From assembly GCF_003790525.1 (NCBI RefSeq), contig NZ_CP033635.1: DNA of 64,000 nucleotides; one strand, written 5' to 3'. The stretch is from Escherichia coli. Lineage in GTDB: Bacteria; Pseudomonadota; Gammaproteobacteria; Enterobacterales; Enterobacteriaceae. Made by a program: the position numbers and the translations under genes. The notes under the pieces were generated by a model. The model saw nothing but the letters and a program-made list of their open reading frames with translations, made no database searches and was not told the DNA's origin. Shown one piece after another: positions 1 to 64,000 of the stretch; positions within the stretch are counted from its first letter, which is position 1, and each line of letters opens with the position of its first letter.

Positions 1-686
1 AGGCCCCTCAGGCTATATCCCATGCCGCGATGAGTATTAATCGGTGAAAGATCGGGGTTGATGGCGCGCAGCTTGGCACGCAGCGTTTTAATGTGGGTAT
101 CGACGGTGCGATCGTAGGTGTCCTGCGCATCTTCCCACACGCTATCCATCAGTTGCTGGCGGGACCAGACGCGGCCTGGCGACTTGAGTAACGTCTTCAG
201 CAATAAAAACTCATACCGCGTCAGCGTTAATGGCGTGTCAAACCAGCTGATCTGCGCCGCGGGTTCATTCAATTCAAAATGACCAATACGGATGACGGGA
301 GACGGCGTCGAGAACTTCTTCACCCGACGCAGTAAGGTGCGCACCCTGGCGCACACTTCGCGGGGTGAAAACGGTTTAGCCACATAGTCGTCAGCGCCAA
401 TTTCCAGCCCAAGCAGGCGATCGACCTCTTCACTTCGGGCCGTCAGGAACAGTACAGGTAACGCCGGATGGAGCGCCAGTAACTGGCGGCACAATTCAAA
501 GCCGCTGATATCCGGCAGACCAACATCGAGAATCATGACGTCGGGTACCTGCTGGCGAGCTTTATCCAGCACCGGCAAGCCTCGCTCAAAGACCTCGACA
601 GCAAAACCTTCCTGCTGCAACATGTAGACCAGCGTGTCGGCTATCCCTTGCTCATCTTCCACTAACCAGACCGTTTCCCGTCGCAT
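1..686 (-). CDS. creB: Two-component response regulator CreB; 3' end (last codons and stop) lies just beyond the window start
   Basis: Reverse-strand translation starts MRRETVWLVEDEQ at complement 684-686 and runs to window edge ending ...HRGMGYSLRG; matches CreB from memory. Confidence 0.88.
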   Translation of the reverse strand, partial: MRRETVWLVEDEQGIADTLVYMLQQEGFAVEVFERGLPVLDKARQQVPDVMILDVGLPDISGFELCRQLLALHPALPVLFLTARSEEVDRLLGLEIGADDYVAKPFSPREVCARVRTLLRRVKKFSTPSPVIRIGHFELNEPAAQISWFDTPLTLTRYEFLLLKTLLKSPGRVWSRQQLMDSVWEDAQDTYDRTVDTHIKTLRAKLRAINPDLSPINTHRGMGYSLRG

Positions 687-698
687 AAATCGCCTCTG

Positions 699-1172
699 TT
701 ATTGCCGCCACGGCATGACAGGAACCGCGCTAATCGCGTTTTTCGGCGAACCTTCTACAACTTTGTCGGAGTAAGCCAGATAAGCGAGCGCGTTGCGTTT
801 AGCGTCATAAAAGCGCACGACCTGTAACGACTTAAAGACCAGGGACGTACGTTTTTTGAATACTACCTCGCCCTGAGCTTTGCCGTTTTTAATACGATCC
901 GACAGTTCAATCGGCCCGACTTGCTGACAAGAAATGGCCGCATCGGAGGTATCTTCCGCCAGACCCAATCCCCCTTTAATACCACCGGTTTTCGCCCGGC
1001 TCACATAACAGGTGACATTTTTCACATCGGGATCATCAAAGGCTTCCACAACAATTTTGTGATCCGGGCCGATCATTTTAAATACGGTGTCGACCGAACC
1101 AATCTCTTCTGCATGAGCCAATGGCCCCAGCATTATCAGGCTTAAAGACAGGATCAAATGCTTGTATTTCAT
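699..1172 (-). CDS. creA: Periplasmic protein CreA
   Basis: 157-aa ORF with signal-peptide-like N-terminus [21 protein letters not shown]; matches CreA length and sequence. Confidence 0.9.
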
Positions 1173-1382
1173 ATTGTTACCATTTTTATCTATTACACGA
1201 GCAATTAGTTCGTCACGGTAAATAACATATTGATTAAGAACAAAATCTCAATACTTTTATTTCCGTCAAGTCCTAAAACATACTCTACTAAGAAAAAAAC
1301 ACTGAATGCTAAAACAGCAAAAAATGCTATTATCCAATTACCTGATGTCAGGTGCTCGTTGTTGAAAGGATGAGGATATTTT

Positions 1383-2252
1383 ATGGATCAGGCCGGCATT
1401 ATTCGCGACCTTTTAATCTGGCTGGAAGGTCATCTGGATCAGCCCCTGTCGCTCGACAATGTAGCGGCGAAAGCAGGTTATTCCAAGTGGCACTTACAGA
1501 GAATGTTTAAAGATGTCACTGGCCATGCTATTGGCGCGTATATTCGTGCTCGTCGTTTGTCGAAATCGGCGGTCGCACTACGCCTGACTGCGCGTCCGAT
1601 TCTGGACATCGCGCTGCAATACCGCTTCGACTCTCAACAGACATTTACCCGCGCATTCAAGAAGCAGTTTGCCCAGACTCCTGCACTTTACCGCCGTTCT
1701 CCTGAATGGAGCGCCTTTGGTATTCGCCCGCCGCTACGTCTGGGTGAATTCACTATGCCAGAGCACAAATTTGTCACCCTGGAAGATACGCCGCTGATTG
1801 GTGTAACCCAAAGCTACTCCTGTTCGCTGGAGCAAATCTCTGATTTCCGCCATGAAATGCGTTATCAGTTCTGGCACGATTTTCTCGGCAACGCGCCGAC
1901 CATTCCACCTGTGCTCTACGGCCTGAATGAAACGCGTCCGAGCCAGGATAAAGACGACGAGCAAGAAGTGTTCTATACCACCGCATTAGCCCAGGATCAG
2001 GCAGATGGCTATGTATTGACCGGGCATCCTGTGATGCTGCAAGGCGGTGAATATGTGATGTTTACCTATGAAGGTCTGGGAACCGGCGTGCAGGAGTTTA
2101 TCCTGACGGTATACGGAACGTGCATGCCAATGCTCAACCTGACGCGCCGTAAAGGTCAGGATATTGAGCGATACTACCCGGCAGAAGATGCCAAAGCGGG
2201 AGATCGCCCAATTAATCTGCGCTGTGAACTGCTGATTCCGATCCGTCGTTAA
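1383..2252 (+). CDS. rob: AraC/XylS-family transcriptional activator Rob (right origin-binding protein)
   Basis: 289-aa ORF MDQAGIIRDLLIWLEGHLDQPLSLDNVAAKAGYSKWHLQRMF; N-terminal AraC HTH, matches Rob. Confidence 0.95.
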   Translation: MDQAGIIRDLLIWLEGHLDQPLSLDNVAAKAGYSKWHLQRMFKDVTGHAIGAYIRARRLSKSAVALRLTARPILDIALQYRFDSQQTFTRAFKKQFAQTPALYRRSPEWSAFGIRPPLRLGEFTMPEHKFVTLEDTPLIGVTQSYSCSLEQISDFRHEMRYQFWHDFLGNAPTIPPVLYGLNETRPSQDKDDEQEVFYTTALAQDQADGYVLTGHPVMLQGGEYVMFTYEGLGTGVQEFILTVYGTCMPMLNLTRRKGQDIERYYPAEDAKAGDRPINLRCELLIPIRR

Positions 2253-2896
2253 CGCTGCAGCTCATCTAATGCAGGGGCGTCCAGATGCGAGATGTCCCCT
2301 GCGGTTTCAACGACCCAGCCAGACGCCAGCCACAGGCTTTCCTGATAATCCACGCGCGAAATAGAACAGTTACGCAGACGTAAGCGACGCTCTGCCCATG
2401 CTGGTAATCCGAGAATCGTACTCACCAGGCATCCCAGTGCAATACCGTGGCTCACCAGCAGCGGTCGGCTTCCCTGCGGTAAGTCCCGGCAAGATTCCAG
2501 TGCCGCATTGACGCGATCGCTGAGCTCCTGCATTGACTCTCCTTCAGGAATACGCCCGTCAACGGTGCCATTGACCAGCTGCCGACGCCAGTTCTCTTCT
2601 TCTTCGGTCAGAGAATCGATATGTCTTTTTTCCAGCACCCCCATGTTTAATTCACGCAGGCGAGAATCAAAGATGATGTCACAGCCGCAGGCCTGGGCGA
2701 TGATTTCCGCCGTACGCCGGGTGCGTCCTAAATCGCTACTGATGATATGCGTAATGCCAAGCTCTTTGGCACGGGTTGCCACCTGCATCGCCTGTTGCTC
2801 ACCTTTGGCGGTCAGCGGGCTGTCAGACTGGCCCTGAATACGTCGCTCGGCGTTCCACTGCGTTTCACCGTGGCGGACTAGGTATACCTGTAACAT
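2249..2896 (-). CDS. gpmB: Phosphoglycerate mutase family protein GpmB (YtjC)
   Basis: 215-aa ORF with histidine phosphatase motif LVRHGETQWN; matches GpmB. Confidence 0.93.
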   Translation of the reverse strand: MLQVYLVRHGETQWNAERRIQGQSDSPLTAKGEQQAMQVATRAKELGITHIISSDLGRTRRTAEIIAQACGCDIIFDSRLRELNMGVLEKRHIDSLTEEEENWRRQLVNGTVDGRIPEGESMQELSDRVNAALESCRDLPQGSRPLLVSHGIALGCLVSTILGLPAWAERRLRLRNCSISRVDYQESLWLASGWVVETAGDISHLDAPALDELQR

Positions 2897-2935
2897 GCTT
2901 TTTTTCCGTATACTGCTGTAACGTTAATTTTCTGA

Positions 2936-3798
<863 letters not shown>

Positions 3799-3830
3799 TT
3801 AGCGGGAGAAGCAAAATGCCTCCCCCGGTT

Positions 3831-3848
3831 GTACTCGCTAAAGAGTAC
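3831..3848. promoter_or_regulatory. TrpR operator (autoregulatory) in trpR promoter
   Basis: Palindrome GTACTCGCTAAAGAGTAC immediately upstream of trpR; fits trp operator half-sites GTACT/AGTAC. Confidence 0.6.
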
Positions 3849-3872
3849 GATAGCATATCATAAACGTGTGGA

Positions 3873-5810
3873 TCAGTAACGACGTCCCCATTCCGTGGCG
3901 CTCATCAACGTCGGTTTATCCCCCATGAAATAGCGGTAGTAAGCGTCATAAGCCAGCACGTTTTTCACATAACCGCGCGTCTCGGAGAATGGAATACTCT
4001 CGACAAATGCCACTGCGTCGATACGCCCTGCGCTGTTGCCAAGCCAGGTTCGCACCCGCCCTGGTCCGGCGTTATAAGCTGCTGAGGAGAAAATACGGTT
4101 ATTGCCAAACTGCTGATAAACATATTGCAGGTAACTGGTGCCAATGTTGATGTTTGTTTCCGGATCCAGCAATTGCCCAGGGCTGCTATAACCGGGAATA
4201 GAGAACATCTTCACCGTATGGGTCGCTGTACCCGGCATAATCTGCATCAGGCCGCTGGCTCCTACCGGCGATTTCACTTTCGGATTCCAGGCACTCTCCT
4301 GACGGGCAATCGCCATCGCATAGCTTTGCGGGATCTCCTTCCCACTGGTGTAACGTTTGAAAAGATCGTTGTAAGCCAGCGGGAATCTCTCTTCCAGATG
4401 ATCCCACAGCTTCCCGGCGATCGTTGCCTGAACGCTGAGATCCCACCATTGGTTATTGAAAGCATACCGCGCCAGTTGCGCCTGCTCTGTTTTTGACTTG
4501 CTCTTCACCAGATTGGCCCACTCGCTACGCGCGGTGTTATCGAGATTCCAGTACATCAACTCGCGCACGCGCGCCATCTCCGGCCCCTGAGTCAGGGCGC
4601 TGTCAACATTCTGCGGCGCTTTATCAATCTTCAGCTCATACTCTTCGCCGATGCGTTGTGCAGCAACCATCGGGTAGAAACCACGCTGTTGCATGAGTTG
4701 ATGCAAAATCTCTTTTGCTTCAGCTTCACGTCCGCGTTCAAGCAGTAAATCCGCCTGCCAGTAACGCCATTCATCTTTCTCTTTCGCCTCCATCGGCAGA
4801 CGCGCCAGCCAGGTATTCAGGCCGCGACGATCGCCGGTGCCAAGCGCCATTCGCACACGGCGTTCAATAAGCGAAGTAGATTGCGAACGCATAATGGCGT
4901 CATCACGCCATTTCGCCTGTTCGTCGGTGACATCGTTGCCCATCAAACGCCAGGCGACGATATCGCGCAGTTCCTGAATCTGATCTTCATTAAGCTGCTG
5001 TGCCTGAGCAAGCGATGGAATCATCAGCCGTGCATTTTCAGCATCCTGCCGCGCCACGCTGGCAAACGCCACCGCCGCCATTTGACGGGTAAAATCGGTC
5101 GCGCCGGTTGTACGCGCGAAGGTCAGTACCGTATTAGGGTTGTTCGCCAGTGAAATGATTGCCGAAGCGATAGTCTGGTAATCGGCAGGCATCTGCCCTG
5201 CCAGCACTGTTACCAGGCCGGTGTTACCCGCTTTCATCGCCAGACGGATACGCTCTAAATACGCCAGCGGATCTTGTTTACCTGACGCACGCCAGACGCT
5301 AAATAACTTGTCACAGGCGTTAGGCTGGCTCTTGCCGGTTAGCCACAGCTCTTTCGCCCCTTGCCAGGCTTCTTCACTCTGCCCGGTGTTCCATTTCGCA
5401 TAGTAGTAATTACATTGCGCTTCGGTAGTTCCGGGTTTTTCCGGGCTAAAGGCTAACAAGCCACGCCAGTCTTCACGCCGCGCCAGTTCATTGACGAAAC
5501 GAGATTGCAGCGTGCGAGCGGGAGGAAGCGTGGGGTTAGCGCGAACAAAGTTAGTGACCGTCACCGCCGGTTGATTCATCAGGTCATCGGTGATCTGGCG
5601 GTATTCCAGATAGGGATAAAGTGGATAATCCTTCAATCCAGGCATCATTTGTTCGACCACATCCATTTGTCGATTATCCCAGGCCTGCTTAATTTGCGCG
5701 TAACGGCTACGCTGCTCATCCAGTGAGTCGGCTCGCGCCACGCTGCTGACCGTCAGCAGACAGACACCGACAGCCAACAGCCGCCAGGTAACGTGTTTGG
5801 CTTTTTCCAC
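3873..5810 (-). CDS. slt: Soluble lytic murein transglycosylase Slt70
   Basis: 645-aa ORF with signal peptide and C-terminal lysozyme-like motif GLMQIMPGTA; matches Slt. Confidence 0.95.
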   Translation of the reverse strand: MEKAKHVTWRLLAVGVCLLTVSSVARADSLDEQRSRYAQIKQAWDNRQMDVVEQMMPGLKDYPLYPYLEYRQITDDLMNQPAVTVTNFVRANPTLPPARTLQSRFVNELARREDWRGLLAFSPEKPGTTEAQCNYYYAKWNTGQSEEAWQGAKELWLTGKSQPNACDKLFSVWRASGKQDPLAYLERIRLAMKAGNTGLVTVLAGQMPADYQTIASAIISLANNPNTVLTFARTTGATDFTRQMAAVAFASVARQDAENARLMIPSLAQAQQLNEDQIQELRDIVAWRLMGNDVTDEQAKWRDDAIMRSQSTSLIERRVRMALGTGDRRGLNTWLARLPMEAKEKDEWRYWQADLLLERGREAEAKEILHQLMQQRGFYPMVAAQRIGEEYELKIDKAPQNVDSALTQGPEMARVRELMYWNLDNTARSEWANLVKSKSKTEQAQLARYAFNNQWWDLSVQATIAGKLWDHLEERFPLAYNDLFKRYTSGKEIPQSYAMAIARQESAWNPKVKSPVGASGLMQIMPGTATHTVKMFSIPGYSSPGQLLDPETNINIGTSYLQYVYQQFGNNRIFSSAAYNAGPGRVRTWLGNSAGRIDAVAFVESIPFSETRGYVKNVLAYDAYYRYFMGDKPTLMSATEWGRRY

Positions 5811-6020
5811 AAGCGCATCCTCTAAGTGTCAATACATCAATGCAGCGTCATGCCGCGTAATAGATTTATGCTAACCAGTCATTGCCGTTTACGCCACGTT
5901 ACGGACACTTTTTTACTTTTACTGCGAGGGTGATCGACCGGCTGGGATTAGATAAGGAAAAAGGCTACACTTCGCCTTTGAAAACTCATCATCACGATAA
6001 ACATAGAGGCGAAGTCCAAC

Positions 6021-7688
6021 GTGGCTCAATTCGTTTATACCATGCATCGTGTCGGCAAAGTTGTTCCGCCGAAACGTCATATTTTGAAAAACATCTCTCT
6101 GAGTTTCTTCCCTGGGGCAAAAATTGGTGTCCTGGGTCTGAACGGCGCGGGTAAGTCTACCCTGCTGCGCATTATGGCGGGCATTGATAAAGATATCGAA
6201 GGTGAAGCGCGTCCGCAGCCAGACATCAAGATTGGTTACCTGCCGCAGGAACCTCAGCTGAACCCGGAACACACCGTGCGTGAGTCCATTGAAGAAGCGG
6301 TTTCTGAAGTGGTTAACGCTCTGAAACGTCTGGATGAAGTGTATGCGCTGTACGCCGATCCGGATGCCGATTTTGACAAGCTGGCCGCTGAACAAGGCCG
6401 TCTGGAAGAGATCATTCAGGCTCATGACGGTCATAACCTGAACGTTCAGCTGGAGCGTGCGGCTGATGCGCTGCGTCTGCCGGACTGGGACGCGAAAATC
6501 GCTAACCTTTCCGGTGGTGAGCGTCGTCGCGTGGCGTTGTGCCGCCTGCTGTTGGAAAAACCAGACATGCTGCTGCTCGACGAACCGACCAACCACCTGG
6601 ATGCCGAATCCGTGGCCTGGCTGGAACGCTTCCTGCACGACTTCGAGGGTACCGTGGTGGCGATTACCCACGACCGTTACTTCCTCGATAACGTTGCAGG
6701 CTGGATCCTCGAACTTGACCGCGGTGAAGGTATTCCGTGGGAAGGCAACTACTCCTCCTGGCTGGAGCAGAAAGATCAGCGCCTGGCGCAGGAAGCTTCA
6801 CAAGAAGCGGCGCGTCGTAAGTCGATTGAGAAAGAGCTGGAGTGGGTACGTCAGGGAACTAAAGGCCGCCAGTCGAAAGGTAAAGCCCGTCTGGCGCGCT
6901 TTGAAGAGCTGAACAGCACCGAATATCAGAAACGTAACGAAACCAACGAACTGTTTATTCCACCTGGACCACGTCTGGGCGACAAAGTGCTGGAAGTCAG
7001 CAATCTGCGTAAATCCTATGGCGATCGTCTGCTGATTGACTCCCTGAGTTTCTCGATCCCGAAAGGGGCGATCGTCGGGATCATCGGTCCGAACGGTGCG
7101 GGTAAATCGACCCTGTTCCGTATGATCTCCGGTCAGGAACAGCCGGACAGCGGCACCATCACTTTGGGTGAAACGGTGAAACTGGCATCGGTTGATCAGT
7201 TCCGTGACTCAATGGATAACAGCAAAACCGTTTGGGAAGAAGTTTCCGGCGGGCTGGATATCATGAAGATCGGCAACACCGAGATGCCAAGCCGCGCCTA
7301 CGTTGGCCGCTTTAACTTTAAAGGGGTTGATCAGGGTAAACGCGTTGGCGAACTTTCCGGTGGTGAGCGTGGTCGTCTGCATCTGGCGAAGCTGCTGCAG
7401 GTTGGCGGCAACATGCTGCTGCTCGACGAACCGACCAACGACCTGGATATCGAAACCCTGCGCGCGCTGGAAAACGCCCTGCTGGAGTTCCCGGGCTGCG
7501 CGATGGTTATCTCGCACGACCGTTGGTTCCTCGACCGTATCGCCACACACATTCTGGATTACCAGGATGAAGGTAAAGTTGAGTTCTTTGAAGGTAACTT
7601 TACCGAGTACGAAGAGTACAAGAAACGCACGCTGGGCGCAGACGCGCTGGAGCCGAAGCGTATCAAGTACAAGCGTATTGCGAAGTAA
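6021..7688 (+). CDS. ettA: Energy-dependent translational throttle ABC-F ATPase EttA (YjjK)
   Basis: 555-aa ORF with two ABC cassettes (GLNGAGKST, GPNGAGKST; LSGGERRRV, LSGGERGRL). Confidence 0.95.
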   Translation: MAQFVYTMHRVGKVVPPKRHILKNISLSFFPGAKIGVLGLNGAGKSTLLRIMAGIDKDIEGEARPQPDIKIGYLPQEPQLNPEHTVRESIEEAVSEVVNALKRLDEVYALYADPDADFDKLAAEQGRLEEIIQAHDGHNLNVQLERAADALRLPDWDAKIANLSGGERRRVALCRLLLEKPDMLLLDEPTNHLDAESVAWLERFLHDFEGTVVAITHDRYFLDNVAGWILELDRGEGIPWEGNYSSWLEQKDQRLAQEASQEAARRKSIEKELEWVRQGTKGRQSKGKARLARFEELNSTEYQKRNETNELFIPPGPRLGDKVLEVSNLRKSYGDRLLIDSLSFSIPKGAIVGIIGPNGAGKSTLFRMISGQEQPDSGTITLGETVKLASVDQFRDSMDNSKTVWEEVSGGLDIMKIGNTEMPSRAYVGRFNFKGVDQGKRVGELSGGERGRLHLAKLLQVGGNMLLLDEPTNDLDIETLRALENALLEFPGCAMVISHDRWFLDRIATHILDYQDEGKVEFFEGNFTEYEEYKKRTLGADALEPKRIKYKRIAK

Positions 7689-7697
7689 TGCGTAAAA

Positions 7698-7850
7698 TGC
7701 CGGGTGCGGCGTGAACGCCTTATCCGGCCTACAAACCAAGAAATTTCAATACGTTGTGAATCTCCAGGCCTGATAAGACGCGGTAAGCGTCGCATCAGGC
7801 ATTGAGCACCGAATGCGGGATGCGGCGTGAACACCTTTTCCGGTCTACAA
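7698..7850. repeat. REP/BIME cluster (three REP units in alternating orientation)
   Basis: Repeated GCCGGATGCGGCGTGAACGCCTTATCCGGCCTAC-type palindromic units between ettA and nadR. Confidence 0.8.
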
Positions 7851-7995
7851 CAGCCTTAGCATCCTCAATTTCGTGGCGGGTCACCCGTGCAGGTTTTTTC
7901 AAACCTTGTTTAATCTCGACAGCCTCTTCCAGAGAGGTTTTCAACTCATCAAAAAAACTCATTTTATACCTCGCCTTTGAGCAGTTTCGTCACGG

Positions 7996-9228
7996 TTATC
8001 CTTGCTCCCCCATCATCTCCCGCACCAGCTCCACGCAGCGCAGGAAACGGCTGTCGTAATCGTCCTCTTCAACCCGCACGAATTCGATATTGTTCTCTTC
8101 CAGCATCTCCACCAGCAAGTTCTGGAACTCTTTGCGATCCACCGAACTGCCGAGGCTGCGTAAACCATCCGCCACCCACGGCGTGTTGTTCTCCAGCAGG
8201 ATCACCAGATCGAAACGGTATTCATCAATCAGCGCCTGCACGAACGGATGCTCACGCCCTTCGTACTTTTTGCAGAACGCCTGGGTAGTGACAAAATCGG
8301 TGTCAATAAACGCCACTTTATTGGCGTATTTCACTGCAAAATCAATGTATTGTGCGTGGCCCAACGCGATTTTATCGTAGTCGGAATACTGCAATGCGAT
8401 CTCATCACCGCCGAGGTGTGAAAAGACATAATCGCGGCCATATTCCCACGCACTGGTGGTGTTGAAGATATTGGCAAGTTTGTTTACCAGGGTGGATTTA
8501 CCGCTCGACTCGCCGCCAAGGATCGCCACGGTACGCACAAAGAATGGCTTCACTTCCGTAGGAATATATTCCCAGTAGCGGAACGGGTTTTCGCGGATCT
8601 GCGCACCGCTGATACTCATAAAGGTGCGTTTCGGATCGACCAGCACCGTTTCGATCCCCAGATGTTCCATATACTGTGGCGCATCGGCTTCTTCCGAGGT
8701 GTAGATCAGGTCCGGCTGGATCCCCTTTTCAGCCATAAACTTTTTGATGCCGTTGCTCCACACATCCCAGCCGTGTGGATACGGCTCCATGCCCTCTTCG
8801 TTGAAGGCATGAATGCGAATATTTTTCTGATATTTAAAGGTTTGTAATAACCAGCGCAAACGATCCGGCACCGTGGGCTGCTGCGACATGGCACTGTCTT
8901 CAAACAACGCACGGTCACGGGTATCGTCAAAGCCCATAATGATATGCAGTTCGTCAACCTGGCTACAGGCGCGCTGGATAAGGTAGATATGTCCGGTATG
9001 CAACGGGTAGAACTTACCGAATACCACGCCAATGGTTTTCTTTTGGCGGGGAAACTCAAGCCCCAAAAAACGGTGCAACGCCTCCAGTTTTTGCGCGCTG
9101 GGGCTTTTAATTTTGGCATTCAGTAACTGGCTTAAATACCCTTTGGTCATACCGCTGGCATCAGCCACCTGCTGTAGCGTACAGCCCTGTTGCTTAATGG
9201 CAGTTTTCAGGTAATCAAATGACGACAT
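7996..9228 (-). CDS. nadR: Bifunctional NMN adenylyltransferase / ribosylnicotinamide kinase / repressor NadR
   Basis: ORF track 7996..9249; conserved start at internal Met MSSFDYLKTAIKQQGCTLQQVA; Walker A GGESSGKST. Confidence 0.9.
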   Translation of the reverse strand: MSSFDYLKTAIKQQGCTLQQVADASGMTKGYLSQLLNAKIKSPSAQKLEALHRFLGLEFPRQKKTIGVVFGKFYPLHTGHIYLIQRACSQVDELHIIMGFDDTRDRALFEDSAMSQQPTVPDRLRWLLQTFKYQKNIRIHAFNEEGMEPYPHGWDVWSNGIKKFMAEKGIQPDLIYTSEEADAPQYMEHLGIETVLVDPKRTFMSISGAQIRENPFRYWEYIPTEVKPFFVRTVAILGGESSGKSTLVNKLANIFNTTSAWEYGRDYVFSHLGGDEIALQYSDYDKIALGHAQYIDFAVKYANKVAFIDTDFVTTQAFCKKYEGREHPFVQALIDEYRFDLVILLENNTPWVADGLRSLGSSVDRKEFQNLLVEMLEENNIEFVRVEEDDYDSRFLRCVELVREMMGEQG

Positions 9229-9248
9229 ATCTCCCTCCGTATCTCTCA

Positions 9249-10631
9249 TTATAAGTCGTCGAACACGCTAAGCGCGTCGGAGAGTTTTTTAACGCCAAAA
9301 ATCTGCATCCCTTCCGGCGCTTTTTTCGGCACGTTAGCCGCCGGAACAATCGCCCGCCGAAAACCATGTTTCGCCGCTTCTGAGATACGTTCCTGACCGC
9401 TGGGCACCGGGCGGATCTCCCCTGCCAGCCCGACTTCACCAAACACCACCAGATCCTGCGGCAGCGGTCTGTCGCGCAGGCTGGAAACCATCGCCAGCAG
9501 TAACGCTAAGTCGGCGCTGGTTTCCGTCACCTTCACGCCACCGACCACGTTAACAAACACATCCTGATCGGCCATTTGTAGACCACCGTGACGGTGAAGC
9601 ACCGCCAGCAGGATTGCCAGACGGTTTTGCTCCAGCCCGACTGCCACGCGGCGTGGATTCGCCATCATCGAGTGATCGACGAGCGCCTGAATCTCCACCA
9701 GCAGCGGACGCGTTCCTTCCCACACTACCATCACTGAGCTACCCGAGGTCACTTCATCACCGCGGCTTAAAAAGATTGCCGAAGGGTTGCTGACTTCACG
9801 CAGACCCTGTTCGGTCATTGCGAAGACGCCCAGCTCATTCACCGCGCCGAAGCGGTTTTTATGGCTGCGTAAGGTGCGAAAACGGGAGTCGGCATCGCCA
9901 TCCAGAAGCACCGAACAGTCGATACAGTGTTCCAGCACTTTAGGGCCAGCCAGCGAGCCATCTTTGGTTACGTGCCCAACCATGACAATCGCCACACCGC
10001 GCGTTTTGGCGAAGCGCGTCAGATAAGCCGCCGTTTCACGCACCTGCGCCACGCTGCCAGGCGATGATTGTACATCCGCCATATGCATCACCTGGATGGA
10101 GTCAATTACCATCAGCTTCGGTTGCTCTTCTTCGGCAATCAGGCAGATCTGCTCGATGCTGGTTTCCGACAACATATTGAGATTGTCAGTCGGCAGGCCA
10201 AGGCGATGAGCGCGCATTGCCACCTGTTGCAGCGACTCTTCGCCGGTGACATACAGCGTTTTCATCTGCTGGGCCAGTTTGCACAGCGTTTGCAACAGCA
10301 GCGTGGATTTCCCCGCACCTGGGTTACCGCCAATCAGAATGGCGCTTCCCGGCACCACCCCGCCGCCTAATACGCGGTCGAACTCTTTAAATCCGGTAGA
10401 AAAACGCGGCAGCTCCTCAAGGCTGATGTCGGAGAGTTTCTGGACTTTTGCCACTCCGGCGCTACCGGCATAGCCACTGAGACGCTCGTTACGCGCCACC
10501 GTTGGCGACGCAGCAAGACGCACCTCGGTGATGGTGTTCCAGGCATGACAGGCACTGCACTGCCCCTGCCAGCGCGGATAATCGGCCCCGCATTCATTAC
10601 AAACAAAGGCGCGTTTTGGAGCTTTTGCCAC
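9249..10631 (-). CDS. radA: DNA repair protein RadA (Sms)
   Basis: ORF track 9249..10679; likely GTG start giving (M)AKAPKRAFVCNECG with RBS GAGG upstream; Zn finger CNECG...CSAC, Walker A GGNPGAGKST. Confidence 0.9.
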   Translation of the reverse strand: MAKAPKRAFVCNECGADYPRWQGQCSACHAWNTITEVRLAASPTVARNERLSGYAGSAGVAKVQKLSDISLEELPRFSTGFKEFDRVLGGGVVPGSAILIGGNPGAGKSTLLLQTLCKLAQQMKTLYVTGEESLQQVAMRAHRLGLPTDNLNMLSETSIEQICLIAEEEQPKLMVIDSIQVMHMADVQSSPGSVAQVRETAAYLTRFAKTRGVAIVMVGHVTKDGSLAGPKVLEHCIDCSVLLDGDADSRFRTLRSHKNRFGAVNELGVFAMTEQGLREVSNPSAIFLSRGDEVTSGSSVMVVWEGTRPLLVEIQALVDHSMMANPRRVAVGLEQNRLAILLAVLHRHGGLQMADQDVFVNVVGGVKVTETSADLALLLAMVSSLRDRPLPQDLVVFGEVGLAGEIRPVPSGQERISEAAKHGFRRAIVPAANVPKKAPEGMQIFGVKKLSDALSVFDDL

Positions 10632-10679
10632 GGTGTACCTCGTTAATGCTGTGCCGCCCGCAGGATGACGGGCAGGCAA

Positions 10680-11648
10680 TTACTTCTGATTCAGGCTGCC
10701 AGAGAGGATGCAGAATACCCCCATCAGGTCAGCGTGACGGATGGTGACTTCCGTTTTTTCATTCACTTTTGGCTTGGCATGGTAGGCAATCCCCAGCCCT
10801 GCCGCTTTGATCATCGGCAGGTCATTGGCTCCATCGCCAATCGCCACGGTCTGCGCCAGCGGGATTTCATACTCCTGCGCGAGGCGAGTCAGAGTTTTCG
10901 CTTTGTACTGCGCGTCTACGATGTCGCCGATCACATTGCCGGTAAATTTACCGTCCATGATCTCCAGTTCATTGGCTACCACGGCTGTCAGGCGCAGCTT
11001 GTCGCGCAGGTATTCAGCAAAGAAAGTAAAGCCGCCGGAAGCAATCGCCACTTTCCAGCCCAGCGTTTCCAGCTTGAGCACCAGTTGCGTTAAGCCTGGC
11101 ATCAGCGGCAGATTTTCACGCACCTGTTGCAGGATATTGGCGTCAGCGCCTTTCAGCGTCGCCACACGGCTGCGCAGGCTGGCGGTAAAATCGAGTTCGC
11201 CGCGCATCGCCCGTTCGGTTACCTCCGCCACCATCTCGCCGGTTCCGGCCAGTTTGGCAATTTCGTCAATACATTCAATCTGAATGGCGGTGGAATCCAT
11301 GTCCATCACCAGCAAACCCGGAGAGCGCAGGTGCGGGATTTTCCCCAACGGCGCGACATCCAGTTGCGCTTCGTGGGCCAGGCGCGTAGCCCGCGCGGTG
11401 AGTGAACCTGCCAGACGAATCACCTGATAATCTTCCACGCACCAGGCGGCAACAATCACCATAGCCGCGCCCAGTTTGCTCTGGTATTGGGTCAGACGTT
11501 GTTTATCCAGCCCACGACCATACAGCAGCCAGCCGCTACGACCTGCGTGGTAATCCAGTGGCATCACTTCATCACCACTTAATGAAAGAGGCAGACCAGG
11601 CCATAAAGAGACATCTTCAGGCAGGTCGCACCAGGTAATGTTAGGCAT
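10680..11648 (-). CDS. serB: Phosphoserine phosphatase SerB
   Basis: ORF track 10680..11786; conserved start at internal Met MPNITWCDLPEDVSLWPG; HAD motif DMDSTAI. Confidence 0.9.
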   Translation of the reverse strand: MPNITWCDLPEDVSLWPGLPLSLSGDEVMPLDYHAGRSGWLLYGRGLDKQRLTQYQSKLGAAMVIVAAWCVEDYQVIRLAGSLTARATRLAHEAQLDVAPLGKIPHLRSPGLLVMDMDSTAIQIECIDEIAKLAGTGEMVAEVTERAMRGELDFTASLRSRVATLKGADANILQQVRENLPLMPGLTQLVLKLETLGWKVAIASGGFTFFAEYLRDKLRLTAVVANELEIMDGKFTGNVIGDIVDAQYKAKTLTRLAQEYEIPLAQTVAIGDGANDLPMIKAAGLGIAYHAKPKVNEKTEVTIRHADLMGVFCILSGSLNQK

Positions 11649-11753
11649 TAAGGCTCCTGTAAAATCGTTCGAAGCAGGGAAAATAACGCATGAGGCTACC
11701 TTGTATCCATTGCTTCTGGCAACATTAAGTCTCAAATTTTCAAAGGGTGGAAG

Positions 11754-12398
11754 ATGGCTCGCACAAAACTGAAATTCCGGCTGCATCGGGCAGTGATTGT
11801 CCTGTTCTGTCTCGCCTTGTTAGTGGCGCTGATGCAGGGGGCGTCATGGTTTAGTCAAAACCACCAGCGACAGCGTAATCCACAGCTGGAAGAACTGGCC
11901 CGCACCCTGGCGCGTCAGGTAACGCTGAATGTTGCACCGCTGATGCGTACCGACTCACCGGATGAAAAACGTATTCAGGCGATCCTTGATCAGTTAACGG
12001 ATGAAAGCCGCATCCTCGACGCGGGCGTGTATGACGAACAAGGCGATCTTATCGCCCGTTCTGGCGAAAGCGTCGAAGTGCGCGACCGGTTGGCGCTCGA
12101 CGGTAAAAAAGCGGGCGGCTATTTTAACCAGCAGATTGTCGAACCCATTGCGGGTAAAAACGGACCGCTCGGCTATCTGCGCCTGACGCTCGACACCCAT
12201 ACGCTCGCCACCGAAGCCCAACAGGTGGATAACACCACTAACATTTTACGCCTGATGTTGCTGCTCTCGCTGGCAATCGGCGTAGTGCTGACCCGTACGC
12301 TGCTACAGGGTAAACGCACCCGCTGGCAGCAATCGCCCTTCCTGTTAACCGCCAGCAAACCGGTGCCGGAAGAGGAAGAAAGCGAGAAAAAAGAGTGA
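11754..12398 (+). CDS. ytjB: Inner-membrane protein YtjB (Smp)
   Basis: 214-aa ORF MARTKLKFRLHRAVIVLFCLALL; matches YtjB. Confidence 0.85.
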   Translation: MARTKLKFRLHRAVIVLFCLALLVALMQGASWFSQNHQRQRNPQLEELARTLARQVTLNVAPLMRTDSPDEKRIQAILDQLTDESRILDAGVYDEQGDLIARSGESVEVRDRLALDGKKAGGYFNQQIVEPIAGKNGPLGYLRLTLDTHTLATEAQQVDNTTNILRLMLLLSLAIGVVLTRTLLQGKRTRWQQSPFLLTASKPVPEEEESEKKE

Positions 12399-12425
12399 CC
12401 CATTACTACAAGAAAGGAAATCGTT

Positions 12426-13442
12426 ATGTCCACATTACGCCTGCTCATCTCTGACTCTTACGACCCGTGGTTTAACCTGGCGGTGGAAGAGTGTATTTTT
12501 CGCCAGATGCCCGCCACGCAGCGCGTTCTGTTTCTCTGGCGCAATGCCGACACCGTGGTGATTGGTCGCGCACAGAACCCGTGGAAAGAGTGTAATACCC
12601 GGCGGATGGAAGAAGATAACGTCCGCCTGGCGCGGCGCAGCAGCGGTGGCGGCGCGGTGTTCCACGATCTCGGTAATACCTGCTTTACCTTTATGGCTGG
12701 CAAGCCGGAGTACGATAAAACTATCTCCACGTCGATTGTGCTCAATGCTCTGAACGCGCTCGGCGTCAGCGCCGAAGCGTCCGGCCGTAACGATCTGGTG
12801 GTGAAAACCGCCGAAGGCGACCGCAAAGTCTCAGGCTCAGCCTATCGCGAAACTAAAGATCGCGGCTTCCATCATGGCACCTTGCTACTCAATGCTGACC
12901 TTAGCCGTCTGGCAAACTATCTCAACCCGGATAAAAAGAAACTGGCGGCGAAAGGCATTACGTCGGTACGTTCCCGCGTGACCAACCTCACCGAGCTGCT
13001 GCCGGGGATCACCCATGAGCAGGTTTGCGAGGCCATAACCGAGGCCTTTTTCGCCCATTATGGCGAGCGCGTGGAAGCGGAAATCATCTCCCCGGACAAA
13101 ACGCCAGACTTGCCGAACTTCGCCGAAACCTTTGCCCGTCAGAGTAGCTGGGAGTGGAACTTCGGTCAGGCTCCGGCGTTCTCGCATCTGCTGGATGAAC
13201 GCTTCACCTGGGGCGGCGTGGAACTGCATTTCGACGTTGAAAAAGGCCATATCACCCGCGCCCAGGTGTTTACCGACAGCCTCAACCCCGCACCTCTGGA
13301 AGCTCTCGCCGGGCGACTGCAAGGCTGCCTGTACCGCGCGGATATGCTGCAACAGGAGTGCGAAGCGCTGTTGGTTGACTTCCCGGAACAGGAAAAAGAG
13401 CTACGGGAGTTGTCGACGTGGATAGCGGGGGCGGTAAGGTAA
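12426..13442 (+). CDS. lplA: Lipoate-protein ligase A
   Basis: 338-aa [32 protein letters not shown]; matches LplA. Confidence 0.95.
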
Positions 13443-13473
13443 CTCACTGATTTAAATATCCAGGGAAGGAAAT

Positions 13474-13737
13474 ATGATCGATCTGGAAAACCAGGAACGG
13501 GAGATTATCAATTTAATGTTCAGCCAGGGTATATCCTGGCTAACCGCCGTGCGTATCAGGCATAAACTATCACTTGCTGAAGTAAGTAAAATGTTAGGTA
13601 TCTCCATTAATTCTCTAAAACAGATCGAAAAGACGGAACGGCTTAGTTCAAACATCAAAAGCAAAATGGCAGGAATTTATGGTTGTCCACCAGAGTTGCT
13701 GATATGCCCTTCCTGGATGACGGCTGAACATAAATGA
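13474..13737 (+). CDS. Small XRE-family helix-turn-helix protein (87 aa), not recognised as a K-12 gene
   Basis: ORF with RBS AGGGAAGGA 7 nt upstream of ATG; HTH-like segment LSLAEVSKMLGISINSLKQIEKTE. Confidence 0.5.
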   Translation: MIDLENQEREIINLMFSQGISWLTAVRIRHKLSLAEVSKMLGISINSLKQIEKTERLSSNIKSKMAGIYGCPPELLICPSWMTAEHK

Positions 13738-13835
13738 ATAGATTCGTGAATAGATACTTGAATGGATTTTATTTTCTATCCATATGAAAAATAATAGTAA
13801 ATCTATAAATCAGTTGCTATTGATGAATAGATACT

Positions 13836-13866
13836 AAAAAGCCGGAGCAGTCTCCCGCTCCGGCTT
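13836..13866 (-). terminator. Rho-independent terminator downstream of deoD (end of deo operon)
   Basis: Inverted repeat GCCGGAGC...GCTCCGGC followed on the minus strand by a T-run (plus strand AAAAA at 13836-13840). Confidence 0.65.
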
Positions 13867-13897
13867 CACAAGGCAATCGCCTTTCAGCGAAACACAA

Positions 13898-14617
13898 TTA
13901 CTCTTTATCGCCCAACAGAACGGATTCCAGTGCGATTTTGATCATGTCGTTGAAGGTGGTCTGACGCTCAGCGGCAGTGGTCTGCTCGTGAGTGCGGATG
14001 TGGTCAGACACGGTGCAGATGGTCAGGGCTTTCGCGCCAAATTCTGCAGCGACGCCGTAGATACCAGCTGCTTCCATTTCCACGCCGAGGATGCCGTATT
14101 TTTCCATCACGTCGAACATTTCGCCGTCCGGAGAGTAAAACAGGTCAGCGGAGAACAGGTTACCAACGCGAGCATCAATGCCCAGTGCTTTAGCTGCATC
14201 TACCGCGTTACGCACCATGTCAAAGTCAGCGATAGCGGCAAAGTCATGGTCTTTAAAACGGATACGGTTAACTTTGGAATCGGTGCAGGCACCCATACCG
14301 ATAACGACGTCGCGCAGTTTTACGTGCGGCAGAACAGCGCCACAGGAGCCTACGCGGATAATTTTCTTCACGCCGAAATCGGTGATCAGTTCTTTGGTGT
14401 AGATGGAGCAGGACGGGATACCCATACCGTGCCCCATTACGGAAATTTTGCGGCCTTTGTAAGTACCGGTGAAGCCCAGCATACCGCGAACGTTGTTCAC
14501 TTCACGGGCATCTTCAAGGAAAGTTTCAGCAATATACTTCGCACGCAGCGGGTCGCCTGGCATCAAAACTACGTCAGCGAAATCGCCCATTTCTGCATTA
14601 ATGTGTGGGGTAGCCAT
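13898..14617 (-). CDS. deoD: Purine nucleoside phosphorylase DeoD
   Basis: ORF track 13898..14674; conserved start [33 protein letters not shown]. Confidence 0.95.
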
Positions 14618-14673
14618 TGTTTTATCCTTTTTGTGACATAACAAAGGCGGAGTCAACGCTCCGCCCAAATCCA

Positions 14674-15918
<1,245 letters not shown>

Positions 15919-15948
15919 TCAAATTTAAATGATCAGATCAGTATACCG

Positions 15949-17271
15949 TTATTCACTGATACGACGATAGACAGTTGGTGTGCTTTCCGGTGCTTTATCG
16001 GCAAGTTTAATTGCCGCTTTCACCGCTTTCGCCGCTTCCTGCCAGCTGTTTTCGTCTTTCGCGTGGATAACTGCCAGCGGACGCTGACCGTCTACCTGGT
16101 CGCCCAGACGCGCCATATCAGTAAAGCCGACGCTGTAATCGATGGTGTCAGATGCCTGACGGCGTCCGCCGCCCATTGCAACCACTGCCATCCCCAGCGC
16201 GCGGGTATCCATTTCACTGACAAACCCTTCGGTATCAGCATAGACTGCTTTCGTCAGCATCGCTGTCGGCAGATACTTCGCGTAGTTCTCAACGAAGTCA
16301 GTCGGGCCTTTTTGTGCCGCTACCATACGACCAAAGACTTCTGCCGCTTTACCGTTGTCCAGCACCGCCTGCAATTTCGCGCGCGCTTCGGCGTCATCTT
16401 TCGCCAGTTTGCCGGAGATAAGCATCTCTACGCACAGCGCCATTGTGACATCAAACAGACGCGGGTTACGATACTCACCCGTCAGGAACTGCACCGCTTC
16501 ACGAACTTCAACCGCGTTACCTGCACTGGAGGCCAGTACCTGATTCATATCGGTGAGCAGCGCGGTGGTACGCACGCCAGCGCCGTTAGCTACGCCAACA
16601 ATCGCTTCGGCAAGGGCTTCAGAAAGTTCGTAGGTCGGCATAAACGCGCCGCTACCCACTTTCACGTCCATCACCAGCGCATCCAGACCTTCCGCCAGTT
16701 TCTTCGCCAGGATCGAGGCAGTGATCAGCGGGATGGAGTCCACGGTTGCGGTAATATCACGGGTCGCGTAGAAACGTTTATCCGCCGGAGCCAGTGAGCT
16801 GGTCTGACCGATAATCGCCACGCCGACGTCTTTAATAATTTCGCGGAAACGGTTGTCATCCGGGAAAATGTCGAAGCCAGGGATGGATTCCAGTTTGTCG
16901 AGCGTACCGCCAGTATGACCGAGGCCGCGACCGGAGATCATCGGAATATAGCCGCCACAGGCAGCGACCATCGGCCCCAACATCAGCGAAGTCACATCGC
17001 CGACACCGCCGGTCGAGTGTTTATCAACAATCGGGCCATTCAGATGCAGGCTTTTCCAGTCGAGAACGGTTCCTGAATCTCGCATCGCCATGGTCAGCGA
17101 GACACGCTCAGGCATTGTCATATCGTGGAAGAAAATGGTCATCGCGAGGGCGGCAATCTGCCCTTCGGAGATAGTGTTGTCGCGAATGCCGTTGATAAAG
17201 AAACGAATTTCTTCATCACTCAGCGCATGACCATCACGTTTTTTACGAATAATTTCTTGTGCGAGAAACAA
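15949..17271 (-). CDS. deoA: Thymidine phosphorylase DeoA
   Basis: ORF track 15949..17340; probable TTG start (GGGAGGTTACC TTG TTT CTC GCA) giving (M)[20 protein letters not shown]. Confidence 0.9.
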
Positions 17272-17348
17272 GGTAACCTCCCGTGGAAAAGAGACGAGGT
17301 AATCGGGGAACCGGATGAGCATCGCTGCATCATCCGGCAAATCAAGCC

Positions 17349-18128
17349 TTAGTAGCTGCTGGCGCTCTTACCGTCGCCGTGGCCCAGAGCTTTCAGCAGG
17401 CTTGCCAGCAAGCTGGAAGCACCAAAGCGGTAGTGACGCGCATCAGCCCAGTCAGCACCGAACAGTTCATCGGCGATGGAGAGATATTTCTGCGCATCTT
17501 CCGCAGTACGCACGCCGCCCGCCGGTTTGAAACCAACGGTTTTTTCTACGCCCATATCGCGGATCACTTCCATCATGATGCGCGCGCTTTCCGGCGTCGC
17601 ATTCACAGCCACTTTACCGGTAGAGGTTTTGATGAAGTCAGCACCCGCTTTGATGGAGATTTCAGACGCTTTACGGATCAGCGCTTCGTCTTTCAGTTCT
17701 CCGGTTTCAATAATCACTTTCAGCAGGACGTTCGCCGCAGCGCAAGCCTCTTTACAGGCTTTCACCAGGTCAAAACCAACCTGCTCGTTACCCGCCATCA
17801 GCGCGCGGTACGGGAACACCACGTCAACTTCATCGGCACCGTAGGCGATTGCCGCACGGGTTTCTGCCAGCGCGATTTCGATGTCGTCGTTACCGTGTGG
17901 GAAGTTAGTTACCGTAGCGATACGGATTTCCGGGGTGCCCTGCTCTTTCAGAGTTTTGCGAGCAATCGGGATAAAGCGAGGATAGATACAGATAGCGGCG
18001 GTATTGCCGACCGGAGTTTTGGCCTGATGACACAGGGCGATCACTTTCTCATCGGTGTCGTCGTCATTCAGGGTGGTCAGGTCCATCAATTTCAGTGCAC
18101 GCAGGCTGCTTGCTTTCAGATCAGTCAT
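17349..18128 (-). CDS. deoC: Deoxyribose-phosphate aldolase DeoC
   Basis: ORF track 17349..18152; conserved start [33 protein letters not shown]. Confidence 0.95.
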
Positions 18129-18172
18129 TTCATTCTCCTGGCTTGTCGCCAATAAAATTCACCTTGCGAGTT

Positions 18173-18188
18173 TGTTAGTATTCTAACA
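18173..18188. promoter_or_regulatory. DeoR operator O2 at deo promoter P2
   Basis: 16-bp near-palindrome TGTTAGTATTCTAACA about 45 bp upstream of deoC start. Confidence 0.7.
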
Positions 18189-18192
18189 TCTA

Positions 18193-18280
18193 CTCCGCAA
18201 CACACTTCGATGTACATCACAATTAAGGAAATCTACTTACAAGTTTGCATCACTGTAATGCGATCTGGTTCAAATAATTC
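18193..18280. promoter_or_regulatory. deoP2 CRP/CytR control region (approximate)
   Basis: Minus-strand reads TTGTGATGTACATCGAAGTGTGTT and TTTGAACCAGATCGCATTACAGTGATGCA, resembling the tandem CRP sites of deoP2; boundaries approximate. Confidence 0.45.
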
Positions 18281-18385
18281 ACTTTCAAATGAATGCGTCA
18301 GTGGTGGCAAACGCATCAGGATCAAAGTGAACATCACGAAACTTCTTACAATGGCGCATCACCTTCGGCATAAAAGGAAAAGAAG

Positions 18386-19936
18386 ATGCCCACTTCTCAT
18401 GAAAATGCACTGCAACAACGTTGCCAGCAAATTGTCACCAGCCCGGTACTTAGCCCGGAGCAGAAGCGCCATTTTCTGGCACTGGAAGCAGAAAACAATC
18501 TGCCTTACCCCGCGTTGCCTGCCGAAGCCCGCCGCGCACTGGATGAGGGTGTAATCTGCGATATGTTTGAAGGTCATGCGCCGTACAAACCGCGCTATGT
18601 CTTACCCGATTACGCCCGTTTTCTGGCGAACGGTTCCGAATGGCTGGAGCTGGAAGGCGCGAAAGATCTTGATGACGCACTCTCTCTGCTGACCATTCTT
18701 TACCACCACGTACCGTCGGTCACATCGATGCCGGTCTACCTGGGGCAACTGGATGCGTTGTTGCAACCGTATGTTAGAATTCTAACACAAGACGAGATCG
18801 ATATTCGAATAAAACGTTTCTGGCGTTACCTCGACAGAACCCTGCCAGACGCCTTTATGCACGCCAATATCGGCCCGTCTGATTCGCCCATCACCCGTGC
18901 AATCTTACGTGCAGATGCAGAGCTGAAGCAGGTTTCACCAAACCTGACCTTTATCTACGATCCTGAAATCACCCCTGATGACCTGCTGCTGGAAGTGGCG
19001 AAGAACATCTGTGAATGTAGCAAACCGCACATCGCCAACGGTCCGGTGCATGATAAAATTTTCACAAAAGGGGGCTACGGGATTGTGAGCTGTTACAACT
19101 CACTGCCGCTGGCGGGTGGTGGCAGCACGCTGGTACGCCTAAACCTGAAAGCCATTGCCGAGCGCAGTGAATCGCTGGAGGACTTCTTTACGCGCACTCT
19201 ACCGCACTACTGCCAACAGCAGATCGCCATCATCGATGCGCGGTGTGAATTCCTCTATCAACAATCACACTTCTTTGAGAATAGCTTCCTGGTGAAAGAA
19301 GGGCTGATTAACCCTGAACGTTTTGTGCCAATGTTTGGCATGTACGGACTGGCGGAAGCAGTTAACTTACTGTGTGAGAAAGAAGGAATTGTCGCACGTT
19401 ACGGTAAAGAAGCCACCGCAAATGAAGTGGGTTATCGCATCAGCGCGCAACTGGCGGAGTTTGTCGCCAATACCCCTGTGAAATATGGCTGGCAAAAACG
19501 CGCCATGTTACACGCACAGTCGGGGATCAGTTCCGATATCGGCACCACGCCGGGCGCGCGTTTACCATATGGCGATGAGCCAGATCCGATTACCCATCTG
19601 CAAACTGTCGCGCCGCATCATGCTTATTATTATTCCGGCATCAGCGACATTCTGACGCTCGACGAAACCATCAAACGTAATCCGCAGGCGCTGGTACAGC
19701 TTTGCCTCGGTGCCTTTAAAGCCGGAATGCGTGAATTTACCGCCAATGTCAGCGGTAACGATCTGGTTCGCGTTACCGGTTATATGGTGCGTTTGTCGGA
19801 TTTAGAAAAATATCGCGCCGAAGGTTCACGCACCAACACCACCTGGCTGGGAGAAGAAGCCGCACGCAACACTCGTATTCTGGAACGTCAGCCGCGCGTG
19901 ATAAGCCATGAACAGCAGATGCGCTTTAGTCAGTAA
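18386..19936 (+). CDS. yjjI: Glycine-radical-enzyme-like protein YjjI
   Basis: 516-aa [45 protein letters not shown]; matches YjjI. Confidence 0.9.
18772..18787. promoter_or_regulatory. DeoR operator O1 (deo promoter P1), located inside the yjjI reading frame
   Basis: Perfect 16-bp palindrome TGTTAGAATTCTAACA, centre about 599 bp from the O2 palindrome. Confidence 0.7.
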
Positions 19937-20771
19937 GATTATCCCCTTCTCCTGCGTTGACGGGCCAGGCAGTCGTCTGGCTCTGTTTTTGCAGGGCTGC
20001 AATCTGCGCTGCAAAAACTGTCACAATCCGTGGACGATGGGGCGCTGTAATGATTGCGGAGAGTGCGTGCCGCAGTGTCCGCATCAGGCGTTGCAGATTA
20101 TCGAAGGCAAAGTGGCGTGGAGCGCGGCTGTTTGCGAGCAATGTGATACCTGCCTGAAGATGTGCCCGCAACATGCCACGCCAATGGCGCAATCCATGAG
20201 CGTGGACGAGGTGCTTAACCATGTCCGCAAAGCGGTGCTGTTTATTGAAGGGATAACGGTAAGCGGCGGCGAAGCCACGACCCAGTTGCCGTTTGTGGTG
20301 GCGCTGTTTACTGCCATCAAAAACGATCCGCAACTGTGCCATCTCACCTGCCTCGTGGACAGTAACGGCATGTTGAGCGAAACCGGCTGGGAAAAATTGC
20401 TCCCGGTGTGTGACGGCGCAATGCTCGATCTCAAAGCGTGGGGGAGCGAATGTCATCAGCAATTAACCGGACGCGATAATCAGCAGATCAAGCGCAGCAT
20501 CTGTTTGCTGGCAGAGCGCGGTAAGCTGGCGGAACTGCGTTTGCTGGTAATCCCTGGCCAGGTGGATTATTTGCAACACATCGAAGAACTGGCGGCGTTA
20601 ATCAAGGGACTTGGCGATGTTCCGGTACGCCTGAACGCGTTTCATGCCCACGGCGTGTATGGCGAGGCGCAAAGCTGGCCGAGCGCCACGCCGGAGGATG
20701 TGGAACAACTGGCTGATGCGTTACGGGAGCGCGGGGTGAGTCGGTTAATATTTCCGGCGCTATATTTGTGA
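19908..20771 (+). CDS. yjjW: Radical-SAM glycyl-radical-enzyme activase YjjW
   Basis: 287-aa ORF with cysteine-rich motifs CKNCHNPW and [12 protein letters not shown]; overlaps yjjI end by 29 nt. Confidence 0.85.
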
Positions 20772-20800
20772 CATGCCGGATGTGGCCTACGAAGGGCAAA

Positions 20801-21583
20801 CTACCCACGCATGTTAAACACCTCATTCGTATTATTAAGCAACACTTCGGCAATCTCATCCGCGGGTTCCGGTCGTAACTCGCATAGCACAGCAAACACA
20901 CGGGCTGCCTGTTCAGGGCGATTAGGCTGCCCCTGAAAACCATTGAGCGGCATATCTGGTGCGTCGGTTTCCAGCAACAACGATGCCAGCGGCAGTTTTG
21001 CGATGACATCGCGGGTTTTACTGGCGCGTGGATAGGTGATAGTACCGCCTACGCCGATTTTGTAGCCCAGCTGTACAAACCGTTCAGCCTGTTGCTGGCT
21101 GCCAGAAAATCCGTGGACAACACCAGCACGCGATAAATCGTGGCGTTTAAGATGCATCGCCAGTTTGTCGTGCGTGCGCCGTGAATGCAGGATCACCGGC
21201 AGATCGTAGCGTTTCGCCAGTTTCAGTTGTTCATCAAGCAACCACTGCTGCCTCTCAAATTGCGGATCGTCACCAAAGAGATCCAGGCCGATCTCCCCCA
21301 CCGCCACCACCTTCGCCGGATGCCTTTCCAGCGCCTGCTGTAGCTGATCAAGAGACACATCGCTATGTTTTTCCAACATACCAGGATGCAAGCCCAATGC
21401 GGCATACAGCGGTTGATATTTTTCCGCTAACGCCTGCACGCGGGCAAAATTTTCCGCCTCTGTCGCCGGAACAATGATCTTGCCTACGCCAGCTTGTGCC
21501 GCACGTTGCAGGCTGGCCTCTTCATCGCCACTAAACGGCGGGAAATCAAAATGGCAGTGGGTGTCGATAAAACGGCAAATCAA
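20801..21583 (-). CDS. yjjV: TatD-family metal-dependent hydrolase YjjV
   Basis: 260-aa ORF MICRFIDTHCHFDFPPF (TatD HxH motif). Confidence 0.9.
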   Translation of the reverse strand: MICRFIDTHCHFDFPPFSGDEEASLQRAAQAGVGKIIVPATEAENFARVQALAEKYQPLYAALGLHPGMLEKHSDVSLDQLQQALERHPAKVVAVGEIGLDLFGDDPQFERQQWLLDEQLKLAKRYDLPVILHSRRTHDKLAMHLKRHDLSRAGVVHGFSGSQQQAERFVQLGYKIGVGGTITYPRASKTRDVIAKLPLASLLLETDAPDMPLNGFQGQPNRPEQAARVFAVLCELRPEPADEIAEVLLNNTNEVFNMRG

Positions 21584-22653
21584 GCCAGATCCTCATTGTT
21601 AAATGTCGGGTCGTTCGCCTGCGGAGCGTCGCTCACTTCGGCAACCAACGTATCGTTGGCGACTGGCGCAGGCGGAATAACGATCGACTCCGGCGTCACC
21701 ACCGGCACCAGATGGCGGCTCAGCGGCGCTTTTTCAGTCAATAATTTACCGACCGTTGCCAGAAAATAACGCCCACATAAACGCCCAAGTTTATAGTCTT
21801 CACGCAGCGCCGGAATCCGACTGCCGAGCGCAATACTATGCAATGGCTTCGGCGGATAAATTTCGAATATCCGCAGCTGGCCCGGTGGTTTCTCAATAAA
21901 TTGCTGAATCTCACGATAGCTGGTTTCATGATGCTGCACCAGATTGACCAGCGGCTGCAGGCTACTGTCACCCAGCCAGCGTTCCATGCGTTTGAACCAC
22001 TGCGGCGTGTAGTACATTTGTGACGGCACAGTGCGGATGACGACCAACGTTTTTGCTCCCTGCCTTGCCGCCTCTTTAACCGGGATCGCATCACTGATCC
22101 CGCCATCCAGGTAGTTAATGCCTTCCAGCGACACTCCGCTACGATAAAAGCCAGGTATCGCACTGGAGGCGCGAATCACATCCAGCCAGTTTTGTTTGGT
22201 TGGTAAAAAGTAATTCGGCGCGTAGTCATCCTGACGACAGGCGCACATATAAAACGATTTGCCGCTGTCAAACAACCGCGCGGCGGTATCCATTTGCAAC
22301 GGCATCTGGCTTGCGGTGGCCTCCACCAGCCAGTCGAGATCGATAAGATTTCCTCCACGGACAAAGCGCAATGGATCGAAAAATTCGCGTTTTGTGGTAT
22401 AGCGCATGATGACTTTGCGCGCGTAACCGGGCTGATTACAGATATACGCCGAGAGGTTCTGCGCCCCGGCAGATGTGCCGAGATAAAGATCGAAAGGATT
22501 AAACTGCGCGCGCATAAACTCATCCAGCACGCCAGCCGTGAAAATTCCACGCTGTCCGCCGCCTTCGCACACCAGAGCAATCCGTCCAGGCTGGAACGGC
22601 CTTAGCGACAACGGCGCAATATTACCAAGCGTTACAGGTATTCGCTGCCCCAC
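21580..22653 (-). CDS. yjjU: Patatin-like phospholipase YjjU
   Basis: ORF track 21580..22689; probable GTG start at (M)GQRIPVTLGNIAPL; patatin motifs GGGQRG and GTSAG. Confidence 0.85.
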   Translation of the reverse strand: MGQRIPVTLGNIAPLSLRPFQPGRIALVCEGGGQRGIFTAGVLDEFMRAQFNPFDLYLGTSAGAQNLSAYICNQPGYARKVIMRYTTKREFFDPLRFVRGGNLIDLDWLVEATASQMPLQMDTAARLFDSGKSFYMCACRQDDYAPNYFLPTKQNWLDVIRASSAIPGFYRSGVSLEGINYLDGGISDAIPVKEAARQGAKTLVVIRTVPSQMYYTPQWFKRMERWLGDSSLQPLVNLVQHHETSYREIQQFIEKPPGQLRIFEIYPPKPLHSIALGSRIPALREDYKLGRLCGRYFLATVGKLLTEKAPLSRHLVPVVTPESIVIPPAPVANDTLVAEVSDAPQANDPTFNNEDLA

Positions 22654-22774
22654 CTCTGCCTTCCTGTTTTTGTTGTGAAAGAATGACAAAGTAACGCAAT
22701 TTATTATTCGCTAAAACCGCAAAAGCCAGTCCGCTGGACTGGCTTTGGATAAAATTTTCTTAATGGTCTGAAAT

Positions 22775-22936
22775 CTAGGGTCGTTTTCGGCCCATGAACA
22801 AACTCACCAGGAACAGAATAATCCCGACGACAAAGACAATTTTAGCTGCGCCTGCAGCAGTACCGGCCAGACCACCAAACCCAAGTGCGGCGGCGATTAA
22901 CGCGATAACCAGAAATATGATGCCCCAACGAAACAT
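22775..22936 (-). CDS. ytjA: Small membrane protein YtjA (DUF1328)
   Basis: ORF track 22775..22966; conserved start [25 protein letters not shown]. Confidence 0.8.
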
Positions 22937-23062
22937 AAGCGTCTCCTTTACCATAGTTAATGTCACCGCTTGATATGAGCGTGAAAATCACTCAATGCGA
23001 TATTTTTAGTGTGGCGCACATCGCGCCTCCCGACAAAGTTCGGGAGATCGAATTACGACGAA

Positions 23063-23668
23063 TTACTTAGTTTTCAGATCATTTTTAACGCTTTTCACAC
23101 CATCTACCGCTTTGGCGATACTTTCAGCACGGTCGCTCTGTGCCTGAGAATCTACGGTACCGGAGAGCTGGACCACGCCATCGGTGGTTTCAACTTTCAC
23201 ATGACGGGAAGGGACGATATCGTCCGCCAGCAGTTTGGCTTTGATTTCACTGGTGGTGGCGGTGTCACCCGCGTAGCCTTTCACAGAACTTTCTTTAGCG
23301 TCGCGAACGTGCAGTTTGTCGCTGACAGAGGTCACGCCTTCAACGCCTTTCGCCACTTTCACTGCCTCTTCGGCCTGGGCCTGGCTTTCAACGAAACCGC
23401 TCAGGGTCACGACTTTTTGATCGGTTTTGACAGAGATATCGGTGCTCTTGATGTTGTCATGATCCACCAGGGCCGCCTTCACTTTCGCGGTGATGGCGCT
23501 GTCATCCATGAAATTACCGACTTTATTCATAGAGCTATCGACTTTTTGCCCTGCGCTTTCATTGGTAGTCTGCGCGTTGTTTTCCGCGTAGGCAGAGCCG
23601 GTCGCGACGGCAGAGGTCAACATTACAGCCAGCAAAGTTTTCGAAATCTTCAGTCTTGTCATAGTCAT
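23063..23668 (-). CDS. osmY: Osmotically inducible periplasmic protein OsmY (two BON domains)
   Basis: ORF track 23063..23746; conserved start [28 protein letters not shown]. Confidence 0.95.
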
Positions 23669-24060
23669 CGATTTATTCCTGTATGTTTGCTCGTAATTTG
23701 AGCCTGGCAACACGAGGTTGCATTGCTGAATAGGGAGAGACTTCACCCTCTACAAAAGTCAATGGCCGCCATCACAAAAGCGATGGGTGATGAATAACGA
23801 CCATTACAGCCTCTGAATCAGTTATTAATATCGGTAGAATGACAATCGACGGCTTTAGATACTGATATCTACGCATTGAACGGTATTTAACGCCGTCAGA
23901 AATGTCATTACTTTGTTAAATATAGATCACAATTTTGAAACCGCTCGGGATATCAGCGAAAACATAAGCAAAAGTGAATGTTTTAAGAACATTCCGTAAG
24001 CGGCTAATAAGGAAGGAAAATTGACAGGGCGCAGCGGCTACCGCGCCCTGGAGGCAAGAA

Positions 24061-25650
24061 TTAATGCTCGCGGGTCTGGTGGAACTGAACGTCCGGATAA
24101 CGTTCCTGCGCCAGGCGCAGGTTGACCATGCTGGTAGCGATGTAAGCGAGGTTATCGCCGCCATCAAGCGCCAGTTGGCTTTCGTTCTTACGCTTGAACT
24201 CTTCGAATTTCTTCGCGTCCGCACATTCTACCCAGCGGGCAGTGGCAACGTTGACTGACTCATACACTGCTTCAACGTTGTATTCGCTCTTCAGGCGCGC
24301 TACCACCACATCAAACTGCAGCACACCAACTGCACCAACGATCAGGTCGTTGTTGGAGATCGGACGGAACACCTGCACCGCGCCCTCTTCGGAAAGCTGT
24401 ACCAGCCCTTTGAGCAGCTGTTTTTGCTTCAGCGGATCTTTCAGGCGGATACGACGGAACAGTTCTGGCGCGAAGTTCGGAATACCGGTGAACTTCATCA
24501 TCTCACCCTGGGTAAAGGTGTCGCCGATCTGAATGGTGCCGTGGTTGTGCAGACCAAGGATATCGCCAGGATACGCTTCTTCAACGTGCGAACGGTCACC
24601 CGCCATAAAGGTCAGCGCGTCGGAGATCACCACATCTTTCGCAGTACGCACCTGGCGCAGCTTCATGCCTTTTTCATATTTACCGGACACCACACGCATA
24701 AACGCCACGCGGTCGCGGTGTTTCGGGTCCATGTTGGCCTGAATTTTAAATACGAAGCCGGTAAATTTATCTTCGCTCGCCTCTACGGTACGGGTATCAG
24801 TCTGACGCGGCATCGGCGCTGGGGCCCACTCCACCAGGCCATCCAGCATATGATCAACGCCGAAGTTACCCAGCGCAGTACCAAAGAACACTGGAGTAAT
24901 TTCGCCCGCAAGGAACAATTCTTTGTCGAACTCGTTAGACGCGCCTTTCACCAGTTCCAGTTCGTCACGCAGTTGCTGTGCCAGATCTTCACCAACCGCA
25001 GCGTCGAGATCCGGGTTATTCAGCCCTTTAACAATGCGGACTTCCTGAATGGTGTGGCCTTTACCGCTCTGATAGAGATAGGTTTCATCTTTATAAAGGT
25101 GGTAAACGCCTTTAAACAGCTTGCCGCAGCCAATCGGCCAGGTGATCGGTGCGCAGCCGATTTTCAGCTCGTTCTCAACTTCATCGAGCAGTTCCATCGG
25201 GTCGCGGATATCACGGTCAAGTTTGTTCATAAAGGTGAGGATCGGCGTATCGCGCAGACGGGTAACTTCCATCAGCTTACGGGTACGATCTTCAACACCT
25301 TTTGCAGCGTCGATAACCATCAGGCAGCAGTCCACCGCCGTCAGGGTACGATAGGTATCTTCCGAGAAGTCTTCGTGCCCCGGGGTGTCGAGCAGGTTAA
25401 CCAGGCAATCGTGATACGGAAACTGCATCACAGAAGTAGTAATGGAGATCCCACGCTGCTTTTCCATCTCCATCCAGTCCGACTTAGCGTGCTGGTTGGA
25501 ACCACGGCCTTTTACTGTACCGGCGGTCTGAATGGCCTGTCCGAACAGCAGCACCTTCTCGGTGATGGTAGTTTTACCGGCGTCCGGGTGAGAAATAATG
25601 GCAAAAGTGCGGCGCTTCGCCACCTCTTGCAAATAAGGAGACAACGTCAT
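24061..25650 (-). CDS. prfC: Peptide chain release factor 3 (RF3)
   Basis: ORF track 24061..25677; conserved start [28 protein letters not shown] (GTPase G1 motif). Confidence 0.95.
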
Positions 25651-25740
25651 AATTCTTTCTTCTTGAGTAAGCGGCATCGCGCCGCGCTTGTTGAAAACGA
25701 AAAATTGCGGCTATTTTACCCATCAACGGGGGGGAGGCAA

Positions 25741-26418
25741 TCAGTGTTTACACAGGAGCTGCTCCAGTTCGTGCAACGAAGAAACGGTCCAGGTGGGCGC
25801 GATGCCTTCTGGTTGCTCGCGATTGTGCGCATTCAGCCAGCAGGTCGCAAGCCCGGCGTTGATGCCACCGAGAATATCGGACTCGGCAGTGTCGCCAACC
25901 ATCAGCACGCGTGAACGGTCAGGATTGCCCGCCTGTTCCAGCGCATAATCGAAAATTTTCTTATTCGGTTTGGCAACGCCAACTTCTTCGGAAATCACCA
26001 GCAAATCGAAATAATCACGCAGGCCCGTGCGTTCCAGACGCACCTGTTGCAAGGCGCTAAAACCGTTGGTGATGATGCCGATTTTGGCATTGCCACGAAT
26101 GGCGTTAAGCAGAGAAACCGCGCCCGGCAACGGCGTACAGATTTCCGCCATCGCATTAATAAAGGCCTCGTTGAGTTTACCTGGCTCGACGTTCAGCCGT
26201 TCGGCCCAGCTCTCAAAACGCCCGTGCTGAAGCTGTAATGAAGTGATCGCGCCGTTTTGATAATCTACCCACAGGGGCTTGTTAACGGCCTGATAGTCCT
26301 GAAAATCTTCAGCGGTAAAAGTGACGCTGTAATCAAGAAACATCCGCTGCAGTCCGGTGAACGAGTCAAAGGTAAACAGCGTTTCATCGGCATCAAAGAA
26401 AATCCAGTCCCACTTCAT
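25741..26418 (-). CDS. yjjG: HAD-family pyrimidine 5'-nucleotidase YjjG
   Basis: 225-aa [20 protein letters not shown] (HAD DxDxT motif). Confidence 0.9.
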
Positions 26419-26432
26419 TATTCCACCTTGTC

Positions 26433-26879
26433 TTACATACTGATTGGCAACGCCATGATGATGGCGTCTTCGCGACCGTCCGTGGTGGGGTAGTAATTGC
26501 GGCGAATTGTCGCCTCGTTAAAGCCTAAACTTTCGTACAGGGCAATGGCGGCAGCGTTTGAAGCACGGACTTCCAGCCATAGCGTCGCCACGCCGCGTTT
26601 TTCCAGTTCGTCGATCAGATGTTCCAGCAGCGCCCTTCCCAATCCCTGACGCTGATAGTCAGGATCGACCGCAATATTGAACAATGTAGCTTCATCCAGC
26701 ACCACTTGCGTAATCGCAAACGCCGCCATTTTGCCGTTTTGCGTTAACTGAAAGTTGAGATAACGCTCGCCCTGATTACTGGCAAAGGTTTTTTCACTCC
26801 ACGGAAAGGCGTGGGCGCGTTGTTCAATGTGGTAAGCCGCTGGTAAATCAGTCGTTTCGAGGGAAGAAATCGTGTTCAT
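26433..26879 (-). CDS. rimI: Ribosomal protein S18 alanine N-acetyltransferase RimI
   Basis: 148-aa GNAT ORF with motif [14 protein letters not shown]. Confidence 0.9.
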
Positions 26880-27261
26880 ATGCGCAAATTTGTTGCCATA
26901 ACGCGGCGCGTGCCGTTGGGTTTGCCCGTAATTCGGTGAGCGCCGGTGATGCCACCTGAGCGCCTTCCAGTGATAGCGGTTCGTCAGTACCCAACCGCCA
27001 GCTGTTGCAGCGACTGCCTTGCGGCAGCATCGCGATTTTTTCTGGCGTCAGTTGCAGCACTTGATCGGGGCTGACGGTTAATGCGCGCAGAACATCGCTC
27101 ACTAAAGGATCAGTCAGGGCGGGAAGATCGTTTGCCACCATCACCAGACGGACGTGTGCCGGGATCGCAATGGCAATCTCCCCCTGCAACGCGCCAGGGC
27201 GACGCAGCGACCACTGGGTAATGCCCAGTTGCTGTAACTGCCAGTCTCGTCGGGATGTCAT
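26848..27261 (-). CDS. holD: DNA polymerase III psi subunit HolD
   Basis: 137-aa ORF MTSRRDWQLQQLGITQWSLRRPGALQGEIAI; overlaps rimI start. Confidence 0.9.
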   Translation of the reverse strand: MTSRRDWQLQQLGITQWSLRRPGALQGEIAIAIPAHVRLVMVANDLPALTDPLVSDVLRALTVSPDQVLQLTPEKIAMLPQGSRCNSWRLGTDEPLSLEGAQVASPALTELRANPTARAALWQQICAYEHDFFPRND

Positions 27262-27363
27262 AGCGAATCGCTCCTGTTGTCAGGGGCGCAAATATAGCAA
27301 ATTCGTCGATACCGCGCCAACATATGGCTATAATCGCCGCCAGTATCAATTGAGGAGCATTCC

Positions 27364-28395
27364 ATGTCTGCATTTACCCCGGCAAGTGAAGTCTTGCTGC
27401 GTCACAGTGATGATTTCGAACAAAGCCGTATTCTGTTTGCCGGAGACTTACAGGATGACCTGCCCGCGCGTTTAGATACCGCGGCCAGCCATGCTCATAC
27501 CCAGCAATTCCACCACTGGCAGGTGTTAAGCCGCCAGATGGGGGATAACGCCCGTTTTAGTCTGGTCGCCACGGCGAATGATGTCGCAGATTGCGATACG
27601 CTGATTTACTACTGGCCGAAGAACAAACCGGAAGCCCAGTTCCAGTTGATGAATTTACTTTCTCTGCTGCCAGTGGGCACGGATATTTTTGTCGTTGGCG
27701 AGAACCGCAGCGGCGTGCGCAGCGCCGAGCAGATGCTTGCAGATTATGCACCGTTGAATAAGGTGGACAGCGCCCGTCGCTGTGGCCTCTATTTTGGTCG
27801 TCTGGAAAAACAGCCGGTATTTGATGCCAATAAATTCTGGGGCGAATATAACGTCGATGGCCTGACGGTCAAAACGCTGCCTGGCGTGTTTAGCCGCGAC
27901 GGTCTGGATGTCGGTAGCCAGTTGCTGCTCTCGACGTTAACCCCGCACACGAAAGGTAAAGTGCTGGATGTCGGCTGTGGCGCGGGCGTACTTTCGGTTG
28001 CCTTTGCGCGCCACTCACCGAAGATTCGTCTCACGTTGTGCGATGTTTCTGCGCCAGCAGTTGAAGCCAGCCGTGCAACACTTGCGGCCAACGGTATTGA
28101 AGGTGAAGTCTTTGCCAGCAACGTCTTTTCTGAGGTGAAAGGTCGTTTTGATATGATCATCTCCAACCCGCCGTTCCACGATGGGATGCAAACCAGCCTC
28201 GATGCGGCGCAAACGCTGATTCGCGGCGCGGTGCGTCATCTTAATAGCGGCGGCGAGCTGCGAATTGTAGCGAACGCCTTCCTGCCTTACCCGGACGTGC
28301 TGGATGAGACATTTGGCTTCCACGAAGTGATCGCGCAAACCGGGCGCTTCAAGGTGTATCGCGCCATTATGACCCGCCAGGCGAAGAAAGGTTGA
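27364..28395 (+). CDS. rsmC: 16S rRNA m2G1207 methyltransferase RsmC
   Basis: 343-aa ORF with SAM motif [11 protein letters not shown] and NPPFH. Confidence 0.9.
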
Positions 28396-28413
28396 GTATC
28401 CCGCCGCAAGCCT

Positions 28414-28565
<152 letters not shown>

Positions 28566-28695
28566 TGCACGTTAGTTTCCTGATGGACATTTTTCCAGCA
28601 ATTACACCTCCGGCGATAATTAACTATTGACGAAAAGCTGAAAACCACTAGAATGCGCCTCCGTGGTAGCAATTCTTTTTAAGAATTGATGGTAT

Positions 28696-28781
28696 GCGAA
28701 GGTGGCGGAATTGGTAGACGCGCTAGCTTCAGGTGTTAGTGTCCTTACGGACGTGGGGGTTCAAGTCCCCCCCTCGCACCA
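28696..28781 (+). tRNA. leuQ: tRNA-Leu (anticodon CAG), copy 1; 86 nt, one C shorter in the 3' C-run than the other copies
   Basis: GCGAAGGTGGCGGAATTGGTAGACGCGCTAGCTTCAGGTGTTAGTGTCCTTACGGACGTGGGGGTTCAAGTCCCCCCC-TCGCACCA. Confidence 0.9.
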
Positions 28782-28809
28782 AAAACCACGTTGATATTGC
28801 TCGCACTGG

Positions 28810-28896
28810 GCGAAGGTGGCGGAATTGGTAGACGCGCTAGCTTCAGGTGTTAGTGTTCTTACGGACGTGGGGGTTCAAGTCCCCCCCCTCGCACCA
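28810..28896 (+). tRNA. leuP: tRNA-Leu (anticodon CAG), copy 2; variable-arm variant GTTCTT instead of GTCCTT
   Basis: 87-nt tRNA-Leu sequence ending in CCA; one-base difference to copy 3 in the variable arm. Confidence 0.9.
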
Positions 28897-28930
28897 AACG
28901 AGGCGATATCAAAAAAAGTAAGATGACTGT

Positions 28931-29017
28931 GCGAAGGTGGCGGAATTGGTAGACGCGCTAGCTTCAGGTGTTAGTGTCCTTACGGACGTGGGGGTTCAAG
29001 TCCCCCCCCTCGCACCA
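28931..29017 (+). tRNA. leuV: tRNA-Leu (anticodon CAG), copy 3
   Basis: 87-nt canonical tRNA-Leu(CAG) sequence with encoded CCA end. Confidence 0.92.
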
Positions 29018-29055
29018 ATTATCTTTACTTCCTTTCTTGTTGCTTCCCTGTTTTA

Positions 29056-29292
29056 TCATCCCTGCTTCAAATTCATTATCATCAGCATGATGCCAGCAAT
29101 AAGCGCCAGGCACGATGGCAGCAAAACGTAATGCCGCAACTGTTTGTGATACAGCATCACCGGCGTCAATACTAATCCCATCAGAATGATAATCCGCCAT
29201 TGATCCGGCGATAAATCCGCATACATCAGCCCTGCAATCAGCAATCCCGGCAGCAACACTCCCCAGCCACTGCCCAGCGTACGTTGCAACAT
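29056..29292 (-). CDS. yjjZ: Small membrane protein YjjZ (Fur-regulated)
   Basis: ORF track 29056..29403; conserved 78-aa product starts MLQRTLGSGWGVLLPGLLIAGLMYADL. Confidence 0.75.
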   Translation of the reverse strand: MLQRTLGSGWGVLLPGLLIAGLMYADLSPDQWRIIILMGLVLTPVMLYHKQLRHYVLLPSCLALIAGIMLMIMNLKQG

Positions 29293-29310
29293 GGTTTCAT
29301 CTCTTTCATT

Positions 29311-29349
29311 GATAATGATAACTAATATCATATGATAATTTTTATCATT
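29311..29349. promoter_or_regulatory. Fur boxes in the divergent yjjZ/fhuF promoter region
   Basis: GATAATGATAACTAATATC followed by TGATAATTTTTATCATT; close match to Fur consensus GATAATGATAATCATTATC. Confidence 0.65.
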
Positions 29350-29432
29350 TGCAAGCCAGAGAAATCCCTTGCTATCGGGTAAACCTATCGCTAGGATTAG
29401 CAATCATTATCATTTAGATTACTATCGCGATT

Positions 29433-30221
29433 ATGGCCTATCGTTCCGCACCGCTCTATGAAGATGTTATCTGGCGAACGCATCTCCAGCCGCAGGATGC
29501 TGGGCTTGCACAAGCCGTACGGGCGACGATCGCCGAACATCGTGAACATTTGCTGGAGTTTATCCGCCTGGATGAACCCGCTCCGCTTAACGCCATGACG
29601 CTGGCGCAATGGTCATCACCGAATGCGCTAAGTTCTCTACTCGCGGTCTATTCCGATCATATCTATCGCAACCAACCTTTGATGATCCGCGAGAACAAAC
29701 CGCTGATCTCACTATGGGCACAATGGTATATCGGCCTGATGGTGCCACCATTAATGTTGGCGCTGCTGACGCAGGAAAAAGCATTAGATGTGTCGCCGGA
29801 ACATTTCCACGTTGAGTTTCACGAAACCGGACGCGCCGCCTGTTTCTGGGTCGATGTGTGTGAAGATAAAAACGCAACACCACATTCGCCGCAGCAGCGA
29901 ATGGAAACGTTAATCAGCCAGGCGCTGGTTCCGGTTGTGCAGGCATTAGAAGCGACGGGAGAGATCAACGGCAAACTTATCTGGAGTAATACCGGTTATT
30001 TGATCAACTGGTATCTCACTGAGATGAAGCAGCTGCTTGGCGAGGCGACGGTTGAATCGCTGCGCCATGCCCTCTTTTTTGAGAAAATGCTCACGAACGG
30101 TGAAGATAATCCACTCTGGCGTACCGTGGTACTGCGCGACGGCCTGCTGGTGCGCCGGACCTGCTGCCAGCGTTATCGCTTACCGGATGTGCAGCAATGT
30201 GGTGACTGTACGCTGAAATAG
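29433..30221 (+). CDS. fhuF: Ferric siderophore reductase FhuF (2Fe-2S)
   Basis: 262-aa ORF with C-terminal C-C-x10-C-x2-C cluster (RRTCCQRYRLPDVQQCGDCTLK). Confidence 0.95.
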   Translation: MAYRSAPLYEDVIWRTHLQPQDAGLAQAVRATIAEHREHLLEFIRLDEPAPLNAMTLAQWSSPNALSSLLAVYSDHIYRNQPLMIRENKPLISLWAQWYIGLMVPPLMLALLTQEKALDVSPEHFHVEFHETGRAACFWVDVCEDKNATPHSPQQRMETLISQALVPVVQALEATGEINGKLIWSNTGYLINWYLTEMKQLLGEATVESLRHALFFEKMLTNGEDNPLWRTVVLRDGLLVRRTCCQRYRLPDVQQCGDCTLK

Positions 30222-30259
30222 AAAAATTTGCCGGGGAAGTAAACCCGGCATTAAGCGTA

Positions 30260-30937
30260 TTAATAGGGGTGCAACACGTTACTTGCTTCGCAATGACGCA
30301 TACATAACAGAATGTCTGCGGCCTCCAACAACCCTGCATCAGAACTGACGCCCAGTTTCGACATCACATTAAATTTATGTGCACGGATCGTTTTGATATT
30401 GCGTTTAAGCTGCTCGGCAATTTGTGTCATTGAGTAGCCACGCGACATAAAGCGCAATATTTCTCTCTCCGTCGGGCTTAACGTCCGGCTTTGGTTAATG
30501 TACCACTGATTGTTCAGTCGATCGGTCGCCTGACGTACACCATTTAATGACAAAAAGAGTTCCTGATGAAAAATCTCCAGCGTTGACGCTTTACTTAATA
30601 CACCGTCCAGCGGTGATGGCGACAATGAACCAATCAGCCGAGCTTCAATATCATCATCCGCAATAACTAAACGCCGGGTACGCGGAAACTTAATCGCCAG
30701 TTCAGTCAGGCAGGATAATCCCTCTCTGCGCGCACTTCTCATGGCAGAAAAAGAAAAAATGACCGCCGCAAACGAGATCCGCGACATGGCATCCTGAAAT
30801 GACTCCTGACTGGTATAGGTATGGAGCTTATAAGGGTTACCCGCAAACTTTCTGAATAAACTCTCAATACCGATACTGCTCATGACGCATTTTTCTATGA
30901 GTGCGACATTTCTCTTCTTAATTCGGCTGTGTTCCAT
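30260..30937 (-). CDS. bglJ: LuxR-family transcriptional regulator BglJ
   Basis: 225-aa ORF with C-terminal LuxR HTH ([24 protein letters not shown]). Confidence 0.9.
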
Positions 30938-31620
30938 TCTGCGGCATCTCCATAAACAGAAGGCAAGTTAAGTTCTCTTGCACCCTGCGCGCTATTTATC
31001 CATGCATACATTTCAGCGTTGCTGTGAATTGCCAGTCGACGCATCGCACTGTTTTTTTGGGCGCTGATAGTTTTATTACTTTTCTTAAGCAATGAAGCTA
31101 TCTGGTTGATGCCCCATCCTTTACCTAATAGCCGCAGCACTTTGCGCTCTGAAAGAGTGAGAATGACGGAGCGATAGCTAAAATCATGAGTTTCAGTCAT
31201 TGCCGGAGAGGTCAGCATGGCGCTGATACGCTCTGCGTGCGTATTGCCGGAACGTACGGTCTTGACCAGATTCTCAATGGGTTCAACATCAGACAATAAC
31301 GTCGCCGTAGGGCACATAAGCAGTTCTACTGCCTGGGAATACCAGGAGCGTGACACCATGAAAACCCAGTGAATTTCCCGATATTGCGAGATTAAAGAAT
31401 AATAATGTTCACAAACAGAACGTGGATCTTCACTTTCACCGGCTAAATCAGCAATGACTAATCCGGAACGACGTAATTGTAATAAGGTAAGGTCCTCCGC
31501 AGAGGCGCTGGATATTATTTCATATTCAGGGAAGTGAGTCCTCATGACCTCTTTTAACCCTGCTTGCATAACAGGTATTTTACTGATAACAATTCCATTT
31601 TTGCAGCATCCTGGCAACAT
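30895..31620 (-). CDS. yjjQ: LuxR-family transcriptional regulator YjjQ
   Basis: 241-aa ORF with LuxR HTH ([22 protein letters not shown]); overlaps bglJ start. Confidence 0.9.
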
Positions 31621-32237
31621 ATTTCCTCCACATCCACTGTCTAAAAATCATGATGGTTTATTCAGGATATTCATTCCTTAAATGTTTCCAGCAAATTAAT
31701 AGATTAAGCGAATAAATTATCCTTAGCATTCACTTTCATATCAGCATACTCCTGCTGCACAACAACTCCACTGCATGTGTCAGAAGGTTAGCATCAAATG
31801 ATAACCTGGTGAAATAGCCTGGAGACATTTAAAATATCTACATTAAGTTGTTAGAAATACTTAATGAAAAACAGAATTCTCATTCACTTAATTTATAATT
31901 AACTGATATCCCTTCCCGCAGGATGCAAAATCACACAATCAATATTTATTCAATAAAATCTGATAGTTTTAACTTGTTAAAATTAAAAAACGCGCCCAGT
32001 TATCTTTTATCCTGATTCGTAAGGGCTAAACAATAAATTCATTATAGTGATAATATTCATGCGATAATTTGTTTGCGGCGAGAGATAATTCGCTTTTAAC
32101 ACCGAGCTTCTCCCGATAACCAGGATTAATCAGCGCAATTTTGATCTTAACCTGCCGCAAAACAACCGCGCTTCATGATACAAATGGATTCTCATTATCT
32201 GAACAATACGCAGCACGTCTATGACAAAGGGCGAGTT
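31621..32237. promoter_or_regulatory. AT-rich divergent yjjQ/yjjP intergenic control region
   Basis: About 600 bp of strongly AT-rich non-coding DNA between divergent genes; nucleoid-protein-silenced character is inferred. Confidence 0.4.
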
Positions 32238-33008
32238 ATGCAAACTGAGCAACAGCGAGCCGTAACACGGCTTTGTATCCAGTGTGGATTATTTCTTTTG
32301 CAACATGGTGCGGAAAGCGCGTTGGTTGATGAGCTTTCCTCACGACTGGGTCGGGCGTTGGGAATGGACAGCGTCGAAAGTTCTATCTCTTCGAACGCCA
32401 TAGTGCTGACAACTATTAAAGATGGGCAATGCCTGACATCTACACGTAAAAATCACGATCGCGGCATTAATATGCATGTGGTGACTGAAGTCCAGCACAT
32501 TGTGATTCTGGCGGAGCACCATCTGCTGGATTACAAAGGCGTAGAGAAACGATTTAGCCAAATTCAGCCATTACGTTACCCAAGATGGCTGGTAGCCTTA
32601 ATGGTTGGCCTTTCCTGCGCCTGTTTCTGTAAACTCAATAAAGGTGGCTGGGATGGTGCCGTCATCACCTTCTTTGCCAGTACGGCCGCGATGTATAACC
32701 GCCAGCTACTGGCACAACGTCATCTTCATCCACAGATCAACTTTTGCCTCACCGCTTTCGCCGCCACCACCATTTCCGGATTGCTTTTGCAACTTCCCAC
32801 TTTCAGCAATACCCCCACCATTGCGATGGCCGCCAGCGTTCTGCTGCTGGTGCCGGGCTTTCCGTTGATAAATGCCGTCGCCGATATGTTTAAAGGCCAC
32901 ATCAATACCGGACTGGCACGCTGGGCGATCGCCAGTCTGCTGACACTGGCTACCTGTGTCGGCGTAGTAATGGCACTGACGATTTGGGGGCTACGCGGAT
33001 GGGTGTGA
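32238..33008 (+). CDS. yjjP: Inner-membrane protein YjjP (ThrE family, DUF1212)
   Basis: ORF track 32175..33008; conserved start [30 protein letters not shown]. Confidence 0.85.
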
Positions 33009-33472
33009 TCGAATTTCTGTTAGCGTTGGCGCAGGATATGATCCTCGCCGCCATTCCAGCGGTCGGCTTTGCAATGGTGTTCAACGTTCCCGTGCGGGCG
33101 TTACGCTGGTGTGCGCTGCTTGGCTCGATAGGTCATGGTTCCCGAATGATCTTAATGACCAGCGGGTTGAATATTGAGTGGTCAACTTTTATGGCTTCTA
33201 TGCTGGTCGGCACCATTGGTATTCAATGGTCGCGCTGGTATCTGGCACATCCGAAAGTGTTTACCGTGGCGGCTGTTATCCCTATGTTCCCTGGCATATC
33301 AGCTTATACCGCAATGATTTCGGCGGTAAAAATCAGCCAGCTAGGTTACAGCGAACCGTTGATGATTACCCTGTTAACCAACTTTCTTACAGCTTCATCG
33401 ATTGTTGGTGCGTTATCCATCGGTCTTTCCATTCCTGGATTATGGTTGTACCGCAAGCGCCCTCGCGTATAA
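32999..33472 (+). CDS. yjjB: Inner-membrane protein YjjB (DUF3815)
   Basis: ORF track 32984..33472; conserved start [20 protein letters not shown]; overlaps yjjP end. Confidence 0.85.
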
Positions 33473-33578
33473 AATTGCCTCGCTTAAGCACACGGATGAG
33501 AGACAGCCTCCTCTCCTCCGTGTGTTACTATAAAAGTTATCTCCCTTCTCGTTCATCGTTCCATATTTGAGAAACAGT

Positions 33579-34118
33579 ATGTCTTCCAGAGTTTTGACCC
33601 CGGACGTCGTTGGTATTGACGCCCTGGTACACGATCACCAAACCGTTCTGGCAAAAGCTGAAGGCGGTGTGGTTGCCGTATTTGCTAACAATGCCCCGGC
33701 GTTTTATGCTGTCACGCCTGCACGCCTGGCTGAACTGCTGGCGCTGGAAGAAAAGCTGGCGCGTCCGGGAAGCGATGTCGCTCTGGACGATCAACTCTAT
33801 CAGGAACCGCAAGCCGCTCCCGTTGCTGTACCCATGGGGAAATTCGCCATGTATCCGGACTGGCAACCCGATGCCGACTTTATCCGCCTGGCGGCGCTAT
33901 GGGGCGTGGCGCTAAGAGAGCCGGTGACCACCGAAGAACTGGCCTCATTCATTGCCTACTGGCAGGCGGAAGGTAAAGTCTTTCACCATGTGCAGTGGCA
34001 ACAAAAACTGGCGCGCAGCCTGCAAATCGGCCGTGCCAGCAACGGCGGACTGCCGAAACGAGATGTGAATACGGTCAGTGAACCTGACAGCCAAATTCCA
34101 CCAGGATTCAGAGGGTAA
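33579..34118 (+). CDS. dnaT: Primosomal protein DnaT
   Basis: ORF track 33567..34118; conserved start [24 protein letters not shown]. Confidence 0.95.
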
Positions 34119-34120
34119 CG

Positions 34121-34858
34121 ATGAAAAACGTTGGCGACCTGATGCAACGCCTGCAAAAAATGATGCCTGCCCATATCAAACCTGCGTTCAAAACGGGTGA
34201 AGAACTACTGGCCTGGCAGAAAGAACAAGGAGCGATCCGCTCCGCCGCTCTCGAACGTGAAAATCGGGCGATGAAAATGCAGCGCACCTTTAACCGCTCC
34301 GGTATTCGTCCACTGCATCAGAACTGCTCCTTTGAGAACTATCGCGTTGAGTGTGAAGGGCAGATGAATGCGTTAAGCAAAGCGCGCCAGTATGTCGAAG
34401 AATTTGACGGCAACATCGCCAGCTTCATCTTTTCTGGCAAGCCCGGAACCGGCAAAAACCATCTGGCGGCGGCAATCTGCAACGAACTGCTGCTACGCGG
34501 TAAATCCGTATTGATCATCACCGTGGCTGATATTATGTCGGCGATGAAAGATACCTTCAGGAATAGCGGTACCAGCGAAGAACAACTGCTTAGCGATCTG
34601 AGCAACGTTGATCTGCTGGTGATCGATGAGATCGGCGTGCAGACCGAATCGAAATACGAAAAAGTGATCATCAACCAGATCGTCGATCGCCGCTCTTCTT
34701 CCAAACGCCCAACTGGGATGCTGACCAACAGTAATATGGAAGAGATGACCAAGTTGCTGGGCGAACGCGTGATGGACCGTATGCGCCTGGGTAACAGTTT
34801 GTGGGTGATCTTCAACTGGGATAGCTACCGTAGCCGGGTAACGGGTAAAGAGTATTAA
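34121..34858 (+). CDS. dnaC: Helicase loader DnaC
   Basis: 245-aa ORF with Walker A GKPGTGKNHLAAAI and Walker B LLVIDEIG. Confidence 0.95.
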   Translation: MKNVGDLMQRLQKMMPAHIKPAFKTGEELLAWQKEQGAIRSAALERENRAMKMQRTFNRSGIRPLHQNCSFENYRVECEGQMNALSKARQYVEEFDGNIASFIFSGKPGTGKNHLAAAICNELLLRGKSVLIITVADIMSAMKDTFRNSGTSEEQLLSDLSNVDLLVIDEIGVQTESKYEKVIINQIVDRRSSSKRPTGMLTNSNMEEMTKLLGERVMDRMRLGNSLWVIFNWDSYRSRVTGKEY

Positions 34859-34903
34859 TCCCCGTTTCTGGCGGTATACTGCGACACAATTCCACCTTGA
34901 GTA

Positions 34904-35401
34904 ATGATGATGAAAACTGTTAAACATCTTCTGTGCTGTGCCATTGCCGCCAGCGCATTAATTTCCACCGGGGTGCATGCTGCGTCCTGGAAAGATGCGC
35001 TCTCCAGCGCAGCCAGCGAACTTGGCAACCAAAACAGCACGACACAGGAAGGCGGTTGGTCGCTCGCTTCATTAACTAGCTTGCTTAGCAGCGGGAACCA
35101 GGCCTTAAGCGCAGATAACATGAACAATGCCGCAGGCATACTGCAATACTGCGCGAAGCAGAAGTTGGCTTCGGTAACCGATGCCGAAAACATCAAGAAT
35201 CAGGTACTGGAAAAACTGGGCCTGAACAGTGAAGAGCAAAAAGAAGACACCAACTATCTGGATGGCATTCAGGGTTTGCTGAAAACCAAAGATGGTCAGC
35301 AACTCAATCTGGATAATATTGGAACGACTCCGCTGGCAGAAAAGGTGAAAACCAAAGCCTGCGATCTGGTGTTAAAGCAGGGGCTGAACTTCATTTCCTG
35401 A
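34904..35401 (+). CDS. yjjA: Secreted protein YjjA (DUF2501)
   Basis: 165-aa ORF with signal peptide MMMKTVKHLLCCAIAASALISTGVHA; exact start Met uncertain. Confidence 0.8.
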   Translation: MMMKTVKHLLCCAIAASALISTGVHAASWKDALSSAASELGNQNSTTQEGGWSLASLTSLLSSGNQALSADNMNNAAGILQYCAKQKLASVTDAENIKNQVLEKLGLNSEEQKEDTNYLDGIQGLLKTKDGQQLNLDNIGTTPLAEKVKTKACDLVLKQGLNFIS

Positions 35402-35654
35402 ACCGCGAAACGCCGCGTTTTAGCTGTTACCCGGCTGACGCGGCTCTCTCCTGCCCTTTTCCCTGCTCCTGGACGGTTTTACCCCTGTTACACGGGAAGC
35501 GACCGTAATCAAAAAAGTCTGTTTATAAACTAATTCCTAACAACATCGCATTTTTTTGACACTAGAATTGCAGCAATATGGCGACGCCATTACATTGTGC
35601 TTTTCAAAAAGCTTAAACGTTGGCTAAACGGCCCGGTTTAGTGAGGATCGCCCG

Positions 35655-37946
35655 TTGTCAGAACTACTCTCTTTCGCCCTTTTTCTCGCCTCTGTGCTGA
35701 TTTACGCATGGAAAGCGGGACGTAACACCTGGTGGTTTGCAGCCACGTTAACGGTGCTGGGGCTATTTGTCGTTTTAAATATCACCCTGTTTGCCAGCGA
35801 CTATTTTACTGGCGATGGTATTAACGACGCGGTTCTCTATACCTTAACCAACAGCCTGACCGGTGCTGGCGTCAGCAAATACATTCTGCCGGGTATCGGC
35901 ATTGTGCTGGGGCTGACAGCGGTGTTCGGTGCGCTGGGCTGGATCCTGCGCCGTCGTCGTCATCATCCGCACCATTTTGGTTACAGCCTGCTGGCACTCT
36001 TACTGGCGCTGGGTTCAGTGGATGCCAGCCCGGCATTTCGTCAGATAACGGAACTGGTGAAATCCCAGTCACGCGACGGCGACCCGGACTTTGCGGCTTA
36101 TTATAAAGAGCCGTCGAAAACTATCCCTGACCCGAAACTCAACCTGGTTTATATCTACGGCGAAAGTCTCGAGCGAACCTATTTTGATAACGAAGCTTTC
36201 CCGGATCTCACGCCTGAACTGGGCGCGTTGAAAAATGAAGGCCTGGATTTCAGCCACACGCAGCAGCTGCCAGGAACGGATTACACGATTGCGGGCATGG
36301 TGGCTTCTCAGTGCGGCATACCGCTGTTTGCCCCCTTTGAAGGCAACGCCTCCGCCTCTGTCTCCAGCTTCTTCCCGCAGAACATCTGTCTGGGCGATAT
36401 CCTGAAAAACTCGGGTTATCAGAACTATTTCGTGCAGGGCGCGAATCTGCGTTTTGCCGGTAAAGATGTGTTCCTGAAATCGCACGGCTTCGACCACTTA
36501 TTCGGCTCAGAAGAGCTGAAAAGCGTGGTGGCCGACCCGCACTATCGCAACGACTGGGGATTCTACGACGATACCGTTCTCGATGAAGCGTGGAAAAAGT
36601 TTGAAGAGCTTTCCCGCTCAGGTCAGCGATTCTCACTGTTTACCCTGACAGTCGATACCCATCACCCGGATGGTTTTATCTCGCGTACCTGTAACCGCAA
36701 AAAATATGATTTTGACGGTAAGCCGAATCAGTCATTCAGCGCGGTAAGTTGCAGTCAGGAGAATATCGCGACGTTTATCAACAAAATCAAAGCGTCACCG
36801 TGGTTTAAAGATACTGTTATCGTCGTCTCTTCTGACCATTTAGCGATGAACAACACGGCGTGGAAATACCTTAATAAACAGGATCGCAATAACCTGTTTT
36901 TTGTCATCCGTGGCGACAAGCCGCAGCAAGAGACGCTGGCGGTAAAGCGTAACACGATGGATAACGGCGCGACGGTGCTGGACATTCTCGGTGGCGATAA
37001 CTATCTCGGACTTGGTCGTAGCAGTTTATCCGGGCAGTCGATGTCGGAAATCTTCCTCAATATCAAAGAGAAAACATTGGCGTGGAAGCCGGATATCATC
37101 CGCCTGTGGAAATTCCCTAAAGAGATGAAAGAGTTCACCATCGACCAGCAGAAAAACATGATTGCCTTCTCGGGTAGCCATTTCCGTTTGCCGCTGCTGT
37201 TGCGGGTTTCAGACAAACGCGTGGAACCGCTGCCGGAAAGTGAATACTCAGCACCGCTGCGTTTCCAGCTGGCCGATTTCGCTCCACGCGACAATTTCGT
37301 CTGGGTTGACCGTTGCTACAAGATGGCACAACTTTGGGCTCCGGAACTGGCACTCTCCACCAACTGGTGTGTCTCGCAAGGGCAGCTTGGCGGTCAGCAA
37401 ATTGTCCAGCATGTTGACAAAACAACATGGAAGGGCAAAACGGCATTTAAAGATACGGTCATCGACATGGCGCGTTACAAAGGCAATGTCGATACGCTGA
37501 AGATTGTTGATAACGATATTCGCTACAAAGCCGACAGTTTCATCTTTAACGTCGCCGGTGCGCCGGAAGAGGTGAAACAGTTTAGCGGGATTTCTCGTCC
37601 GGAGTCGTGGGGCCGCTGGTCCAACGCTCAGCTGGGCGATGAAGTAAAAATCGAGTATAAGCATCCGCTGCCGAAGAAATTTGACCTGGTGATTACCGCC
37701 AAAGCATACGGCAATAACGCCAGCCGTCCTATTCCGGTACGCGTAGGCAATGAAGAACAAACCCTTGTACTGGGCAATGAAGTGACCACCACCACGCTGC
37801 ATTTCGATAACCCAACCGATGCCGACACGCTGGTAATTGTGCCGCCGGAACCTGTCTCAACCAACGAAGGGAATATCCTCGGACACTCGCCGCGTAAGCT
37901 CGGGATCGGCATGGTGGAGATTAAAGTGGTAGAACGTGAAGGGTAA
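35655..37946 (+). CDS. opgB: Phosphoglycerol transferase I OpgB (MdoB)
   Basis: 763-aa ORF, TTG start, [22 protein letters not shown]; sulfatase-like domain. Confidence 0.95.
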
Positions 37947-37959
37947 TTCCTGACTGATT

Positions 37960-38005
37960 TGTAGGTCGCATAAGGTGCGGCCTACACGCCTTCTCCGGCT
38001 TACAA
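37960..38005. repeat. REP-like palindrome downstream of opgB
   Basis: TGTAGGTCGCATAAGGTGCGGCCTACA palindromic unit. Confidence 0.4.
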
Positions 38006-38083
38006 CACACTATTAAGAAACAAAAAAAACAGCGCCCAACACTTCCCCGGACGCTGCATGGCAACTTTAATAATCTCGCCTTA

Positions 38084-39106
38084 TCAGAAAGTAATTACAC
38101 CCTTAATCAACTCACGATTGTTAATCACATCACGTTCGTAGGTTTCTGCCAGCGTGGCGAACGGGTAGCGATGGGTTAACATCATGTCGGCAGTGATTTT
38201 CCCTTCCGCCATCAATCGACCGACTTTAGCGAAATCTTCCGGCGTGGCGTTGCGGCTGCCCATCATCGTCGTTTCTTTTTTATGGAATTCCGGATCGGAG
38301 AACTGCAACTCACCTTTAAACAGACCGACAAATACCACCGTGCCGCCGTGACGAATCAGATTTACGGTGTTATTCATCGCATGTTGATTACCTGTCGCGT
38401 CGATCACTTTCTGCGCCAGCGAACCACCAAACTGCGCCCGCAGCTGCGCGTCAAAATCTTCGGCTGACGGGTCCAGTACAGGTAATTCCAGACGCGTTGC
38501 CACATGTTCACGGCGCGCCGGACTGGTATCCGCCACTACCACCTGTGCGCCATCGGCTTTAGCGATTGCCGCCGCGCCCAGACCGATTGGCCCCGCCCCG
38601 ACCACCAGCACCTGCTCGCCGGGAGCAATGGCTGCACGACGCACCGCATGTGCGCTAATAGCGAAAGGTTCAATCAATGCTGCCGCCTGCGGGTCAATAC
38701 CGTCTGCGGGCAAAATGTTCGCCACCGGCACGCTCAAATACTCACTAAAACCACCATCCTGATGCACACCAATAACTGAAATTTTTTCACAGCAATTGGT
38801 ACGACCGCTTTTACATGCAGGGCATTGCTGACAGGCAACATAAGGGATCACAGCAACTTGCTGACCATTTTTAAGATCAGCAATATTTTTACCCAGCCCA
38901 ACAATCTCCCCACATATTTCATGGCCTAAAACACGTGGATAACTAAAAAATGGTTGATTTCCACCCCAGGCATGAATATCGGTACCGCAAATCCCGACAG
39001 ACTTAATTTTTATTAATGCTTCATTGTCACCCGGAATAGGTATCTCGCGTTGTTTCCAGACTAATTCTTTCGGCTGCTGGCAAATTAAATCATTCATCGT
39101 AGACAT
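38084..39106 (-). CDS. lgoD: L-galactonate oxidoreductase LgoD (YjjN), Zn-dependent alcohol dehydrogenase family
   Basis: ORF track 38084..39121; conserved start MSTMNDLICQQPKELVWKQREIP; motifs GICGTDIH and GAGPIGLG. Confidence 0.9.
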   Translation of the reverse strand: MSTMNDLICQQPKELVWKQREIPIPGDNEALIKIKSVGICGTDIHAWGGNQPFFSYPRVLGHEICGEIVGLGKNIADLKNGQQVAVIPYVACQQCPACKSGRTNCCEKISVIGVHQDGGFSEYLSVPVANILPADGIDPQAAALIEPFAISAHAVRRAAIAPGEQVLVVGAGPIGLGAAAIAKADGAQVVVADTSPARREHVATRLELPVLDPSAEDFDAQLRAQFGGSLAQKVIDATGNQHAMNNTVNLIRHGGTVVFVGLFKGELQFSDPEFHKKETTMMGSRNATPEDFAKVGRLMAEGKITADMMLTHRYPFATLAETYERDVINNRELIKGVITF

Positions 39107-39244
39107 GATTCGGCTCTCCATTTTTTGTTGCCTTAGATATCAATGAAAATGAAAAATGGCAGCGGAACGGAAAATCTGTTTTGTGAAAACACACGCATAA
39201 AAATGTTTTAAATCGGGTTTTAATGGACTCACAAGGAGGAAAAT

Positions 39245-40159
39245 ATGAGTCGCTCACAAAATTTACGCCACAATGTGATTAACCAGGTCATTGATGATAT
39301 GGCGCGGGGTCATATCCCTTCCCCACTTCCATCGCAAAGTGCGCTGGCGGAAATGTACAACATCAGCCGCACCACAGTGCGTCATATTCTCAGCCACTTA
39401 CGCGAATGCGGCGTCTTGACGCAGGTTGGAAACGATTATGTTATTGCGCGTAAACCTGACCACGATGACGGTTTCGCCTGTACTACCGCTTCAATGAGTG
39501 AACAAAACAAAGTGTTTGAGCAGGCTTTTTTCACGATGATAAACCAGCGTCAGTTACGCCCTGGGGAAACTTTTTCTGAACTGCAACTGGCGCGGGCCGC
39601 GGGTGTCAGCCCGGTGGTTGTAAGAGAATATCTTTTAAAATTCGGCCGTTATAATCTTATTCAAAGCGAAAAGCGCGGCCAGTGGAGCATGAAGCAATTC
39701 GATCAATCCTACGCCGAGCAGCTGTTTGAGCTACGCGAAATGCTCGAAACACATTCACTTCAGCACTTTCTCAACCTGCCTGATCACGATCCCCGCTGGC
39801 TGCAGGCGAAAACCGTGCTCGAACGTCATCGGCTACTGCGTGACAACATCGGCAATAGCTTTCGCATGTTCTCGCAACTTGACAGAGATTTTCACTCCTT
39901 ACTGCTTTCAGCTGCCGACAATATCTTTTTTGATCAATCGCTTGAGATCATCTCAGTCATCTTTCATTTTCACTATCAATGGGACGAAAGCGATCTTAAA
40001 CAGCGCAATATCATTGCCGTCGATGAGCATATGACCATTCTCAGTGCTCTGATTTGCCGCAGTGACCTGGATGCCACCCTTGCGCTCCGTAACCATTTGA
40101 ATTCAGCTAAACAATCAATGATTCGATCCATTAATGAGAACACGCGTTATGCTCATTAA
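39245..40159 (+). CDS. lgoR: GntR-family regulator LgoR (YjjM)
   Basis: 304-aa ORF with N-terminal GntR HTH (LPSQSALAEMYNISRTTVRHIL). Confidence 0.9.
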   Translation: MSRSQNLRHNVINQVIDDMARGHIPSPLPSQSALAEMYNISRTTVRHILSHLRECGVLTQVGNDYVIARKPDHDDGFACTTASMSEQNKVFEQAFFTMINQRQLRPGETFSELQLARAAGVSPVVVREYLLKFGRYNLIQSEKRGQWSMKQFDQSYAEQLFELREMLETHSLQHFLNLPDHDPRWLQAKTVLERHRLLRDNIGNSFRMFSQLDRDFHSLLLSAADNIFFDQSLEIISVIFHFHYQWDESDLKQRNIIAVDEHMTILSALICRSDLDATLALRNHLNSAKQSMIRSINENTRYAH

Positions 40160-40373
40160 GTACGGATTAAAAACAGCAAACTATTAGCGGGTGCACGGTT
40201 TTATCAAAAGATAAATACCGGGAAAATCCCGCTTACCTATGCTCACAATCAGTCGACTAAAAATGTTTTTGTGAGCGGTAGTAAAGTCCTAAAACTTTAA
40301 CCTGCCGTTAATGTCAACCTTGCGTAATGCACAATTACGTAAACAATTAAAATTATAAATACAGGAGTCCGGC

Positions 40374-41735
40374 GTGGAAAAAGAAAATATCACCCTCGAT
40401 CCGCGTTCTTCATTTACTCCATCTTCGTCGGCAGATATTCCCGTGCCACCAGATGGATTAGTTCAACGCAGTACCCGAATTAAACGCATTCAAACCACCG
40501 CCATGTTGTTATTATTTTTTGCGGCGGTAATCAATTATCTCGACCGCAGTTCGCTGTCGGTAGCAAATTTAACGATTCGTGAAGAATTGGGATTAAGTGC
40601 CACCGAAATCGGCGCTTTGCTCTCCGTGTTTTCACTCGCTTACGGGATTGCGCAACTTCCTTGCGGCCCACTATTGGATCGTAAAGGCCCGCGCCTGATG
40701 CTGGGACTGGGGATGTTCTTCTGGTCACTGTTCCAGGCCATGTCTGGCATGGTGCACAGCTTTACGCAGTTCGTGTTGGTGCGTATCGGTATGGGGATTG
40801 GTGAAGCGCCGATGAACCCATGCGGTGTAAAAGTCATTAACGACTGGTTCAACATCAAAGAGCGCGGACGCCCGATGGGCTTCTTCAACGCAGCTTCTAC
40901 CATTGGCGTTGCCGTAAGCCCACCGATTCTGGCGGCGATGATGCTGGTGATGGGCTGGCGCGGGATGTTTATTACTATTGGTGTACTGGGGATTTTTCTC
41001 GCCATCGGCTGGTATATGCTCTATCGCAACCGCGAGCACGTAGAACTGACTGCCGTTGAACAAGCTTATCTCAATGCAGGTAGCGTCAATGCCCGCCGAG
41101 ATCCGCTCAGTTTTGCCGAATGGCGCAGCCTGTTCCGTAACCGCACAATGTGGGGAATGATGCTCGGATTCAGTGGCATCAACTACACTGCGTGGCTGTA
41201 TCTGGCCTGGCTTCCTGGTTACCTGCAAACAGCCTATAACCTGGATTTAAAAAGCACAGGGTTGATGGCGGCTATCCCTTTCCTGTTTGGGGCTGCCGGG
41301 ATGCTGGTCAACGGTTACGTTACTGACTGGCTGGTCAAAGGGGGAATGGCTCCGATTAAAAGCCGTAAGATCTGCATTATTGCCGGGATGTTCTGTTCTG
41401 CCGCCTTTACGCTGGTCGTACCGCAAGCGACAACATCCATGACGGCGGTTCTGCTGATTGGTATGGCACTGTTTTGTATTCACTTTGCCGGAACATCCTG
41501 CTGGGGATTGATCCACGTCGCAGTAGCTTCTCGCATGACTGCGTCGGTGGGCAGTATCCAGAACTTTGCCAGCTTCATCTGCGCCTCTTTCGCGCCGATC
41601 ATTACTGGTTTTATTGTTGATACCACCCATTCATTCCGTCTGGCACTAATCATCTGCGGTTGCGTCACTGCGGCGGGTGCACTGGCGTACATCTTCCTGG
41701 TTCGTCAGCCGATCAACGACCCACGGAAAGATTAA
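40374..41735 (+). CDS. lgoT: L-galactonate MFS transporter LgoT (YjjL)
   Basis: 453-aa ORF (GTG start) with MFS architecture. Confidence 0.9.
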   Translation: MEKENITLDPRSSFTPSSSADIPVPPDGLVQRSTRIKRIQTTAMLLLFFAAVINYLDRSSLSVANLTIREELGLSATEIGALLSVFSLAYGIAQLPCGPLLDRKGPRLMLGLGMFFWSLFQAMSGMVHSFTQFVLVRIGMGIGEAPMNPCGVKVINDWFNIKERGRPMGFFNAASTIGVAVSPPILAAMMLVMGWRGMFITIGVLGIFLAIGWYMLYRNREHVELTAVEQAYLNAGSVNARRDPLSFAEWRSLFRNRTMWGMMLGFSGINYTAWLYLAWLPGYLQTAYNLDLKSTGLMAAIPFLFGAAGMLVNGYVTDWLVKGGMAPIKSRKICIIAGMFCSAAFTLVVPQATTSMTAVLLIGMALFCIHFAGTSCWGLIHVAVASRMTASVGSIQNFASFICASFAPIITGFIVDTTHSFRLALIICGCVTAAGALAYIFLVRQPINDPRKD

Positions 41736-41783
41736 TCTCCCTATGCCCGATAACATTTTGCTTATCGGGCATTTTTATGGCGA

Positions 41784-43448
41784 TTAAAACGTTTCCCAGT
41801 TCTCCCCGCTATCTGCCACGGCCATTTTACGCGGCGCAGCTGGCGTCACGGTTTTTACCACAGCCGATGTTTCACGCTGATGTTGCTGCTGTTGCTGAAT
41901 CCGGAACACTGCCACAGCTTCGGTCAGGCGACTGGCCTGCTCTTCCAGCGCGGCGGCGGCAGCGGCAGATTCTTCCACCAGCGCAGCGTTCTGTTGAGTT
42001 ACCCGGTCCATCTCAGCAACCGCTAATCCAACCTGATCGATACCACGGCTCTGCTCATCAGAAGCAGAAGCTATTTCGCCCATAATGTCCGTCACGCGGG
42101 TCACAGCGCTGACAATCTCTGCCATGGTTTCCCCGGCGCTTTCGACCAGCGTAGAGCCAACATCCACTTTGCCCACCGAGTCTTCAATCAGGCTTTTAAT
42201 TTCGCGAGCCGCCTGAGCGCTACGCTGGGCCAGATTACGCACTTCTCCCGCAACCACCGCAAAACCGCGCCCTTGCTCACCCGCGCGCGCTGCTTCAACC
42301 GCCGCGTTCAAAGCGAGAATATTGGTCTGGAAGGCAATGCCGTCAATTACGCTGATAATATCGGCGATTTTCTGCGAACTGGTGGAGATATCGCGCATGG
42401 TCTGCACCACGTTATCCACCACTTTGCCGCCGCGTTGCGCCGTTTCAGAAGCACTTAACGCCAGGTGGCTGGCCTGGCGCGCATTTTCGGCGTTCTGCTT
42501 CACCGTTGCGGTCAGTTGCTCCATGCTGGCTGCCGTCTCTTCCAGCGAAGCGGCCTGTTGCTCGGTGCGCGAAGAGAGATCGTTATTGCCGGTAGCGATT
42601 TCGCTGGCACCGCTATAGATGGCATTGGCCCCGTTGCGCACATCACCGACGGTACGCATCAGCTCTCCCTGCATATGGCGCAAACTCTCAGCCAGTTGCC
42701 CCATCTCATTAGAGCCATCCACCTCAATCGGTTTCACCAGATCGCCGCCTGCAATATGACGAATGCTGTCAATCAGGCGATTCATTGGCGCTACCAACGA
42801 GGCTTTAATACCGAACCAGACGGCGAAGATGACCGCCAGTACGACGATCATCACGCCCACCAGAATCCACATCGCCTGGCTGTAGGAGGCATTATTATCG
42901 CTGACGGCGATATCATAGAGCCGATCGTTTTGCTCCATGTAAGCCACATACTGCTTCTCGAAACCGTCCTGATATCCCTGGGTTGGCTGATCAAAGAACT
43001 CGTTGATTTTGCCTGCACCTAACAGTTGGATCAGCTCCGCCAGCGCATTGTGATAAATATCGTAATTACGTTTGATCTCTGCCGCTGCGGCGGTGCTCTG
43101 ACGCGGGTCACGCGGCAACGCTTCGTAATCCGCCCAGTTTTTTTCCGCCTGTTTCAGCGAAATACTGGCACTCTGCATCAGCTCAGCAACGGTTGAACCG
43201 CTACCAATATTATTCTGATCCATCATGTAGCGGATACCCGCGCGGTTGAGGGTGTTACGCGTCTGCAACAACGCGACCCAGCTGCCATTCAGCGTGGATT
43301 GCTGCTGGCGAATGGTTTGTAAAACAGTGAAATTTTCTTTGTCATTCTTTAAGGCATTAAAGAACAGACCGCCTGATGTCAGTTGTAAAAGGCCAAAAAC
43401 GGCCAAAACCAGCAGTAAGCTGGTCACGATCTTGATACGTTTTAACAT
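41784..43448 (-). CDS. tsr: Methyl-accepting chemotaxis protein I (serine chemoreceptor) Tsr
   Basis: ORF track 41784..43463; conserved start [23 protein letters not shown]; C-terminal NWETF pentapeptide. Confidence 0.92.
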
Positions 43449-43587
43449 GGTTTCTCTTTCCACTAGACAGATACACTGGTTGTCGGCCTGGTGGTGGAAA
43501 ACTTTATGCTGTGGAAAAGCGTCGGCACTGCTTTTGTTGCAGCAAACTTGCGTTTTTTGTGAGGGTCACACTCTATAGCGGCAGTTT

Positions 43588-44493
43588 ATGGTACAAAGTA
43601 TCAATCTTCTTCGAACCAGTGATACTCCTATGGCTTATAGCATCGATATCATCTCCTGCATTACCGAACGGTTTATGGCGTTAACAGCCACTGAAAAGCG
43701 TATCGCACAATTTATTCTTGATGACGTCTCTGCCGCAGTAGAGTTGCCAATTGCTGAGCTGGCACGGTTAACGCAAACCAGTCAGGCGTCGGTGACGCGT
43801 TTTGCCCGTGCACTGGGGTGCAAAGATGTCCGCGAGTTGAAAGTCAAACTGGCGCAGTCACTGGCTGTCGGGCAGCGGTTTATTCTCGATGTACCGGATC
43901 TTGACGGTGTTCAGGGGATCTACGAAGCGATTATTAGCGTGCTGGAGACGCATCGTCGTTCGCTGGATATGAATGCCATCAGCCAGGCTGTAAGCTGGTT
44001 AAGTCAGGCGCGGCAAATTCTTGCGTTAGGAACTGGCGGCGGTTCCACTATCTGTTCACAGGAGATTCAGTACCGTTTATTCCGTCTGGGGCTACCGGTG
44101 GTCAGTCAGAATGATGCCCTGATGATGAGAATGATGTGCTCGGCAGTCATGCCGCAGGATGTGGTGATTGTGCTTTCGCTGGGCGGTTATACACCGGAAA
44201 TCATCGAAAGTGCGGCAATCGCCCGTCAGTATGGCGCGCGTGTTATTGCCATTACGCCAGCACAAACACCGCTGGCGGAACAGGTGGATCTGGTATTGCC
44301 GTTACTGGTTCAGGAAAGTGATTACATCTTTAAGCCCACCCCTTCCCGCTACGCGATGTTAGCCATGGTCGATGTACTGGCAACAGAACTGGCAATGGCA
44401 AATAAAGCGCAGGCGAAAGATCGCCTGCGGCGGATAAAACTCGTGTTAGACAGCCACCGTGGGGGCGCTAACCGCCAGCCACTTGGCGATTAG
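43588..44493 (+). CDS. RpiR/MurR-family transcriptional regulator (N-terminal HTH, C-terminal SIS domain); start may be the internal Met at 43630
   Basis: HTH segment ELPIAELARLTQTSQASVTRFARALG and SIS-like ILALGTGGGS; divergent from tsr. Confidence 0.8.
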   Translation: MVQSINLLRTSDTPMAYSIDIISCITERFMALTATEKRIAQFILDDVSAAVELPIAELARLTQTSQASVTRFARALGCKDVRELKVKLAQSLAVGQRFILDVPDLDGVQGIYEAIISVLETHRRSLDMNAISQAVSWLSQARQILALGTGGGSTICSQEIQYRLFRLGLPVVSQNDALMMRMMCSAVMPQDVVIVLSLGGYTPEIIESAAIARQYGARVIAITPAQTPLAEQVDLVLPLLVQESDYIFKPTPSRYAMLAMVDVLATELAMANKAQAKDRLRRIKLVLDSHRGGANRQPLGD

Positions 44494-44502
44494 CATTGTC
44501 GG

Positions 44503-45972
44503 TTATGCTTCTTCAGGTTTGGTGATCACGACACTCTGGTTTTCACGCTCATTGGTGATAATAGCCAAAGCTTCTTCCCGGCTGACCTGACTTGCTGGCG
44601 TTACCAACGTCACCAGTACGCCAGCGACCAGGCTGCCCAGCACTGACGGAATACACGGGTTACCCCAGTAAGCCAGCCAGTCGGCATTCATCAGCACCAC
44701 AATTGACATCACCATACCACTCACTAACGCCGCCAGCGCGCCCTGCCAGTTAAAGCGTAGCCAGAAGCGACCGAGAATCGAGCAGATAAACAACCCGGAC
44801 ATCAGCATCGAAATCATTTTGGTAATGTAGCTGATGATGTCGTTAGAGGTCAGAGCAAAGACCAGCGCCAGGCCAATAACAAAGGTCAACATCCAGCGTG
44901 AGTAAGTGATTGCCTTATCCTCCGGCGGCATTCTGCCGGTAATCATGGTGTAGACGTCGCGCATCATAATCGCCACCGCCGCGATGGCATCGGAGCTGGC
45001 AGAAGACATGGTGGCTGAAAGCCCGGCAATCAGCACCACCAGCCCAAGAATGGCAGGTAAGAAACTGGTCGCGAACAAGAAGGCGTAGTTGCTGTTTTCC
45101 AGATTTGGGTTCATGGTGAACGCCGCCATGCCGATAATGGCAGGCAAAATCGAGAAGAACAGATATAACACCCCAGTAATAACAAACGAACGGCGTACAG
45201 AGGGAACATCTTTACCCGAGTAAATACGCTGGCGATAAGACGGTGTTGCCAGCACACCTACGCCAATAACCAGTGCCAGCGAAAGCGCAGGCAGCACGCC
45301 CATTTTATCAATCGCAAACAGGCTCATCGCTTTTGGGTCCATCGCCTGCTCAATCGCACTCCAGCCGCCAACGTGAACAACGGCAAGAATAGCCATTAAT
45401 ATAAAGCCAAAGAACAGAATTAGGGCCTGAATAGTATCTGTCCACACTACCGCCGAATAACCGCCGATAATAACGTAAATCGCAAAAGCTAAGGCAATAA
45501 TTAATTTTGCCACCGTAAGATCAATACCTGTTGCCCAGGCAAGATACATACTTCCACCTAATATATGCGCCCCCAGCCAGCCAATAGAGGCAATAAATAT
45601 CATCAGGCCGACAATATTTTTAATTAAATGGCTGCCGCCAGTATAATAAGATATTTCTTCACTCATGGTCATAAATCGTAATTTACGTACCGGTGCAAAC
45701 AGCCACGCCACCAGTAATATACCTACGGCCCCACCGACGCCATAAAGCATTCCGGCCCAGCCATTGCTGTAGCCAAAGCCCACTGCGCCCATACTGGAAC
45801 CCGTGCCAACCATCGTGGCAACGGTTGACCCCAGCGTCAGAAACAGCGGCAGCGAACGCCCGCCCAGCAGAAAATCTTCTCCGCTTTTCTGATTACGAGA
45901 AACAAACCAACCAAGCCAAATCATGGCGATGGCATAAATAATAAAGCCGACTAAAAAGATATGACTGTTCAT
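44503..45972 (-). CDS. Sodium:solute symporter family (SSF) transporter
   Basis: 489-aa polytopic membrane protein with SSF N-terminal signature FLLGGRSLPLFLTLGSTVATMVGTGSSMGAVGFGY. Confidence 0.8.
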   Translation of the reverse strand: MNSHIFLVGFIIYAIAMIWLGWFVSRNQKSGEDFLLGGRSLPLFLTLGSTVATMVGTGSSMGAVGFGYSNGWAGMLYGVGGAVGILLVAWLFAPVRKLRFMTMSEEISYYTGGSHLIKNIVGLMIFIASIGWLGAHILGGSMYLAWATGIDLTVAKLIIALAFAIYVIIGGYSAVVWTDTIQALILFFGFILMAILAVVHVGGWSAIEQAMDPKAMSLFAIDKMGVLPALSLALVIGVGVLATPSYRQRIYSGKDVPSVRRSFVITGVLYLFFSILPAIIGMAAFTMNPNLENSNYAFLFATSFLPAILGLVVLIAGLSATMSSASSDAIAAVAIMMRDVYTMITGRMPPEDKAITYSRWMLTFVIGLALVFALTSNDIISYITKMISMLMSGLFICSILGRFWLRFNWQGALAALVSGMVMSIVVLMNADWLAYWGNPCIPSVLGSLVAGVLVTLVTPASQVSREEALAIITNERENQSVVITKPEEA

Positions 45973-46074
45973 AATTCACATCCTGCCAGTAGAGAGAAAT
46001 TAATGTAAGAGTTCCCGGAGTGCTGAATGTATTCAGCACTCAATTGCGGTCTGTTTTTTTAATTCTTAAATTTA

Positions 46075-46470
46075 TTAGCGGGTCGCGTTATAACAGGTCA
46101 CATCGACTTCGACTTTACAATCGACAACCAGATCAGCCACACAACAAATACGTGCAGGTGGATTCTCGCCAAAAAATTCTCTGAATACTTTATTAAATGA
46201 CTGGAAATAGCGGGCGTCGGTCAGGATCACTTTCACGTGAACCACATCCACCAGGCTATAACCGGCTTCAGTCATGATGTCGACACAGTTTTGAATCGCC
46301 AGTCGTGACTGTTCAACGATTCCGCCTTCTACCACTTCACCGTTTTTCATGGGTGTTTGCCCGGAGACGTACAGCCAGCCGCCCGCCTCAACCGCCCTGG
46401 CAAAAGGCAAATGCTGCCCGCCAGTGCCTGTTCCACCTTCCGTACCGTAACGTTTAATGCTCATATTCAC
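46075..46470 (-). CDS. RidA/YjgF-family reactive-intermediate (enamine/imine) deaminase
   Basis: 131-aa ORF with family motifs LYVSGQTP, ARY..FN.V...FF and conserved Arg in ENPPARICCV. Confidence 0.8.
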   Translation of the reverse strand: MNMSIKRYGTEGGTGTGGQHLPFARAVEAGGWLYVSGQTPMKNGEVVEGGIVEQSRLAIQNCVDIMTEAGYSLVDVVHVKVILTDARYFQSFNKVFREFFGENPPARICCVADLVVDCKVEVDVTCYNATR

Positions 46471-46473
46471 TCC

Positions 46474-47925
46474 TTAATGTGAGGTCTGCCGGCGCAGGAA
46501 GCGTCCCGCACGGCCTGTAATATGTTTATCGGGACCATAGCTCATAACGCCGTTCACCATCACCGCCTCAATGCCATCTGCCGGGCGTTTGGGATCAGAA
46601 AAGCTGGCAACATCACGAATGGTTTGTGGATCGAACAACACCAGGTCCGCAAAATAGCCAACTTTCACCAGCCCACGCTGGGGCAGGCGAAAACGGCTGG
46701 CAGAAAGCCCGGTCATTTTGTGGATAGCCGTGGTCAGTGGGAATAAGCCTTCATCACGGCAATAGTGGCCCAGCACGCGAGGGAAGGCGCCCCATAAACG
46801 TGGATGCGGCATGGGATCATTGGGCAGGCCGTCAGAGCCAATCATACTGACCGGATAACTCAACACTCGGCGGACGTCGCGCTCGTCCATGTTGTAATAG
46901 ATAGCCCCGGCAGGCATTAGCAGCTTCGCGGCCTCCAGCATACTCATCTGCCAGTCGATGGCGATTTGCGCCAGTGTTTTCCCGGCCTGCTGCGGATGTG
47001 TTTGTGACCAGGTGATCACAATATCGAATTCGTCGGTGACTTGTTTGAGATCCAGCGTTGAAGAGCTGGCTGAGTAAGGGTAGACATCGCAGCCAATTTC
47101 CTGGTGTTGACGCATTTGGTCAAAAAAGGCCAACGTTTCTTTTGTCCGCCCCCAGTTTTTCGCCCCGGCGCATTTATGGTGGGAAACCACGACAGGCACT
47201 TTGCCATGACGCCCAATACGAAACGCCTCATCCAGGGCATCGAGAATCGGTTCAAATTCAGAACGCAGATGGGTGGTATAAACGCCCTTCTCACCGGCTA
47301 ATTCTTCCGCCAGCGCCATGACTTCTTCGGTAGTCGCCTGAAATGCCGTTGCATAGGCCAGCCCGGAACTTAACCCCAGCGCCCCCTGACTCAACGCCAG
47401 ACGTAAGTCGGCACGCATAGCGGCAATTTCATCCACCGTCGCCGGGCGAAACAGGTCGTCCATATGGTTATTACGCAGCGCCGTATGACCAATCAGCGTG
47501 CCAACGTTCAGTGACGGCCTGGCTGCTTCCACTGCCTGGGCATAGCTTTCAACGGTAGGATAAATAAAGTGCTCTGCTTCCCCCAACAGATTCATCGGGT
47601 CAGGAACTTCACCTTTCATTTTCGCCGACGCCGCACTAATCCCGCAGTTACCGACAATCACCGTAGTGATCCCCTGGCTGATCTTTGGCAGATATTCCGG
47701 GATGCGAATAACGTTGATATCGTCATGGGTATGAACGTCGATAAACCCTGGTGCCAGCACCCGCCCTTCCCCGTCAATGACCTGCTGCGCCGTAACGTTA
47801 AGCGCAGGGGCAATATCGACAATCCGATCACCTGTTATTGCCACGTCACCGCGAAATTCAGGGCCGCCGCTACCGTCGATAACGGTCACATTTTTGATTA
47901 ACCAGTCAACCTGCATGTTCGTCAC
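46474..47925 (-). CDS. N-acyl-D-amino-acid deacylase (D-aminoacylase), amidohydrolase superfamily
   Basis: 483-aa ORF with N-terminal IKNVTVIDGSG...GFIDVHTHDD metal-binding motif typical of D-aminoacylases. Confidence 0.8.
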   Translation of the reverse strand: MTNMQVDWLIKNVTVIDGSGGPEFRGDVAITGDRIVDIAPALNVTAQQVIDGEGRVLAPGFIDVHTHDDINVIRIPEYLPKISQGITTVIVGNCGISAASAKMKGEVPDPMNLLGEAEHFIYPTVESYAQAVEAARPSLNVGTLIGHTALRNNHMDDLFRPATVDEIAAMRADLRLALSQGALGLSSGLAYATAFQATTEEVMALAEELAGEKGVYTTHLRSEFEPILDALDEAFRIGRHGKVPVVVSHHKCAGAKNWGRTKETLAFFDQMRQHQEIGCDVYPYSASSSTLDLKQVTDEFDIVITWSQTHPQQAGKTLAQIAIDWQMSMLEAAKLLMPAGAIYYNMDERDVRRVLSYPVSMIGSDGLPNDPMPHPRLWGAFPRVLGHYCRDEGLFPLTTAIHKMTGLSASRFRLPQRGLVKVGYFADLVLFDPQTIRDVASFSDPKRPADGIEAVMVNGVMSYGPDKHITGRAGRFLRRQTSH

Positions 47926-48116
47926 TCCATTTCTGCAATGGTGACAAGTTAACCATTTACAAGGACGAAAAACAGTGGAAAACTACGCAAAACCCAGATG
48001 ATTTTATGATACTTTTATTCATAAATAATAAGATAAATAAACTAAATATTTATATTTCATTTAGTTACAAATGATACTCACATCCGATACGGTGAAAAAC
48101 TTAAAAGGTAAATGTT

Positions 48117-49337
48117 ATGAAATACCACTCAGAACCTCTGGTTCCCCATAAATCTGCCCTGATGCAAATGCCCGCAAATCTCCTTGCCGAAGATGTCTGT
48201 TTACCTGCCGCGATCATTAAAAAGCAGGCCCTGGAGAACAACATTACGTGGATGCAACGCTACGCTGACGCGCGCGGCGTTTCACTGGCACCGCACGGTA
48301 AAACCACCATGACGCCGTGGATTTTTCAGGCGCAGCAGGCGGCTGGTGCCTGGGCAATAGGTGTCGGTAGCGCATGGCAGGCTGGTGCGGCAATGGCGAG
48401 CGGTATTCAGCGAGTGCTGATGGTTAACCAGCTGGTCGGCAAGGCGAATATGCAGTTGATTGCCCAGTTGCAACGACATTACCCGACGGTCGATTTTATC
48501 AGCTGTATCGACAGCATTGAGAACGCCCGCGCTTTGTCTGCCTTTTTTGCCAGTCAGCAACAGACACTGAACGTGATGATTGAGTTGGGTGTCCCCGGCG
48601 GGCGCTGTGGTTGCCGCTCAAGGGATGCCGCACTGACACTGGCTAAACAGGCAGCCCAATTACCGGGGTTACGCCTGCGGGGGCTTGAGTTATATGAAGG
48701 CGTTTTACACGGTGACGATCCACAACCGCAGGTAGAAGCTCTGCTGCGGGATGCCGCACAACTGGCCTGTGATATGGCAAGTCTGGTTGATGGCGAGTTT
48801 ATTCTCACCGGAGCAGGCACGGTCTGGTATGACGTGGTGTGCAATATCTGGCTGGCGGCAGAAAAGCCTGATAACTGCCGCATTGTTATTCGCCCTGGCT
48901 GCTACATCACTCACGACACCGGGATCTACGACGCGGCACAACAACAGTTGCTTGCCCGTGATCCTGTGGCTTGCGATCTGGCAGGCGATCTCACATCTGC
49001 ACTGGAACTGGTCGCCATGGTGCAATCGGTGCCGGAAGCTGATCGTGCGGTGGTTAATTTTGGTAAGCGTGATTGCGCCTTCGACGCCGGACTGCCGCAA
49101 CCAGTCGCCCACTATCGCAACGGCAAATCACTGGCATTTGATCCACAGGCGATTCGCAGTACAGGCATTATGGATCAGCACTGCATGTTGCAGTTGGGTG
49201 CCGACAGCGACGTGCAAGTGGGGGATATTCTGGTGTTTGGCACATCGCATCCGTGCCTGACCTTCGACAAATGGAAAACGTTGTTATTGACTGATGACGA
49301 CTACAACGTACTGGCAGAATTAGACACTCTCTTCTAA
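48117..49337 (+). CDS. DSD1-family PLP enzyme (alanine racemase N-terminal fold; D-serine dehydratase / D-threonine aldolase-like)
   Basis: 406-aa ORF with probable PLP-lysine motif LAPHGKTT; RBS AAGG upstream of ATG; divergent from the aminoacylase gene. Confidence 0.72.
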   Translation: MKYHSEPLVPHKSALMQMPANLLAEDVCLPAAIIKKQALENNITWMQRYADARGVSLAPHGKTTMTPWIFQAQQAAGAWAIGVGSAWQAGAAMASGIQRVLMVNQLVGKANMQLIAQLQRHYPTVDFISCIDSIENARALSAFFASQQQTLNVMIELGVPGGRCGCRSRDAALTLAKQAAQLPGLRLRGLELYEGVLHGDDPQPQVEALLRDAAQLACDMASLVDGEFILTGAGTVWYDVVCNIWLAAEKPDNCRIVIRPGCYITHDTGIYDAAQQQLLARDPVACDLAGDLTSALELVAMVQSVPEADRAVVNFGKRDCAFDAGLPQPVAHYRNGKSLAFDPQAIRSTGIMDQHCMLQLGADSDVQVGDILVFGTSHPCLTFDKWKTLLLTDDDYNVLAELDTLF

Positions 49338-49341
49338 GAAC

Positions 49342-49377
49342 GCCCCTTCGGTTAATTATCGAAGGGGCATTTTTATT
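49342..49377 (+). terminator. Rho-independent terminator after the DSD1-family gene
   Basis: GCCCCTTCG-loop-CGAAGGGGC hairpin followed by ATTTTTATT. Confidence 0.6.
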
Positions 49378-49395
49378 GTGATCTCAATCACATAT
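49374..49395. promoter_or_regulatory. CRP binding site in btsT promoter
   Basis: TATTGTGATCTCAATCACATAT with perfect TGTGA-N6-TCACA core. Confidence 0.6.
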
Positions 49396-49420
49396 CCACC
49401 CGACGAATAATTCTTGCCCA

Positions 49421-49448
49421 ACCGCTCACCGCCATTCCTGACCGCTTA
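49421..49448. promoter_or_regulatory. BtsR (YehT, LytTR-family) direct-repeat binding motif in btsT promoter
   Basis: Direct repeat ACCGCTCA ... ACCGCTTA with 12-bp spacer upstream of btsT. Confidence 0.55.
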
Positions 49449-49604
49449 CATCCCTAAAATAACCACTCAGTTATTTACCTTACTTTACGCGCGCGTAACT
49501 CTGGCAACATCACTGCAGGATAGCGGTCAATTTACCTCCTCAAACGCAACGCAAACCTAGAACGGCTTCGGCCAACTATTAATCAATACATGCCAGGTTT
49601 TACT

Positions 49605-51755
49605 ATGGATACTAAAAAGATATTCAAGCACATACCCTGGGTGATTCTCGGAATCATCGGTGCATTCTGCCTCGCGGTAGTTGCATTACGTCGGGGGGAG
49701 CACGTCAGTGCCCTGTGGATCGTGGTCGCCTCTGTGTCGGTGTATCTGGTGGCTTATCGCTACTACAGTCTGTACATCGCCCAGAAGGTGATGAAACTCG
49801 ACCCCACGCGCGCGACGCCTGCGGTTATTAACAACGACGGTCTGAACTATGTTCCGACCAACCGTTACGTGTTGTTTGGTCACCACTTCGCCGCTATCGC
49901 CGGTGCTGGTCCGCTGGTTGGTCCGGTTCTCGCCGCGCAGATGGGCTACCTGCCTGGCACGCTGTGGCTGCTGGCGGGGGTAGTGCTGGCCGGTGCGGTA
50001 CAGGACTTTATGGTGCTGTTTATCTCCTCTCGCCGTAACGGCGCATCTCTCGGTGAGATGATCAAAGAAGAGATGGGACCAGTACCGGGGACTATCGCGC
50101 TGTTTGGCTGTTTCTTAATCATGATCATCATCCTTGCCGTCCTGGCGCTGATTGTGGTTAAAGCCCTGGCCGAAAGTCCGTGGGGTGTCTTCACCGTTTG
50201 CTCAACCGTACCGATTGCGCTGTTTATGGGTATCTACATGCGCTTTATTCGTCCGGGGCGTGTGGGTGAAGTCTCTGTCATTGGTATCGTGCTGCTGGTT
50301 GCCTCTATCTACTTCGGTGGCGTGATTGCTCACGATCCGTACTGGGGTCCGGCACTGACCTTTAAAGACACCACCATTACCTTCGCGCTGATTGGCTATG
50401 CGTTTGTTTCCGCACTGCTGCCAGTGTGGCTGATCCTCGCACCGCGCGACTATCTGGCAACCTTCCTGAAAATCGGCGTTATCGTCGGCCTGGCGCTGGG
50501 TATCGTGGTGCTGAACCCGGAACTGAAAATGCCTGCGATGACCCAGTACATTGACGGTACTGGCCCGCTGTGGAAAGGCGCTCTGTTCCCGTTCCTGTTC
50601 ATCACCATCGCCTGTGGTGCGGTATCTGGCTTCCACGCGCTGATCTCTTCCGGTACGACGCCGAAACTGCTGGCTAACGAAACCGACGCGCGTTTCATTG
50701 GCTACGGCGCAATGCTGATGGAGTCCTTCGTGGCGATTATGGCGCTGGTTGCTGCGTCCATCATCGAACCGGGTCTTTACTTCGCGATGAACACCCCGCC
50801 TGCTGGCCTTGGCATCACCATGCCTAACCTGCATGAAATGGGTGGCGAGAACGCGCCGATCATCATGGCGCAGCTGAAAGACGTTACCGCACACGCGGCA
50901 GCGACCGTCAGCTCCTGGGGCTTCGTGATTTCGCCAGAGCAGATCCTGCAAACAGCGAAAGATATTGGTGAGCCTTCTGTCCTGAACCGTGCAGGTGGTG
51001 CGCCGACGCTGGCGGTAGGTATCGCTCACGTGTTCCACAAAGTGCTGCCGATGGCTGACATGGGCTTCTGGTATCACTTCGGTATTCTGTTCGAAGCCCT
51101 GTTCATCCTGACCGCGCTGGATGCGGGTACCCGTTCTGGCCGCTTTATGCTGCAAGACCTGCTGGGTAACTTCATCCCGTTCCTGAAAAAAACCGACTCT
51201 CTGGTTGCCGGTATCATCGGTACTGCGGGCTGTGTGGGTCTGTGGGGGTACCTGCTGTATCAGGGCGTGGTCGATCCGCTGGGCGGCGTTAAGAGCCTGT
51301 GGCCGCTGTTCGGTATCTCCAACCAGATGCTGGCAGCCGTAGCGCTGGTACTGGGCACCGTTGTGCTGATTAAGATGAAGCGCACCCAATACATCTGGGT
51401 AACTGTTGTTCCGGCTGTATGGCTGCTTATCTGCACCACCTGGGCGCTGGGCCTGAAACTGTTCAGCACCAACCCGCAGATGGAAGGCTTCTTCTACATG
51501 GCAAGCCAGTACAAAGAGAAGATTGCTAACGGTACTGACCTGACGGCACAGCAGATTGCCAACATGAACCACATCGTTGTGAACAACTACACCAACGCGG
51601 GCCTGAGTATTCTGTTCCTGATTGTGGTGTACAGCATCATCTTCTACGGTTTCAAAACCTGGCTGAAGGTGCGTAACAGCGACAAACGTACTGACAAAGA
51701 AACTCCGTACGTTCCAATCCCGGAAGGCGGCGTGAAGATCTCTTCGCACCACTAA
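49605..51755 (+). CDS. btsT: Pyruvate/H+ symporter BtsT (YjiY), CstA family
   Basis: ORF track 49590..51755; conserved start MDTKKIFKHIPWVILGIIGAFCLAVVAL. Confidence 0.95.
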   Translation: MDTKKIFKHIPWVILGIIGAFCLAVVALRRGEHVSALWIVVASVSVYLVAYRYYSLYIAQKVMKLDPTRATPAVINNDGLNYVPTNRYVLFGHHFAAIAGAGPLVGPVLAAQMGYLPGTLWLLAGVVLAGAVQDFMVLFISSRRNGASLGEMIKEEMGPVPGTIALFGCFLIMIIILAVLALIVVKALAESPWGVFTVCSTVPIALFMGIYMRFIRPGRVGEVSVIGIVLLVASIYFGGVIAHDPYWGPALTFKDTTITFALIGYAFVSALLPVWLILAPRDYLATFLKIGVIVGLALGIVVLNPELKMPAMTQYIDGTGPLWKGALFPFLFITIACGAVSGFHALISSGTTPKLLANETDARFIGYGAMLMESFVAIMALVAASIIEPGLYFAMNTPPAGLGITMPNLHEMGGENAPIIMAQLKDVTAHAAATVSSWGFVISPEQILQTAKDIGEPSVLNRAGGAPTLAVGIAHVFHKVLPMADMGFWYHFGILFEALFILTALDAGTRSGRFMLQDLLGNFIPFLKKTDSLVAGIIGTAGCVGLWGYLLYQGVVDPLGGVKSLWPLFGISNQMLAAVALVLGTVVLIKMKRTQYIWVTVVPAVWLLICTTWALGLKLFSTNPQMEGFFYMASQYKEKIANGTDLTAQQIANMNHIVVNNYTNAGLSILFLIVVYSIIFYGFKTWLKVRNSDKRTDKETPYVPIPEGGVKISSHH

Positions 51756-51763
51756 CCGTGTTT

Positions 51764-51792
51764 AGCCCCGCTTCGGCGGGGCTTTGTTCTTA
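51764..51792 (+). terminator. Hairpin terminator after btsT
   Basis: GCCCCGC-TTCG-GCGGGGC followed by TTTGTTCTT. Confidence 0.5.
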
Positions 51793-51804
51793 TCAGAGTG
51801 AACT

Positions 51805-52008
51805 ATGTTTGGTAACTTAGGACAGGCAAAAAAATATCTCGGCCAGGCGGCGAAGATGTTGATTGGCATTCCAGACTACGACAACTACGTCGAGCATATG
51901 AAGACCAACCATCCCGACAAGCCGTACATGAGCTATGAAGAATTCTTCCGCGAACGCCAGAACGCGCGCTACGGCGGCGATGGTAAAGGCGGTATGCGCT
52001 GTTGTTAA
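51805..52008 (+). CDS. yjiX: Small protein YjiX (YbdD/YjiX family, DUF466)
   Basis: 67-aa [61 protein letters not shown]. Confidence 0.85.
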
Positions 52009-52018
52009 TGGAGAGAGC

Positions 52019-52975
52019 ATGAACCCGATTGCAGTTACCCTACTCACCGGTTTTTTAGGCGCGGGCAAAACCACCCTGCTGCGCCATATTCTTAATGAAC
52101 AGCACGGCTACAAAATTGCCGTGATTGAAAACGAATTCGGCGAAGTCTCCGTTGATGATCAACTGATTGGCGATCGCGCCACGCAGATCAAAACGCTGAC
52201 CAACGGCTGCATCTGTTGTTCGCGCTCCAACGAGCTGGAGGACGCGCTACTCGACCTGCTGGATAATCTCGACAAGGGCAATATTCAGTTCGACCGTCTG
52301 GTCATTGAATGCACAGGCATGGCCGATCCCGGCCCGATTATTCAGACCTTTTTCTCCCATGAGATTTTATGCCAGCGTTACCTGCTGGACGGCGTGATTG
52401 CGCTGGTGGATGCGGTACATGCCGATGAGCAGATGAACCAGTTCACCATCGCCCAGTCACAGGTTGGCTACGCCGACCGTATTCTGCTGACTAAAACCGA
52501 CGTCGCAGGTGAAGCAGAAAAACTGCGCGAACGCCTGGCACGCATCAACGCCCGCGCACCGGTCTACACCGTCACCCACGGCGACATCGACCTGGGCCTG
52601 TTGTTCAACACCAACGGTTTTATGCTGGAAGAAAACGTCGTCAGCACCAAACCGCGTTTCCACTTTATCGCGGATAAACAAAACGATATTTCGTCGATTG
52701 TGGTGGAACTGGATTACCCGGTAGATATCAGCGAAGTTTCCCGCGTGATGGAAAACCTGCTGCTGGAATCGGCGGATAAACTGCTGCGTTACAAAGGGAT
52801 GCTGTGGATTGACGGCGAACCTAACCGCCTGCTGTTCCAGGGTGTCCAGCGCCTCTACAGCGCCGACTGGGACAGGCCATGGGGCGATGAAAAACCGCAT
52901 AGCACGATGGTGTTTATCGGGATTCAGCTGCCGGAGGAAGAGATTCGGGCGGCGTTTGCGGGGTTAAGGAAGTAA
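52019..52975 (+). CDS. yjiA: CobW/HypB-family GTPase YjiA
   Basis: ORF track 51935..52975; conserved start MNPIAVTLLTGFLGAGKTTLLRHIL (P-loop) and CxCC motif GCICCS. Confidence 0.9.
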   Translation: MNPIAVTLLTGFLGAGKTTLLRHILNEQHGYKIAVIENEFGEVSVDDQLIGDRATQIKTLTNGCICCSRSNELEDALLDLLDNLDKGNIQFDRLVIECTGMADPGPIIQTFFSHEILCQRYLLDGVIALVDAVHADEQMNQFTIAQSQVGYADRILLTKTDVAGEAEKLRERLARINARAPVYTVTHGDIDLGLLFNTNGFMLEENVVSTKPRFHFIADKQNDISSIVVELDYPVDISEVSRVMENLLLESADKLLRYKGMLWIDGEPNRLLFQGVQRLYSADWDRPWGDEKPHSTMVFIGIQLPEEEIRAAFAGLRK

Positions 52976-53305
52976 TACCCTTAACCTACTAATACGAAGC
53001 GGACGAGGATAAAACCCTATCATTTTCCGTTCGCTTCACTATTTTATTTCGTTCCAACACCCATTAAAATTAAAAATATAATTCTGCCATAATTTCCTGA
53101 ACACAGATGTAATTACATTGCCACCACTCATACTTTTAAAAATAATTTATATGATAGACGTCCTATTGAGGCGTAATAGATGTATTAATTTCCAAATACG
53201 CAAACATTCTGGTACAGTCCAAAAAAGAAAAATCATCAACCAAAACAATCAGCAAATAAATTAACAACGATTGAATCATAATCAACACGAATACAAGAGA
53301 TTAAC

Positions 53306-55156
53306 ATGGCAACAATAATCCCAACAATCAGTAGCTGCAACGATAAAATTACTGCCGGAGAGAAAAGGCTGGCAAGAATTCTGGAAAGAGGACTAGGCGA
53401 AGAGTGCTGCTGTTGGTATGACATTCCCACGGGTGATAAGCATCTTCACCCAGATTTTATGATACTTTCGCCAGAAAAAGGCATTATTTTTCTCGAGGTA
53501 AAAGATTGGTTTATTACAAAAATAAAAAAAGCCAACAAGTCTAATGTGTTGTATGAGACACAAAATGGTATTCAATCTTTAAAGAATCCGATAGAACAAG
53601 TTAGGCGATATGCTTTCGAAGCTGTAAACCAGTTAAAAAAAGACCCCCTATTGTGCCAACAGGATGATCGTTACAATGGCAATCTTCTTTTCCCCTATGG
53701 ATATGGCGTCTACTTTAGTAATATTACACGAGAAGCATTAAATAATAAATTTACTCAAGAAGAGCTGCTCGGGATCTTCCCATCAGATCTCATCATCTGC
53801 AAAGACGAAATAAATGAATTCATGTCAAAAGAGGATGTTTCATCCAAAATACATTCGTTGATTAAATATGACTTCAAATGTCATGCTACACAAGAACAGT
53901 TGAACAGGATTAGATGGCACTTATACCCCGATGTCAGAATAGAAAGGGAAAAGAGAAGTAAAAACCGTGATGAATTTAGTGTCGATGCACCAACCATCAT
54001 TTCTATCCTGGATACTCAACAGGAACAACTTGCCAGAAGTATGAGAGATGGCCACCGGATCATTCATGGTGTTGCAGGTTCAGGGAAGACATTGATCCTC
54101 TATCATCGCTGTCAGGAATTAGCGAAAAAAAATGACAGCGAAAAGCCAATTCTTGTCATTTGCTACAATATTACTTTAGCCAAAAAACTTCGGTCGATGT
54201 TCATCAATCATCCCTTTGCAGAGAAAATAAAGGTTAAAAATTTTCATGCTTGGTGTTTCCAACAAATTAAAGAAAACAAGATCACTATTCCAGAAGGGGA
54301 TAATATTTTTGAAAATATGGAGCTAGCGTTGACTGATGGTTTCAAGACAGGAAAAATAAAACCAGAACAATACAGCGCTGTATTAATTGATGAAGGACAT
54401 GATTTTAAGCCAGAATGGTTAAAAATCCTGGCAAAAATGACTGACTCTCAGGACGAGAATTTGCTATTCCTTTATGATGATGCTCAGTCAATTTACCAAA
54501 AAAAGAAAGCATTAGACTTTACACTGTCCAGCGTAGATATTAAAGCGACAGGACGCACAACCATTCTTAATATAAATTATAGAAACACACAGCAAATCCT
54601 ACACTTTGCCAGTTGCATTGCATTTAATTATCTTAATAGCCATATCGATAGTTCTTTAACCTATCATAAACCTGCTGCGGGAGGAATGAATGGCGATTAT
54701 CCCAACCTTGAACATTTCGACACACAGGACGAAGAAATAGCACGAGCAGTCGAATGGATTACAGAGCAAAATGAACAAGGGATTCCGTGGTCTGAAATTG
54801 CTATACTAAGTCCATCAACTCACACCCTTTCTAACTCTCTAAGCTCTGTACTTGAATCGAAAAACATCCCCTTTAATCTTATTGTAAGCTCTGCAGATAA
54901 AAAGTCCTGGACGCCAGAACAAGAGCGTATTTCTGTTATGCCATTACCCAGCAGTAAAGGACTTGAGTTTCACTCAGTTGTCATTATTGATGCAGCGAGA
55001 ACACGGGATAATAGCGATGATTTGAGTGAGGATATAAAGAGACTCTATGTAGGTTTTACCCGAGCACGTTGCAATCTCTTGGTAACCTTGCACGGTGAAG
55101 GTGCGTTAAATGAGCATCTACTAAAAACCTATGAGCAAAGCCCACAATATATGTAA
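53306..55156 (+). CDS. NERD (PD-(D/E)xK-like nuclease) domain fused to SF1 UvrD-like helicase/ATPase, 616 aa; candidate single-gene defence protein
   Basis: N-terminal HPDFMILSPEKGIIFLEVKDW (D..E.K nuclease-like core); Walker A GVAGSGKT (aa 255-262), Walker B LIDEGHDF, motif VI-like VGFTRAR; gene is low-GC and sits where K-12 has mrr-hsdRMS. Confidence 0.8.
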   Translation: MATIIPTISSCNDKITAGEKRLARILERGLGEECCCWYDIPTGDKHLHPDFMILSPEKGIIFLEVKDWFITKIKKANKSNVLYETQNGIQSLKNPIEQVRRYAFEAVNQLKKDPLLCQQDDRYNGNLLFPYGYGVYFSNITREALNNKFTQEELLGIFPSDLIICKDEINEFMSKEDVSSKIHSLIKYDFKCHATQEQLNRIRWHLYPDVRIEREKRSKNRDEFSVDAPTIISILDTQQEQLARSMRDGHRIIHGVAGSGKTLILYHRCQELAKKNDSEKPILVICYNITLAKKLRSMFINHPFAEKIKVKNFHAWCFQQIKENKITIPEGDNIFENMELALTDGFKTGKIKPEQYSAVLIDEGHDFKPEWLKILAKMTDSQDENLLFLYDDAQSIYQKKKALDFTLSSVDIKATGRTTILNINYRNTQQILHFASCIAFNYLNSHIDSSLTYHKPAAGGMNGDYPNLEHFDTQDEEIARAVEWITEQNEQGIPWSEIAILSPSTHTLSNSLSSVLESKNIPFNLIVSSADKKSWTPEQERISVMPLPSSKGLEFHSVVIIDAARTRDNSDDLSEDIKRLYVGFTRARCNLLVTLHGEGALNEHLLKTYEQSPQYM

Positions 55157-55174
55157 AAATGATAAATTATCTCC

Positions 55175-55206
55175 ATAACGCCCGGTAACGCTGTACCGGG
55201 CGTTAT
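55175..55206 (+). terminator. Stem-loop downstream of the NERD-helicase gene (possible terminator; no clear T-run)
   Basis: 13-bp perfect inverted repeat ATAACGCCCGGTA ... TACCGGGCGTTAT with 6-nt loop. Confidence 0.4.
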
Positions 55207-55288
55207 GAATGTATATCTAAGATATTAGTCACGCCTGATAGCCGCTACCAAAAACGCCATCATCTCCCTCTCATCTTTGCTGTGATAA

Positions 55289-55594
55289 AAGCGTACCATT
55301 TTGCTGTTAAATTCCAGCGCTTTAGCCACTGGAATTAACAAGTTCAAACTTCCGACAACGAAGTTCCAGTTATTACAAAAATTACTGGCAAAAGAGATGA
55401 AAAGCGTAGTTGACAACACATCGAAATATACTGACTGGAGTAAACGCGATGATATTAAAGCGAAACTGAAAGTTGAACTTATTCTGCTTCTACACAAGCA
55501 TAAGTTCCCGCCAGTAGCGAATGATGATGTTTATATGGGTGTGCTGGCACAGGCAGAGAATTTTAAAGAACATCATATGAGTGCTTTAAATTAA
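55289..55594 (+). pseudogene. Possible 3' remnant of a type I restriction enzyme R-subunit (HsdR C-terminal region)
   Basis: Frame opens only at 55289 after a stop, no upstream coding partner; product ...TDWSKRDDIKAKLKVELILLLHKHKFPPVANDDVYMGVLAQAENFKEH resembles the conserved HsdR C-terminal YPP-containing motif as recalled. Confidence 0.4.
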
Positions 55595-55713
55595 TTATGA
55601 AGGCCGGATACACTTTGTTATCCGGCCATTGTGAATTAACGTTAATTTCTCTTCCAGATATTTCCAGTAACGCTTTTATTATTTTCTATTTTTAGCTGGA
55701 CTTTCCCTGTATT

Positions 55714-55733
55714 TACTGATGATATGTCCAGGT
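55714..55733. promoter_or_regulatory. LexA (SOS) box upstream of symE
   Basis: TACTGATGATATGTCCAGGT contains CTG-N10-CAG with AT-rich spacer about 80 bp upstream of symE start. Confidence 0.5.
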
Positions 55734-55749
55734 ATTTAGCGCGGTGCGA

Positions 55750-55830
55750 ATGTGCGCCAACACACCCGCACCGCTCATCACAATCACTATTTATGGAGAA
55801 TAGTAATCATGACTGACACGCATTCTATTG
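55750..55830 (-). ncRNA. symR: Expected position of SymR antisense sRNA overlapping the symE 5' end (approximate)
   Basis: Placed by established knowledge that SymR is transcribed antisense across the symE RBS and start codon; ends not determined from sequence. Confidence 0.35.
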
Positions 55831-56150
55831 CACAACCGTTCGAAGCAGAAGTCTCCCCGGCAAATAACCGTCAATTAACCGTGAGTTATGCGAGTCGCTA
55901 CCCGGATTACAGCCGTATTCCCGCCATCACCCTGAAAGGTCAGTGGCTGGAAACCGCCGGTTTTGCTACCGGCACGGCGGTAGATGTCAAAGTGATGGAA
56001 GGCTGTATTGTCCTCACCGCCCAACCACCCACCGCCGAAGAGAGCGAACTGATGCAGTCACTGCGCCAGGTGTGCAAGCTGTCAGCGCGTAAACAAAAGC
56101 AGGTGCGGGAATTTATTGGGGTGATTGCCGGTAAACAGAAAGTCGCCTGA
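55809..56150 (+). CDS. symE: SOS-induced type I toxin SymE (YjiW), AbrB/MazE-fold endoribonuclease-like
   Basis: ORF track 55752..56150; conserved start [48 protein letters not shown]. Confidence 0.9.
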
Positions 56151-56196
56151 TACATTGACCCGGTAGCGCCAGTGCTACCGGGTATTATTCGCCGTG

Positions 56197-58290
56197 TTAG
56201 ACCAACGCGCTCTCCATCTGTTTTTCAAATGCCTGACGAATTAATCCCATAACGTAAGGAAGTTGTGCGAGGTCGCTGAAACCAATTTCCACATCACCAT
56301 TGCCCCAGCGCCCAACATTTGTCACATCTTTGGCAATACCTTTCGGATCGACCAGTTCATGAAACTGCATATTAAGCGACAATCGCAGTCGGCTTTTTTG
56401 CGGCACAACATCAACAAAATTCGTTTCCGCTTTAAACGCAATATAGAGCTTCAATACTTCCTGCGTGATCCCTGCGTCCAGGCGCATAACTTCATCGCGA
56501 AGATGATCAAATAACACCCGGCTATGCGAACCATCAGCAAGAAAAGGATAATCACTCAGGCTATAACTGGTTTTGTTTTCAGGCTGCGCCCGATAAACAG
56601 CTAAAACCTCTTCAGGAAGAGCAGGCGCTTGCCAGACCTGAACCGCGAGATCGGCCAGACGATCGGCACGGGCGCGAATGGCGGCTTCATCCCATTTTTC
56701 GCACTGTCCAAGACCGATATTCAAATAAAGCGGGCTATGCTTAAAGCCGTCTTCAATATCGCGTTTTTCCGCGAAAGGTCTGTCACTGTAGCGGGAGTTA
56801 TAGCGCGTTAATGTGAGATTCCCCAACGTATGTAACAGTTCTTTATGCACACGCTGCCAGTCGCTTCCCAGCTCTTCACGCCATTTAGCCGACAAATTTT
56901 CGTTCTGCGGCATAATATGCTCAATCGTAAACTCTTCCACGCGCTCTCTGCGTTTATCGTTTTCCAGTCGTCGTAACCAGTAGCTGCGACTGCGGAAGTT
57001 ATAGAGATCGCGAACTTTTAATTCCCGTTTAAATTCATCATCGTTGGGGAAACGACGATATGAAGGCAGATTCAGAAAATGTACCTGAATACTTTCCAGA
57101 TATTTTTCTTTAATAATGACCTTATAAAAGGTAGCAAACGTCTTGTTAAGAGAATTTGTCGGAATCGCACATACTGCACGGCGGAAAACATAAGATTCAA
57201 TTAAACGAATTATGCTCAGGAAATCTTCGTGAGGCAAATCGCCATTTTTATAGTCATGATAAAGCGCCAGTAAGAAAGGATACGCCACATCGACCTTTAA
57301 CTCGCGCAAATCCTGAAAAGCCGTAGCAAGCGATTTGTCACTTTCTTTACCCAATGCCATTGCACAGTAATACTCCGCGTAGATGTGAATATCTTCAACC
57401 AGGTGATCCACGCCTTTTTCAGCAACACTCTGGCTGCGGGCATGGAGTTTAAATGCCTCATAGACTTCATCTGTACGAGGGATCTCCCCCGTTTTTACCG
57501 TCAGATAATGACGCATAAAGCTGTCAAAATATTCGCTGTAACCTTGCTGACCAAAAGCGACTTCCATTGGACGCCAGTGATCTTCATACAACCGGGTTTG
57601 ATGCTCTGGTTCGAGACCCATCAGAATAAAATTGCGCACCAGATCGGCCTGACTTAACGCCTTACCGGTAGAGTTCATACTTTCAAAAATCAGTTGCGGA
57701 TTATCCTGACCACGATTAAGCGCCACATCGACAATTAATAATTTTGCTAACCCACGACATAAGGGGATCAAGTCATCACCGAGTTTGGCAATTTGCTCAT
57801 CAAAGAAAGTAAAGTTTTCCATTATTCGATGGGAATAGTTTTCTGGCATTGGTCTTTGTTTTATTAACGCCAGCAAACTGTCTTTATCAGTCTCGGTCAG
57901 CAGTAATTTAAATCCTTTCTCGCCGGACTCATAAGGATTGAGTAAATAATAATTACGCAATTTCATTGCTGAAAAGCCATCAAAAACTTCGTCTTCGCCA
58001 AGATGACGCGATAAAGCCTCAATCAGCAACATTGCGGTCGTCAGCCTTTGTTGACCATCAATGACCAGTAACGGAGAAATACCAGAAACCTGATACAACC
58101 CCTGCTCAATATAAACAACCGAACCGATAAAATGCGCTGATATATCGTCACGCTTTCCGGCACGAATGATGTCGTCCCAAAGTTGCCGACATTGTTGTTC
58201 TGTCCATGAATAAGTCCGTTGATAAATGGGAATCACAAACTGCTGCGAACGTTTTAAAAAATCGAGTAGGCGGGCTTCTGTAGCTTTCAT
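56197..58290 (-). CDS. DUF262 (ParB-like NTPase) + DUF1524 (His-Me finger nuclease) fusion, GmrSD-family putative type IV modification-dependent restriction endonuclease
   Basis: 697-aa ORF with N-terminal VIDGQQRLTT (DGQQR motif) and C-terminal EFTIEHIMPQN...H..LGNLTL nuclease motif; convergent with symE, in the slot where K-12 has mcrBC. Confidence 0.78.
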   Translation of the reverse strand: MKATEARLLDFLKRSQQFVIPIYQRTYSWTEQQCRQLWDDIIRAGKRDDISAHFIGSVVYIEQGLYQVSGISPLLVIDGQQRLTTAMLLIEALSRHLGEDEVFDGFSAMKLRNYYLLNPYESGEKGFKLLLTETDKDSLLALIKQRPMPENYSHRIMENFTFFDEQIAKLGDDLIPLCRGLAKLLIVDVALNRGQDNPQLIFESMNSTGKALSQADLVRNFILMGLEPEHQTRLYEDHWRPMEVAFGQQGYSEYFDSFMRHYLTVKTGEIPRTDEVYEAFKLHARSQSVAEKGVDHLVEDIHIYAEYYCAMALGKESDKSLATAFQDLRELKVDVAYPFLLALYHDYKNGDLPHEDFLSIIRLIESYVFRRAVCAIPTNSLNKTFATFYKVIIKEKYLESIQVHFLNLPSYRRFPNDDEFKRELKVRDLYNFRSRSYWLRRLENDKRRERVEEFTIEHIMPQNENLSAKWREELGSDWQRVHKELLHTLGNLTLTRYNSRYSDRPFAEKRDIEDGFKHSPLYLNIGLGQCEKWDEAAIRARADRLADLAVQVWQAPALPEEVLAVYRAQPENKTSYSLSDYPFLADGSHSRVLFDHLRDEVMRLDAGITQEVLKLYIAFKAETNFVDVVPQKSRLRLSLNMQFHELVDPKGIAKDVTNVGRWGNGDVEIGFSDLAQLPYVMGLIRQAFEKQMESALV

Positions 58291-58386
58291 TCTGACGTCT
58301 TTCCGTGAAGCGATGATTTCGCAATAATAACCACTTCCTTGTGGAGGTTATAGAGAAATCCTGTTTATCCGCGACGAACTGCCCCA

Positions 58387-58551
58387 TCACTCCACATCCT
58401 CCCTGCGTAACCCAATATCCCTCAACCGCTCATCACTCATCTGCTGTAACACCCGCCGGGCCTGCATTTGCCGCCGCCAACGCCTCACTGCCTGCCAGAG
58501 TTGCACAAGTCCAATAAACGGTGCTTTAGCTTTGTTTTCGTGAAATTCCAT
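58387..58551 (-). CDS. yjiS: Small DUF1127 protein YjiS (54 aa; below the ORF-track length cutoff)
   Basis: Manual minus-strand translation MEFHENKAKAPFIGLVQLWQAVRRWRRQMQARRVLQQMSDERLRDIGLRREDVE. Confidence 0.8.
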   Translation of the reverse strand: MEFHENKAKAPFIGLVQLWQAVRRWRRQMQARRVLQQMSDERLRDIGLRREDVE

Positions 58552-58727
58552 CTGCTGCCTCCTCATCTTTCAGAGGCTTCATCATCCGCCTTCTGGCAGT
58601 TCACAATACAGATGCAAATATTAGTTTTATTTAACATACAGACAGGTTAAAACAGCATCTGCATCCGGTTTTTTAGCCTCATCTGTACCGGTTTTTCTCT
58701 CTGTATGGTCCAAATAAGGAATACAGC

Positions 58728-60140
58728 ATGACGCGTTATCAACATCTGGCGACTTTGCTTGCCGAGCGGATTGAGCAAGGGCTGTATCGTCACGGGGAGA
58801 AATTGCCGTCGGTGCGCAGCTTAAGTCAGGAGCACGGCGTCAGCATCAGTACCGTGCAGCAGGCGTACCAGACGCTGGAAACGATGAAGCTCATCACTCC
58901 GCAGCCGCGTTCGGGTTATTTTGTCGCACAACGTAAAGCCCAGCCGCCAGTACCGCCGATGACGCGTCCGGTGCAGCGCCCGGTGGAAATTACCCAGTGG
59001 GATCAGGTGCTGGATATGCTGGAGGCGCATAGCGACAGTTCCATTGTTCCGTTAAGTAAAAGCACGCCGGATGTCGAAACGCCCAGCCTGAAACCGCTGT
59101 GGCGGGAGCTAAGCCGGGTGGTGCAGCATAATCTGCAAACCGTTCTCGGTTATGACTTGTTAGCCGGCCAGCGGGTATTGCGCGAGCAGATTGCCCGCCT
59201 GATGCTCGACAGCGGCTCGGTGGTCACCGCCGATGACATCATCATCACCAGCGGCTGCCATAACTCGATGTCGCTGGCGTTGATGGCAGTGTGTAAACCG
59301 GGCGATATTGTCGCGGTCGAATCCCCCTGTTATTACGGTTCGATGCAGATGCTGCGCGGCATGGGCGTGAAAGTGATTGAAATCCCCACCGATCCAGAAA
59401 CAGGCATCAGCGTTGAAGCGCTGGAACTGGCGCTGGAGCAGTGGCCGATTAAAGGCATCATTCTGGTGCCAAACTGTAATAATCCGCTGGGATTTATTAT
59501 GCCGGACGCGCGCAAACGGGCCGTTCTCTCTCTCGCTCAGCGTCATGATATTGTGATTTTTGAAGATGATGTCTACGGCGAACTGGCGACGGAGTATCCG
59601 CGCCCGCGGACCATTCATTCCTGGGATATCGACGGGCGAGTGCTGTTGTGCAGCTCGTTCAGTAAAAGTATTGCTCCAGGCCTGCGCGTGGGTTGGGTCG
59701 CACCGGGGCGCTATCACGATAAACTGCTGCATATGAAATATGCCATCAGCAGCTTTAATGTGCCGTCCACGCAAATGGCGGCGGCAACGTTTGTGCTGGA
59801 AGGTCACTATCATCGCCATATCCGGCGGATGCGGCAGATCTATCAGCGCAATTTGGCGCTTTATACCTGCTGGATACGGGAATATTTTCCCTGCGAAATC
59901 TGTATTACGCGCCCGAAAGGCGGATTTTTACTGTGGATCGAATTGCCTGAACAGGTCGATATGGTTTGCGTTGCGCGGCAGCTATACCGCATGAAAATCC
60001 AGGTGGCGGCAGGCTCGATTTTCTCAGCTTCCGGCAAATACCGTAATTGTCTGCGCATCAACTGCGCTTTGCCGCTCAGCGAAACCTATCGCGAAGCACT
60101 GAAGCAAATTGGCGAAGCCGTGTATCGGGCAATGGAATGA
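58728..60140 (+). CDS. yjiR: MocR/GabR-type regulator YjiR (GntR HTH fused to PLP aminotransferase-like domain)
   Basis: 470-aa ORF with N-terminal HTH (LPSVRSLSQEHGVSISTVQQAYQTLE) and aminotransferase-like C-terminal domain. Confidence 0.9.
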   Translation: MTRYQHLATLLAERIEQGLYRHGEKLPSVRSLSQEHGVSISTVQQAYQTLETMKLITPQPRSGYFVAQRKAQPPVPPMTRPVQRPVEITQWDQVLDMLEAHSDSSIVPLSKSTPDVETPSLKPLWRELSRVVQHNLQTVLGYDLLAGQRVLREQIARLMLDSGSVVTADDIIITSGCHNSMSLALMAVCKPGDIVAVESPCYYGSMQMLRGMGVKVIEIPTDPETGISVEALELALEQWPIKGIILVPNCNNPLGFIMPDARKRAVLSLAQRHDIVIFEDDVYGELATEYPRPRTIHSWDIDGRVLLCSSFSKSIAPGLRVGWVAPGRYHDKLLHMKYAISSFNVPSTQMAAATFVLEGHYHRHIRRMRQIYQRNLALYTCWIREYFPCEICITRPKGGFLLWIELPEQVDMVCVARQLYRMKIQVAAGSIFSASGKYRNCLRINCALPLSETYREALKQIGEAVYRAME

Positions 60141-60254
60141 ATTCGAAATAGTGGCGAGCCCCCTGATTTCCTCTCACGAATAGCGTGTGACTCGTTTTAT
60201 CTTTGCAGGGTCATCTCCACGTTCCAGCATGGCTTAGGCAAAATGCGCTTCGTT

Positions 60255-60360
60255 CATGCCGGATGCCATGTGAACACCTTACCAGGTCTACAAAATCTTT
60301 AAAATTCAATATATTTAATGGGTTATGTAGACCTGATAAGCGTAGCGCATCAGGCTGCTT
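60255..60360. repeat. REP-like elements between yjiR and rpnD
   Basis: GCCGGATGCC...CCTTACCAGGTCTACA and TGTAGACCTGATAAGCGTAGCGCATCAGGC palindromic units. Confidence 0.6.
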
Positions 60361-60382
60361 TGCGTTTGTCATCAGTCTCTGA

Positions 60383-61339
60383 TTAGTACTCGATCCATGG
60401 ATCGCGCTTGCTTTCAGGCAAGGGCTGCTCTAATGCCTGCATTTGCTCTGCCGAAAGTCCGGTATATCGTTGTATCCATTCAGGATCCGCCCCATTCTGC
60501 AACAACAATCGGAGGAGGCTCTTTTCCCCTTCTTCTTTCCCTTCTTTCCTCCCCCTCTCCCTTCCCAACAGCCATCCATCATTATGAATTCGCTCTGCAA
60601 TCGTCATTATTCGCTCCCTGTGTTGTGGCATTCGACGGATAAGTTCGCTGATAAACTCATTAAAACGCGCTTCATCGCCAGTCAGTAAAATGTAATTTAA
60701 CAGCGCGGTTATCTGGCTGTCATTAGCGCACCCTGTAACCAGTAATACTGCCAGTTGATCAATAAGCCCCATTAGATCGCGCTGGCGAATATGCTTTTGG
60801 ATCAACTCCAGCAGGGCGACTCTGCGATGCTGCACAATCTCGTCGTCTGGCACGACAGTGACATCCACCAGCGGGAACGCTGCGGTATAAAGCTTCCGCG
60901 CGGTAGCCGGGTCGGCAAATTCATCCAGCCAGCACAAAGACCAGGGGTAAGGACTACGGCTACTGTGATAAAACAGCATCGGGATGACCAGCGGTAGCGG
61001 CCGGCGTTTATCATGCTCGATATGGCGCTGCATCACCGCCATGGAATATCGCATCAGGCGAAAGGCCATATGGATATCCTCGCGGCTCTGATGTTCAATC
61101 ACCACATAAATATAGCCATCTCCTTCGCGGGTCTTTACCGACCACAGAATATCGGAATGTAGCGCCCGCAATTTTTCATCGACAAAGCTGGCGTATTCCA
61201 GTTTTAAGCTGTCGAGATCGCACAGTTCACGTAAATCTTTGGGTAAGTGGATCTCCATAAAATCCCGCGCGGTGTCAGGGTGGGTGAGAAAAGATTTAAA
61301 TAATGCGTCATGCGGCGTGCTGGTCGTGAAGTTTGTCAT
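60383..61339 (-). CDS. rpnD: Rpn-family recombination-promoting nuclease (YhgA-like, PD-(D/E)xK), intact 318-aa copy at the yjiP/yjiQ (rpnD) position
   Basis: [45 protein letters not shown]...[10 protein letters not shown] matches the Rpn/transposase_31 family N-terminus. Confidence 0.85.
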
Positions 61340-61805
61340 GGCGATCCGTCACCTGTAGATAAGATGGCCCGACTGTAGCGACTAACAAAACCATTCTCAC
61401 CCGGCAATTTCTCGTTCCCCGAGGTGCTTTCCAGGCTATTTTTGTTCCTCTGCAAACGATACATTTTTCCGGAAACAGGCTCGCGTTTTACATTTCCTGT
61501 ACCCGGCAGATATTCCCCTTTCCACCGCACTCTTTTGATTAACCGCAAATTTTAATTACACTTAAGGTGTATATTTTCTATGCAACCCATCAATTCAAGA
61601 GGTGTAATGTGCTGATGACTATTTGTAATCGTTATACATTCTGACCTGGAGTCAGAAGGTATTTCTCTGTCTGTGTGTTCACAGGCAGTGTGGTTGATTA
61701 CATGAAATTCAGTACATTTGCCCTTCTCGCCTGCCTTTCGTCATTACCGACGGTATTGAATTTCGTTTTCCCCATTGGGGTTCTCCGGACAAGGAGTTGT
61801 TTGTT

Positions 61806-63038
61806 ATGCCACGTTTTTTTGCCCGCCATGCCGCCACGCTGTTTTTCCCGATGGCGTTGATTTTGTATGACTTTGCTGCGTATCTGTCGACGGACCTGAT
61901 CCAGCCAGGGATCATTAATGTGGTCCGTGATTTTAATGCCGATGTCAGTCTGGCCCCGGCTGCCGTCAGTCTCTATCTCGCTGGAGGCATGGCATTGCAG
62001 TGGCTGCTGGGGCCGCTTTCCGACAGGATTGGCCGCAGGCCGGTGCTGATTAACGGGGCGTTAATTTTTACCCTTGCCTGCGCCGCGACAATGTTCACCA
62101 CGTCAATGACACAATTTCTTATCGCGCGTGCAATTCAGGGCACCAGTATCTGTTTTATTGCCACCGTTGGTTATGTCACGGTGCAGGAGGCGTTCGGACA
62201 GACAAAAGGGATCAAGTTGATGGCGATTATCACCTCCATCGTACTGATTGCGCCGATTATCGGCCCGCTTTCCGGCGCAGCTCTGATGCACTTTATGCAC
62301 TGGAAAGTCCTTTTTGCCATCATTGCGGTTATGGGTTTTATCTCATTTGTTGGCTTACTGTTGGCGATGCCAGAGACGGTGAAGCGCGGCGCGGTTCCGT
62401 TTAGCGCCAAAAGCGTCTTGCGCGATTTTCGTAATGTCTTTTGCAATCGGCTGTTCCTCTTTGGCGCAGCAACCATCTCTTTAAGCTATATCCCGATGAT
62501 GAGTTGGGTGGCTGTCTCGCCGGTGATCCTGATTGACGCAGGCGGCTTAACGACCTCGCAGTTCGCCTGGACACAGGTTCCGGTGTTCGGCGCGGTGATT
62601 GTTGCGAATGCCATCGTGGCGCGTTTCGTTAAAGATCCGACCGAACCGCGGTTTATCTGGCGTGCCGTGCCCATTCAACTGGCCGGCCTCGCACTGTTGA
62701 TTGTCGGCAATTTGCTGTCGCCACACGTCTGGCTGTGGTCGGTGCTGGGCACCAGTCTGTATGCTTTCGGGATTGGTTTGATTTTCCCGACCTTATTCCG
62801 CTTTACGCTGTTTTCCAATAACTTACCGAAAGGGACCGTCTCCGCATCGCTAAATATGGTGATCCTGATGGTGATGTCGGTCTCGGTCGAAATCGGCCGC
62901 TGGCTGTGGTTTAACGGCGGTCGCTTGCCGTTTCATCTGTTAGCCGTTTTAGCGGGCGTTATCGTCGTTTTCACCCTGGCGGGATTGCTCAATCGCGTGC
63001 GCCAGCATCAGGCTGCCGAGCTGGCGGAGGAGCGGTGA
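61806..63038 (+). CDS. mdtM: Multidrug efflux MFS transporter MdtM (YjiO)
   Basis: ORF track 61797..63038; conserved start [27 protein letters not shown]; MFS motif [13 protein letters not shown]. Confidence 0.9.
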
Positions 63039-63078
63039 TTTTTGCGCGATCCTGCCGTCAGGCTCTATTCTTAACGTT

Positions 63079-64000
63079 ATGAATAAACTCATTGAACTCA
63101 GACGCGCCAAAATGTTGGCGCTCTCTTTACTGCTTATCGCCGCTGCTACCTTTGTCGTTACGCTGTTTTTGCCGCCCAATTTTTGGGTGAGCGGCGTGAA
63201 GGCGATTGCTGAAGCGGCGATGGTCGGCGCGCTGGCGGACTGGTTTGCGGTGGTGGCGCTATTTCGCCGCGTGCCGATTCCGATCATTTCTCGTCATACG
63301 GCGATTATCCCGCGTAATAAAGACCGGATTGGCGAAAATCTCGGTCAGTTCGTGCAGGAAAAATTTCTCGATACCCAATCGCTGGTGGCATTGATTCGAC
63401 GTCACGAACCGGCGTTGTTGATTGGCAACTGGTTTAGTCAGCCAGAAAACGCCCGCCGCGTTGGTCAGCATCTGTTGCAGATCATGAGTGGTTTTCTTGA
63501 ACTGACCGATGATGCGCGTATTCAGCGCCTGCTTAAGCGCGCAGTCCATCGGGCGATTGATAAGGTCGATCTTTCCGGCACCAGTGCGTTGATGCTGGAG
63601 AGTATGACCAAAAACGATCGTCATCAGGTGCTGCTGGATACGCTGATCGCACAGTTGATCGCCCTTCTCCAGCGCGATAAATCGCGCAAGTTTATCGCCC
63701 AGCAGATTGTTCGCTGGCTGGAGAGTGAGCATCCACTGAAAGCCAAAATTTTGCCCACTGAATGGCTGGGCGAACATAGCGCGGAGTTGGTTTCTGACGC
63801 GGTGAATTCTTTGCTTGATGATATTAGTCGCGATCGTGCGCATCAGATCCGCCATGCGTTTGATCGCGCCACCTTCGCCCTGATCGACAAGCTGAAAAAC
63901 GATCCGGAAATGGCAGCGCGAGCCGATGCCGTAAAAAGCTATCTGAAAGAAGATGAAGCTTTTAATCGCTATCTCAGTGAATTGTGGGGGGATTTACGGG
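63079..64000 (+). CDS. yjiN: Inner-membrane protein YjiN (DUF445); 5' part only, continues beyond window end
   Basis: Open frame from ATG at 63079 to window end, [36 protein letters not shown]; absent from ORF track because no stop in window. Confidence 0.85.

What the first reader, a model, noticed from the sequence alone, without database searches (positions are those of the whole stretch)
13443..13897. Short deoD-lplA interval with a small XRE-HTH gene and a TGAATAGATACT direct repeat where K-12 has HipA-like yjjJ
Read from the sequence: only about 450 bp separate lplA and deoD. They contain an 87-aa ORF with a good RBS and an XRE-like HTH, followed by an AT-rich stretch with an exact 12-bp direct repeat TGAATAGATACT (13747-13758 and 13824-13835) plus a partial third copy at 13735-13744, then the deo terminator. 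From memory, K-12 has the 443-aa HipA-like kinase gene yjjJ here. Inference: either yjjJ was lost leaving an orphan HipB-like regulator, or this is the ancestral state and yjjJ is an insertion in K-12; the repeats could be operator sites for the HTH protein.
Basis: partly seen in the sequence, partly recalled or inferred. Interest (0 to 1): 0.4.

Follow-up and report, generated by a model that had tools for sequence, protein, structure and literature searches.

The report
Small HTH gene replacing hipH toxin
This strain carries the commoner of two alternative versions of the E. coli deoD-lplA locus: the hipH (yjjJ) toxin-kinase gene has been swapped for a small, dispensable, antitoxin-like DNA-binding gene, while hipH's old promoter and repeat boxes were left behind.

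Summary
lplA ends at 13442 and deoD at 13898. Between them lie an 87-aa XRE-type HTH ORF (13474-13737), TGAATAGAT repeats and the deoD terminator. K-12 has hipH/yjjJ at this site.

The interpretation needs correcting.
- deoD-hipH-lplA is the ancestral order. It is syntenic in Citrobacter, Salmonella, Kosakonia, Cedecea and Erwinia, so hipH is not an insertion in K-12.
- Here hipH codons 2-443 are replaced by a 286-bp, 41%-GC cassette (13443-13728) on the opposite strand. The cassette shows no similarity to hipH or to HipB.
- Its nearest relatives are the C-terminal HTH modules of phage antitoxin-like proteins encoded just downstream of RelE/ParE toxins. It lacks their N-terminal segment and has no toxin neighbour.
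- The repeats are hipH's own upstream boxes (ATCTATTCA at -37, -25, -13 and -102 from the hipH ATG). They are conserved in seven genera that lack the HTH gene, and here they are a retained, decaying relic.

Among 5,426 complete E. coli genomes, 4,057 carry this haplotype and 1,346 carry hipH. In 1,691 the HTH gene has a stop at codon 50.

This is ordinary gene-content polymorphism with some evolutionary interest. The protein's function and target are unknown.

The parts
12426..13442 (+). lplA (lipoate-protein ligase A). Its stop codon marks the left junction of the replaced segment.
   Evidence: ORF list. 97% identical to K-12 up to 13441. PGAP annotation in the identical SMS-3-5 locus.
13443..13728 (.). 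Replacement cassette of 286 bp at 41% GC. It occupies the place of hipH codons 2-443 plus the stop (1,329 bp in K-12).
   Evidence: Homology to K-12 stops at 13441 and resumes at 13729. No similarity to hipH from seven genera. GC is 0.41, against 0.54 for hipH and 0.58 for lplA.
13463..13470 (+). Shine-Dalgarno-like GGGAAGGA, 3 nt upstream of the ATG.
   Evidence: Read from the sequence. No promoter or terminator separates lplA from the ORF; the one promoter-like match overlaps the start codon.
13474..13737 (+). 87-aa XRE-family HTH gene (identical locus in SMS-3-5 is annotated WP_000566145.1). It resembles an antitoxin DNA-binding module that has no toxin and no N-terminal toxin-binding segment.
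   Evidence: HTH_3 above cut-off. AlphaFold2 pLDDT 89 with XRE-like fold matches. dN/dS 0.15-0.37. A syntenic 43%-identical 87-aa ortholog exists. 37% identity to the C-terminal part of the phage Pmp14 regulator encoded next to a ParE/RelE toxin.
13621..13623 (+). Codon 50, CAG and intact in this window. It is TAG in 1,691 of 5,426 complete E. coli genomes.
13729..13731 (-). Former hipH start codon (ATG on the minus strand). It is now read as His86 of the HTH ORF, and it heads a residual 27-codon minus-strand ORF (13731-13648).
   Evidence: Alignment to K-12. ORF list.
13735..13767 (-). Three tandem hipH boxes with a 12-bp period (ATCTATTCA on the hipH strand): 13735-13743, 13747-13755 and 13759-13767 (the last is ATCCATTCA). 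The TGA of the first box is the stop codon of the HTH ORF.
   Evidence: Same positions (-13, -25, -37 from the hipH ATG) in K-12, Citrobacter, Salmonella, L016, Erwinia, Kosakonia and Cedecea.
13761..13790 (-). Relic hipH promoter, TTTTCA (13790-13785) - 18 nt - TCCATT (13766-13761). The -10 element overlaps the -37 box.
   Evidence: K-12 has TTTTCA-18-TCTATT here, reported as an RpoD-holoenzyme SELEX promoter with H-NS binding (PMC3946193). The -35 hexamer is conserved in the alignment. It did not pass the generic promoter scan.
13768..13823 (.). AT-rich spacer between the proximal and distal boxes. About half its bases differ from K-12.
   Evidence: It does not align between genera either.
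13824..13832 (-). Distal hipH box, at -102 from the former ATG.
13839..13866 (-). deoD intrinsic terminator hairpin followed by a U-run. It can also form on the plus strand, but without a U-tract.
   Evidence: Fold of -26 kcal/mol, z = -4.2 on the minus strand; -19.5 kcal/mol on the plus strand. Inverted repeat I7.
13898..14617 (-). deoD (purine nucleoside phosphorylase).

Best explanation
The interval is the majority, hipH-less haplotype of a two-state locus.

How it arose. The ancestral arrangement in Enterobacterales is deoD - hipH - lplA. hipH sits behind a promoter bracketed by four ATCTATTCA boxes: three tandem at -37, -25 and -13, and one at about -102. In this haplotype the hipH coding sequence, from codon 2 to the stop, was exchanged for a 286-bp AT-rich cassette. 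The cassette carries one small gene on the opposite strand, co-oriented with lplA.

What the gene encodes. The product is an 87-aa XRE/Cro-type DNA-binding domain with one extra N-terminal helix. Its only specific relatives outside the orthologs are the C-terminal DNA-binding modules of roughly 104-146-aa antitoxin-like proteins. In the phages examined these are encoded immediately downstream of RelE/ParE-superfamily toxins. The 87-aa protein lacks their N-terminal extension (inferred to be toxin-binding) and has no toxin gene beside it. I therefore read it as an orphan, antitoxin-derived HTH protein of mobile-element origin.

Inferred expression and function. These steps are not shown.
- The gene is probably expressed by read-through from ytjB-lplA. 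The gap is 31 bp, there is an SD-like sequence, and there is no intervening promoter or terminator.
- Translation ends at the TGA supplied by the first hipH box.
- If the protein is active, it most likely works as a small dimeric repressor with an unknown target.

Status of the remaining elements. The hipH start codon, boxes and -35/-10 elements downstream of the gene are leftovers of hipH regulation. The boxes are most plausibly operators for HipH's own N-terminal HTH; this too is inferred. The HTH gene has been a real coding gene, but it is dispensable and is being lost in a large part of the species.
For: Junctions and lack of relation to hipH
- Homology to K-12 ends exactly at the lplA stop and resumes at the hipH ATG.
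- The cassette is unrelated to hipH at the DNA and translated levels.

hipH is ancestral at this site
- It is syntenic in Citrobacter freundii, Salmonella enterica, an unnamed lineage with 69%-identical HipH, Erwinia tasmaniensis, Kosakonia cowanii and Cedecea davisae.

The boxes belong to hipH
- They occur at identical positions in all seven hipH loci, while the rest of the intergenic region does not align.
- The K-12 promoter TTTTCA-18-TCTATT overlaps the -37 box (PMC3946193).

Population frequencies
- The HTH haplotype covers at least 80% of the query in 4,057 of 5,426 genomes.
- hipH is present in 1,346 of 5,426 genomes.

The ORF is a real gene
- A syntenic 87-codon ortholog (43% identity, dS saturated) lies downstream of an lplA whose product is 90% identical.
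- dN/dS is about 0.15-0.37.
- The AlphaFold2 model is confident, with pLDDT 89.

The gene is dispensable
- Codon 50 is TAG in 1,691 genomes.
- Frameshifted alleles also exist.

Antitoxin-like ancestry
- 37% identity over residues 3-77 to the regulator of phage Pmp14, with pairwise E = 5e-14 and tblastn E = 2e-6. The match includes the helix that precedes the HTH.
- That phage gene, and the one in phage PPyecE_EH1910, directly follow ParE_toxin-family genes.
- Relative P0100 lies in a HigB_toxin cluster.
- An exhaustive HMMER search of 1.84 billion representative proteins found nothing closer.

Foreign composition
- GC is 0.41, against 0.52-0.58 for the neighbouring genes.
Against: - No expression data were available. 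Read-through from lplA and any repressor activity are inferred only.
- The 42-bp proximal box block is 41/42 identical between this haplotype and K-12, although the adjacent spacer is about 50% different. The most divergent Escherichia HTH haplotype (L006) keeps its remaining box cores intact despite roughly 20% spacer divergence. This could mean the boxes still function here.
- The antitoxin ancestry rests on 29-42% identity and on a handful of gene neighbourhoods. Relative P0084 has no recognisable toxin next to it.
- The organism carrying the distant ortholog is unidentified. Whether there was one ancient replacement or a lateral transfer of the cassette is therefore open.
- E. albertii and E. 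fergusonii were not resolved.
Confidence: 0.7

Rival explanations
1. The 87-aa protein uses the retained ATCTATTCA boxes as its operators. It would repress the orphaned hipH promoter, which would otherwise transcribe antisense through the HTH gene and lplA. The boxes would then be functional in this haplotype.
For: - The boxes and the -35 hexamer are retained almost unchanged relative to K-12, while the spacer between them is about 50% different.
- The divergent haplotype L006 keeps intact box cores.
- In K-12, hipH and lplA are reported as a convergent excludon (PMC12288877), so antisense transcription into lplA is a real issue at this locus.
- The gene lies directly next to the boxes.
Against: - The boxes predate the HTH gene. 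They are perfectly conserved in genera that have hipH and no HTH gene.
- HipH's HTH and this protein are unrelated.
- HTH haplotypes show loss of a 12-bp unit (L005, L006, L010), a 77-bp deletion that removes two boxes (L011), and core substitutions (L025-L028).
- The distant ortholog L004 keeps only one degenerate box.
- 31% of genomes carry a nonsense allele of the gene but still keep the boxes.
- The boxes are direct repeats. From general knowledge, XRE dimers usually bind inverted repeats.
Confidence: 0.12
2. The ORF in this strain is an inert remnant. It is intact by chance, is poorly expressed or not expressed (AT-rich, probably H-NS-silenced), and has no cellular role. The whole interval is decaying DNA left by an old rearrangement.
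For: - A nonsense allele occurs in 1,691 genomes, and frameshifts occur in others.
- The family is essentially confined to Escherichia.
- The gene has no promoter of its own.
- H-NS binding is reported for this spacer in K-12 (PMC3946193).
- Some pairwise dN/dS values reach 0.5-0.8.
Against: - An 87-codon frame is preserved against saturated synonymous divergence in L004, with dN/dS 0.14-0.28.
- dN/dS is 0.15-0.26 between this window's allele and the other intact alleles, apart from 0.37 against L006.
- The fold prediction is confident.
- At least 2,035 genomes keep the CAG allele.
Confidence: 0.15
3. The ORF is a rearranged or inverted 5' fragment of hipH encoding its N-terminal HTH domain. 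Alternatively, hipH is a K-12-lineage insertion into an ancestral HTH-only locus.
For: The geometry would fit an inversion: the ORF ends at the old hipH ATG, and both proteins contain an HTH.
Against: - There is no protein, DNA or translated similarity to hipH of seven genera.
- The HipH N-terminus appears to be a winged-helix type and gave no Pfam HTH_3 hit. The ORF, by contrast, is HTH_3.
- hipH is syntenic next to deoD from Erwinia to Escherichia.
Confidence: 0.02

Closest known systems
K-12 deoD-hipH(yjjJ)-lplA locus (HipH, a HipA-family Ser/Thr kinase toxin with an N-terminal HTH)
   Same: Same chromosomal site and same flanking genes. The deoD terminator, the hipH start codon, the four ATCTATTCA boxes and the -35 hexamer are all retained.
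   Different: The 1.33-kb hipH coding sequence is absent. An unrelated 264-bp gene lies on the other strand in its place.
Phage-borne antitoxin-like HTH proteins encoded downstream of RelE/ParE-superfamily toxins (Pasteurella phage Pmp14 XYO02381.1; phage PPyecE_EH1910 BCI50128.1)
   Same: 30-37% identity across residues 3-77. The match covers the helix before the HTH and the conserved motifs S-x-L-x-A-x-R, IEK and Y-x-C-x-x-E/Q-L.
   Different: The E. coli protein lacks their N-terminal extension of roughly 45-50 residues, which gives a weak RelB-like match. It has no toxin gene upstream and carries a short unique C-terminal tail.
HipB antitoxin of hipBA
   Same: Both are small XRE-family HTH proteins of about 88 aa associated with a Hip-kinase locus.
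   Different: The protein does not match the HipB NCBIfam model. HipB is absent from the top 50 structural hits. There is no adjacent kinase and no TATCC-N8-GGATA operator (the operator consensus is from memory).
Generic small XRE repressors (C.BclI and C.AhdI controller proteins, CylR2, SinR N-domain, 434 and P22 c2 repressors)
   Same: Best Foldseek and PDB sequence matches, sharing the five-helix HTH core.
   Different: The matches are only fold-level or weak sequence matches (Foldseek E >= 0.016; CylR2 E = 6.8e-5). The genomic context is unrelated.

Membership tests
XRE / Cro-C1 HTH (Pfam HTH_3, PF01381) | Sequence match above the Pfam gathering score | tested here: met
   25.2 bits against a cut-off of 23, E = 1.7e-5, residues 25-76.
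XRE / Cro-C1 HTH (Pfam HTH_3, PF01381) | Five-helix bundle with the HTH in helices 2-3 | tested here: met
   AlphaFold2 pLDDT 89 with helices at 22-29, 34-41, 45-54, 59-69 and 73-76, plus an extra helix at 4-18. Foldseek matches are C.BclI, CylR2, SinR and the 434 and P22 repressors, with TM-score 0.5-0.6.
XRE / Cro-C1 HTH (Pfam HTH_3, PF01381) | Sequence-specific DNA binding | not testable with these tools
   Requires EMSA or ChIP.
HipB antitoxin | Match to the HipB equivalog model (NCBIfam NF007271) | tested here: not met
   No hit at E <= 0.01.
HipB antitoxin | Encoded in an operon with a HipA-family kinase | tested here: not met
   The neighbours are lplA and deoD. The hipH and HTH haplotypes occupy the same site as alternatives.
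HipH/YjjJ (as a gene fragment) | Sequence similarity to HipH on the hipH strand | tested here: not met
   Best BLASTP E = 0.2. No blastn hit at E <= 1, and only chance-level tblastx hits for the L004 cassette, against seven hipH genes. The ORF is on the opposite strand.
Type II antitoxin of toxin-first RelE/ParE (HigA-like) modules | Homology to the DNA-binding module of family members | tested here: met
   Pmp14 regulator 37% identity, E = 5e-14 pairwise and 2e-6 by tblastn. P0084 E = 7.7e-7 against 1.84 billion proteins. Alignment.
Type II antitoxin of toxin-first RelE/ParE (HigA-like) modules | N-terminal toxin-neutralising segment | tested here: not met
   The 87-aa protein starts where the relatives' linker ends, so their roughly 45-50 N-terminal residues are absent.
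Type II antitoxin of toxin-first RelE/ParE (HigA-like) modules | Adjacent cognate toxin gene | tested here: not met
   Only 31 bp separate the lplA stop from the ATG. No other ORF in the interval looks credible.
Known structured RNA (Rfam) | Match to any Rfam covariance model in 13200-14100 | tested here: not met
   No match at E <= 1.

The most novel reading that the evidence does not exclude
A foreign, antitoxin-derived XRE domain has taken over an operator that is conserved across Enterobacterales. In this reading the 87-aa protein binds the retained ATCTATTCA boxes and silences the orphaned hipH promoter, protecting lplA from antisense transcription. The hipH/HTH dimorphism would then be an old polymorphism, possibly shared across species and maintained by selection, rather than a simple gene loss.
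Probability: 0.1. Interest if true: 0.55.

Novelty: new member of a known kind. Interest (0 to 1): 0.3.

Why it matters
- HipH/YjjJ is studied in K-12 and UPEC as a persistence-related toxin: a kinase in PMC9948734, and a c-di-GMP-controlled DNase in PMC11452175. This analysis shows it is absent from about three quarters of complete E. coli genomes, including the O157:H7 and O55:H7 strains sampled here. In those genomes it is replaced at exactly the same site by a small orphan HTH gene, which is itself inactivated in about 31% of all genomes. Conclusions about hipH therefore cannot be generalised across the species.
- As a by-product, the comparison reveals a strictly conserved 3+1 arrangement of ATCTATTCA boxes around the hipH promoter, from Escherichia to Erwinia. 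I did not find this described in the searched literature. It gives a concrete, testable operator for the long-suspected autoregulation by HipH's HTH domain.
- The HTH gene itself is a minor, dispensable, lineage-restricted regulator of unknown function.

Tried and rejected
1. Inverted hipH 5' fragment. The geometry fits, but there is no sequence similarity at any level, and HipH's N-terminus is a different HTH type. Rejected.
2. Ancient balanced haplotypes revealed by flank divergence. Divergence between K-12 and the window is 2.65% overall, 3.6-3.8% at the lplA 3' end and 2.6% in deoD. There is no clear peak beyond the interval itself. Inconclusive, and not used.
3. Excess conservation of the boxes within HTH haplotypes. 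One pair (window against L006) looked suggestive. With 12 haplotypes, however, the boxes show substitutions, unit loss and a 77-bp deletion. By my rough hand count, not computed by a tool, box cores vary at about 4 of 36 sites and the spacer at about 16 of 56 sites, which I judge not clearly different.
4. Scan of GTDB species representatives for the HTH gene. It found only two Escherichia loci, so it did not resolve E. albertii or E. fergusonii.
5. Identifying the organism of the distant ortholog through its LplA. No named protein exceeded 90% identity.
6. Other negative checks: Rfam found nothing. The interval has no HipB-type operator motif. A literature search for the box sequence returned only primers and shRNAs.
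7. Antisense ORFs in the cassette (70 aa at 13452-13664; 27 aa at 13648-13731). Their partial conservation in L004 mirrors the conserved sense frame, so they are treated as by-products.

Full report
**1. Observation**

- lplA is 12426-13442 (+) and deoD is 13898-14617 (-), leaving a 455-bp interval.
- An 87-codon ORF at 13474-13737 (+) is preceded by GGGAAGGA. It reaches the Pfam HTH_3 gathering score (25.2 bits against 23).
- TGAATAGATACT is exact at 13747-13758 and 13824-13835. A 10-nt partial copy lies at 13735-13744. The true layout is three tandem 12-bp units plus one distal copy 77 bp away.
- The three exact TGAATAGAT matches are the only ones in the 64-kb window.
- The deoD terminator hairpin at 13839-13866 folds at -26 kcal/mol, z = -4.2.
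- No Rfam family matches the region.

**2. Comparison with K-12**

K-12 MG1655 has deoD, hipH (yjjJ, 443 aa, same strand as deoD) and lplA (convergent, with the two stop codons abutting).
- Homology between the window and K-12 runs through lplA to its stop codon. It resumes exactly at the hipH start codon, which is the CAT at window 13729-13731.
- hipH codons 2-443 plus the stop (1,329 bp) are therefore replaced by 286 bp (13443-13728).
- The ORF lies on the opposite strand to hipH. It shows no similarity to HipH by BLASTP, and none to hipH genes of seven genera by blastn or tblastx.
- The HipH N-terminus (MSELTDLLLQGPRSAPELRQRLAISQATFSRLV...GKARATRYAL) reads as a winged-helix type and gave no Pfam HTH_3 hit.
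- The ORF is therefore neither a hipH fragment nor an inverted piece of it.

**3. Population picture**

These counts come from 5,426 complete E. coli genomes.
- 4,057 contain this interval at 80% coverage or more, annotated by PGAP as a 'helix-turn-helix domain-containing protein'.
- 1,346 contain hipH.
- The two states occupy the same site, and their counts sum to 5,403.
- Strains seen with each state:
  - hipH: K-12 derivatives and LF82.
  - HTH gene: O157:H7 and O55:H7 strains and SMS-3-5 (whose interval is 100% identical to the window).
- Two large HTH allele classes (95.2% and 94.9% identity to the window) carry CAG>TAG at codon 50 and are flagged 'internal stop'.
- A 41-mer centred on that codon finds the TAG form in 1,691 genomes and the CAG form in 2,035.
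- Frameshifted alleles also occur.
- One genome (WB61) has a third state, with hipH truncated to its 5' end.

**4. Which state is ancestral**

- HipH orthologs at 49-70% identity lie immediately downstream of deoD in every other lineage examined: Citrobacter freundii, Salmonella enterica, an unnamed lineage with 69%-identical HipH, Kosakonia cowanii, Cedecea davisae and Erwinia tasmaniensis. Except in Erwinia, they lie upstream of lplA.
- None of these loci contains the small HTH gene.
- The K-12 arrangement is therefore ancestral, and the window's arrangement is derived.

**5. The repeats**

- In all seven hipH loci the intergenic region does not align, except for ATCTATTCA boxes at about -37, -25 and -13 from the hipH ATG (12-bp period) and one box at about -101 or -102.
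- The -25, -13 and distal boxes are exact in nearly every genus; the single exception is one mismatch in the Citrobacter -13 box. The -37 box varies more.
- The window has the same four boxes at the same distances from the retained ATG.
- In K-12, an RpoD-holoenzyme SELEX study placed a constitutive promoter, TTTTCA-18-TCTATT, in this spacer together with H-NS binding (PMC3946193). Its -10 element lies inside the -37 box.
- The window keeps TTTTCA-18-TCCATT on the minus strand (13790-13761). The roughly 50 bp between the proximal and distal boxes differ from K-12 at about half the positions.
- The boxes are therefore the conserved cis-elements of hipH. They are most plausibly operators for HipH's own HTH domain. 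This is an inference: the literature reports only that the HTH is needed for toxicity and that c-di-GMP acts at the hipH promoter (PMC11452175; PMC8262856).
- The boxes predate the HTH gene and are not specific to it.
- Within HTH haplotypes the boxes show several lesions:
  - loss of one 12-bp unit in L005, L006 and L010;
  - a 77-bp deletion exactly between the two identical 12-mers in TUM18780 (L011);
  - core substitutions in L025-L028.
- In the distant ortholog locus only one degenerate box survives.
- This pattern fits a slowly decaying relic. The near-identity of the proximal box block to K-12 nevertheless leaves some room for continued function.

**6. The 87-aa gene**

- *Restricted family.* A word-indexed search of 5.8 billion proteins and an exhaustive HMMER search of 1.84 billion representatives found only Escherichia/Shigella sequences (E. 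coli, E. marmotae, Shigella, cryptic Escherichia) plus one 43%-identical 87-aa protein. A scan of GTDB species representatives added only two Escherichia loci.
- *The distant homolog is syntenic.* It lies just downstream of an lplA whose product is 90% identical to the window's, and upstream of deoD. Its stop codon, like the window's, is the TGA of a box-like sequence next to a retained CAT. This points to a shared junction. The host organism could not be named, since no LplA exceeded 90% identity.
- *Coding signal.* dN/dS is 0.15-0.37 between the window and other Escherichia alleles. Against the distant ortholog it is 0.14-0.28 with saturated dS. The ORF has therefore been a genuine coding gene.
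- *Fold.* AlphaFold2 gives a confident model (pLDDT 89) with the five XRE helices plus an extra N-terminal helix. Structural and PDB sequence neighbours are generic small XRE repressors, and HipB is not among the top 50.
- *Not HipB.* The HipB NCBIfam model is not matched, and no HipB-type operator is present in the interval.

**7. Origin of the cassette**

- The only specific relatives outside the orthologs are the C-terminal two-thirds of 104-146-aa proteins. The homology starts at the helix preceding the HTH.
- In Pasteurella phage Pmp14 (37% identity, E = 5e-14 pairwise) and phage PPyecE_EH1910, these genes directly follow 86-aa ParE_toxin-family genes. Their N-termini give a weak RelB-like match.
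- Another relative lies in a HigB_toxin cluster. One relative has no obvious toxin beside it.
- The E. coli protein lacks that N-terminal extension and has no toxin partner. Only 31 bp separate it from lplA, and no other ORF in the interval looks credible.
- Together with the low GC of the cassette (0.41, against 0.52-0.58 for the neighbours), this supports an orphan, antitoxin-derived HTH of mobile-element origin.

**8. Mechanism: shown versus inferred**

- *Shown:* the junctions, the ancestry of hipH at this site, the conservation of the boxes, the population frequencies, the coding signal and fold, and the relation to toxin-linked HTH proteins.
- *Inferred:*
  - Expression by read-through from ytjB-lplA. 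There is no promoter or terminator in the 31-bp gap, and the only promoter-like match overlaps the start codon.
  - Action as a small repressor with an unknown target.
  - The boxes as HipH operators.
  - Possible antisense transcription from the relic hipH promoter. In K-12, hipH and lplA are listed as a convergent excludon (PMC12288877).

**9. Verdict**

- The locus is a clean example of allelic replacement of a toxin gene by an unrelated orphan antitoxin-like gene, with the toxin's regulatory region left behind.
- It is not a new kind of system, and the gene is already annotated in thousands of genomes.
- I did not find the dimorphism or the hipH box architecture described in the literature searched. 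Both are directly testable.

Noticed in passing
K-12 L001 3168-3269 and equivalents: L013 3900-4000, L015 3899-4000, L018 2399-2500, L019 2401-2500, L020 2400-2500: A strictly conserved 3+1 arrangement of ATCTATTCA boxes (-37, -25, -13 and about -102) surrounds the hipH promoter, from Escherichia to Erwinia, in otherwise unalignable intergenic DNA. It is a likely hipH operator and was not found in the searched literature.
   Followed up: partly
L003 (E. coli WB61, NZ_CP020025.1) 3001-3192: A third allele at this site. hipH is truncated to its first 140-190 bp, annotated as a partial 'transcriptional regulator', and runs straight into lplA. This is an independent deletion of hipH.
   Followed up: partly
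L011 (E. coli TUM18780), corresponding to window 13747-13823: A 77-bp deletion lies exactly between the two identical TGAATAGATACT copies. Separately, L005, L006 and L010 lack one 12-bp tandem unit. The repeats therefore mediate small deletions and copy-number changes.
   Followed up: yes
window 13513-13525 and 13722-13734: A 13-nt inverted repeat (TTAATGTTCAGCC / GGCTGAACATAAA, 12 of 13 complementary) links codons 14-18 of the HTH ORF to the old hipH start region. It is not conserved in L006 or L004 and is probably chance.
   Followed up: partly
window 13474-13737 compared with L025-L028: The window's allele (100% identical to SMS-3-5; only 124 genomes at 99% or more) is closer to the allele named Escherichia marmotae by a source (P0002, 98% aa identity) than to the common E. 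coli allele. This hints at exchange between Escherichia lineages at this locus.
   Followed up: no
window 20001-21500 and 28001-30500: Divergence from K-12 is elevated here: 5-10% at about 20.0-21.5 kb (corresponding to K-12 yjjW/yjjV) and 4-7% around the leuQPV tRNA / yjjZ / fhuF region. The average across the aligned window is 2.65%.
   Followed up: no
window 3457-3466 and 17299-17348: Intergenic length differences from K-12. K-12 has about 150 extra bp in the trpR-yjjX spacer and about 50 extra bp in the deoC-deoA spacer. These may reflect presence or absence of REP-type elements.
   Followed up: no
L004 1135-1330: In the distant ortholog locus, the space between the HTH gene and deoD holds a terminator and GC-rich palindromic (REP-like) sequence instead of the hipH promoter region.
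   Followed up: no

Follow-up and report, generated by a model that had tools for sequence, protein, structure and literature searches.

The divergent deoC-yjjI region of Escherichia coli is, with high confidence, the classical deoCABD control region, with promoter P1 and the DeoR operators O1 and OE lying inside yjjI, where the same DNA is both coding and regulatory. The analysis covered a window of 64,000 nucleotides, by which we mean the whole stretch of E. coli DNA that was studied. Wherever deoC and yjjI adjoin, the control elements are found intact, at the right spacing and under selection. From the literature on K-12, DeoR would be expected to bind and loop the DNA in this strain too, and the promoters to be active. 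Three-operator looping at deo is textbook knowledge, known since the 1980s, and nothing is added here on deo regulation itself; what is mildly new is only that the double constraint on yjjI, coding and regulatory, is put into numbers. The placement of P1, O1 and OE inside the yjjI coding sequence, together with their synonymous-site conservation, is not discussed in the available portions of the deo-region literature cited here.

Operators and promoters of the deoCABD control region

In a comparison with complete E. coli genomes, the segment 17300-20000 was 100% identical to the chromosome of E. coli SMS-3-5 and was found in 5423 of 5426 genomes. Three complete genomes are entirely without the segment, and 3 of its 5426 matching places are on records labelled plasmids. 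According to the RefSeq annotation of the SMS-3-5 record, deoD-deoB-deoA-deoC is on the minus strand, and deoC (17349-18128, minus strand; deoxyribose-phosphate aldolase, TIGR00126 match 3.4e-88), the first gene of deoCABD, has its ATG at 18128. The divergent gene yjjI (18386-19936, plus strand) encodes a YjjI-family glycine radical enzyme of 516 aa, as annotated in RefSeq and supported by homologues and TIGR04040; its ATG is at 18386, leaving a spacer of 257 bp to deoC. The activase of YjjI is encoded by yjjW (19908-20771, plus strand; RefSeq, TIGR04041 match 2.5e-119), which overlaps the 3' end of yjjI by 29 nt. Third-position conservation is raised at yjjI codons 507-516, as expected of overlapping frames, yjjW starting 29 nt before the yjjI stop (19908-19936).

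We searched the 64-kb window with TGTTAGAATTCTAACA as the query, allowing up to 3 and then up to 4 mismatches. With up to 3 mismatches, O1 and O2 were the sole two matches (0.22 expected by chance). O2 (18173-18188) begins 44 bp upstream of the deoC ATG and reads TGTTAGTATTCTAACA, one mismatch away from a perfect palindrome, or TGTTAGAATACTAACA on the minus strand. O1 (18772-18787), TGTTAGAATTCTAACA, is a perfect palindrome beginning 386 nt into the yjjI ORF, and the two are 599 bp apart from start to start (18772 - 18173), upstream of deoC. On the minus strand each contains an extended -10, TGTTAGAAT, taken as that of P1 within O1 and as that of P2 overlapping O2. Both operators fit the 16-bp palindrome TGTTAGAA(T/A)(T/A)CTAACA, and on the deo (minus) strand their sequences, TGTTAGAATTCTAACA and TGTTAGAATACTAACA, are identical to the published DeoR operators TGTTAGAA-TACTAACA and TGTTAGAA-TTCTAACA, as PMC5326754 quotes them from Valentin-Hansen 1986 and Dandanell 1987. 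The distance between deoP1 and deoP2 has been given as 599 bp, with both promoters locked by a single DeoR loop (PMC3334521), and O1 and O2 have been described as about 600 bp apart at tandem promoters, with DeoR loops visible in the electron microscope and also measured in vivo (PMC8053113).

The same sites are found in K-12 MG1655, where O2, O1 and OE are at 4617263-78, 4616664-79 and 4616385-400 with sequences and relative positions identical to those in the window; of the 17 base differences between the two strains in 18100-19140, none is in O1, O2 or OE. The system is thus the same as the deoCABD region of E. coli K-12, with identical operators, 599-bp and 279-bp spacings and position relative to deoC, and the strain being SMS-3-5 instead makes no difference to the elements themselves. 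Among the E. coli variants sampled, the most divergent one has 3 SNPs in the 60-bp stretch around O1, none of them in O1 or in the block 18806-18823 described below. A sequence-only reading of this DNA had proposed two palindromes at 18173-18188 and 18772-18787, 599 bp apart, the proximal one about 45 bp upstream of deoC and the distal one perfect and about 390 bp inside yjjI, and had named them O2 and O1 of DeoR. The mismatch search of the 64 kb and the measured offsets (44 bp and 386 nt) bear out the positions, and the names agree with the operators in PMC5326754, with the spacing in PMC3334521 and PMC8053113 and with the identical K-12 sites.

That reading had not confidently found the third operator, OE, which we now locate at 19051-19066 through the search with up to 4 mismatches combined with conservation. 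The search returned 5 sites in the 64-kb window (1.7 expected), 3 of which, including OE, cluster within 900 bp here. OE (TGATAAAATTTTCACA, 12/16 matches) lies upstream of O1, at distances of 279 bp from it and 878 bp from O2, and it covers yjjI codons 222 (third base) to 227 in the same codon phase as O1. The other sites with up to 4 mismatches, at 28848 (inside a tRNA-Leu gene) and 31975 (in the yjjP-yjjQ spacer), are at chance level. By sequence alone, at 12/16, the candidate OE is indistinguishable from chance, and position and conservation are what support its assignment. From established knowledge and secondary sources, 279 bp is also the figure expected for OE in the deo region. The literature puts the third site, OE, roughly 300 bp further up than O1 (PMC8053113), and a 945-bp 'deoP1P2' fragment is used in expression vectors (PMC5351984). 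Consistent with the place found for OE, this fragment would end just past it, assuming the deoC ATG as its other end.

The start of P2 is predicted near 18173 on the minus strand, because two CRP sites would then centre at -40.5 and -93.5, which is the known geometry of deoP2 with its CRP/CytR architecture. By symmetry with P2, the start of P1 is predicted near 18772 on the same strand. CRP site 1 of deoP2 (18206-18221, minus strand), TGTGATGTACATCGAA, was read from the sequence and is kept in the intergenic alignment. The motif TTTGAACCAGATCGCA (18259-18274, minus strand), read in the same way, is 53 bp from CRP site 1 and partly conserved in that alignment; from the established deoP2 CRP/CytR architecture we take it to be CRP site 2. 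In ETEC, a CRP ChIP-seq peak located between yjjI and deoC is reported to cover a site equal to CRP site 1 (PMC4287617). A generic sigma-70 promoter scan called neither P1 nor P2; because both are without a good -35 and rely on the extended -10, the scan is uninformative rather than contrary.

Next to O1, a synonymous-site conserved block, CGAATAAAACGTTTCTGG (18806-18823, minus strand; yjjI codons 141-146), ranks 6th of 511 in third-position conservation and contains the rare codons CGA and ATA. Its place directly ahead of the P1 -10 makes it the probable -35/UP-like region of this promoter. A CRP ChIP-seq peak within yjjI is also reported in ETEC, over the motif CGTACCGTCGGTCACA (PMC4287617). 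This motif, at 18712-18727, follows the predicted P1 start by about 45-60 nt, and we dropped it as part of the conserved apparatus because its third codon positions are not conserved; the CRP ChIP signal there may come from cross-linking through the loop and not from a site under selection. RNA folding of the 644-nt P1 leader (z = -2.35) gave nothing specific to interpret.

Conservation of the embedded sites across genera

The comparative set consisted of 81 yjjI sequences, namely the window and 80 further loci with one genome per species, with a median nucleotide identity to the window of 79.5%. Apart from Proteus, all loci that include the upstream flank have deoC as the divergent neighbour. 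O1 was found at the fixed offset of +386 in 80 of the 81 sequences, as a perfect palindrome in 57, as TGTTAAAATTCTAACA in 14 and with 1-2 changes in the rest. OE is identical in 66/81 sequences and has 1-2 changes in 14 more. Third-codon-position conservation was scored in 511 six-codon windows of yjjI (gene mean 0.646). The O1 codons, with a score of 0.984, rank first of the 511 and the second-ranking window overlaps O1, while the OE codons rank third; the conservation at O1 and OE was reached by none of 20000 shuffles. Rare codons are found at both O1 (AGA131, CTA133) and the block 18806-18823 (CGA141, ATA142), and 3 of the 7 AGA, CTA and ATA codons of yjjI lie within codons 129-146. Another stretch, TTCTTTGAGAATAGCTTCCTG (19271-19291, yjjI codons 296-302), ranks 10th of 511 in third-position conservation across the 81 sequences, and it contains TTTGAGAAT, which resembles an operator half-site and the -10 TGTTAGAAT.

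All loci in which deoC adjoins yjjI have an O2-like site at the same relative position; it shows up to 3 mismatches in most of them and 4-5 in Kluyvera, Yokenella, Pluralibacter, Hafnia and Edwardsiella. Because of these more divergent sites, three-site looping may not be identical in all genera. The O1-O2 spacing varies between 567 and 675 bp across genera; a loop of this length probably does not depend on exact helical phasing. The O1-OE distance is a constant 279 bp because the reading frame fixes it. The Hafnia and Edwardsiella loci (L074, L075, L077, L079) have a deoC-yjjI spacer of 457-473 bp versus about 257 bp, and their best O2-like site, with 4-5 mismatches, is 184-218 bp from the deoC ATG, while O1 and OE persist with 1-2 changes. 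In these two genera the layout of the P2 region seems to be different.

A natural control is provided by 9 yjjI loci without deoC nearby, from Proteus, two Providencia, Moellerella and five members of four more distant lineages. O1 and OE were absent in 9/9 of these loci: the O1 position shows 8-13 mismatches, and the OE position, where alignable, 6-14. In the control lineages the peptide encoded in place of O1 is Y-V-G-x-L-T or similar, from DNA that is quite unlike the operator. Within the YjjI family, DeoR sites occur only in the Enterobacteriaceae and Hafniaceae copies beside deoC. The comparison extends to the protein. Residue 131 is Gly in the lineages without the operator, and Hafnia and Edwardsiella, which have deoC as the neighbour, keep Gly131 as GGA, which is why their O1 has one mismatch. 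In Enterobacteriaceae, residue 131 is mostly Arg (AGA) or Lys (AAA) and the palindrome is perfect or near perfect. From these sequence comparisons, the operator appears to have shaped the YjjI protein (Gly to Arg/Lys at residue 131) and not just its codons.

The surroundings of the distant yjjI-yjjW pairs were also compared. A yjjW-type activase gene is directly downstream in the loci of full-length distant homologues, and in a fourth, short contig the downstream gene is without a family hit. The gene neighbours of these pairs are unrelated to nucleoside metabolism, with one nupC-like exception in Moellerella, and the adjacency of yjjI to deoC looks like lineage-specific synteny. In Moellerella wisconsensis (L084, 2647-5554), a gene for a NupC-family nucleoside transporter is located 79 bp upstream of yjjI on the same strand. 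This is a second, independent association of YjjI with nucleoside genes; the neighbours in the other lineages are unrelated.

Alternative readings of the embedded sites

The sequence-only reading had placed P1 and O1 within the yjjI coding sequence and had allowed that the yjjI start might be over-called, in which case the true gene would begin downstream of O1 and the deo elements would be intergenic. Some database entries are indeed shorter, for example 402-aa products starting at Met115. Nevertheless, Met115 (ATG at 18728) is still upstream of O1, and OE, at codon 222, is coding under any start. Homologues from Salmonella, Citrobacter, Enterobacter, Kosakonia, Edwardsiella, Proteus, Providencia and Moellerella align with YjjI over about 100% of its 516 residues, and their N-termini are highly conserved. 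Residues 13-128 are among the best conserved in the family, and the N-terminal 130 residues are kept in homologues down to about 35-40% identity, the alignments of distant homologues (35-58% identity) beginning at residues 7-22. The TIGR04040 profile matches YjjI residues 11-504 along positions 1-497 of its 497, with 786.9 bits against a curated cut-off of 498.3. Conservation at codon positions 1, 2 and 3 (0.92, 0.94 and 0.65 in the 81 sequences) has the pattern of a coding sequence throughout, and since this is the signature of a coding gene, yjjI is translated across the sites. Homology thus places the start well upstream of O1 and not downstream of 18787, so that O1 spans codons 129 (third base) to 134, (TA)T GTT AGA ATT CTA ACA, of a genuine full-length coding sequence, and an over-called start is almost certainly wrong. 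The 402-aa entries (Met115, 18728) themselves look like a mis-called start, because residues 11-114 are conserved family-wide.

It is also very improbable that the palindromes just look like DeoR sites and owe their conservation to yjjI itself (its protein, codon preference or mRNA structure). Conservation of Y129, V130 and T134 within the protein family would suit such an explanation, but the third positions are fixed, the codons include rare ones, and the DNA remains operator-like even where residue 131 changes (R, K, G, I). Moreover, yjjI genes away from deoC encode similar peptides with DNA that is 8-13 mismatches off, and the sequences in the window equal experimentally defined operators.

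A separate question is whether the embedded elements also control yjjI-yjjW. A putative yjjI promoter (18319-18352, plus strand) consists of an FNR half-site, GGATCAAA (18319-18326), and a -10, TACAAT (18347-18352), both invariant in the 10 genera aligned. The two are separated by about 20-21 bp, which would fit a class II FNR promoter for yjjI with a start near 18360. An FNR ChIP peak is reported about 93 bp upstream of the yjjI ATG, with yjjI FNR-activated and its start site listed as unknown (PMC3688515), FNR activation of yjjI is also reported in PMC2634741, and yjjI/yjjW are described as FNR-activated and expressed (PMC3688515, PMC2634741, PMC6643234). DeoR could act on these genes as a roadblock at O1/OE or by trapping the promoter in the O2-O1 loop, which would place yjjI in the DeoR regulon, and transcription from P1, antisense through the first 387 nt of yjjI, could collide with the yjjI promoter. 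The sequence-only reading had likewise suggested that yjjI transcription and deo regulation might disturb one another, which is plausible. We regard this cross-control as possible, though doubtful. The points in its favour are those of geometry: the putative promoter lies between O2 and O1; O1 and OE are within transcribed yjjI, in the path of its polymerase; and the P1 transcript would be fully complementary to the yjjI 5' UTR and codons 1-129. The putative promoter and the first 680 nt of yjjI are inside the predicted O2-O1-OE loops, and the arrangement is conserved across Enterobacteriaceae and Hafniaceae. Against this, the conserved arrangement is fully explained by deo regulation and ordinary synteny, and the distant yjjI-yjjW pairs with unrelated neighbours indicate that a tie to nucleoside catabolism is not needed. 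None of the 29 open papers mentioning yjjI names it in the title; in the portions available they deal with FNR, CRP, HU and expression clustering, yjjI is reported only as FNR-activated, and no DeoR expression link was found there.

Dual use of yjjI and its meaning

The embedded control elements are best explained as follows. Tandem promoters P1 and P2 on the minus strand would each carry a 16-bp DeoR operator over the extended -10 and the start site. Multimeric DeoR would bind pairs of sites, or all three, so that the DNA between them loops and both promoters are shut. Deoxyribose-5-phosphate would release DeoR, and P2 would additionally be under CRP and CytR. DeoR binding and looping and the relief of repression by deoxyribose-5-phosphate have been described in K-12, whose sites are identical to those of the window (PMC8053113, PMC4217526, PMC5326754). 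P1, O1 and OE fall inside the yjjI frame (codons 129-146 and 222-227) because yjjI starts only 257 bp from deoC. The same DNA thus encodes a conserved part of an FNR-activated glycine radical enzyme and carries the deo control elements, and selection on these elements fixes synonymous positions and forces the rare codons AGA, CTA, CGA and ATA.

Auxiliary looping operators within coding sequence are known from lac, with operator O2 inside lacZ, and from gal, with operator OI inside galE. The likeness to deo is a repressor looping site in a coding region, with a double constraint on the DNA. The difference is that the lac and gal sites lie past the promoter in a gene of the very operon that they regulate, whereas at deo two operators and a whole promoter are in a different, divergent gene with its own regulator, FNR. 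The host gene is a full-length member of the YjjI/YjjW family (TIGR04040, TIGR04041, PF11230) with its activase gene overlapping the 3' end.

In yjjI there is a clearly delimited natural case in which a complete promoter and two operators sit inside the frame of another gene. The synonymous footprint is strong enough for blind detection (ranks 1 and 3 of 511), the yjjI genes without deoC offer a built-in negative control, and the costs to the host gene are visible as rare codons and as Gly to Arg/Lys at residue 131. The locus is a good calibration case for methods that seek hidden regulatory elements in coding regions. It also calls for caution, as recoding, codon-optimising or deleting yjjI may disturb deo control.

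For YjjI itself, an orphan enzyme, the arrangement raises the testable question of cross-regulation by DeoR or by P1 activity. Judging from the layout of the sites, DeoR and deoxynucleoside availability might gate YjjI/YjjW by roadblock, loop trapping or convergent transcription, which would make yjjIW an unrecognised and mechanistically unusual member of the DeoR regulon, a proposal that we consider rather unlikely. If it is true, YjjI might act on a nucleoside-derived substrate, a suggestion that can be compared with the nupC-like transporter gene directly upstream of yjjI in Moellerella.

Follow-up and report, generated by a model that had tools for sequence, protein, structure and literature searches.

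A seven-C run in leuQ of an Escherichia coli leuQ-leuP-leuV operon: a candidate consensus artefact at a documented indel hot spot

Three tandem tRNA-Leu(CAG) genes contained in a 64,000-nt stretch of Escherichia coli DNA (hereafter the window) are not identical to one another, which raises the question of whether their differences are peculiar to this genome and, where they are, whether they stem from mutation or from the assembly. A first-pass annotation had described two such differences, a missing C in the first gene and a C-to-T change in the second, and had taken the three genes to be identical in K-12. Alignment of the three genes recovered these two differences and no others, copy 1 being short of one C and copy 2 carrying T for C at position 28857, and the outer boundaries that had been assigned to the array, 28696 and 29017, proved exact.

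The leuQPV operon and the structure of its three tRNAs

The three genes make up leuQ-leuP-leuV, the ordinary three-gene leucine-tRNA operon of E. coli. ARAGORN detected three tRNA-Leu(CAG) genes on the + strand (28695/6-28780/1, 28810-28896 and 28931-29017), with rsmC upstream and yjjZ and fhuF downstream according to the annotation of NZ_CM142671.1, NC_000913.3 and NC_010498.1. This is the leuQPV layout, namely three tandem genes between rsmC and yjjZ/fhuF, with a K-12-like promoter and K-12-like spacers. A promoter-like site at 28627-28654 (+ strand) consists of TTGACG, a 16-nt spacer and TAGAAT, followed by the G+C-rich GCGCCTCC, with 10 of 12 matches to the consensus; alignment revealed the same sequence in K-12 MG1655, and the site is likely to drive the operon, in which case one sigma-70 promoter would serve the three tandem tRNA-Leu(CAG) genes. 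The stretch from rsmC to the leuQ promoter contains two matches to the REP-element-derived Rfam family naRNA4, one at 28474-28556 on the - strand (70.3 bits, above the gathering score) and a second, weak one at 28403-28445 (22 bits); both are intergenic REP repeats of the ordinary kind.

The first gene (28696-28781, + strand; ARAGORN; Rfam RF00005, 40.8 bits) corresponds in position to MG1655 leuQ (b4370) and measures 86 nt instead of the usual 87. Its C run, at 28767-28773 on the + strand, counts seven residues and leaves a one-base gap against copies 2 and 3, K-12 and SMS-3-5. The same copy 1 sequence is present in NZ_CM142671.1, where it was annotated by PGAP as an 86-nt tRNA-Leu. A 28-nt spacer (28782-28809, + strand, delimited by alignment to K-12) opens with AAAACC right after the encoded CCA, yielding the context CCAAAAACC, and leads to the second gene, the 87-nt tRNA-Leu(CAG) gene equivalent to MG1655 leuP (28810-28896, + strand; ARAGORN; Rfam, 48.5 bits), with a run of eight Cs at 28881-28888 (+ strand). 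After a further spacer of 34 nt (28897-28930, + strand, likewise aligned to K-12) comes the third gene, the canonical 87-nt tRNA-Leu(CAG) gene equivalent to MG1655 leuV (28931-29017, + strand; ARAGORN; Rfam, 48.5 bits), whose eight-C run occupies 29002-29009 (+ strand). According to PMC2190699, RNase P separates the pre-tRNAs of the leuQPV transcript independently of RNase E, and termination is Rho-dependent; the bases that follow the encoded CCA in the window begin as given there, CCAAAAACC for leuQ and CCAAACGAG for leuP. The neighbours, the promoter region, both spacers, leuP with its T, and leuV are all shared with leuQ-leuP-leuV of K-12 MG1655 (b4370, b4369 and b4368). Outside the leuQ run, just a few flanking positions differ from MG1655 over a 541-nt region, while the run itself counts eight Cs in MG1655 and seven in the window.

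All three copies display the CAG anticodon, the long variable arm, the A73 discriminator and the encoded CCA. In copy 2, the leuP-specific T at 28857 on the + strand (U48 in linear numbering) gives GTGTTCTT versus GTGTCCTT; in the 4-bp variable-arm stem (GUCC/GGAC) it changes the third pair from C-G to U-G, and pairing is thus kept as the G-U wobble that had been foreseen from the sequence. For copy 1, the first-pass annotation had considered a shortened T-stem or a shifted acceptor stem possible. The normal C8 run makes up the 3' strand of the T-stem (five Cs) and continues for three bases into the acceptor 3' strand, and loss of one C must indeed cost one base pair of this stack, leaving 6 + 5 or 7 + 4 pairs. 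The covariance model places the deletion in the acceptor 3' strand, and ARAGORN gives copy 1 a 7-bp acceptor only by starting one base early (U-1; 28695-28780). A 12-bp minihelix, made of a 7-bp acceptor on a 5-bp T-stem with its 5' end at G1, can be formed by copies 2 and 3 and not by copy 1, for which alignment of the three genes disclosed no compensating change elsewhere in the gene. Forced cloverleaf energies amounted to -32.7 kcal/mol for copy 3, -29.8 kcal/mol for copy 2, and -29.9 kcal/mol (6 acceptor + 5 T-stem pairs) or -29.6 kcal/mol (7 + 4) for copy 1. All three copies exceed the RF00005 gathering score of 29 bits. They are not, for all that, equally canonical, an equality that would have spoken against the first-pass annotation, as copy 1 scores 7.7 bits lower (40.8 bits) than copies 2 and 3 (48.5 bits each).

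The T of leuP and its distribution

Comparison across genomes indicates that the T at 28857 is the normal, conserved allele of leuP, which defines a second isodecoder one wobble pair apart, and that no special explanation is needed for it. The statement that the three genes are identical in K-12 turned out to be mistaken: in MG1655 (NC_000913.3), leuP has T where leuQ and leuV have C. Since MG1655 leuP carries the same T, only one of the two heterogeneities, the missing C of leuQ, is unusual for the window's genome. The error is understandable, because the legend to a figure of PMC2190699 also calls the three genes identical. A tRNA-seq preprint, for its part, groups (leuP) apart from (leuQ leuT leuV), and the K-12 leuP isodecoder shows the C-to-U change in the variable-arm stem exactly as in the window, without any difference.

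The T was also found in leuP of SMS-3-5, E22, UID2309220003 and NEB 5-alpha. Using an 85-nt query that joins the leuQ-leuP spacer to the T-bearing 5' part of leuP, we obtained 4,526 records with at least 99% identity from a collection of 5,426 complete E. coli genomes. The same query with C matched exactly in 130 of the 5,426 genomes, the C form being the minority allele. On metagenome contigs, all 30 leuP copies (30/30) carried the T. Beyond the species, the homologous operons of Klebsiella michiganensis and Enterobacter sp. have T in their middle gene; found at the same place in two other genera, the isodecoder must be an old one that has been conserved in its position. The first-pass annotation had implied that both differences are strain-specific and arose here from three originally identical genes, a reading to which we attach practically no credence. 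It can draw on those parts of the literature that call the genes identical, but it conflicts with the T of MG1655 and of the four other E. coli genomes named above, with the 4,526 matching records and the metagenome leuP copies, with the middle genes of K. michiganensis and Enterobacter, and with the minority standing of the C form (130 genomes). For the leuP T itself, a strain-specific origin is refuted by the identity with MG1655 and by the 4,526 records.

Several further observations were made on this allele. A leuP-type U is also present in the gene at the leuT position of K. michiganensis DSM 25444. The 130 genomes with C in leuP, which have three identical genes, include a coherent O55:H7 group (checked in CB9615), where the C looks like the product of gene conversion between copies. 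A re-assembly of MG1655 (CP025268) shows C in leuP together with nine Cs in leuV, which looks like a polishing artefact.

The seven-C call in the window's clade and in public genomes

The length of the leuQ run was followed in the same collection, which consists of complete RefSeq E. coli genomes and from which the window's own genome is absent. The nearest relative therein is SMS-3-5 (NC_010498.1), which differs from the window by 6 substitutions and 1 indel over 64,000 bases. This sole indel is the missing C of leuQ, the run being 8C in SMS-3-5, and direct inspection revealed 8C in leuQ of E22 as well. With a 24-kb query, the eight best matches tied in score, and each of them spans one base more than the query. 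As far as these alignments reach, the leuQ C7 is private to the window within its clade. The G/C homopolymers of eight or more residues in the window are the three C8 runs alone, the other runs of that length being two A8.

The substitutions that separate the window from SMS-3-5 are located at 3407, 18538, 27491, 34714, 39090 and 39815, and five of the six are transitions. All five that could be polarised (5/5) are derived in the window. Four of the private substitutions are nonsynonymous (YjjX Y154H, RsmC R43H, LgoD V6D and LgoR M191V) versus two synonymous, and the four variant proteins, encoded at 2948-3460, 27364-28392, 38087-39106 (- strand) and 39245-40156, match exactly two NCBI records each (AYW33471.1, AYW32114.1, AYW32123.1 and AYW32124.1; RLY48872.1, RLY48627.1, RLY48617.1 and RLY48616.1). 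Because these variants recur in two separate NCBI records, the data suggest that the private SNPs of the window, and hence its long private branch, are real, and that its strain was probably deposited twice, once as a closed genome and once as a draft. The change at 27491 was found in 0 of 5,361 genomes, and thus does not recur there as a systematic error might. Two of the substitutions, 27491 G>A and 39815 A>G, sit on the R of CCRTGCTC, an 8-mer that occurs three times in the window (nominal P ~3e-8, for a motif chosen post hoc). A basecalling error at a methylation motif was considered for these two SNPs and not adopted, in that CCRTGCTC contains no Dam or Dcm motif, the two changes run in opposite directions, and the allele at 39815 occurs naturally in other lineages. 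As for the idea of a mutator strain, 5 of the 6 private SNPs are transitions and the ratio of indels to SNPs fits mismatch-repair-defective spectra, with numbers too small for a test. In repair-defective strains, A:T-to-G:C changes are favoured in the 5'-NAC/GTN context; neither of the window's two A:T-to-G:C changes lies in such a context. Beyond the differences that it shares with SMS-3-5, E22 (NZ_CM143899.1) departs from the window in ways of its own in the 24-kb stretch, having lost one base of a CCC and gained a single substitution, at the equivalents of 31995 and 32040; singleton differences of this kind are common among near-identical assemblies.

Outside the clade, the seven-C call recurs. 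In a search with 541 nt, NZ_CM142671.1 gave the only 100% match, and because its flanks are ~1.1% divergent from those of the window, this genome is an independent 7C carrier. The impression of a near-singleton left by the 541-nt search was abandoned, since flank polymorphism had masked the other carriers. Counts were therefore made by exact match, with E-value cut-offs that admit perfect full-length matches only (for leuQ-7C, an 80-nt query and a cut-off of 1e-32). The leuQ-7C sequence, comprising the run and the spacer, was present in 152 of the 5,426 complete E. coli genomes, from unrelated lineages; leuP-7C, searched with a synthetic query, in 141; and leuQ-9C in 24. For leuV-7C the count was at least 6 of 5,426, a lower bound that is not comparable with those of leuQ and leuP, as the downstream flank included in the query is polymorphic. 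Both leuQ-7C and leuP-7C were found in the same assembly in at least 18 cases, a minimum drawn from 60 listed carriers of each set, against 3.9 expected if the two were independent (hypergeometric P = 5e-8), and in strain 504239 each of the three genes reads 7C.

Carriers of 7C cluster by submission batch, as seen for many CDC STEC genomes (CP027xxx range), USDA RM strains of O145 and New England Biolabs strains; the UID23092200xx series contributes two more. The 9C calls are batch-clustered too, with seven CP195xxx and eight CP0748xx records. Further carriers include DHB4, ER1709, C3029, NEB5-alpha F'Iq and T7Express Crystal. Laboratory strains are informative because the sequence of their ancestor is known: K-12 NEB 5-alpha (CP017100), which was assembled from PacBio RSII reads with HGAP3 only (PMC5105096), reads 7C, 7C and 8C where MG1655 reads 8C, 8C and 8C. 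In terms of deposition date, ~43% of evenly sampled leuQ-7C carriers fall in accessions up to ~CP0357xx, which we take to be a small fraction of the collection and to date from the same period as the AYW and RLY accessions. By our estimate, leuQ-7C is several times as frequent in assemblies of the AYW/RLY period as in later ones.

In a set of 100,044 species-representative genomes, 4 showed the 7C pattern, all of them long-contig assemblies, and two of these have several copies affected. In K. michiganensis DSM 25444, three of four copies are 7C. In Enterobacter sp. EA-1 (CP025776.1, region 6050-6370), 7C occurs in all three tandem copies along with further internal deletions, and ARAGORN detects one gene of the three, a tRNA-Leu state that would look lethal if real. 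In Kluyvera YDC799, the three tRNA-Leu genes measure 86, 84 and 85 nt. The damaged tRNA-Leu genes of EA-1 and Kluyvera are signs that indel-rich assemblies are in use as species references. On metagenome contigs, which are mostly derived from short reads, 91 of 94 C runs were 8C; the deviants were a 7C at a contig end with 2.6x coverage and, on a single 2.2-Mb contig, the leuQ and leuV runs, each of which counts 9C. When leuQ and its spacer were considered on 36 such contigs, there was one 7C and one 9C, all others being 8C.

Overall, miscounting at the leuQ C8 run is frequent, batch-clustered and assembly-specific in public genomes. The co-occurrence across copies and the laboratory-strain carriers are our reasons for regarding most public 7C calls as artefacts.

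Origin and significance of the leuQ call

With a confidence only a little better than even, we favour the view that the leuQ 7C of the window would be an artefact of the assembly consensus and that the true run would be 8C. A one-base undercount of the eight-C homopolymer would arise at consensus calling, and the organism would carry a normal 87-nt leuQ; the window's genome would thereby be one more case of the pattern seen in public records. The call has the features of such an artefact, in that the C8-to-C7 change is absent from near-identical relatives and recurs across assemblies, copies, batches and re-sequenced strains. PacBio-only assemblies are known for systematic single-base deletions in G/C homopolymers (PMC8574707), and the likeness to errors of long-read-only assemblies (PMC8574707; CP017100) extends to the kind of change, a single-base deletion in a G/C run, and to the very same leuQ 7C call in CP017100, although in the window one of the three runs is affected. 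A homopolymer assembly error had already been raised as a possibility by the first-pass annotation. It stands as a serious one, given that precisely this miscount is common and specific to assemblies and not to strains, as the 152 carriers, the co-occurrence and the laboratory strains attest, but it is not the sole mundane explanation, as the C8 run is a documented hot spot of real indels (PMC8510543). Against an artefact, moreover, copies 2 and 3 of the window read 8C although the sequence around their runs is the same, over more than 70 nt on the upstream side and 9 nt on the downstream side, and there is no other indel in the window, so the assembly is not generally indel-prone. The occurrence of the private protein variants in two NCBI records suggests, in addition, that the SNPs and with them the long private branch are real.

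The main rival, to which we give a substantial chance that nevertheless falls short of even, is that the 7C is real and reflects a recent -1 replication slippage within the eight-C tract of leuQ, by which one of four redundant genes would be crippled. The product is modelled with an 11-bp instead of a 12-bp acceptor/T-arm stack, as either a 6-bp acceptor with G7 unpaired or a 4-bp T-stem. From what is generally known of tRNAs, such a molecule would probably be a poor substrate for processing or charging, or would not be well retained, and its loss would be tolerated, as leuP, leuV and leuT supply the same anticodon. In mismatch-repair-defective mutation-accumulation lines, the 8-G.C run of leuP/Q/V/T accounted for 95 of the 117 indels of all tRNA genes, with 23, 29, 25 and 23 indels per gene in that run, or about 24 per run, against genome-wide totals of 30,061 substitutions and 5,324 indels and a substitution frequency of 6.5e-3 per nt (PMC8510543). 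From these figures we computed that indels in the run are ~3,700 times as frequent as substitutions per nucleotide. The run is the foremost indel hot spot among E. coli tRNA genes in such lines, the window's indel at 28767-28773 falls in its leuQ copy, and the counts in mutation-accumulation lines imply that run-length mutants arise readily and are viable. The hot spot described by the Foster laboratory (mBio 2021, PMC8510543) concerns the same genes, the same run and the same class of one-base length change as the window; the laboratory indels are verified mutations in repair-defective lines, whereas that of the window is a candidate mutation. Slippage would also suit the private branch, which is rather long at 6 SNPs per 64 kb and on which the scaled ratio would predict, if neutral, ~0.3 real indels per run and ~1 across the three runs, the ratio being one from repair-defective cells that may not transfer to the wild type. 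That one of three identical contexts was hit, with no other indel in 64 kb, that two NCBI records share the private protein variants, and that the Rfam score falls by 7.7 bits while the cloverleaf goes from -32.7 kcal/mol (leuV) to about -29.8 kcal/mol, all fit a mutation of this kind as well. It is opposed by the assembly-specific character of most public 7C calls (co-occurrence across copies, laboratory strains, batches), by the absence of 7C from all of the window's near-identical relatives, and by the retention of 8C in 97% of genomes despite a very high mutation rate of the run, which argues that 7C is selected against. A more elaborate proposal takes the 7C as real and the C8 tract as a hypermutable contingency locus that would reversibly tune the dosage of the genes for the major leucine tRNA, tRNA-Leu(CAG), or the 86-nt tRNA as a functional variant with altered properties. 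The hypermutability of the run (PMC8510543), the occurrence of 7C or 9C variants in a few per cent of assemblies per copy, and a score of copy 1 that is still above the Rfam threshold could be taken in its favour. We nevertheless regard it as very improbable, as the carriers listed form no coherent clade, the variants follow sequencing batches and include laboratory strains, on metagenome contigs of mainly short-read origin 91 of the 94 runs count eight Cs, about 97% of genomes keep 8C, the C8 is explained by structure (five T-stem pairs and three acceptor positions), and copy 1 is without a compensating change. Were there such a dosage switch, a few per cent of natural E. coli would, at any moment, have one silenced or altered Leu(CAG) gene, and their capacity to decode CUG would be affected.

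Earlier work has documented each of the elements involved, from the leuP isodecoder and the indel hot spot at the C8 run to the miscounting of homopolymers in long-read assemblies, and nothing in the window is new in this respect. Whether it is a consensus artefact, as we prefer, or a slippage mutation, the 7C is not an evolved feature. If real, it would be one more mutation at a published hot spot that inactivates one of four redundant genes. Its meaning is mainly that of a caution: about 3% of the E. coli genomes labelled 'complete' have the C8 run miscounted at any given one of the four tRNA-Leu(CAG) genes, and annotation pipelines still report the 86-nt product as a normal tRNA-Leu. As a result, tRNA sets that are compared gene by gene will show isodecoder diversity that is spurious.

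Follow-up and report, generated by a model that had tools for sequence, protein, structure and literature searches.

Five genes between tsr and btsT in Escherichia coli: a predicted ong-type module for 2-acetamido-2-deoxy-hexonates

In E. coli K-12 MG1655, tsr and btsT are adjacent and separated by a 377-bp spacer, as the original prediction for this locus had stated. In the stretch of 64,000 nucleotides analysed here (64 kb; hereafter, the window), a five-gene insert of ~5.9 kb separates the two genes, raising the question of what pathway it encodes and for which compound. Aligned to the K-12 spacer, the insert spans about positions 43509-49376 of the window and replaces ~110 bp of K-12 sequence. 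All five genes are intact. Their RefSeq labels are generic ('N-acyl-D-amino-acid deacylase family', 'amino acid deaminase' and the like), and none of the five products reaches an NCBIfam cut-off.

The insert and its gene arrangement

The five open reading frames (ORFs) initially read between tsr and btsT were all recovered at their coordinates, together with the motifs quoted for them (GFIDVHTHDD, PHGKT and the arginine in the PPAR motif of RidA). The ORF coordinates below are those of the window; the RefSeq starts, from the identical SMS-3-5 record, differ slightly.

41784-43448, minus strand: tsr, flank of the insert
43509..49376, no strand: segment absent from K-12 and present in SMS-3-5, from alignments to the K-12 tsr-btsT spacer and motif positions
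43588-44493, plus strand: RpiR/SIS regulator ORF (RefSeq start 43630)
44503-45972, minus strand: SSS transporter ORF
46018..46041, no strand: perfect 24-bp palindrome GAGTGCTGAATGTATTCAGCACTC in the RidA-transporter spacer
46075-46470, minus strand: RidA ORF (annotated 46075-46464; RefSeq start 46464)
46474-47925, minus strand: amidohydrolase ORF (annotated 46474-47916; RefSeq start 47916)
47917..48116, no strand: divergent control region of the deacylase and PLP genes, 29% G+C, from the footprint of 18 orthologous spacers
48117-49337, plus strand: fold-III PLP enzyme ORF
49342..49368, plus strand: intrinsic terminator 3' of the PLP gene, directly ahead of the btsT-promoter palindrome
49605-51755, plus strand: btsT, flank of the insert

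The RidA and transporter genes are 102 bp apart, in agreement with the ~100 bp claimed before, and the AT-rich divergent spacer of ~190 bp was also recovered (191-200 bp, 28-29% G+C), while the deacylase-RidA gap is 9 bp from the annotated ATG or 3 bp from an upstream GTG, rather than 4 bp. The regulator and transporter genes are convergent, with a gap of 9 bp. The G+C content of the insert is 0.515 vs 0.513 for the window. Of the marks of a mobile genomic island, none was found at the insert (no integrase or IS element, tRNA target, flanking direct repeats or deviant composition), and there was no Rfam match within it. The junction between the regulator gene and tsr is common to the Leclercia and the E. 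coli locus.

Kinship with the ong cluster

The sequence comparisons indicate that the E. coli module very probably belongs to the ong family of clusters for C1-oxidised N-acetylhexosamines (2-acetamido-2-deoxy-hexonates). The ong cluster was described for oxidative chitin utilisation in Pseudoalteromonas prydzensis ACAM 620 (Jiang 2022; PMC9537276; OngB structure in PMC12017989), where GlcNAc1A (2-acetamido-2-deoxy-D-gluconate) is deacetylated and deaminated to 2-keto-3-deoxygluconate (KDG); growth on and induction by GlcNAc1A, as well as this conversion, are documented for Pseudoalteromonas proteins only (PMC9537276). Each of the five E. coli products has a one-to-one, full-length counterpart in the ong cluster of Pseudoalteromonas sp. 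ZZD1, with 44-84% identity. The reaction logic first proposed for the locus (import, deacylation, PLP-dependent beta-elimination/deamination and RidA) matches this characterised homologous pathway (PMC9537276). On the other hand, the original claim that no such operon had been described is wrong for bacteria at large, where the ong-type pathway has been known since 2022; it appears true for E. coli, for which no prior report was found in the literature searched.

Compared with the ong cluster of ACAM 620, five of eight components have one-to-one homologues in E. coli (OngR, OngIT, OngD, OngB and OngC). The two loci share the adjacency of B and D, a downstream transporter and a regulator of the same family, whereas C is divergent from B in E. 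coli but heads a C-R-B-D operon in ACAM 620, and R is convergent at the far end in E. coli, unlike in ACAM 620. The OngA GH20 hexosaminidase had zero tblastn matches in the 64-kb window, a TonB-dependent receptor is absent from both the island and the window, and both components are also absent from the Klebsiella and Raoultella loci. The gene order C / B-D-T ... R is kept in 18 enterobacterial loci, Vibrio and Burkholderiaceae; the five-gene form is also present in Franconibacter (Enterobacter) pulveris and Shimwellia.

The deacylase is a subtype-V amidohydrolase that aligns ungapped over 474 aa with PpOngB (PDB 9kb1; 53.6% identity), which a PDB search returned with E=4e-167 vs 4e-136 for the D-aminoacylase AfDam. 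Its identity to ZZD1 OngB, itself 92% identical to the characterised PpOngB, is 54%. The metal ligands, the catalytic Asp and seven anchoring residues are identical to those of PpOngB, as are six of seven pocket residues (A, E, A, S, S and Q at PpOngB positions 193, 226, 256, 290, 292 and 298), with Asn in place of G348. Of 18 functional PpOngB residues, 17 are unchanged in the E. coli protein, among them the Glu226 that binds GlcNAc1A through its C4 hydroxyl (PMC12017989). Judged by the residues that distinguish OngB from D-aminoacylases (PMC12017989), the protein is of the OngB type, with the Cys/His/His metal site, the catalytic Asp, and Ser292 and Gln298 where D-aminoacylases have Thr and Leu/Arg, and it is predicted to be an ongB-like 2-acetamido-2-deoxy-aldonate deacetylase.

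The other four products can be placed in the same way. The regulator (MurR/RpiR domains, HTH_6 plus SIS; top NCBIfam match HexR, under cut-off) is 44% identical over its full length to ZZD1 OngR and is predicted to be an ongR-like repressor, as OngR is (PMC9537276). The transporter, of the SSS superfamily, shares 58% identity over 473 aa with OngIT, which is required for growth on GlcNAc1A (PMC9537276), and would be an ongIT-like sodium:solute symporter importing the acetamido-aldonate. The Rid protein is 84% identical to OngD, which is essential in vivo (PMC9537276), keeps the PPAR arginine and would hydrolyse the enamine/imine that the PLP enzyme releases. The PLP enzyme is 45% identical over 386 aa to OngC, and in the alignment with OngC neither the PHGKTTM lysine motif nor the TSHPCLTFDKW His/Cys motif varies. 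It has DSD1-type features (Ala_racemase_N and D-ser_dehydrat, detected as PF01168 and PF14031 on orthologues, the PLP lysine and the His/Cys metal motif), its top PDB match is 3gwq, and its top NCBIfam match, BhcC, is far under cut-off. We predict that it is an ongC-like 2-amino-2-deoxy-aldonate ammonia-lyase yielding a 2-keto-3-deoxy-hexonate.

In the pathway that we propose, the SSS transporter would bring in the sugar acid, and the OngB-type Zn amidohydrolase would strip the acetyl group to leave a 2-amino-2-deoxy-hexonate, formally a polyhydroxy D-alpha-amino acid. The OngC-type PLP enzyme would then eliminate the C3 hydroxyl and the amine, the Rid protein would hydrolyse the enamine/imine to the 2-keto-3-deoxy-hexonate and ammonia, and chromosomal enzymes encoded outside the island would take this product, through phosphorylation and cleavage, to pyruvate and glyceraldehyde-3-phosphate, while the RpiR-type protein would hold the divergent promoters off until substrate arrives. 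Import, deacetylation, elimination, hydrolysis and repression are each assigned by one-to-one homology to characterised proteins, and the role of RidA is inferred. The module would resemble the Salmonella dga D-glucosaminate pathway (MetaCyc PWY-7310; PTS import, DgaE ammonia-lyase acting on the 6-phosphate, DgaF aldolase) in that an amino-aldonic acid becomes a 2-keto-3-deoxy sugar acid, which in dga ends as the phosphate, but the proteins are unrelated, and dga phosphorylates first and has no deacetylase. A specific, testable function is thereby assigned to five E. coli accessory genes with generic annotations, and a pathway for oxidised amino sugars that was described as a marine chitin trait would have, in gut and soil Enterobacterales, a core independent of chitin.

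Galacto or gluco sugar acid

The original prediction allowed for a sugar-like substrate because of the RpiR/SIS regulator, and in spirit this was right. The choice between sugar acids is made from the gene neighbourhoods of relatives and carries far less certainty than the assignment to the ong family. The lack of a kinase, a hexosaminidase and an outer-membrane transporter in the module, together with Asn348 and the DgoK/DgoA-type enzymes of its relatives, points to N-acetyl-D-galactosaminate. In full, we tentatively propose, at somewhat under an even chance, an ong-family module whose substrate is N-acetyl-D-galactosaminate, converted to 2-keto-3-deoxygalactonate and passed to DgoK/DgoA.

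A close comparison is the seven-gene cluster of Klebsiella pneumoniae/Raoultella, which includes KleDacyl (PDB 9G5M) and has orthologues arranged as in E. coli (84% identity for B, 83% for C), with Asn at position 348 and conserved control-region blocks as in E. coli. It differs in adjoining hpa genes and in carrying dgoK-like and dgoA-like genes between transporter and regulator, where E. coli has 9 bp. A DgoK-family kinase (PF05035) lies between T and R in 15 Asn348-type loci (Klebsiella, Raoultella, Leclercia, Cedecea, Rahnella, Buttiauxella, Enterobacter sp., RIT691 and five Paraburkholderia), with 50-53% (enterobacterial) or 31-35% (Paraburkholderia) identity to E. coli DgoK. The DgoA-type aldolase in the same operons shares 66-70% (enterobacterial) or 45-46% (Paraburkholderia) identity with E. 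coli DgoA, passes its NCBIfam cut-off in the scanned Leclercia locus, and has Val in place of Eda Thr161 in the six sequences aligned (Klebsiella, Raoultella, Leclercia and three Paraburkholderia). In contrast to these nearest relatives of the E. coli form, the ong cluster uses KdgK (plus Eda), and wherever a Gly/Cys348-type cluster includes a kinase gene, the kinase is a PfkB KdgK (two Vibrio loci, P. entomophila, Andreprevotia, Thalassotalea and, from PMC9537276, ACAM 620). The Vibrio loci also have Eda-like aldolases, with Thr at the 161 column in the one aligned. Position 348 itself, Gly in ACAM 620 OngB, is Asn in 24/24 sequences from Enterobacterales, Burkholderiales and Achromobacter vs 1/121 marine homologues, and its Klebsiella equivalent, Asn342, touches glycerol in the side-chain pocket of the crystal structure. 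The GH20, GH18 and TonB-receptor genes seen beside marine clusters are absent from the Asn-type clusters.

It is quite possible, if on balance doubtful, that E. coli shares both pathway and substrate with Pseudoalteromonas, scavenging free GlcNAc1A, which others' LPMO-driven chitin oxidation or the oxidation of GlcNAc would supply, and sending KDG to the core KdgK/Eda of the Entner-Doudoroff branch. The only characterised system is the homologous one, every characterised OngB acts on GlcNAc1A, the conserved functional residues extend to the C4-hydroxyl contact, and Jiang et al. placed clusters from Klebsiella and Serratia among the ong clusters that co-occur with LPMO genes (PMC9537276). E. 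coli has genes for both candidate downstream routes outside the island (kdgK and eda in K-12; dgoK and dgoA), homologues of all four genes being absent from the 64-kb window. KDG as product would self-induce the KdgR regulon, while the dgo operon responds to galactonate, so that a loss of the dgoK/dgoA-like genes would be easier to bear if the product were KDG. Against GlcNAc1A stand the DgoK/DgoA-type rather than KdgK/Eda genes in the closest relatives' operons, the clade specificity of Asn348, and enterobacterial clusters that have no hexosaminidase, chitinase or outer-membrane transporter in or near them.

Since the E. coli island itself has neither kinase nor aldolase, the DgoK/DgoA argument for N-acetyl-D-galactosaminate is one by proxy, and since our neighbour-joining tree leaves open a single origin for the Asn348 clades, the association of position 348 with Dgo-type enzymes rests on few independent lineages. 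Perhaps, and with slightly more reserve, the enterobacterial/Burkholderiales form is a distinct and so far undescribed pathway, recognisable by Asn348, by DgoK/DgoA-type enzymes within the operon and by its lack of chitin machinery, that leads from N-acetyl-D-galactosaminate (or D-galactosaminate) to 2-keto-3-deoxygalactonate on the De Ley-Doudoroff branch. The E. coli island would then be a minimal form relying on dgoK/dgoA of the host. Rather than chitin, oxidised GalNAc from mucin or the environment could be the source of the substrate; in the literature searched, no account was found of N-acetylgalactosaminate serving as a nutrient in nature. If true, this would define a previously undescribed way to catabolise an oxidised mucin sugar and make the island a candidate niche determinant in the ~4% of E. 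coli with it.

N-acyl-D-amino acids, spread in E. coli and intergenic elements

The original prediction had the module deacylate ordinary N-acyl-D-amino acids to D-Ser- or D-Thr-like amino acids that the PLP enzyme would dehydrate. This part is unlikely; the predicted substrate is formally an N-acetyl-D-amino acid, but a sugar acid. RefSeq names suggest such genes, OngC deaminates D-Ser and D-Thr too (PMC9537276), and KleDacyl, published as a D-acylase in a paper where sugar acids are unmentioned, is D-specific and hydrolyses N-acetyl-D-Met, -Phe, -Trp and -aminobutyrate (PMC12149444). Its activity is poor, however, with Km values of 19-32 mM or higher and a kcat/Km of 1.5-2.8 min-1 mM-1 (~0.03-0.05 s-1 mM-1; PMC12149444) vs 1.6 s-1 mM-1 for PpOngB on GlcNAc1A (PMC12017989), and D-Met, D-Phe and D-Trp are non-substrates for a beta-eliminating PLP enzyme. 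PpOngB has zero activity on ten N-acetyl-D-amino acids, N-acetyl-D-serine among them. The polar pocket of the E. coli protein matches OngB and not AfDam or BbDam: the hydrophobic pocket of AfDam (Phe191, Met254, Thr290, Leu298, which can be Arg in AfDam-type D-aminoacylases, and Met346) is replaced by Ala, Ala, Ser, Gln and Asn, and a long branch sets AfDam apart from all OngB-like sequences in the tree. A sugar-type regulator and the relatives' kinase and aldolase for 2-keto-3-deoxy sugar acids also misfit amino acid catabolism. The ong assignment would also tie the Klebsiella enzyme, published as a weak D-acylase, to its probable real role.

Regarding the distribution originally proposed as a check, the insert is present in 194 of the 5,426 complete E. 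coli genomes, in 193 of them over 80% or more of its length with 95-100% identity, and several poultry, livestock and human isolates are among the matches listed. None of the five ORFs is disrupted in any of the three alleles examined, and the differences (81 synonymous vs 18 non-synonymous, and 59 vs 6; dN/dS 0.03-0.07) indicate purifying selection. That the island is a decaying, functionless remnant which lost its kinase, aldolase and upstream chitin machinery, as its absence from 96% of E. coli genomes, the missing Klebsiella-type kinase and aldolase genes and the frameshifted fragments of two genes left at the same site in strain HH45 might suggest, is very improbable in view of this intactness and selection, the near-complete carriers, the five-gene form of other genera and the downstream routes available in E. 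coli.

Within the divergent control region, phylogenetic footprinting of the 18 spacers revealed four blocks conserved in more than 10 enterobacterial genera, at 47946 (AAGTTAACCATTTACAAG), 47969 (AAAACAGTGGAAAACTACGCAAAA), 48007 (TGATACTTTTATTCA) and 48072 (TGATACT), which are candidate promoters and regulator operator. The palindrome GAGTGCTGAATGTATTCAGCACTC may act as an operator or form a hairpin in the mRNA; it is not followed by a T-run and is thus not intrinsic-terminator-like. The CRP-like palindrome of the btsT promoter, at 49377-49392, is common to K-12.

Gene content of the island and its counterpart in Pseudoalteromonas

The window is identical to E. coli SMS-3-5. The five genes between tsr and btsT were recovered in the ORF list where the original prediction had placed them, and its statement that tsr and btsT adjoin each other in K-12 was confirmed, both genes being neighbors in MG1655 with a spacer of 377 bp. 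In RefSeq, the SMS-3-5 genes are named MurR/RpiR regulator (R), sodium:solute symporter (T), RidA family protein (D), N-acyl-D-amino-acid deacylase family protein (B), and amino acid deaminase (C). The names are generic because none of the five island proteins reached a curated NCBIfam cut-off, and only sub-threshold family matches were obtained. In the junction alignments, homology to K-12 ends approximately 60 bp upstream of the tsr start and restarts at a CRP-like palindrome of the btsT promoter, thus placing the island at approximately 43509-49376. Its G+C content was 0.515 vs 0.513 for the window, the tRNA and Rfam scans gave no tRNA and no Rfam match within the island, and neither an integrase nor a flanking repeat was found there. 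Signatures of horizontal transfer were considered and rejected after examination of composition, repeats, integrase, and junctions.

The composition of the island is that of the ong cluster of Pseudoalteromonas prydzensis for R, T, D, B, and C. In this cluster, OngR is a MurR/RpiR repressor, OngIT an SSS transporter, OngD a RidA protein, OngB a deacetylase resembling D-aminoacylases, and OngC a fold-III PLP deaminase; genes for KdgK, a hexosaminidase of family GH20, and a TonB receptor are also present (PMC9537276). OngB removes the acetyl group from 2-acetamido-2-deoxy-D-gluconate (GlcNAc1A) to form glucosaminate, which OngC converts to 2-keto-3-deoxygluconate (KDG) without prior phosphorylation, and growth on GlcNAc1A is abolished in ongIT, ongB, ongC, ongD, and kdgK mutants (PMC9537276). 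The island was compared with the ong cluster of Pseudoalteromonas sp. ZZD1, a strain in which OngB shares 92% identity with the characterized P. prydzensis deacetylase (PpOngB, PDB 9kb1), and the five proteins matched one-to-one and over their full length (OngR 44%, OngIT 58%, OngD 84%, OngB 54%, and OngC 45% identity). A PDB search with the E. coli deacylase retrieved the PpOngB structure (E=4e-167) above true D-aminoacylases, and both proteins share 53.6% identity in an ungapped alignment of 474 residues. Besides, the Rid protein retains its arginine, and the PLP enzyme retains the PHGKTTM lysine motif and the TSHPCLTFDKW His/Cys motif, the latter being invariant among OngC proteins. Considering these findings, the island very probably belongs to the ong kind, and the module can be explained as a shortened form of a pathway known from a 2022 publication. 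The conservation of the Rid protein between E. coli and Pseudoalteromonas (46075-46464 vs 11463-11846 of the Pseudoalteromonas locus L085) is far above that of the accompanying enzymes (45-58%). The 2022 paper gives OngD no assigned role despite the growth defect of its mutant.

Substrate class of the deacetylase

GlcNAc1A deacetylases are distinguished from D-aminoacylases by Ser292 (Thr in D-aminoacylases), Gln298 (Leu or Arg in D-aminoacylases), Glu226 and Ser290, which bind the polyol, and small residues at positions 193, 256, and 348 (PMC12017989). The E. coli deacylase matches PpOngB at all four metal/catalytic residues, at each of the seven anchoring positions, and at six positions of the seven-residue pocket, where a change from Gly348 to Asn is the sole mismatch. 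In a neighbor-joining tree of 85 deacetylases, the true D-aminoacylase AfDam was cleanly separated.

Two structure papers on close homologs appeared in 2025, one naming the 84%-identical Klebsiella enzyme KleDacyl (PDB 9G5M) a 'D-acylase' (PMC12149444) and the other describing PpOngB as a GlcNAc1A deacetylase (PMC12017989). The KleDacyl paper mentions neither sugar acids, GlcNAc1A, nor OngB (PMC12149444), and the PpOngB paper does not mention Klebsiella (PMC12017989). KleDacyl is D-specific and weak, with a Km of 19-32 mM and a kcat/Km of 1.5-2.8 min-1 mM-1; its side-chain pocket is polar, Gln292 adopts two conformations, and a glycerol touches Glu220, Lys248, and Asn342 (PMC12149444). This glycerol looks like a mimic of a polyol chain. 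PpOngB, for its part, was inactive toward ten N-acetyl-D-amino acids, N-acetyl-D-serine among them. Based on the weak kinetics and polar pocket of KleDacyl and the inactivity of PpOngB on these compounds, we regard the D-acylase activity as secondary.

The genes had originally been assigned to the uptake and catabolism of N-acyl-D-amino acids. The reaction logic of that proposal stands, and in formal terms GlcNAc1A is an N-acetyl-D-amino acid. The class of substrate, however, has to be revised to sugar acids, in agreement with the sugar-type regulator. These results link the Klebsiella 'D-acylase' to the island pathway and call for a correction in the annotation of the genes.

Cluster forms and the configuration of the sugar acid

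The scan of species-representative genomes returned 80 loci, and the Klebsiella and Raoultella loci were retrieved separately. The order C / B-D-(T) ... R is common to 12 enterobacterial loci of the scan, Klebsiella, Raoultella, and two further E. coli strains, with the transporter missing from three loci of this order, and in Leclercia the regulator also adjoins tsr. Most enterobacterial relatives carry two extra genes between transporter and regulator, which are not KdgK/Eda. The kinase belongs to the DgoK family (Pfam DGOK) and shares 50-53% identity with E. coli DgoK; no NCBIfam model matched this ORF. The aldolase is DgoA-type (66-70% identical to E. coli DgoA) and scored, in the scanned Leclercia locus, above the NCBIfam cut-off for 2-dehydro-3-deoxy-6-phosphogalactonate (KDPGal) aldolase. 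Unlike most enterobacterial relatives, the E. coli, Franconibacter pulveris, and Shimwellia forms are without this pair. Paraburkholderia clusters show the same DgoK/DgoA pairing (31-35% and 45-46% identity to the E. coli enzymes). A PfkB-type KdgK was found in two Vibrio loci, Thalassotalea, one Pseudomonas, and Andreprevotia, and the same two Vibrio loci also contain an Eda-like aldolase. GH20, GH18, KdgM, or TonB-receptor genes lie beside marine clusters, and none of these was detected alongside the enterobacterial clusters.

Among the Pseudomonas loci (L014-L078), the deacetylase had the OngB signature in 54 of 54 and was directly preceded by an RpiR-family gene in 43. The PLP enzyme, RidA, and SSS transporter were not detected near B in 53 of the 54; the exception is P. 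entomophila (L041), with D, C, and kdgK upstream. In L014, the one Pseudomonas locus annotated, a glyoxalase/bleomycin-resistance-like ORF and a chemoreceptor gene, both unrelated, lie downstream.

Residue 348 (PpOngB numbering) is Asn in all 24 sequences of Enterobacterales, Burkholderiaceae, and Achromobacter, the two reference proteins included. Pseudoalteromonas, Vibrio, Pseudomonas, and Andreprevotia have Gly or Cys at this position, and the 121 marine PpOngB homologs comprise 110 with Gly, 10 with Cys, and one with Asn. This split follows that between DgoK/DgoA and KdgK clusters. In the neighbor-joining tree, the Asn and Gly clades are not ordered relative to each other, and we therefore claim no single origin for the Asn type. 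DgoA Val154 and Eda Thr161 fall in the same alignment column, a position that we take to relate to C4 stereochemistry. The column holds Val in all six aldolases aligned from Asn-type clusters (Klebsiella, Raoultella, Leclercia, and three Paraburkholderia) and Thr in the one from Vibrio.

Beta-elimination by the PLP enzyme would leave the configuration at C4 and C5 intact, and an operon that also carries a kinase for 2-keto-3-deoxygalactonate (KDGal) and a KDPGal aldolase would thus imply a galacto-configured 2-amino-2-deoxy-hexonate, with N-acetyl-D-galactosaminate (GalNAc1A) as the imported compound. GalNAc1A was not included in the PpOngB substrate panel. On the other hand, the residue that binds the C4-OH of GlcNAc1A, Glu226, is retained; because the E. 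coli island lacks both a kinase and an aldolase, the argument is made by proxy; and few independent lineages stand behind the association, as the tree does not separate the deep branches. Within membership of the ong kind, we lean slightly toward the galacto substrate over GlcNAc1A, and this testable possibility of a galactosaminate branch, together with the corrected annotation and the Klebsiella link, makes the island of interest. K-12 encodes both downstream routes, dgoK/dgoA and kdgK/eda. Literature searches gave nothing relevant on galactosaminate or N-acetylgalactosaminate catabolism, on glucosaminate with D-aminoacylase, or on GapMind with glucosaminate, and an E. coli match for 'D-glucosaminate degradation' was rejected as the unrelated dga pathway.

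Regulatory sequences, distribution, and selection in E. coli

B and D (9-bp gap) are predicted to form a leftward unit that probably includes T, located 102 bp downstream of D. The C gene runs divergently from a spacer of 29% G+C and has a clear intrinsic terminator at its end, and R is convergent with T. The spacer between D and T contains the following feature, a candidate operator or RNA hairpin:

Window 46018-46041, RidA-transporter spacer: perfect 24-bp palindrome GAGTGCTGAATGTATTCAGCACTC, no T-run after it

By analogy with OngR, R should repress the divergent promoters. Orthologous divergent spacers of the loci with shared order contain several strongly conserved blocks, including a 24-nt box at 47969-47992, AAAACAGTGGAAAACTACGCAAAA, which is the best operator candidate. 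The blocks at 47946-48078 are near-invariant in Escherichia, Klebsiella, Raoultella, Leclercia, Franconibacter, Cedecea, Rahnella, Buttiauxella, and Shimwellia, and the AT-rich sequence between them varies. A consensus promoter scan performed no better than on shuffles. As the 13-nt GTGGAAAAC-type motif showed no enrichment in the window (equaled in 12% of shuffles), cross-genus conservation was relied on instead of repetition. TGATACT occurs twice within 47946-48078, and a further copy lies shortly ahead of the start of the regulator (43620).

The segment is carried by 194 of 5,426 complete E. coli genomes, chromosomally every time, and 193 of these carriers have at least 80% of it covered at 95-100% identity. 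The K-12-like empty junction was found in 2,755 of the 5,426, so that approximately 45% must carry other content at this site. The tsr-btsT spacer (window 43464-43587 and 49338-49604; also loci L088 and L089) is a variable hot spot. At the island site, strain HH45 is reduced to frameshifted remains of two genes, those for the deacylase and the PLP enzyme. Additional genes are found right of the island in another group; in strain LR-27, genes for an Ldh-family oxidoreductase, an amino-acid permease, and an aldehyde dehydrogenase lie right of the island, as in Raoultella. HH45 also carries TRAP-transporter genes on the opposite side of tsr. All five genes are intact in SMS-3-5 and two other alleles, and the comparisons of SMS-3-5 with these gave 81/18 and 59/6 synonymous/non-synonymous differences (dN/dS 0.07 and 0.03). 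The low dN/dS and the intact genes support that the module is kept by selection where present, and the island is thus a real, selected accessory module.

Elsewhere in the window, a low-G+C stretch (0.35-0.37) follows yjiA at approximately 53000-54000 and beyond (locus L094, 24719-29703). In place of the mrr/hsd immigration-control region of K-12, SMS-3-5 carries a 3'-5' exonuclease gene, a type I restriction endonuclease fragment, symE, and GmrSD/DUF262 genes, one of them truncated.

Follow-up and report, generated by a model that had tools for sequence, protein, structure and literature searches.

The btsT control region of Escherichia coli SMS-3-5 adjoins a variable gene slot between tsr and btsT

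Introduction

The chromosomes of the Enterobacteriaceae contain gene-flux hotspots between conserved core genes. The region between tsr and btsT (yjiY) of Escherichia coli raises the question of how the border of such a site relates to the promoter of the core gene beside it. In K-12 MG1655 the two genes are divergently transcribed, with 377 bp between them, and btsT requires both CRP and BtsS/BtsR (PMC5431176; PMC10653868; PMC7730263). The window analysed here, a stretch of 64,000 nucleotides of contig NZ_CP033635.1 (assembly GCF_003790525.1), is 100% identical to E. coli SMS-3-5 (NC_010498.1) and contains a five-gene accessory module between tsr and btsT. The btsT promoter, its CRP dependence and the BtsR repeat are already established in K-12; the locus leads us to ask (i) where the boundary between module and promoter lies, (ii) by what kind of event it came about, and (iii) whether the module affects btsT.

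The Locus and the Accessory Module

Gene calls were taken from the SMS-3-5 RefSeq annotation (Table 1), in which btsT is followed by yjiX and yjiA. The interval 49338-49604 is the control region of btsT, that is, the known promoter of the pyruvate-transporter gene. The gene upstream of it had been labelled DSD1-family in a preliminary description of the window, a label that fits its Ala_racemase_N and D-ser_dehydrat domains. At the opposite edge of the module, TAAAGTTT-N11-GCCGA on the tsr strand is taken, on the basis of the sigma-28 consensus, to be the promoter of tsr. An RpoF SELEX peak falls in the yjiY-tsr spacer of K-12 (PMC5493296).

The module has a G+C content of 0.47-0.55, similar to that of its flanks. 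No recombinase or transposase is annotated among its five genes (RefSeq, Pfam), and a search for direct repeats or a target duplication found no repeat of at least 8 nt common to the two module junction neighbourhoods. The properties by which a mobile genomic island is recognised, including (i) a recombinase gene, (ii) direct repeats or an att site, and (iii) an atypical composition, are absent from the module. Transposition and site-specific integration of the module were considered and ruled out, in the absence of target duplications, end repeats and annotated mobility genes.

Table 1. Features of the tsr-btsT region in window coordinates
Feature	Position	Strand	Basis or remark
tsr	41784-43448	-	RefSeq annotation
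tsr start codon, leader and presumed sigma-28 promoter	43446-43508	-	six-locus-type alignment
Five-gene accessory module	43509-49341	.	RefSeq annotation and Pfam domains
MurR/RpiR regulator	43630-44493	+	module gene; RefSeq, Pfam
Na+:solute symporter	44503-45972	-	module gene; RefSeq, Pfam
RidA	46075-46464	-	module gene; RefSeq, Pfam
N-acyl-D-amino-acid deacylase-family amidohydrolase	46474-47916	-	module gene; RefSeq, Pfam
DSD1-like amino acid deaminase	48117-49337	+	Ala_racemase_N and C-terminal D-ser_dehydrat domains, Pfam
Deaminase tail, last six codons and stop	49318-49337	+	mosaic; codon comparison with E272-type allele
Intrinsic-terminator-like hairpin and T tract	49342-49377	+	stem 49342-49368
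CRP-binding-site core TGTGATCTCAATCACA	49377-49392	.	conserved part of the btsT control region begins here
28-nt spacer, CRP to box 1	49393-49420	.	length fixed, sequence free
Box 1 ACCGCTCA, putative distal BtsR-type repeat	49421-49428	+	perfect ACCRCTYA
Box 2 ACCGCTTA, BtsR/YehT repeat	49441-49448	+	ACCRCTYA match
Box 3 ACCACTCA, proximal BtsR/YehT repeat	49462-49469	+	13 bp after box 2
Candidate extended -10 TGGCAACAT	49502-49510	+	family TGnCAnnAT; predicted from conservation only
btsT leader to start codon	49511-49604	+	roughly 90-100 nt
btsT (yjiY), pyruvate/H+ symporter gene	49605-51755	+	RefSeq annotation

The CRP Site and the BtsR-Type Repeats

The control region opens with a near-consensus CRP site in which the half-sites TGTGA and TCACA are 6 bp apart. 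The core TGTGATCTCAATCACA is the sole TGTGA-N6-TCACA match on both strands of the 64-kb window, for 0.05 expected from shuffles, so that the perfect CRP core reported initially is confirmed. It begins 40 nt past the deaminase stop codon, and its first T is also the last base of the terminator interval; the terminator had been said to overlap the CRP site, and the two features do abut, sharing one nucleotide (49377). Deletion of crp in K-12 abolishes btsT promoter activity, a result that applies to K-12 only and does not specify the site used (PMC7730263), and CRP dependence together with CsrA control has been stated for btsT (PMC5431176; PMC10653868).

Downstream of the CRP site lie three boxes; the window contains 14 ACCRCTYA matches in all, these three included, for 6.4 expected. 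Their starts are phased 20 and 21 bp apart, with spacers of 12 bp between boxes 1 and 2 and 13 bp between boxes 2 and 3, and box 1 starts 44 bp after the start of the CRP site. The YehT/BtsR site is reported to have been defined by Kraxenberger et al. in 2012 as a direct repeat ACC[G/A]CT[C/T]A with a 13-bp spacer. This motif is matched by ACCGCTTA/ACCACTCA, which differ by G/A at position 4 and T/C at position 7. Boxes 1 and 2, with their 12-bp spacer, do not show the G/A difference at position 4, and box 1 is nevertheless conserved. The BtsR direct repeat had been proposed to consist of ACCGCTCA and ACCGCTTA; both sequences are present, but the published repeat fits boxes 2 and 3, and the third box, ACCACTCA, had been left out. 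Box 1 is treated here as a putative BtsR repeat beside the published two-box site. The K-12 oligonucleotide 'yjiY YehT bs' used for SPR covers all three boxes (core CCTTTGCCGCTCAACCGCAAAACTGACCGCTTACATCCCTAAAATAACCACTCAGTTA; PMC4847170); from 49438 on it agrees with the window in every position down to its last base, and it differs in the box-1 part, which belongs to the K-12 allele and reads GCCGCTCA at box 1.

Divergence from the K-12 Promoter

Three btsT promoter alleles of E. coli display the same geometry without indels, with the CRP site starting 228 nt before the ATG and the boxes following at +44, +20, and +21 nt. An ungapped comparison of SMS-3-5 with K-12, anchored on the btsT start codon, gives identities of (i) 1/12 just upstream of the CRP site, (ii) 14/16 in the CRP core, (iii) 8/28 in the spacer from CRP to box 1, (iv) 7/8 in box 1, (v) 6/12 between boxes 1 and 2, (vi) 163/164 from box 2 to the ATG, and (vii) 589/600 in the first 600 nt of btsT. 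Among the three alleles the 28-nt spacer shows random-level identity (8-11/28) at the same length throughout, and the alleles hardly differ over 49441-49604, the segment between the start of box 2 and the ATG. Unbroken K-12 identity sets in only at 49438, in the interval that separates boxes 1 and 2, which puts the junction with K-12 within the control region. To judge from the alignment, the CRP site, the 28-nt spacer, and box 1 are a replaced and deeply diverged allele in which the motifs and their spacing are retained.

These comparisons modify the account given at the outset, in which an insertion or deletion had occurred between tsr and the btsT control region without disturbing the latter. 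An intact btsT control region does directly abut the module, but K-12 identity resumes only at 49438; a clean event upstream of an undisturbed promoter is contradicted by the CRP-to-box-1 segment, a different allele whose spacer matches K-12 at only 8 of 28 positions. In the alignment, module and hairpin are both missing from K-12, as had been supposed. Of the two observations named beforehand as refuting, a K-12 region that already contains the hairpin and a junction located elsewhere, the second was made, at 49438, and the first was not.

Exact copies of the 16-mer TGTGATCTCAATCACA are also found in Citrobacter, Klebsiella, Raoultella, Pseudocitrobacter, Lelliottia, and others, and this recurrence across genera marks the allele of SMS-3-5, also present in the hpa-type genomes described below, as the family-typical form. 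By the same comparison the distal allele of K-12 appears as the unusual one, approximately common to E. albertii.

Conservation across the Enterobacteriaceae

A scan for BtsT with one genome per species recovered 80 loci with 90-100% protein identity; the set searched for motifs (n = 80) comprised 77 species-level loci and the three E. coli alleles. At 80/80 loci a CRP-like site with no more than two half-site mismatches precedes three ACCRCTYA-like boxes, in a search that was optimised over small spacing ranges and therefore slightly favours box detection. The distance from CRP to box 1 is 44 bp in 71/80 loci, box 1 is followed by box 2 at 20 bp in 75/80, and box 2 by box 3 at 20 or 21 bp in 79/80, whereas a perfect ACCRCTYA occurs in 56/80 loci for box 1, 71/80 for box 2, and 57/80 for box 3. 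Since the same arrangement stands upstream of btsT at all 80 loci, the CRP-plus-three-box layout is not a product of chance, and the CRP site is conserved at a fixed position in these orthologous promoters.

A conservation profile was calculated from the 66 loci that align without gaps. The fraction of the majority base amounts to 0.37 over the 30 nt that precede the CRP site, 0.94 in the CRP half-sites, 0.50 in the spacer between CRP and box 1, 0.89 in box 1, 0.56 in the spacer between boxes 1 and 2, and 0.96 in box 2; conservation across genera thus falls to background directly upstream of the CRP site. The species being related, the profile is to be read as a footprint and carries no probability.

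The genes adjoining btsT vary from species to species. A divergent tsr is the neighbour at 32 loci and hpaBC at 16, an ORF of the O157 type adjoins btsT in three Citrobacter, the RidA-deacylase-deaminase group does so at one locus (L070), and a TRAP-transporter cassette in a cryptic-clade Escherichia. This variety bears on the idea that the CRP site serves the module or another upstream neighbour, for instance in catabolite control of the deaminase or of a divergent gene, and not btsT. The site does lie at the module edge, close behind the deaminase stop codon, and in one E. coli genome type (E272, below) the start of an oxidoreductase gene in divergent orientation lies upstream of it; the idea is nonetheless barely credible, given that the 44 bp to the BtsR boxes are kept in 71 of the 80 loci whatever the upstream gene (tsr, hpaC, deaminase, TRAP transporter, others), that the site is present in K-12, where the module is missing, and that K-12 btsT promoter activity is crp-dependent (PMC7730263).

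The Terminator Hairpin

The hairpin terminator reported at the end of the deaminase gene is present. Its stem comprises 11 pairs, seven of them G-C, closed by a 5-nt loop and followed by ATTTTTATTG; it begins 5 nt past the deaminase TAA, with the tail ATTTTTATT. The RNA minimum free energy (MFE) of 49335-49380 is -23.1 kcal/mol (z = -6.5; 0/200 shuffles as stable). A G+C-rich stem-loop and a T/U tract after a stop codon make this a predicted Rho-independent terminator, which presumably insulates the btsT promoter from transcription of the upstream gene.

Comparable folding energies are found at other loci. Over the 50 nt that lead up to the CRP site, the median MFE is about -20 kcal/mol at the 16 loci with a co-directional hpaC, the values are -23.3 and -17.4 kcal/mol at two deaminase loci, and the median is -9 kcal/mol at the 32 loci with a divergent tsr, while the hairpin sequences upstream of the CRP site differ between genera. 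A strong hairpin is therefore the rule behind a co-directional neighbour and not peculiar to SMS-3-5. A terminator of -23 kcal/mol, and a co-directional gene order found in thousands of genomes and in other genera, argue that read-through onto btsT is nothing special to SMS-3-5.

The hairpin had also been regarded as a feature of the island itself, which does not hold: both arms (49342-49349 and 49359-49368) and the T tract also end hpaC in 2,066 hpa-type E. coli genomes, where the order 3' of hpaC is GCCCCTTC-ACGCATTCG-TCGAAGGGGC-ATTTTTAT-TGTGATCTCAATCACA. The hpa type and the window agree in both arms, the T tract, and all that follows, and differ in the 9-nt centre and in all upstream sequence, the two centres being unrelated and of equal length. 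The right flank of the hpa type is present in 2,261 of 5,426 complete E. coli genomes. Inversion of the loop was considered as the cause of the difference between the two centres and rejected, since by eye they are not reverse complements.

Mosaic structure extends into the deaminase gene. Between the SMS and E272 types, the 1,202 nt that precede the tail are 97.6% identical, and the match to the E272-type deaminase stops at query position 1202, which is window position 49318; the tail, which consists of the last six sense codons plus the stop, shows a synonymous difference in every codon. In Escherichia sp. MOD1-EC7003, the region upstream of the MurR/RpiR gene is retained together with the first ~50 nt of that gene, fused to the last ~110 nt of hpaC; the hpa-type hairpin comes next, here behind a different cassette. 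A composite arrangement of deaminase plus hpa was found in none of the E. coli genomes.

Such mosaics could suggest that the hairpin is itself a recombination or integration target, att-like or REP-like, that steers cassettes to this place, as the unrelated hpaC and deaminase genes share arms and tail around unrelated centres of equal length and MOD1-EC7003 keeps the hairpin behind another cassette. We regard this as very unlikely, because the hairpin is single-copy (median of one place per E. coli genome), no recombinase or transposase is annotated in the module, no target duplication is found, the E272 type has the same right boundary without any hairpin, and other genera carry unrelated hairpins at the same position.

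The tsr-btsT Gap as a Variable Slot

Junction-specific searches over 5,426 complete E. coli genomes distinguish five states of the gap, including (i) an empty slot with the K-12-type intergenic region (2,752 genomes), (ii) a slot in which hpaC adjoins btsT (2,066 genomes), (iii) a slot with one 180-aa ORF, the O157:H7 type, which carries the third promoter allele (363 genomes), (iv) a slot in which the deaminase adjoins btsT, as in the window (159 genomes), and (v) a slot with the D-amino-acid module and a hydroxyproline-catabolism cluster, the E272 type (35 genomes). Together these states cover 5,375 of the 5,426 genomes. The 194 genomes with the deaminase are exactly the 159 and 35 of the last two states.

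The edges of the slot are sharp. E272-type genomes lack the hairpin and are homologous to the window from GTGATCTC (49378) on, which makes the left edge of the CRP site the right boundary common to the cargos. On the other side, a six-locus-type alignment shows that all states share tsr, its leader, and the sigma-28 promoter and diverge right after AAACTTTATG at 43508. Unrelated cargos thus occupy the same site between shared flanks, both within and between species; the tsr-btsT gap is an ordinary variable slot, and differing cassettes between conserved genes are commonplace in E. coli.

The slot, 43508-49377, would be of long standing, its cargo having changed through recombination within the conserved flanks or close to them, and the replacements that survived selection would be those that left both flanking promoters intact. 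With both promoters under selection, the visible boundaries are expected at their outer edges, and the module abuts them exactly. Most probably, then, the interval is an ordinary btsT control region abutting a slot whose cargo has been exchanged by flank recombination and whose edges are set by the two promoters. Flank recombination alone does not explain the hairpin mosaic or the recoded deaminase tail.

The competing account, one clean insertion (or else a loss in K-12) with a hairpin owned by the island and read-through that modulates btsT, draws on the absence of module and hairpin from K-12, on a cassette boundary at the CRP site in all genomes with the SMS allele, and on the T tract of the hairpin touching the CRP core. 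It is unlikely in view of several observations: K-12 identity is found only from 49438, the CRP-to-box-1 allele differs (spacer 8/28), the arms and T tract of the hairpin are common to the hpaC terminator of 2,066 genomes, the allele has been replaced in addition to the change of cassette, and the locus has five or more states, not two. The read-through component also faces a terminator predicted to be strong, at -23.1 kcal/mol.

Core Promoter and Leader

Across the aligned loci, conservation between box 3 and the ATG is highest at TGnCAnnAT, a candidate extended -10 element that would place the transcription start near 49517. The centre of the CRP site would then lie beyond -120, unusually far for simple CRP activation. 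A sigma-70 consensus scan returned no promoter on the + strand, as is expected of an activator-dependent promoter. Two other candidates were discarded, (i) TTTACC-N16/17-TAACTC(T), the -10 part of which, unlike TGnCAnnAT, lacks conservation between genera, and (ii) the sigma-54-like TGGCAACATCACTGCA (49502-49517), of which the -12 half is missing outside Escherichia, BtsR not being an enhancer-binding protein.

The btsT leader probably carries a CsrA-controlled translation start. An Rfam scan of 49200-49750 gave sub-threshold chance matches only, with no known RNA element in the leader. In about 2,000 genomes of the hpa type, the btsT leader contains an ERIC-like repeat of 127 bp that is absent from the window; this insertion may affect CsrA control.

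In the proposed mechanism, which draws on the K-12 literature, pyruvate-activated BtsS/BtsR on the repeats and cAMP-CRP upstream would switch on btsT, with BtsR probably bound to phased repeats just ahead of a core promoter that is weak and depends on activators.

Comparison with Known Systems

LytTR-type operators, such as those of AgrA, VirR, PlnC/D, and YpdB, are imperfect direct repeats of ~9-10 bp with spacers of 11-13 bp. YpdB is among the LytTR regulators for which such repeats are described (PMC4847170). The btsT boxes resemble them as one-strand direct repeats about two helical turns (20-21 bp) apart, just upstream of a weak core promoter, and differ in that btsT conserves three phased repeats instead of the canonical pair, occupancy of the distal box being putative.

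The closest relative is the K-12 yjiY/btsT promoter, which precedes the orthologous gene at the same position, with identical boxes 2 and 3 and their 13-bp spacer, the same 228 nt from CRP start to ATG, and 163/164 identical positions from box 2 to the start codon. The two promoters differ in the centre of the CRP site (CTCA in the window, ATGA in K-12), in box 1 (ACCGCTCA versus GCCGCTCA), and in the upstream neighbour, a divergent tsr in K-12 and a co-directional deaminase with its terminator in the window.

The hpa (4-hydroxyphenylacetate) cluster is present in E. coli B and absent from K-12 (PMC3446290). The hpa locus of B/W/C-type E. coli occupies the same slot with the same left edge at the tsr promoter, and its right flank matches the window from 49359 on, including the hairpin arm, the T tract, the CRP site, and the SMS-type distal allele; unlike the window, with its five-gene module of D-amino-acid type, it holds 11 hpa genes, a different hairpin centre, and the ERIC-like repeat in the btsT leader.

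Compared to other hotspots of the Enterobacteriaceae, the tsr-btsT gap likewise accommodates many alternative cassettes, with no mobility genes, a native G+C content, and cargos that cross genera. It differs in that both edges can be located with base-pair precision, each at the outer limit of one of two divergent promoters.

Implications

Overall, the locus offers little beyond housekeeping, a known promoter beside a well-delimited ordinary slot. A tentative and rather doubtful further proposal is that the BtsR operator is tripartite, with box 1 and the CRP site acting at the fixed 44 bp, that the distal alleles linked to the slot differ in function, and that K-12, in which the system was first defined and whose box 1 is degenerate, has the atypical allele; if this were true, the expression of btsT in response to pyruvate would vary among natural strains in its strength or its threshold. 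The tsr-btsT gap provides a base-pair-resolved example of flanking promoters that limit a variable slot. The CRP-plus-three-box layout is fixed across the Enterobacteriaceae, and the SMS/hpa allele exemplifies it better than the K-12 allele does, which matters for the design of btsT reporters or pyruvate biosensors.

Recombination at the 3' end of the deaminase gene

In the window, the final six codons of the deaminase gene and its stop read GAA TTA GAC ACT CTC TTC TAA. The E272-type allele has a different, synonymous codon at each of these positions (GAG CTG GAT ACG CTG TTT TGA), and over the 1,202 nt before this tail the two alleles are 97.6% identical. The change marks a sharp recombination breakpoint.

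Coordinates of the features discussed; L-handles denote individual btsT loci from other genomes
Feature	Locus	Position
Deaminase tail (last six codons and stop)	Window	49318-49337
tsr leader (start codon to sigma-28 promoter)	Window	43462-43497
Sigma-54-like match, TGGCAACATCACTGCA	Window	49502-49517
Equivalent position of the ERIC/IRU-like repeat	Window	between 49586 and 49587
ERIC/IRU-like repeat, hpa type	L003	3238-3364
Hydroxyproline-catabolism-like cluster, E272 type	L006	4712-15118
Hydroxyproline-catabolism-like cluster, E272 type	L004	6497-12419
180-aa ORF, O157:H7 type	L007	9233-9775
Mosaic region, Escherichia sp. MOD1-EC7003	L009	3440-3760

Leader regions of tsr and btsT

The tsr leader occurs as two alleles, one in the SMS and E272 types and the other in the K-12, hpa and O157 types, with the Salmonella leader intermediate in sequence between them. 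Upstream of btsT, TGGCAACATCACTGCA fits the sigma-54 -24/-12 pattern, with GG and GC elements at the correct spacing; the match is probably due to chance, because conservation of its -12 half does not extend beyond Escherichia, and the conserved portion looks like an extended -10 element.

The btsT leader of hpa-type E. coli is interrupted, shortly before the ribosome-binding region, by an ERIC/IRU-like dispersed repeat of 127 bp, of which there is a median of 8 copies per genome; the window lacks this repeat. The location of the CRP site at ~-350 in Escherichia sp. E1V33 (L010), E. albertii (L011) and Citrobacter portucalensis (L022) suggests the same leader insertion in these loci.

Cargo of the tsr-btsT slot

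The E272-type genomes (35 E. coli) contain, between the D-amino-acid module and btsT, a hydroxyproline-catabolism-like cluster encoding a 4-hydroxyproline epimerase, FAD oxidoreductases, a 2Fe-2S protein, a DHDPS-family protein, an aldehyde dehydrogenase, an APC permease, an Ldh-family oxidoreductase and an AraC regulator. The slot of O157:H7-type genomes (n = 363) holds a single unannotated 180-aa ORF, and three Citrobacter species have homologues of ~80% identity at this site. The locus L070 combines a BtsT 93% identical to that of E. coli with an enterobacterial RidA-deacylase-deaminase module in an assembly titled 'Chryseobacterium sp. 18061', a record that is probably contaminated or mislabelled.

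In Escherichia sp. MOD1-EC7003 (L009), btsT is adjoined by a TRAP-transporter cassette. The stretch separating this cassette from the CRP site contains remnants in which the start of the MurR/RpiR gene, the left end of the D-amino-acid module, is joined to the hpaC 3' end. No composite of the D-amino-acid module and hpa is seen among 5,426 E. coli genomes; the fused remnants imply that such an arrangement existed in the past.
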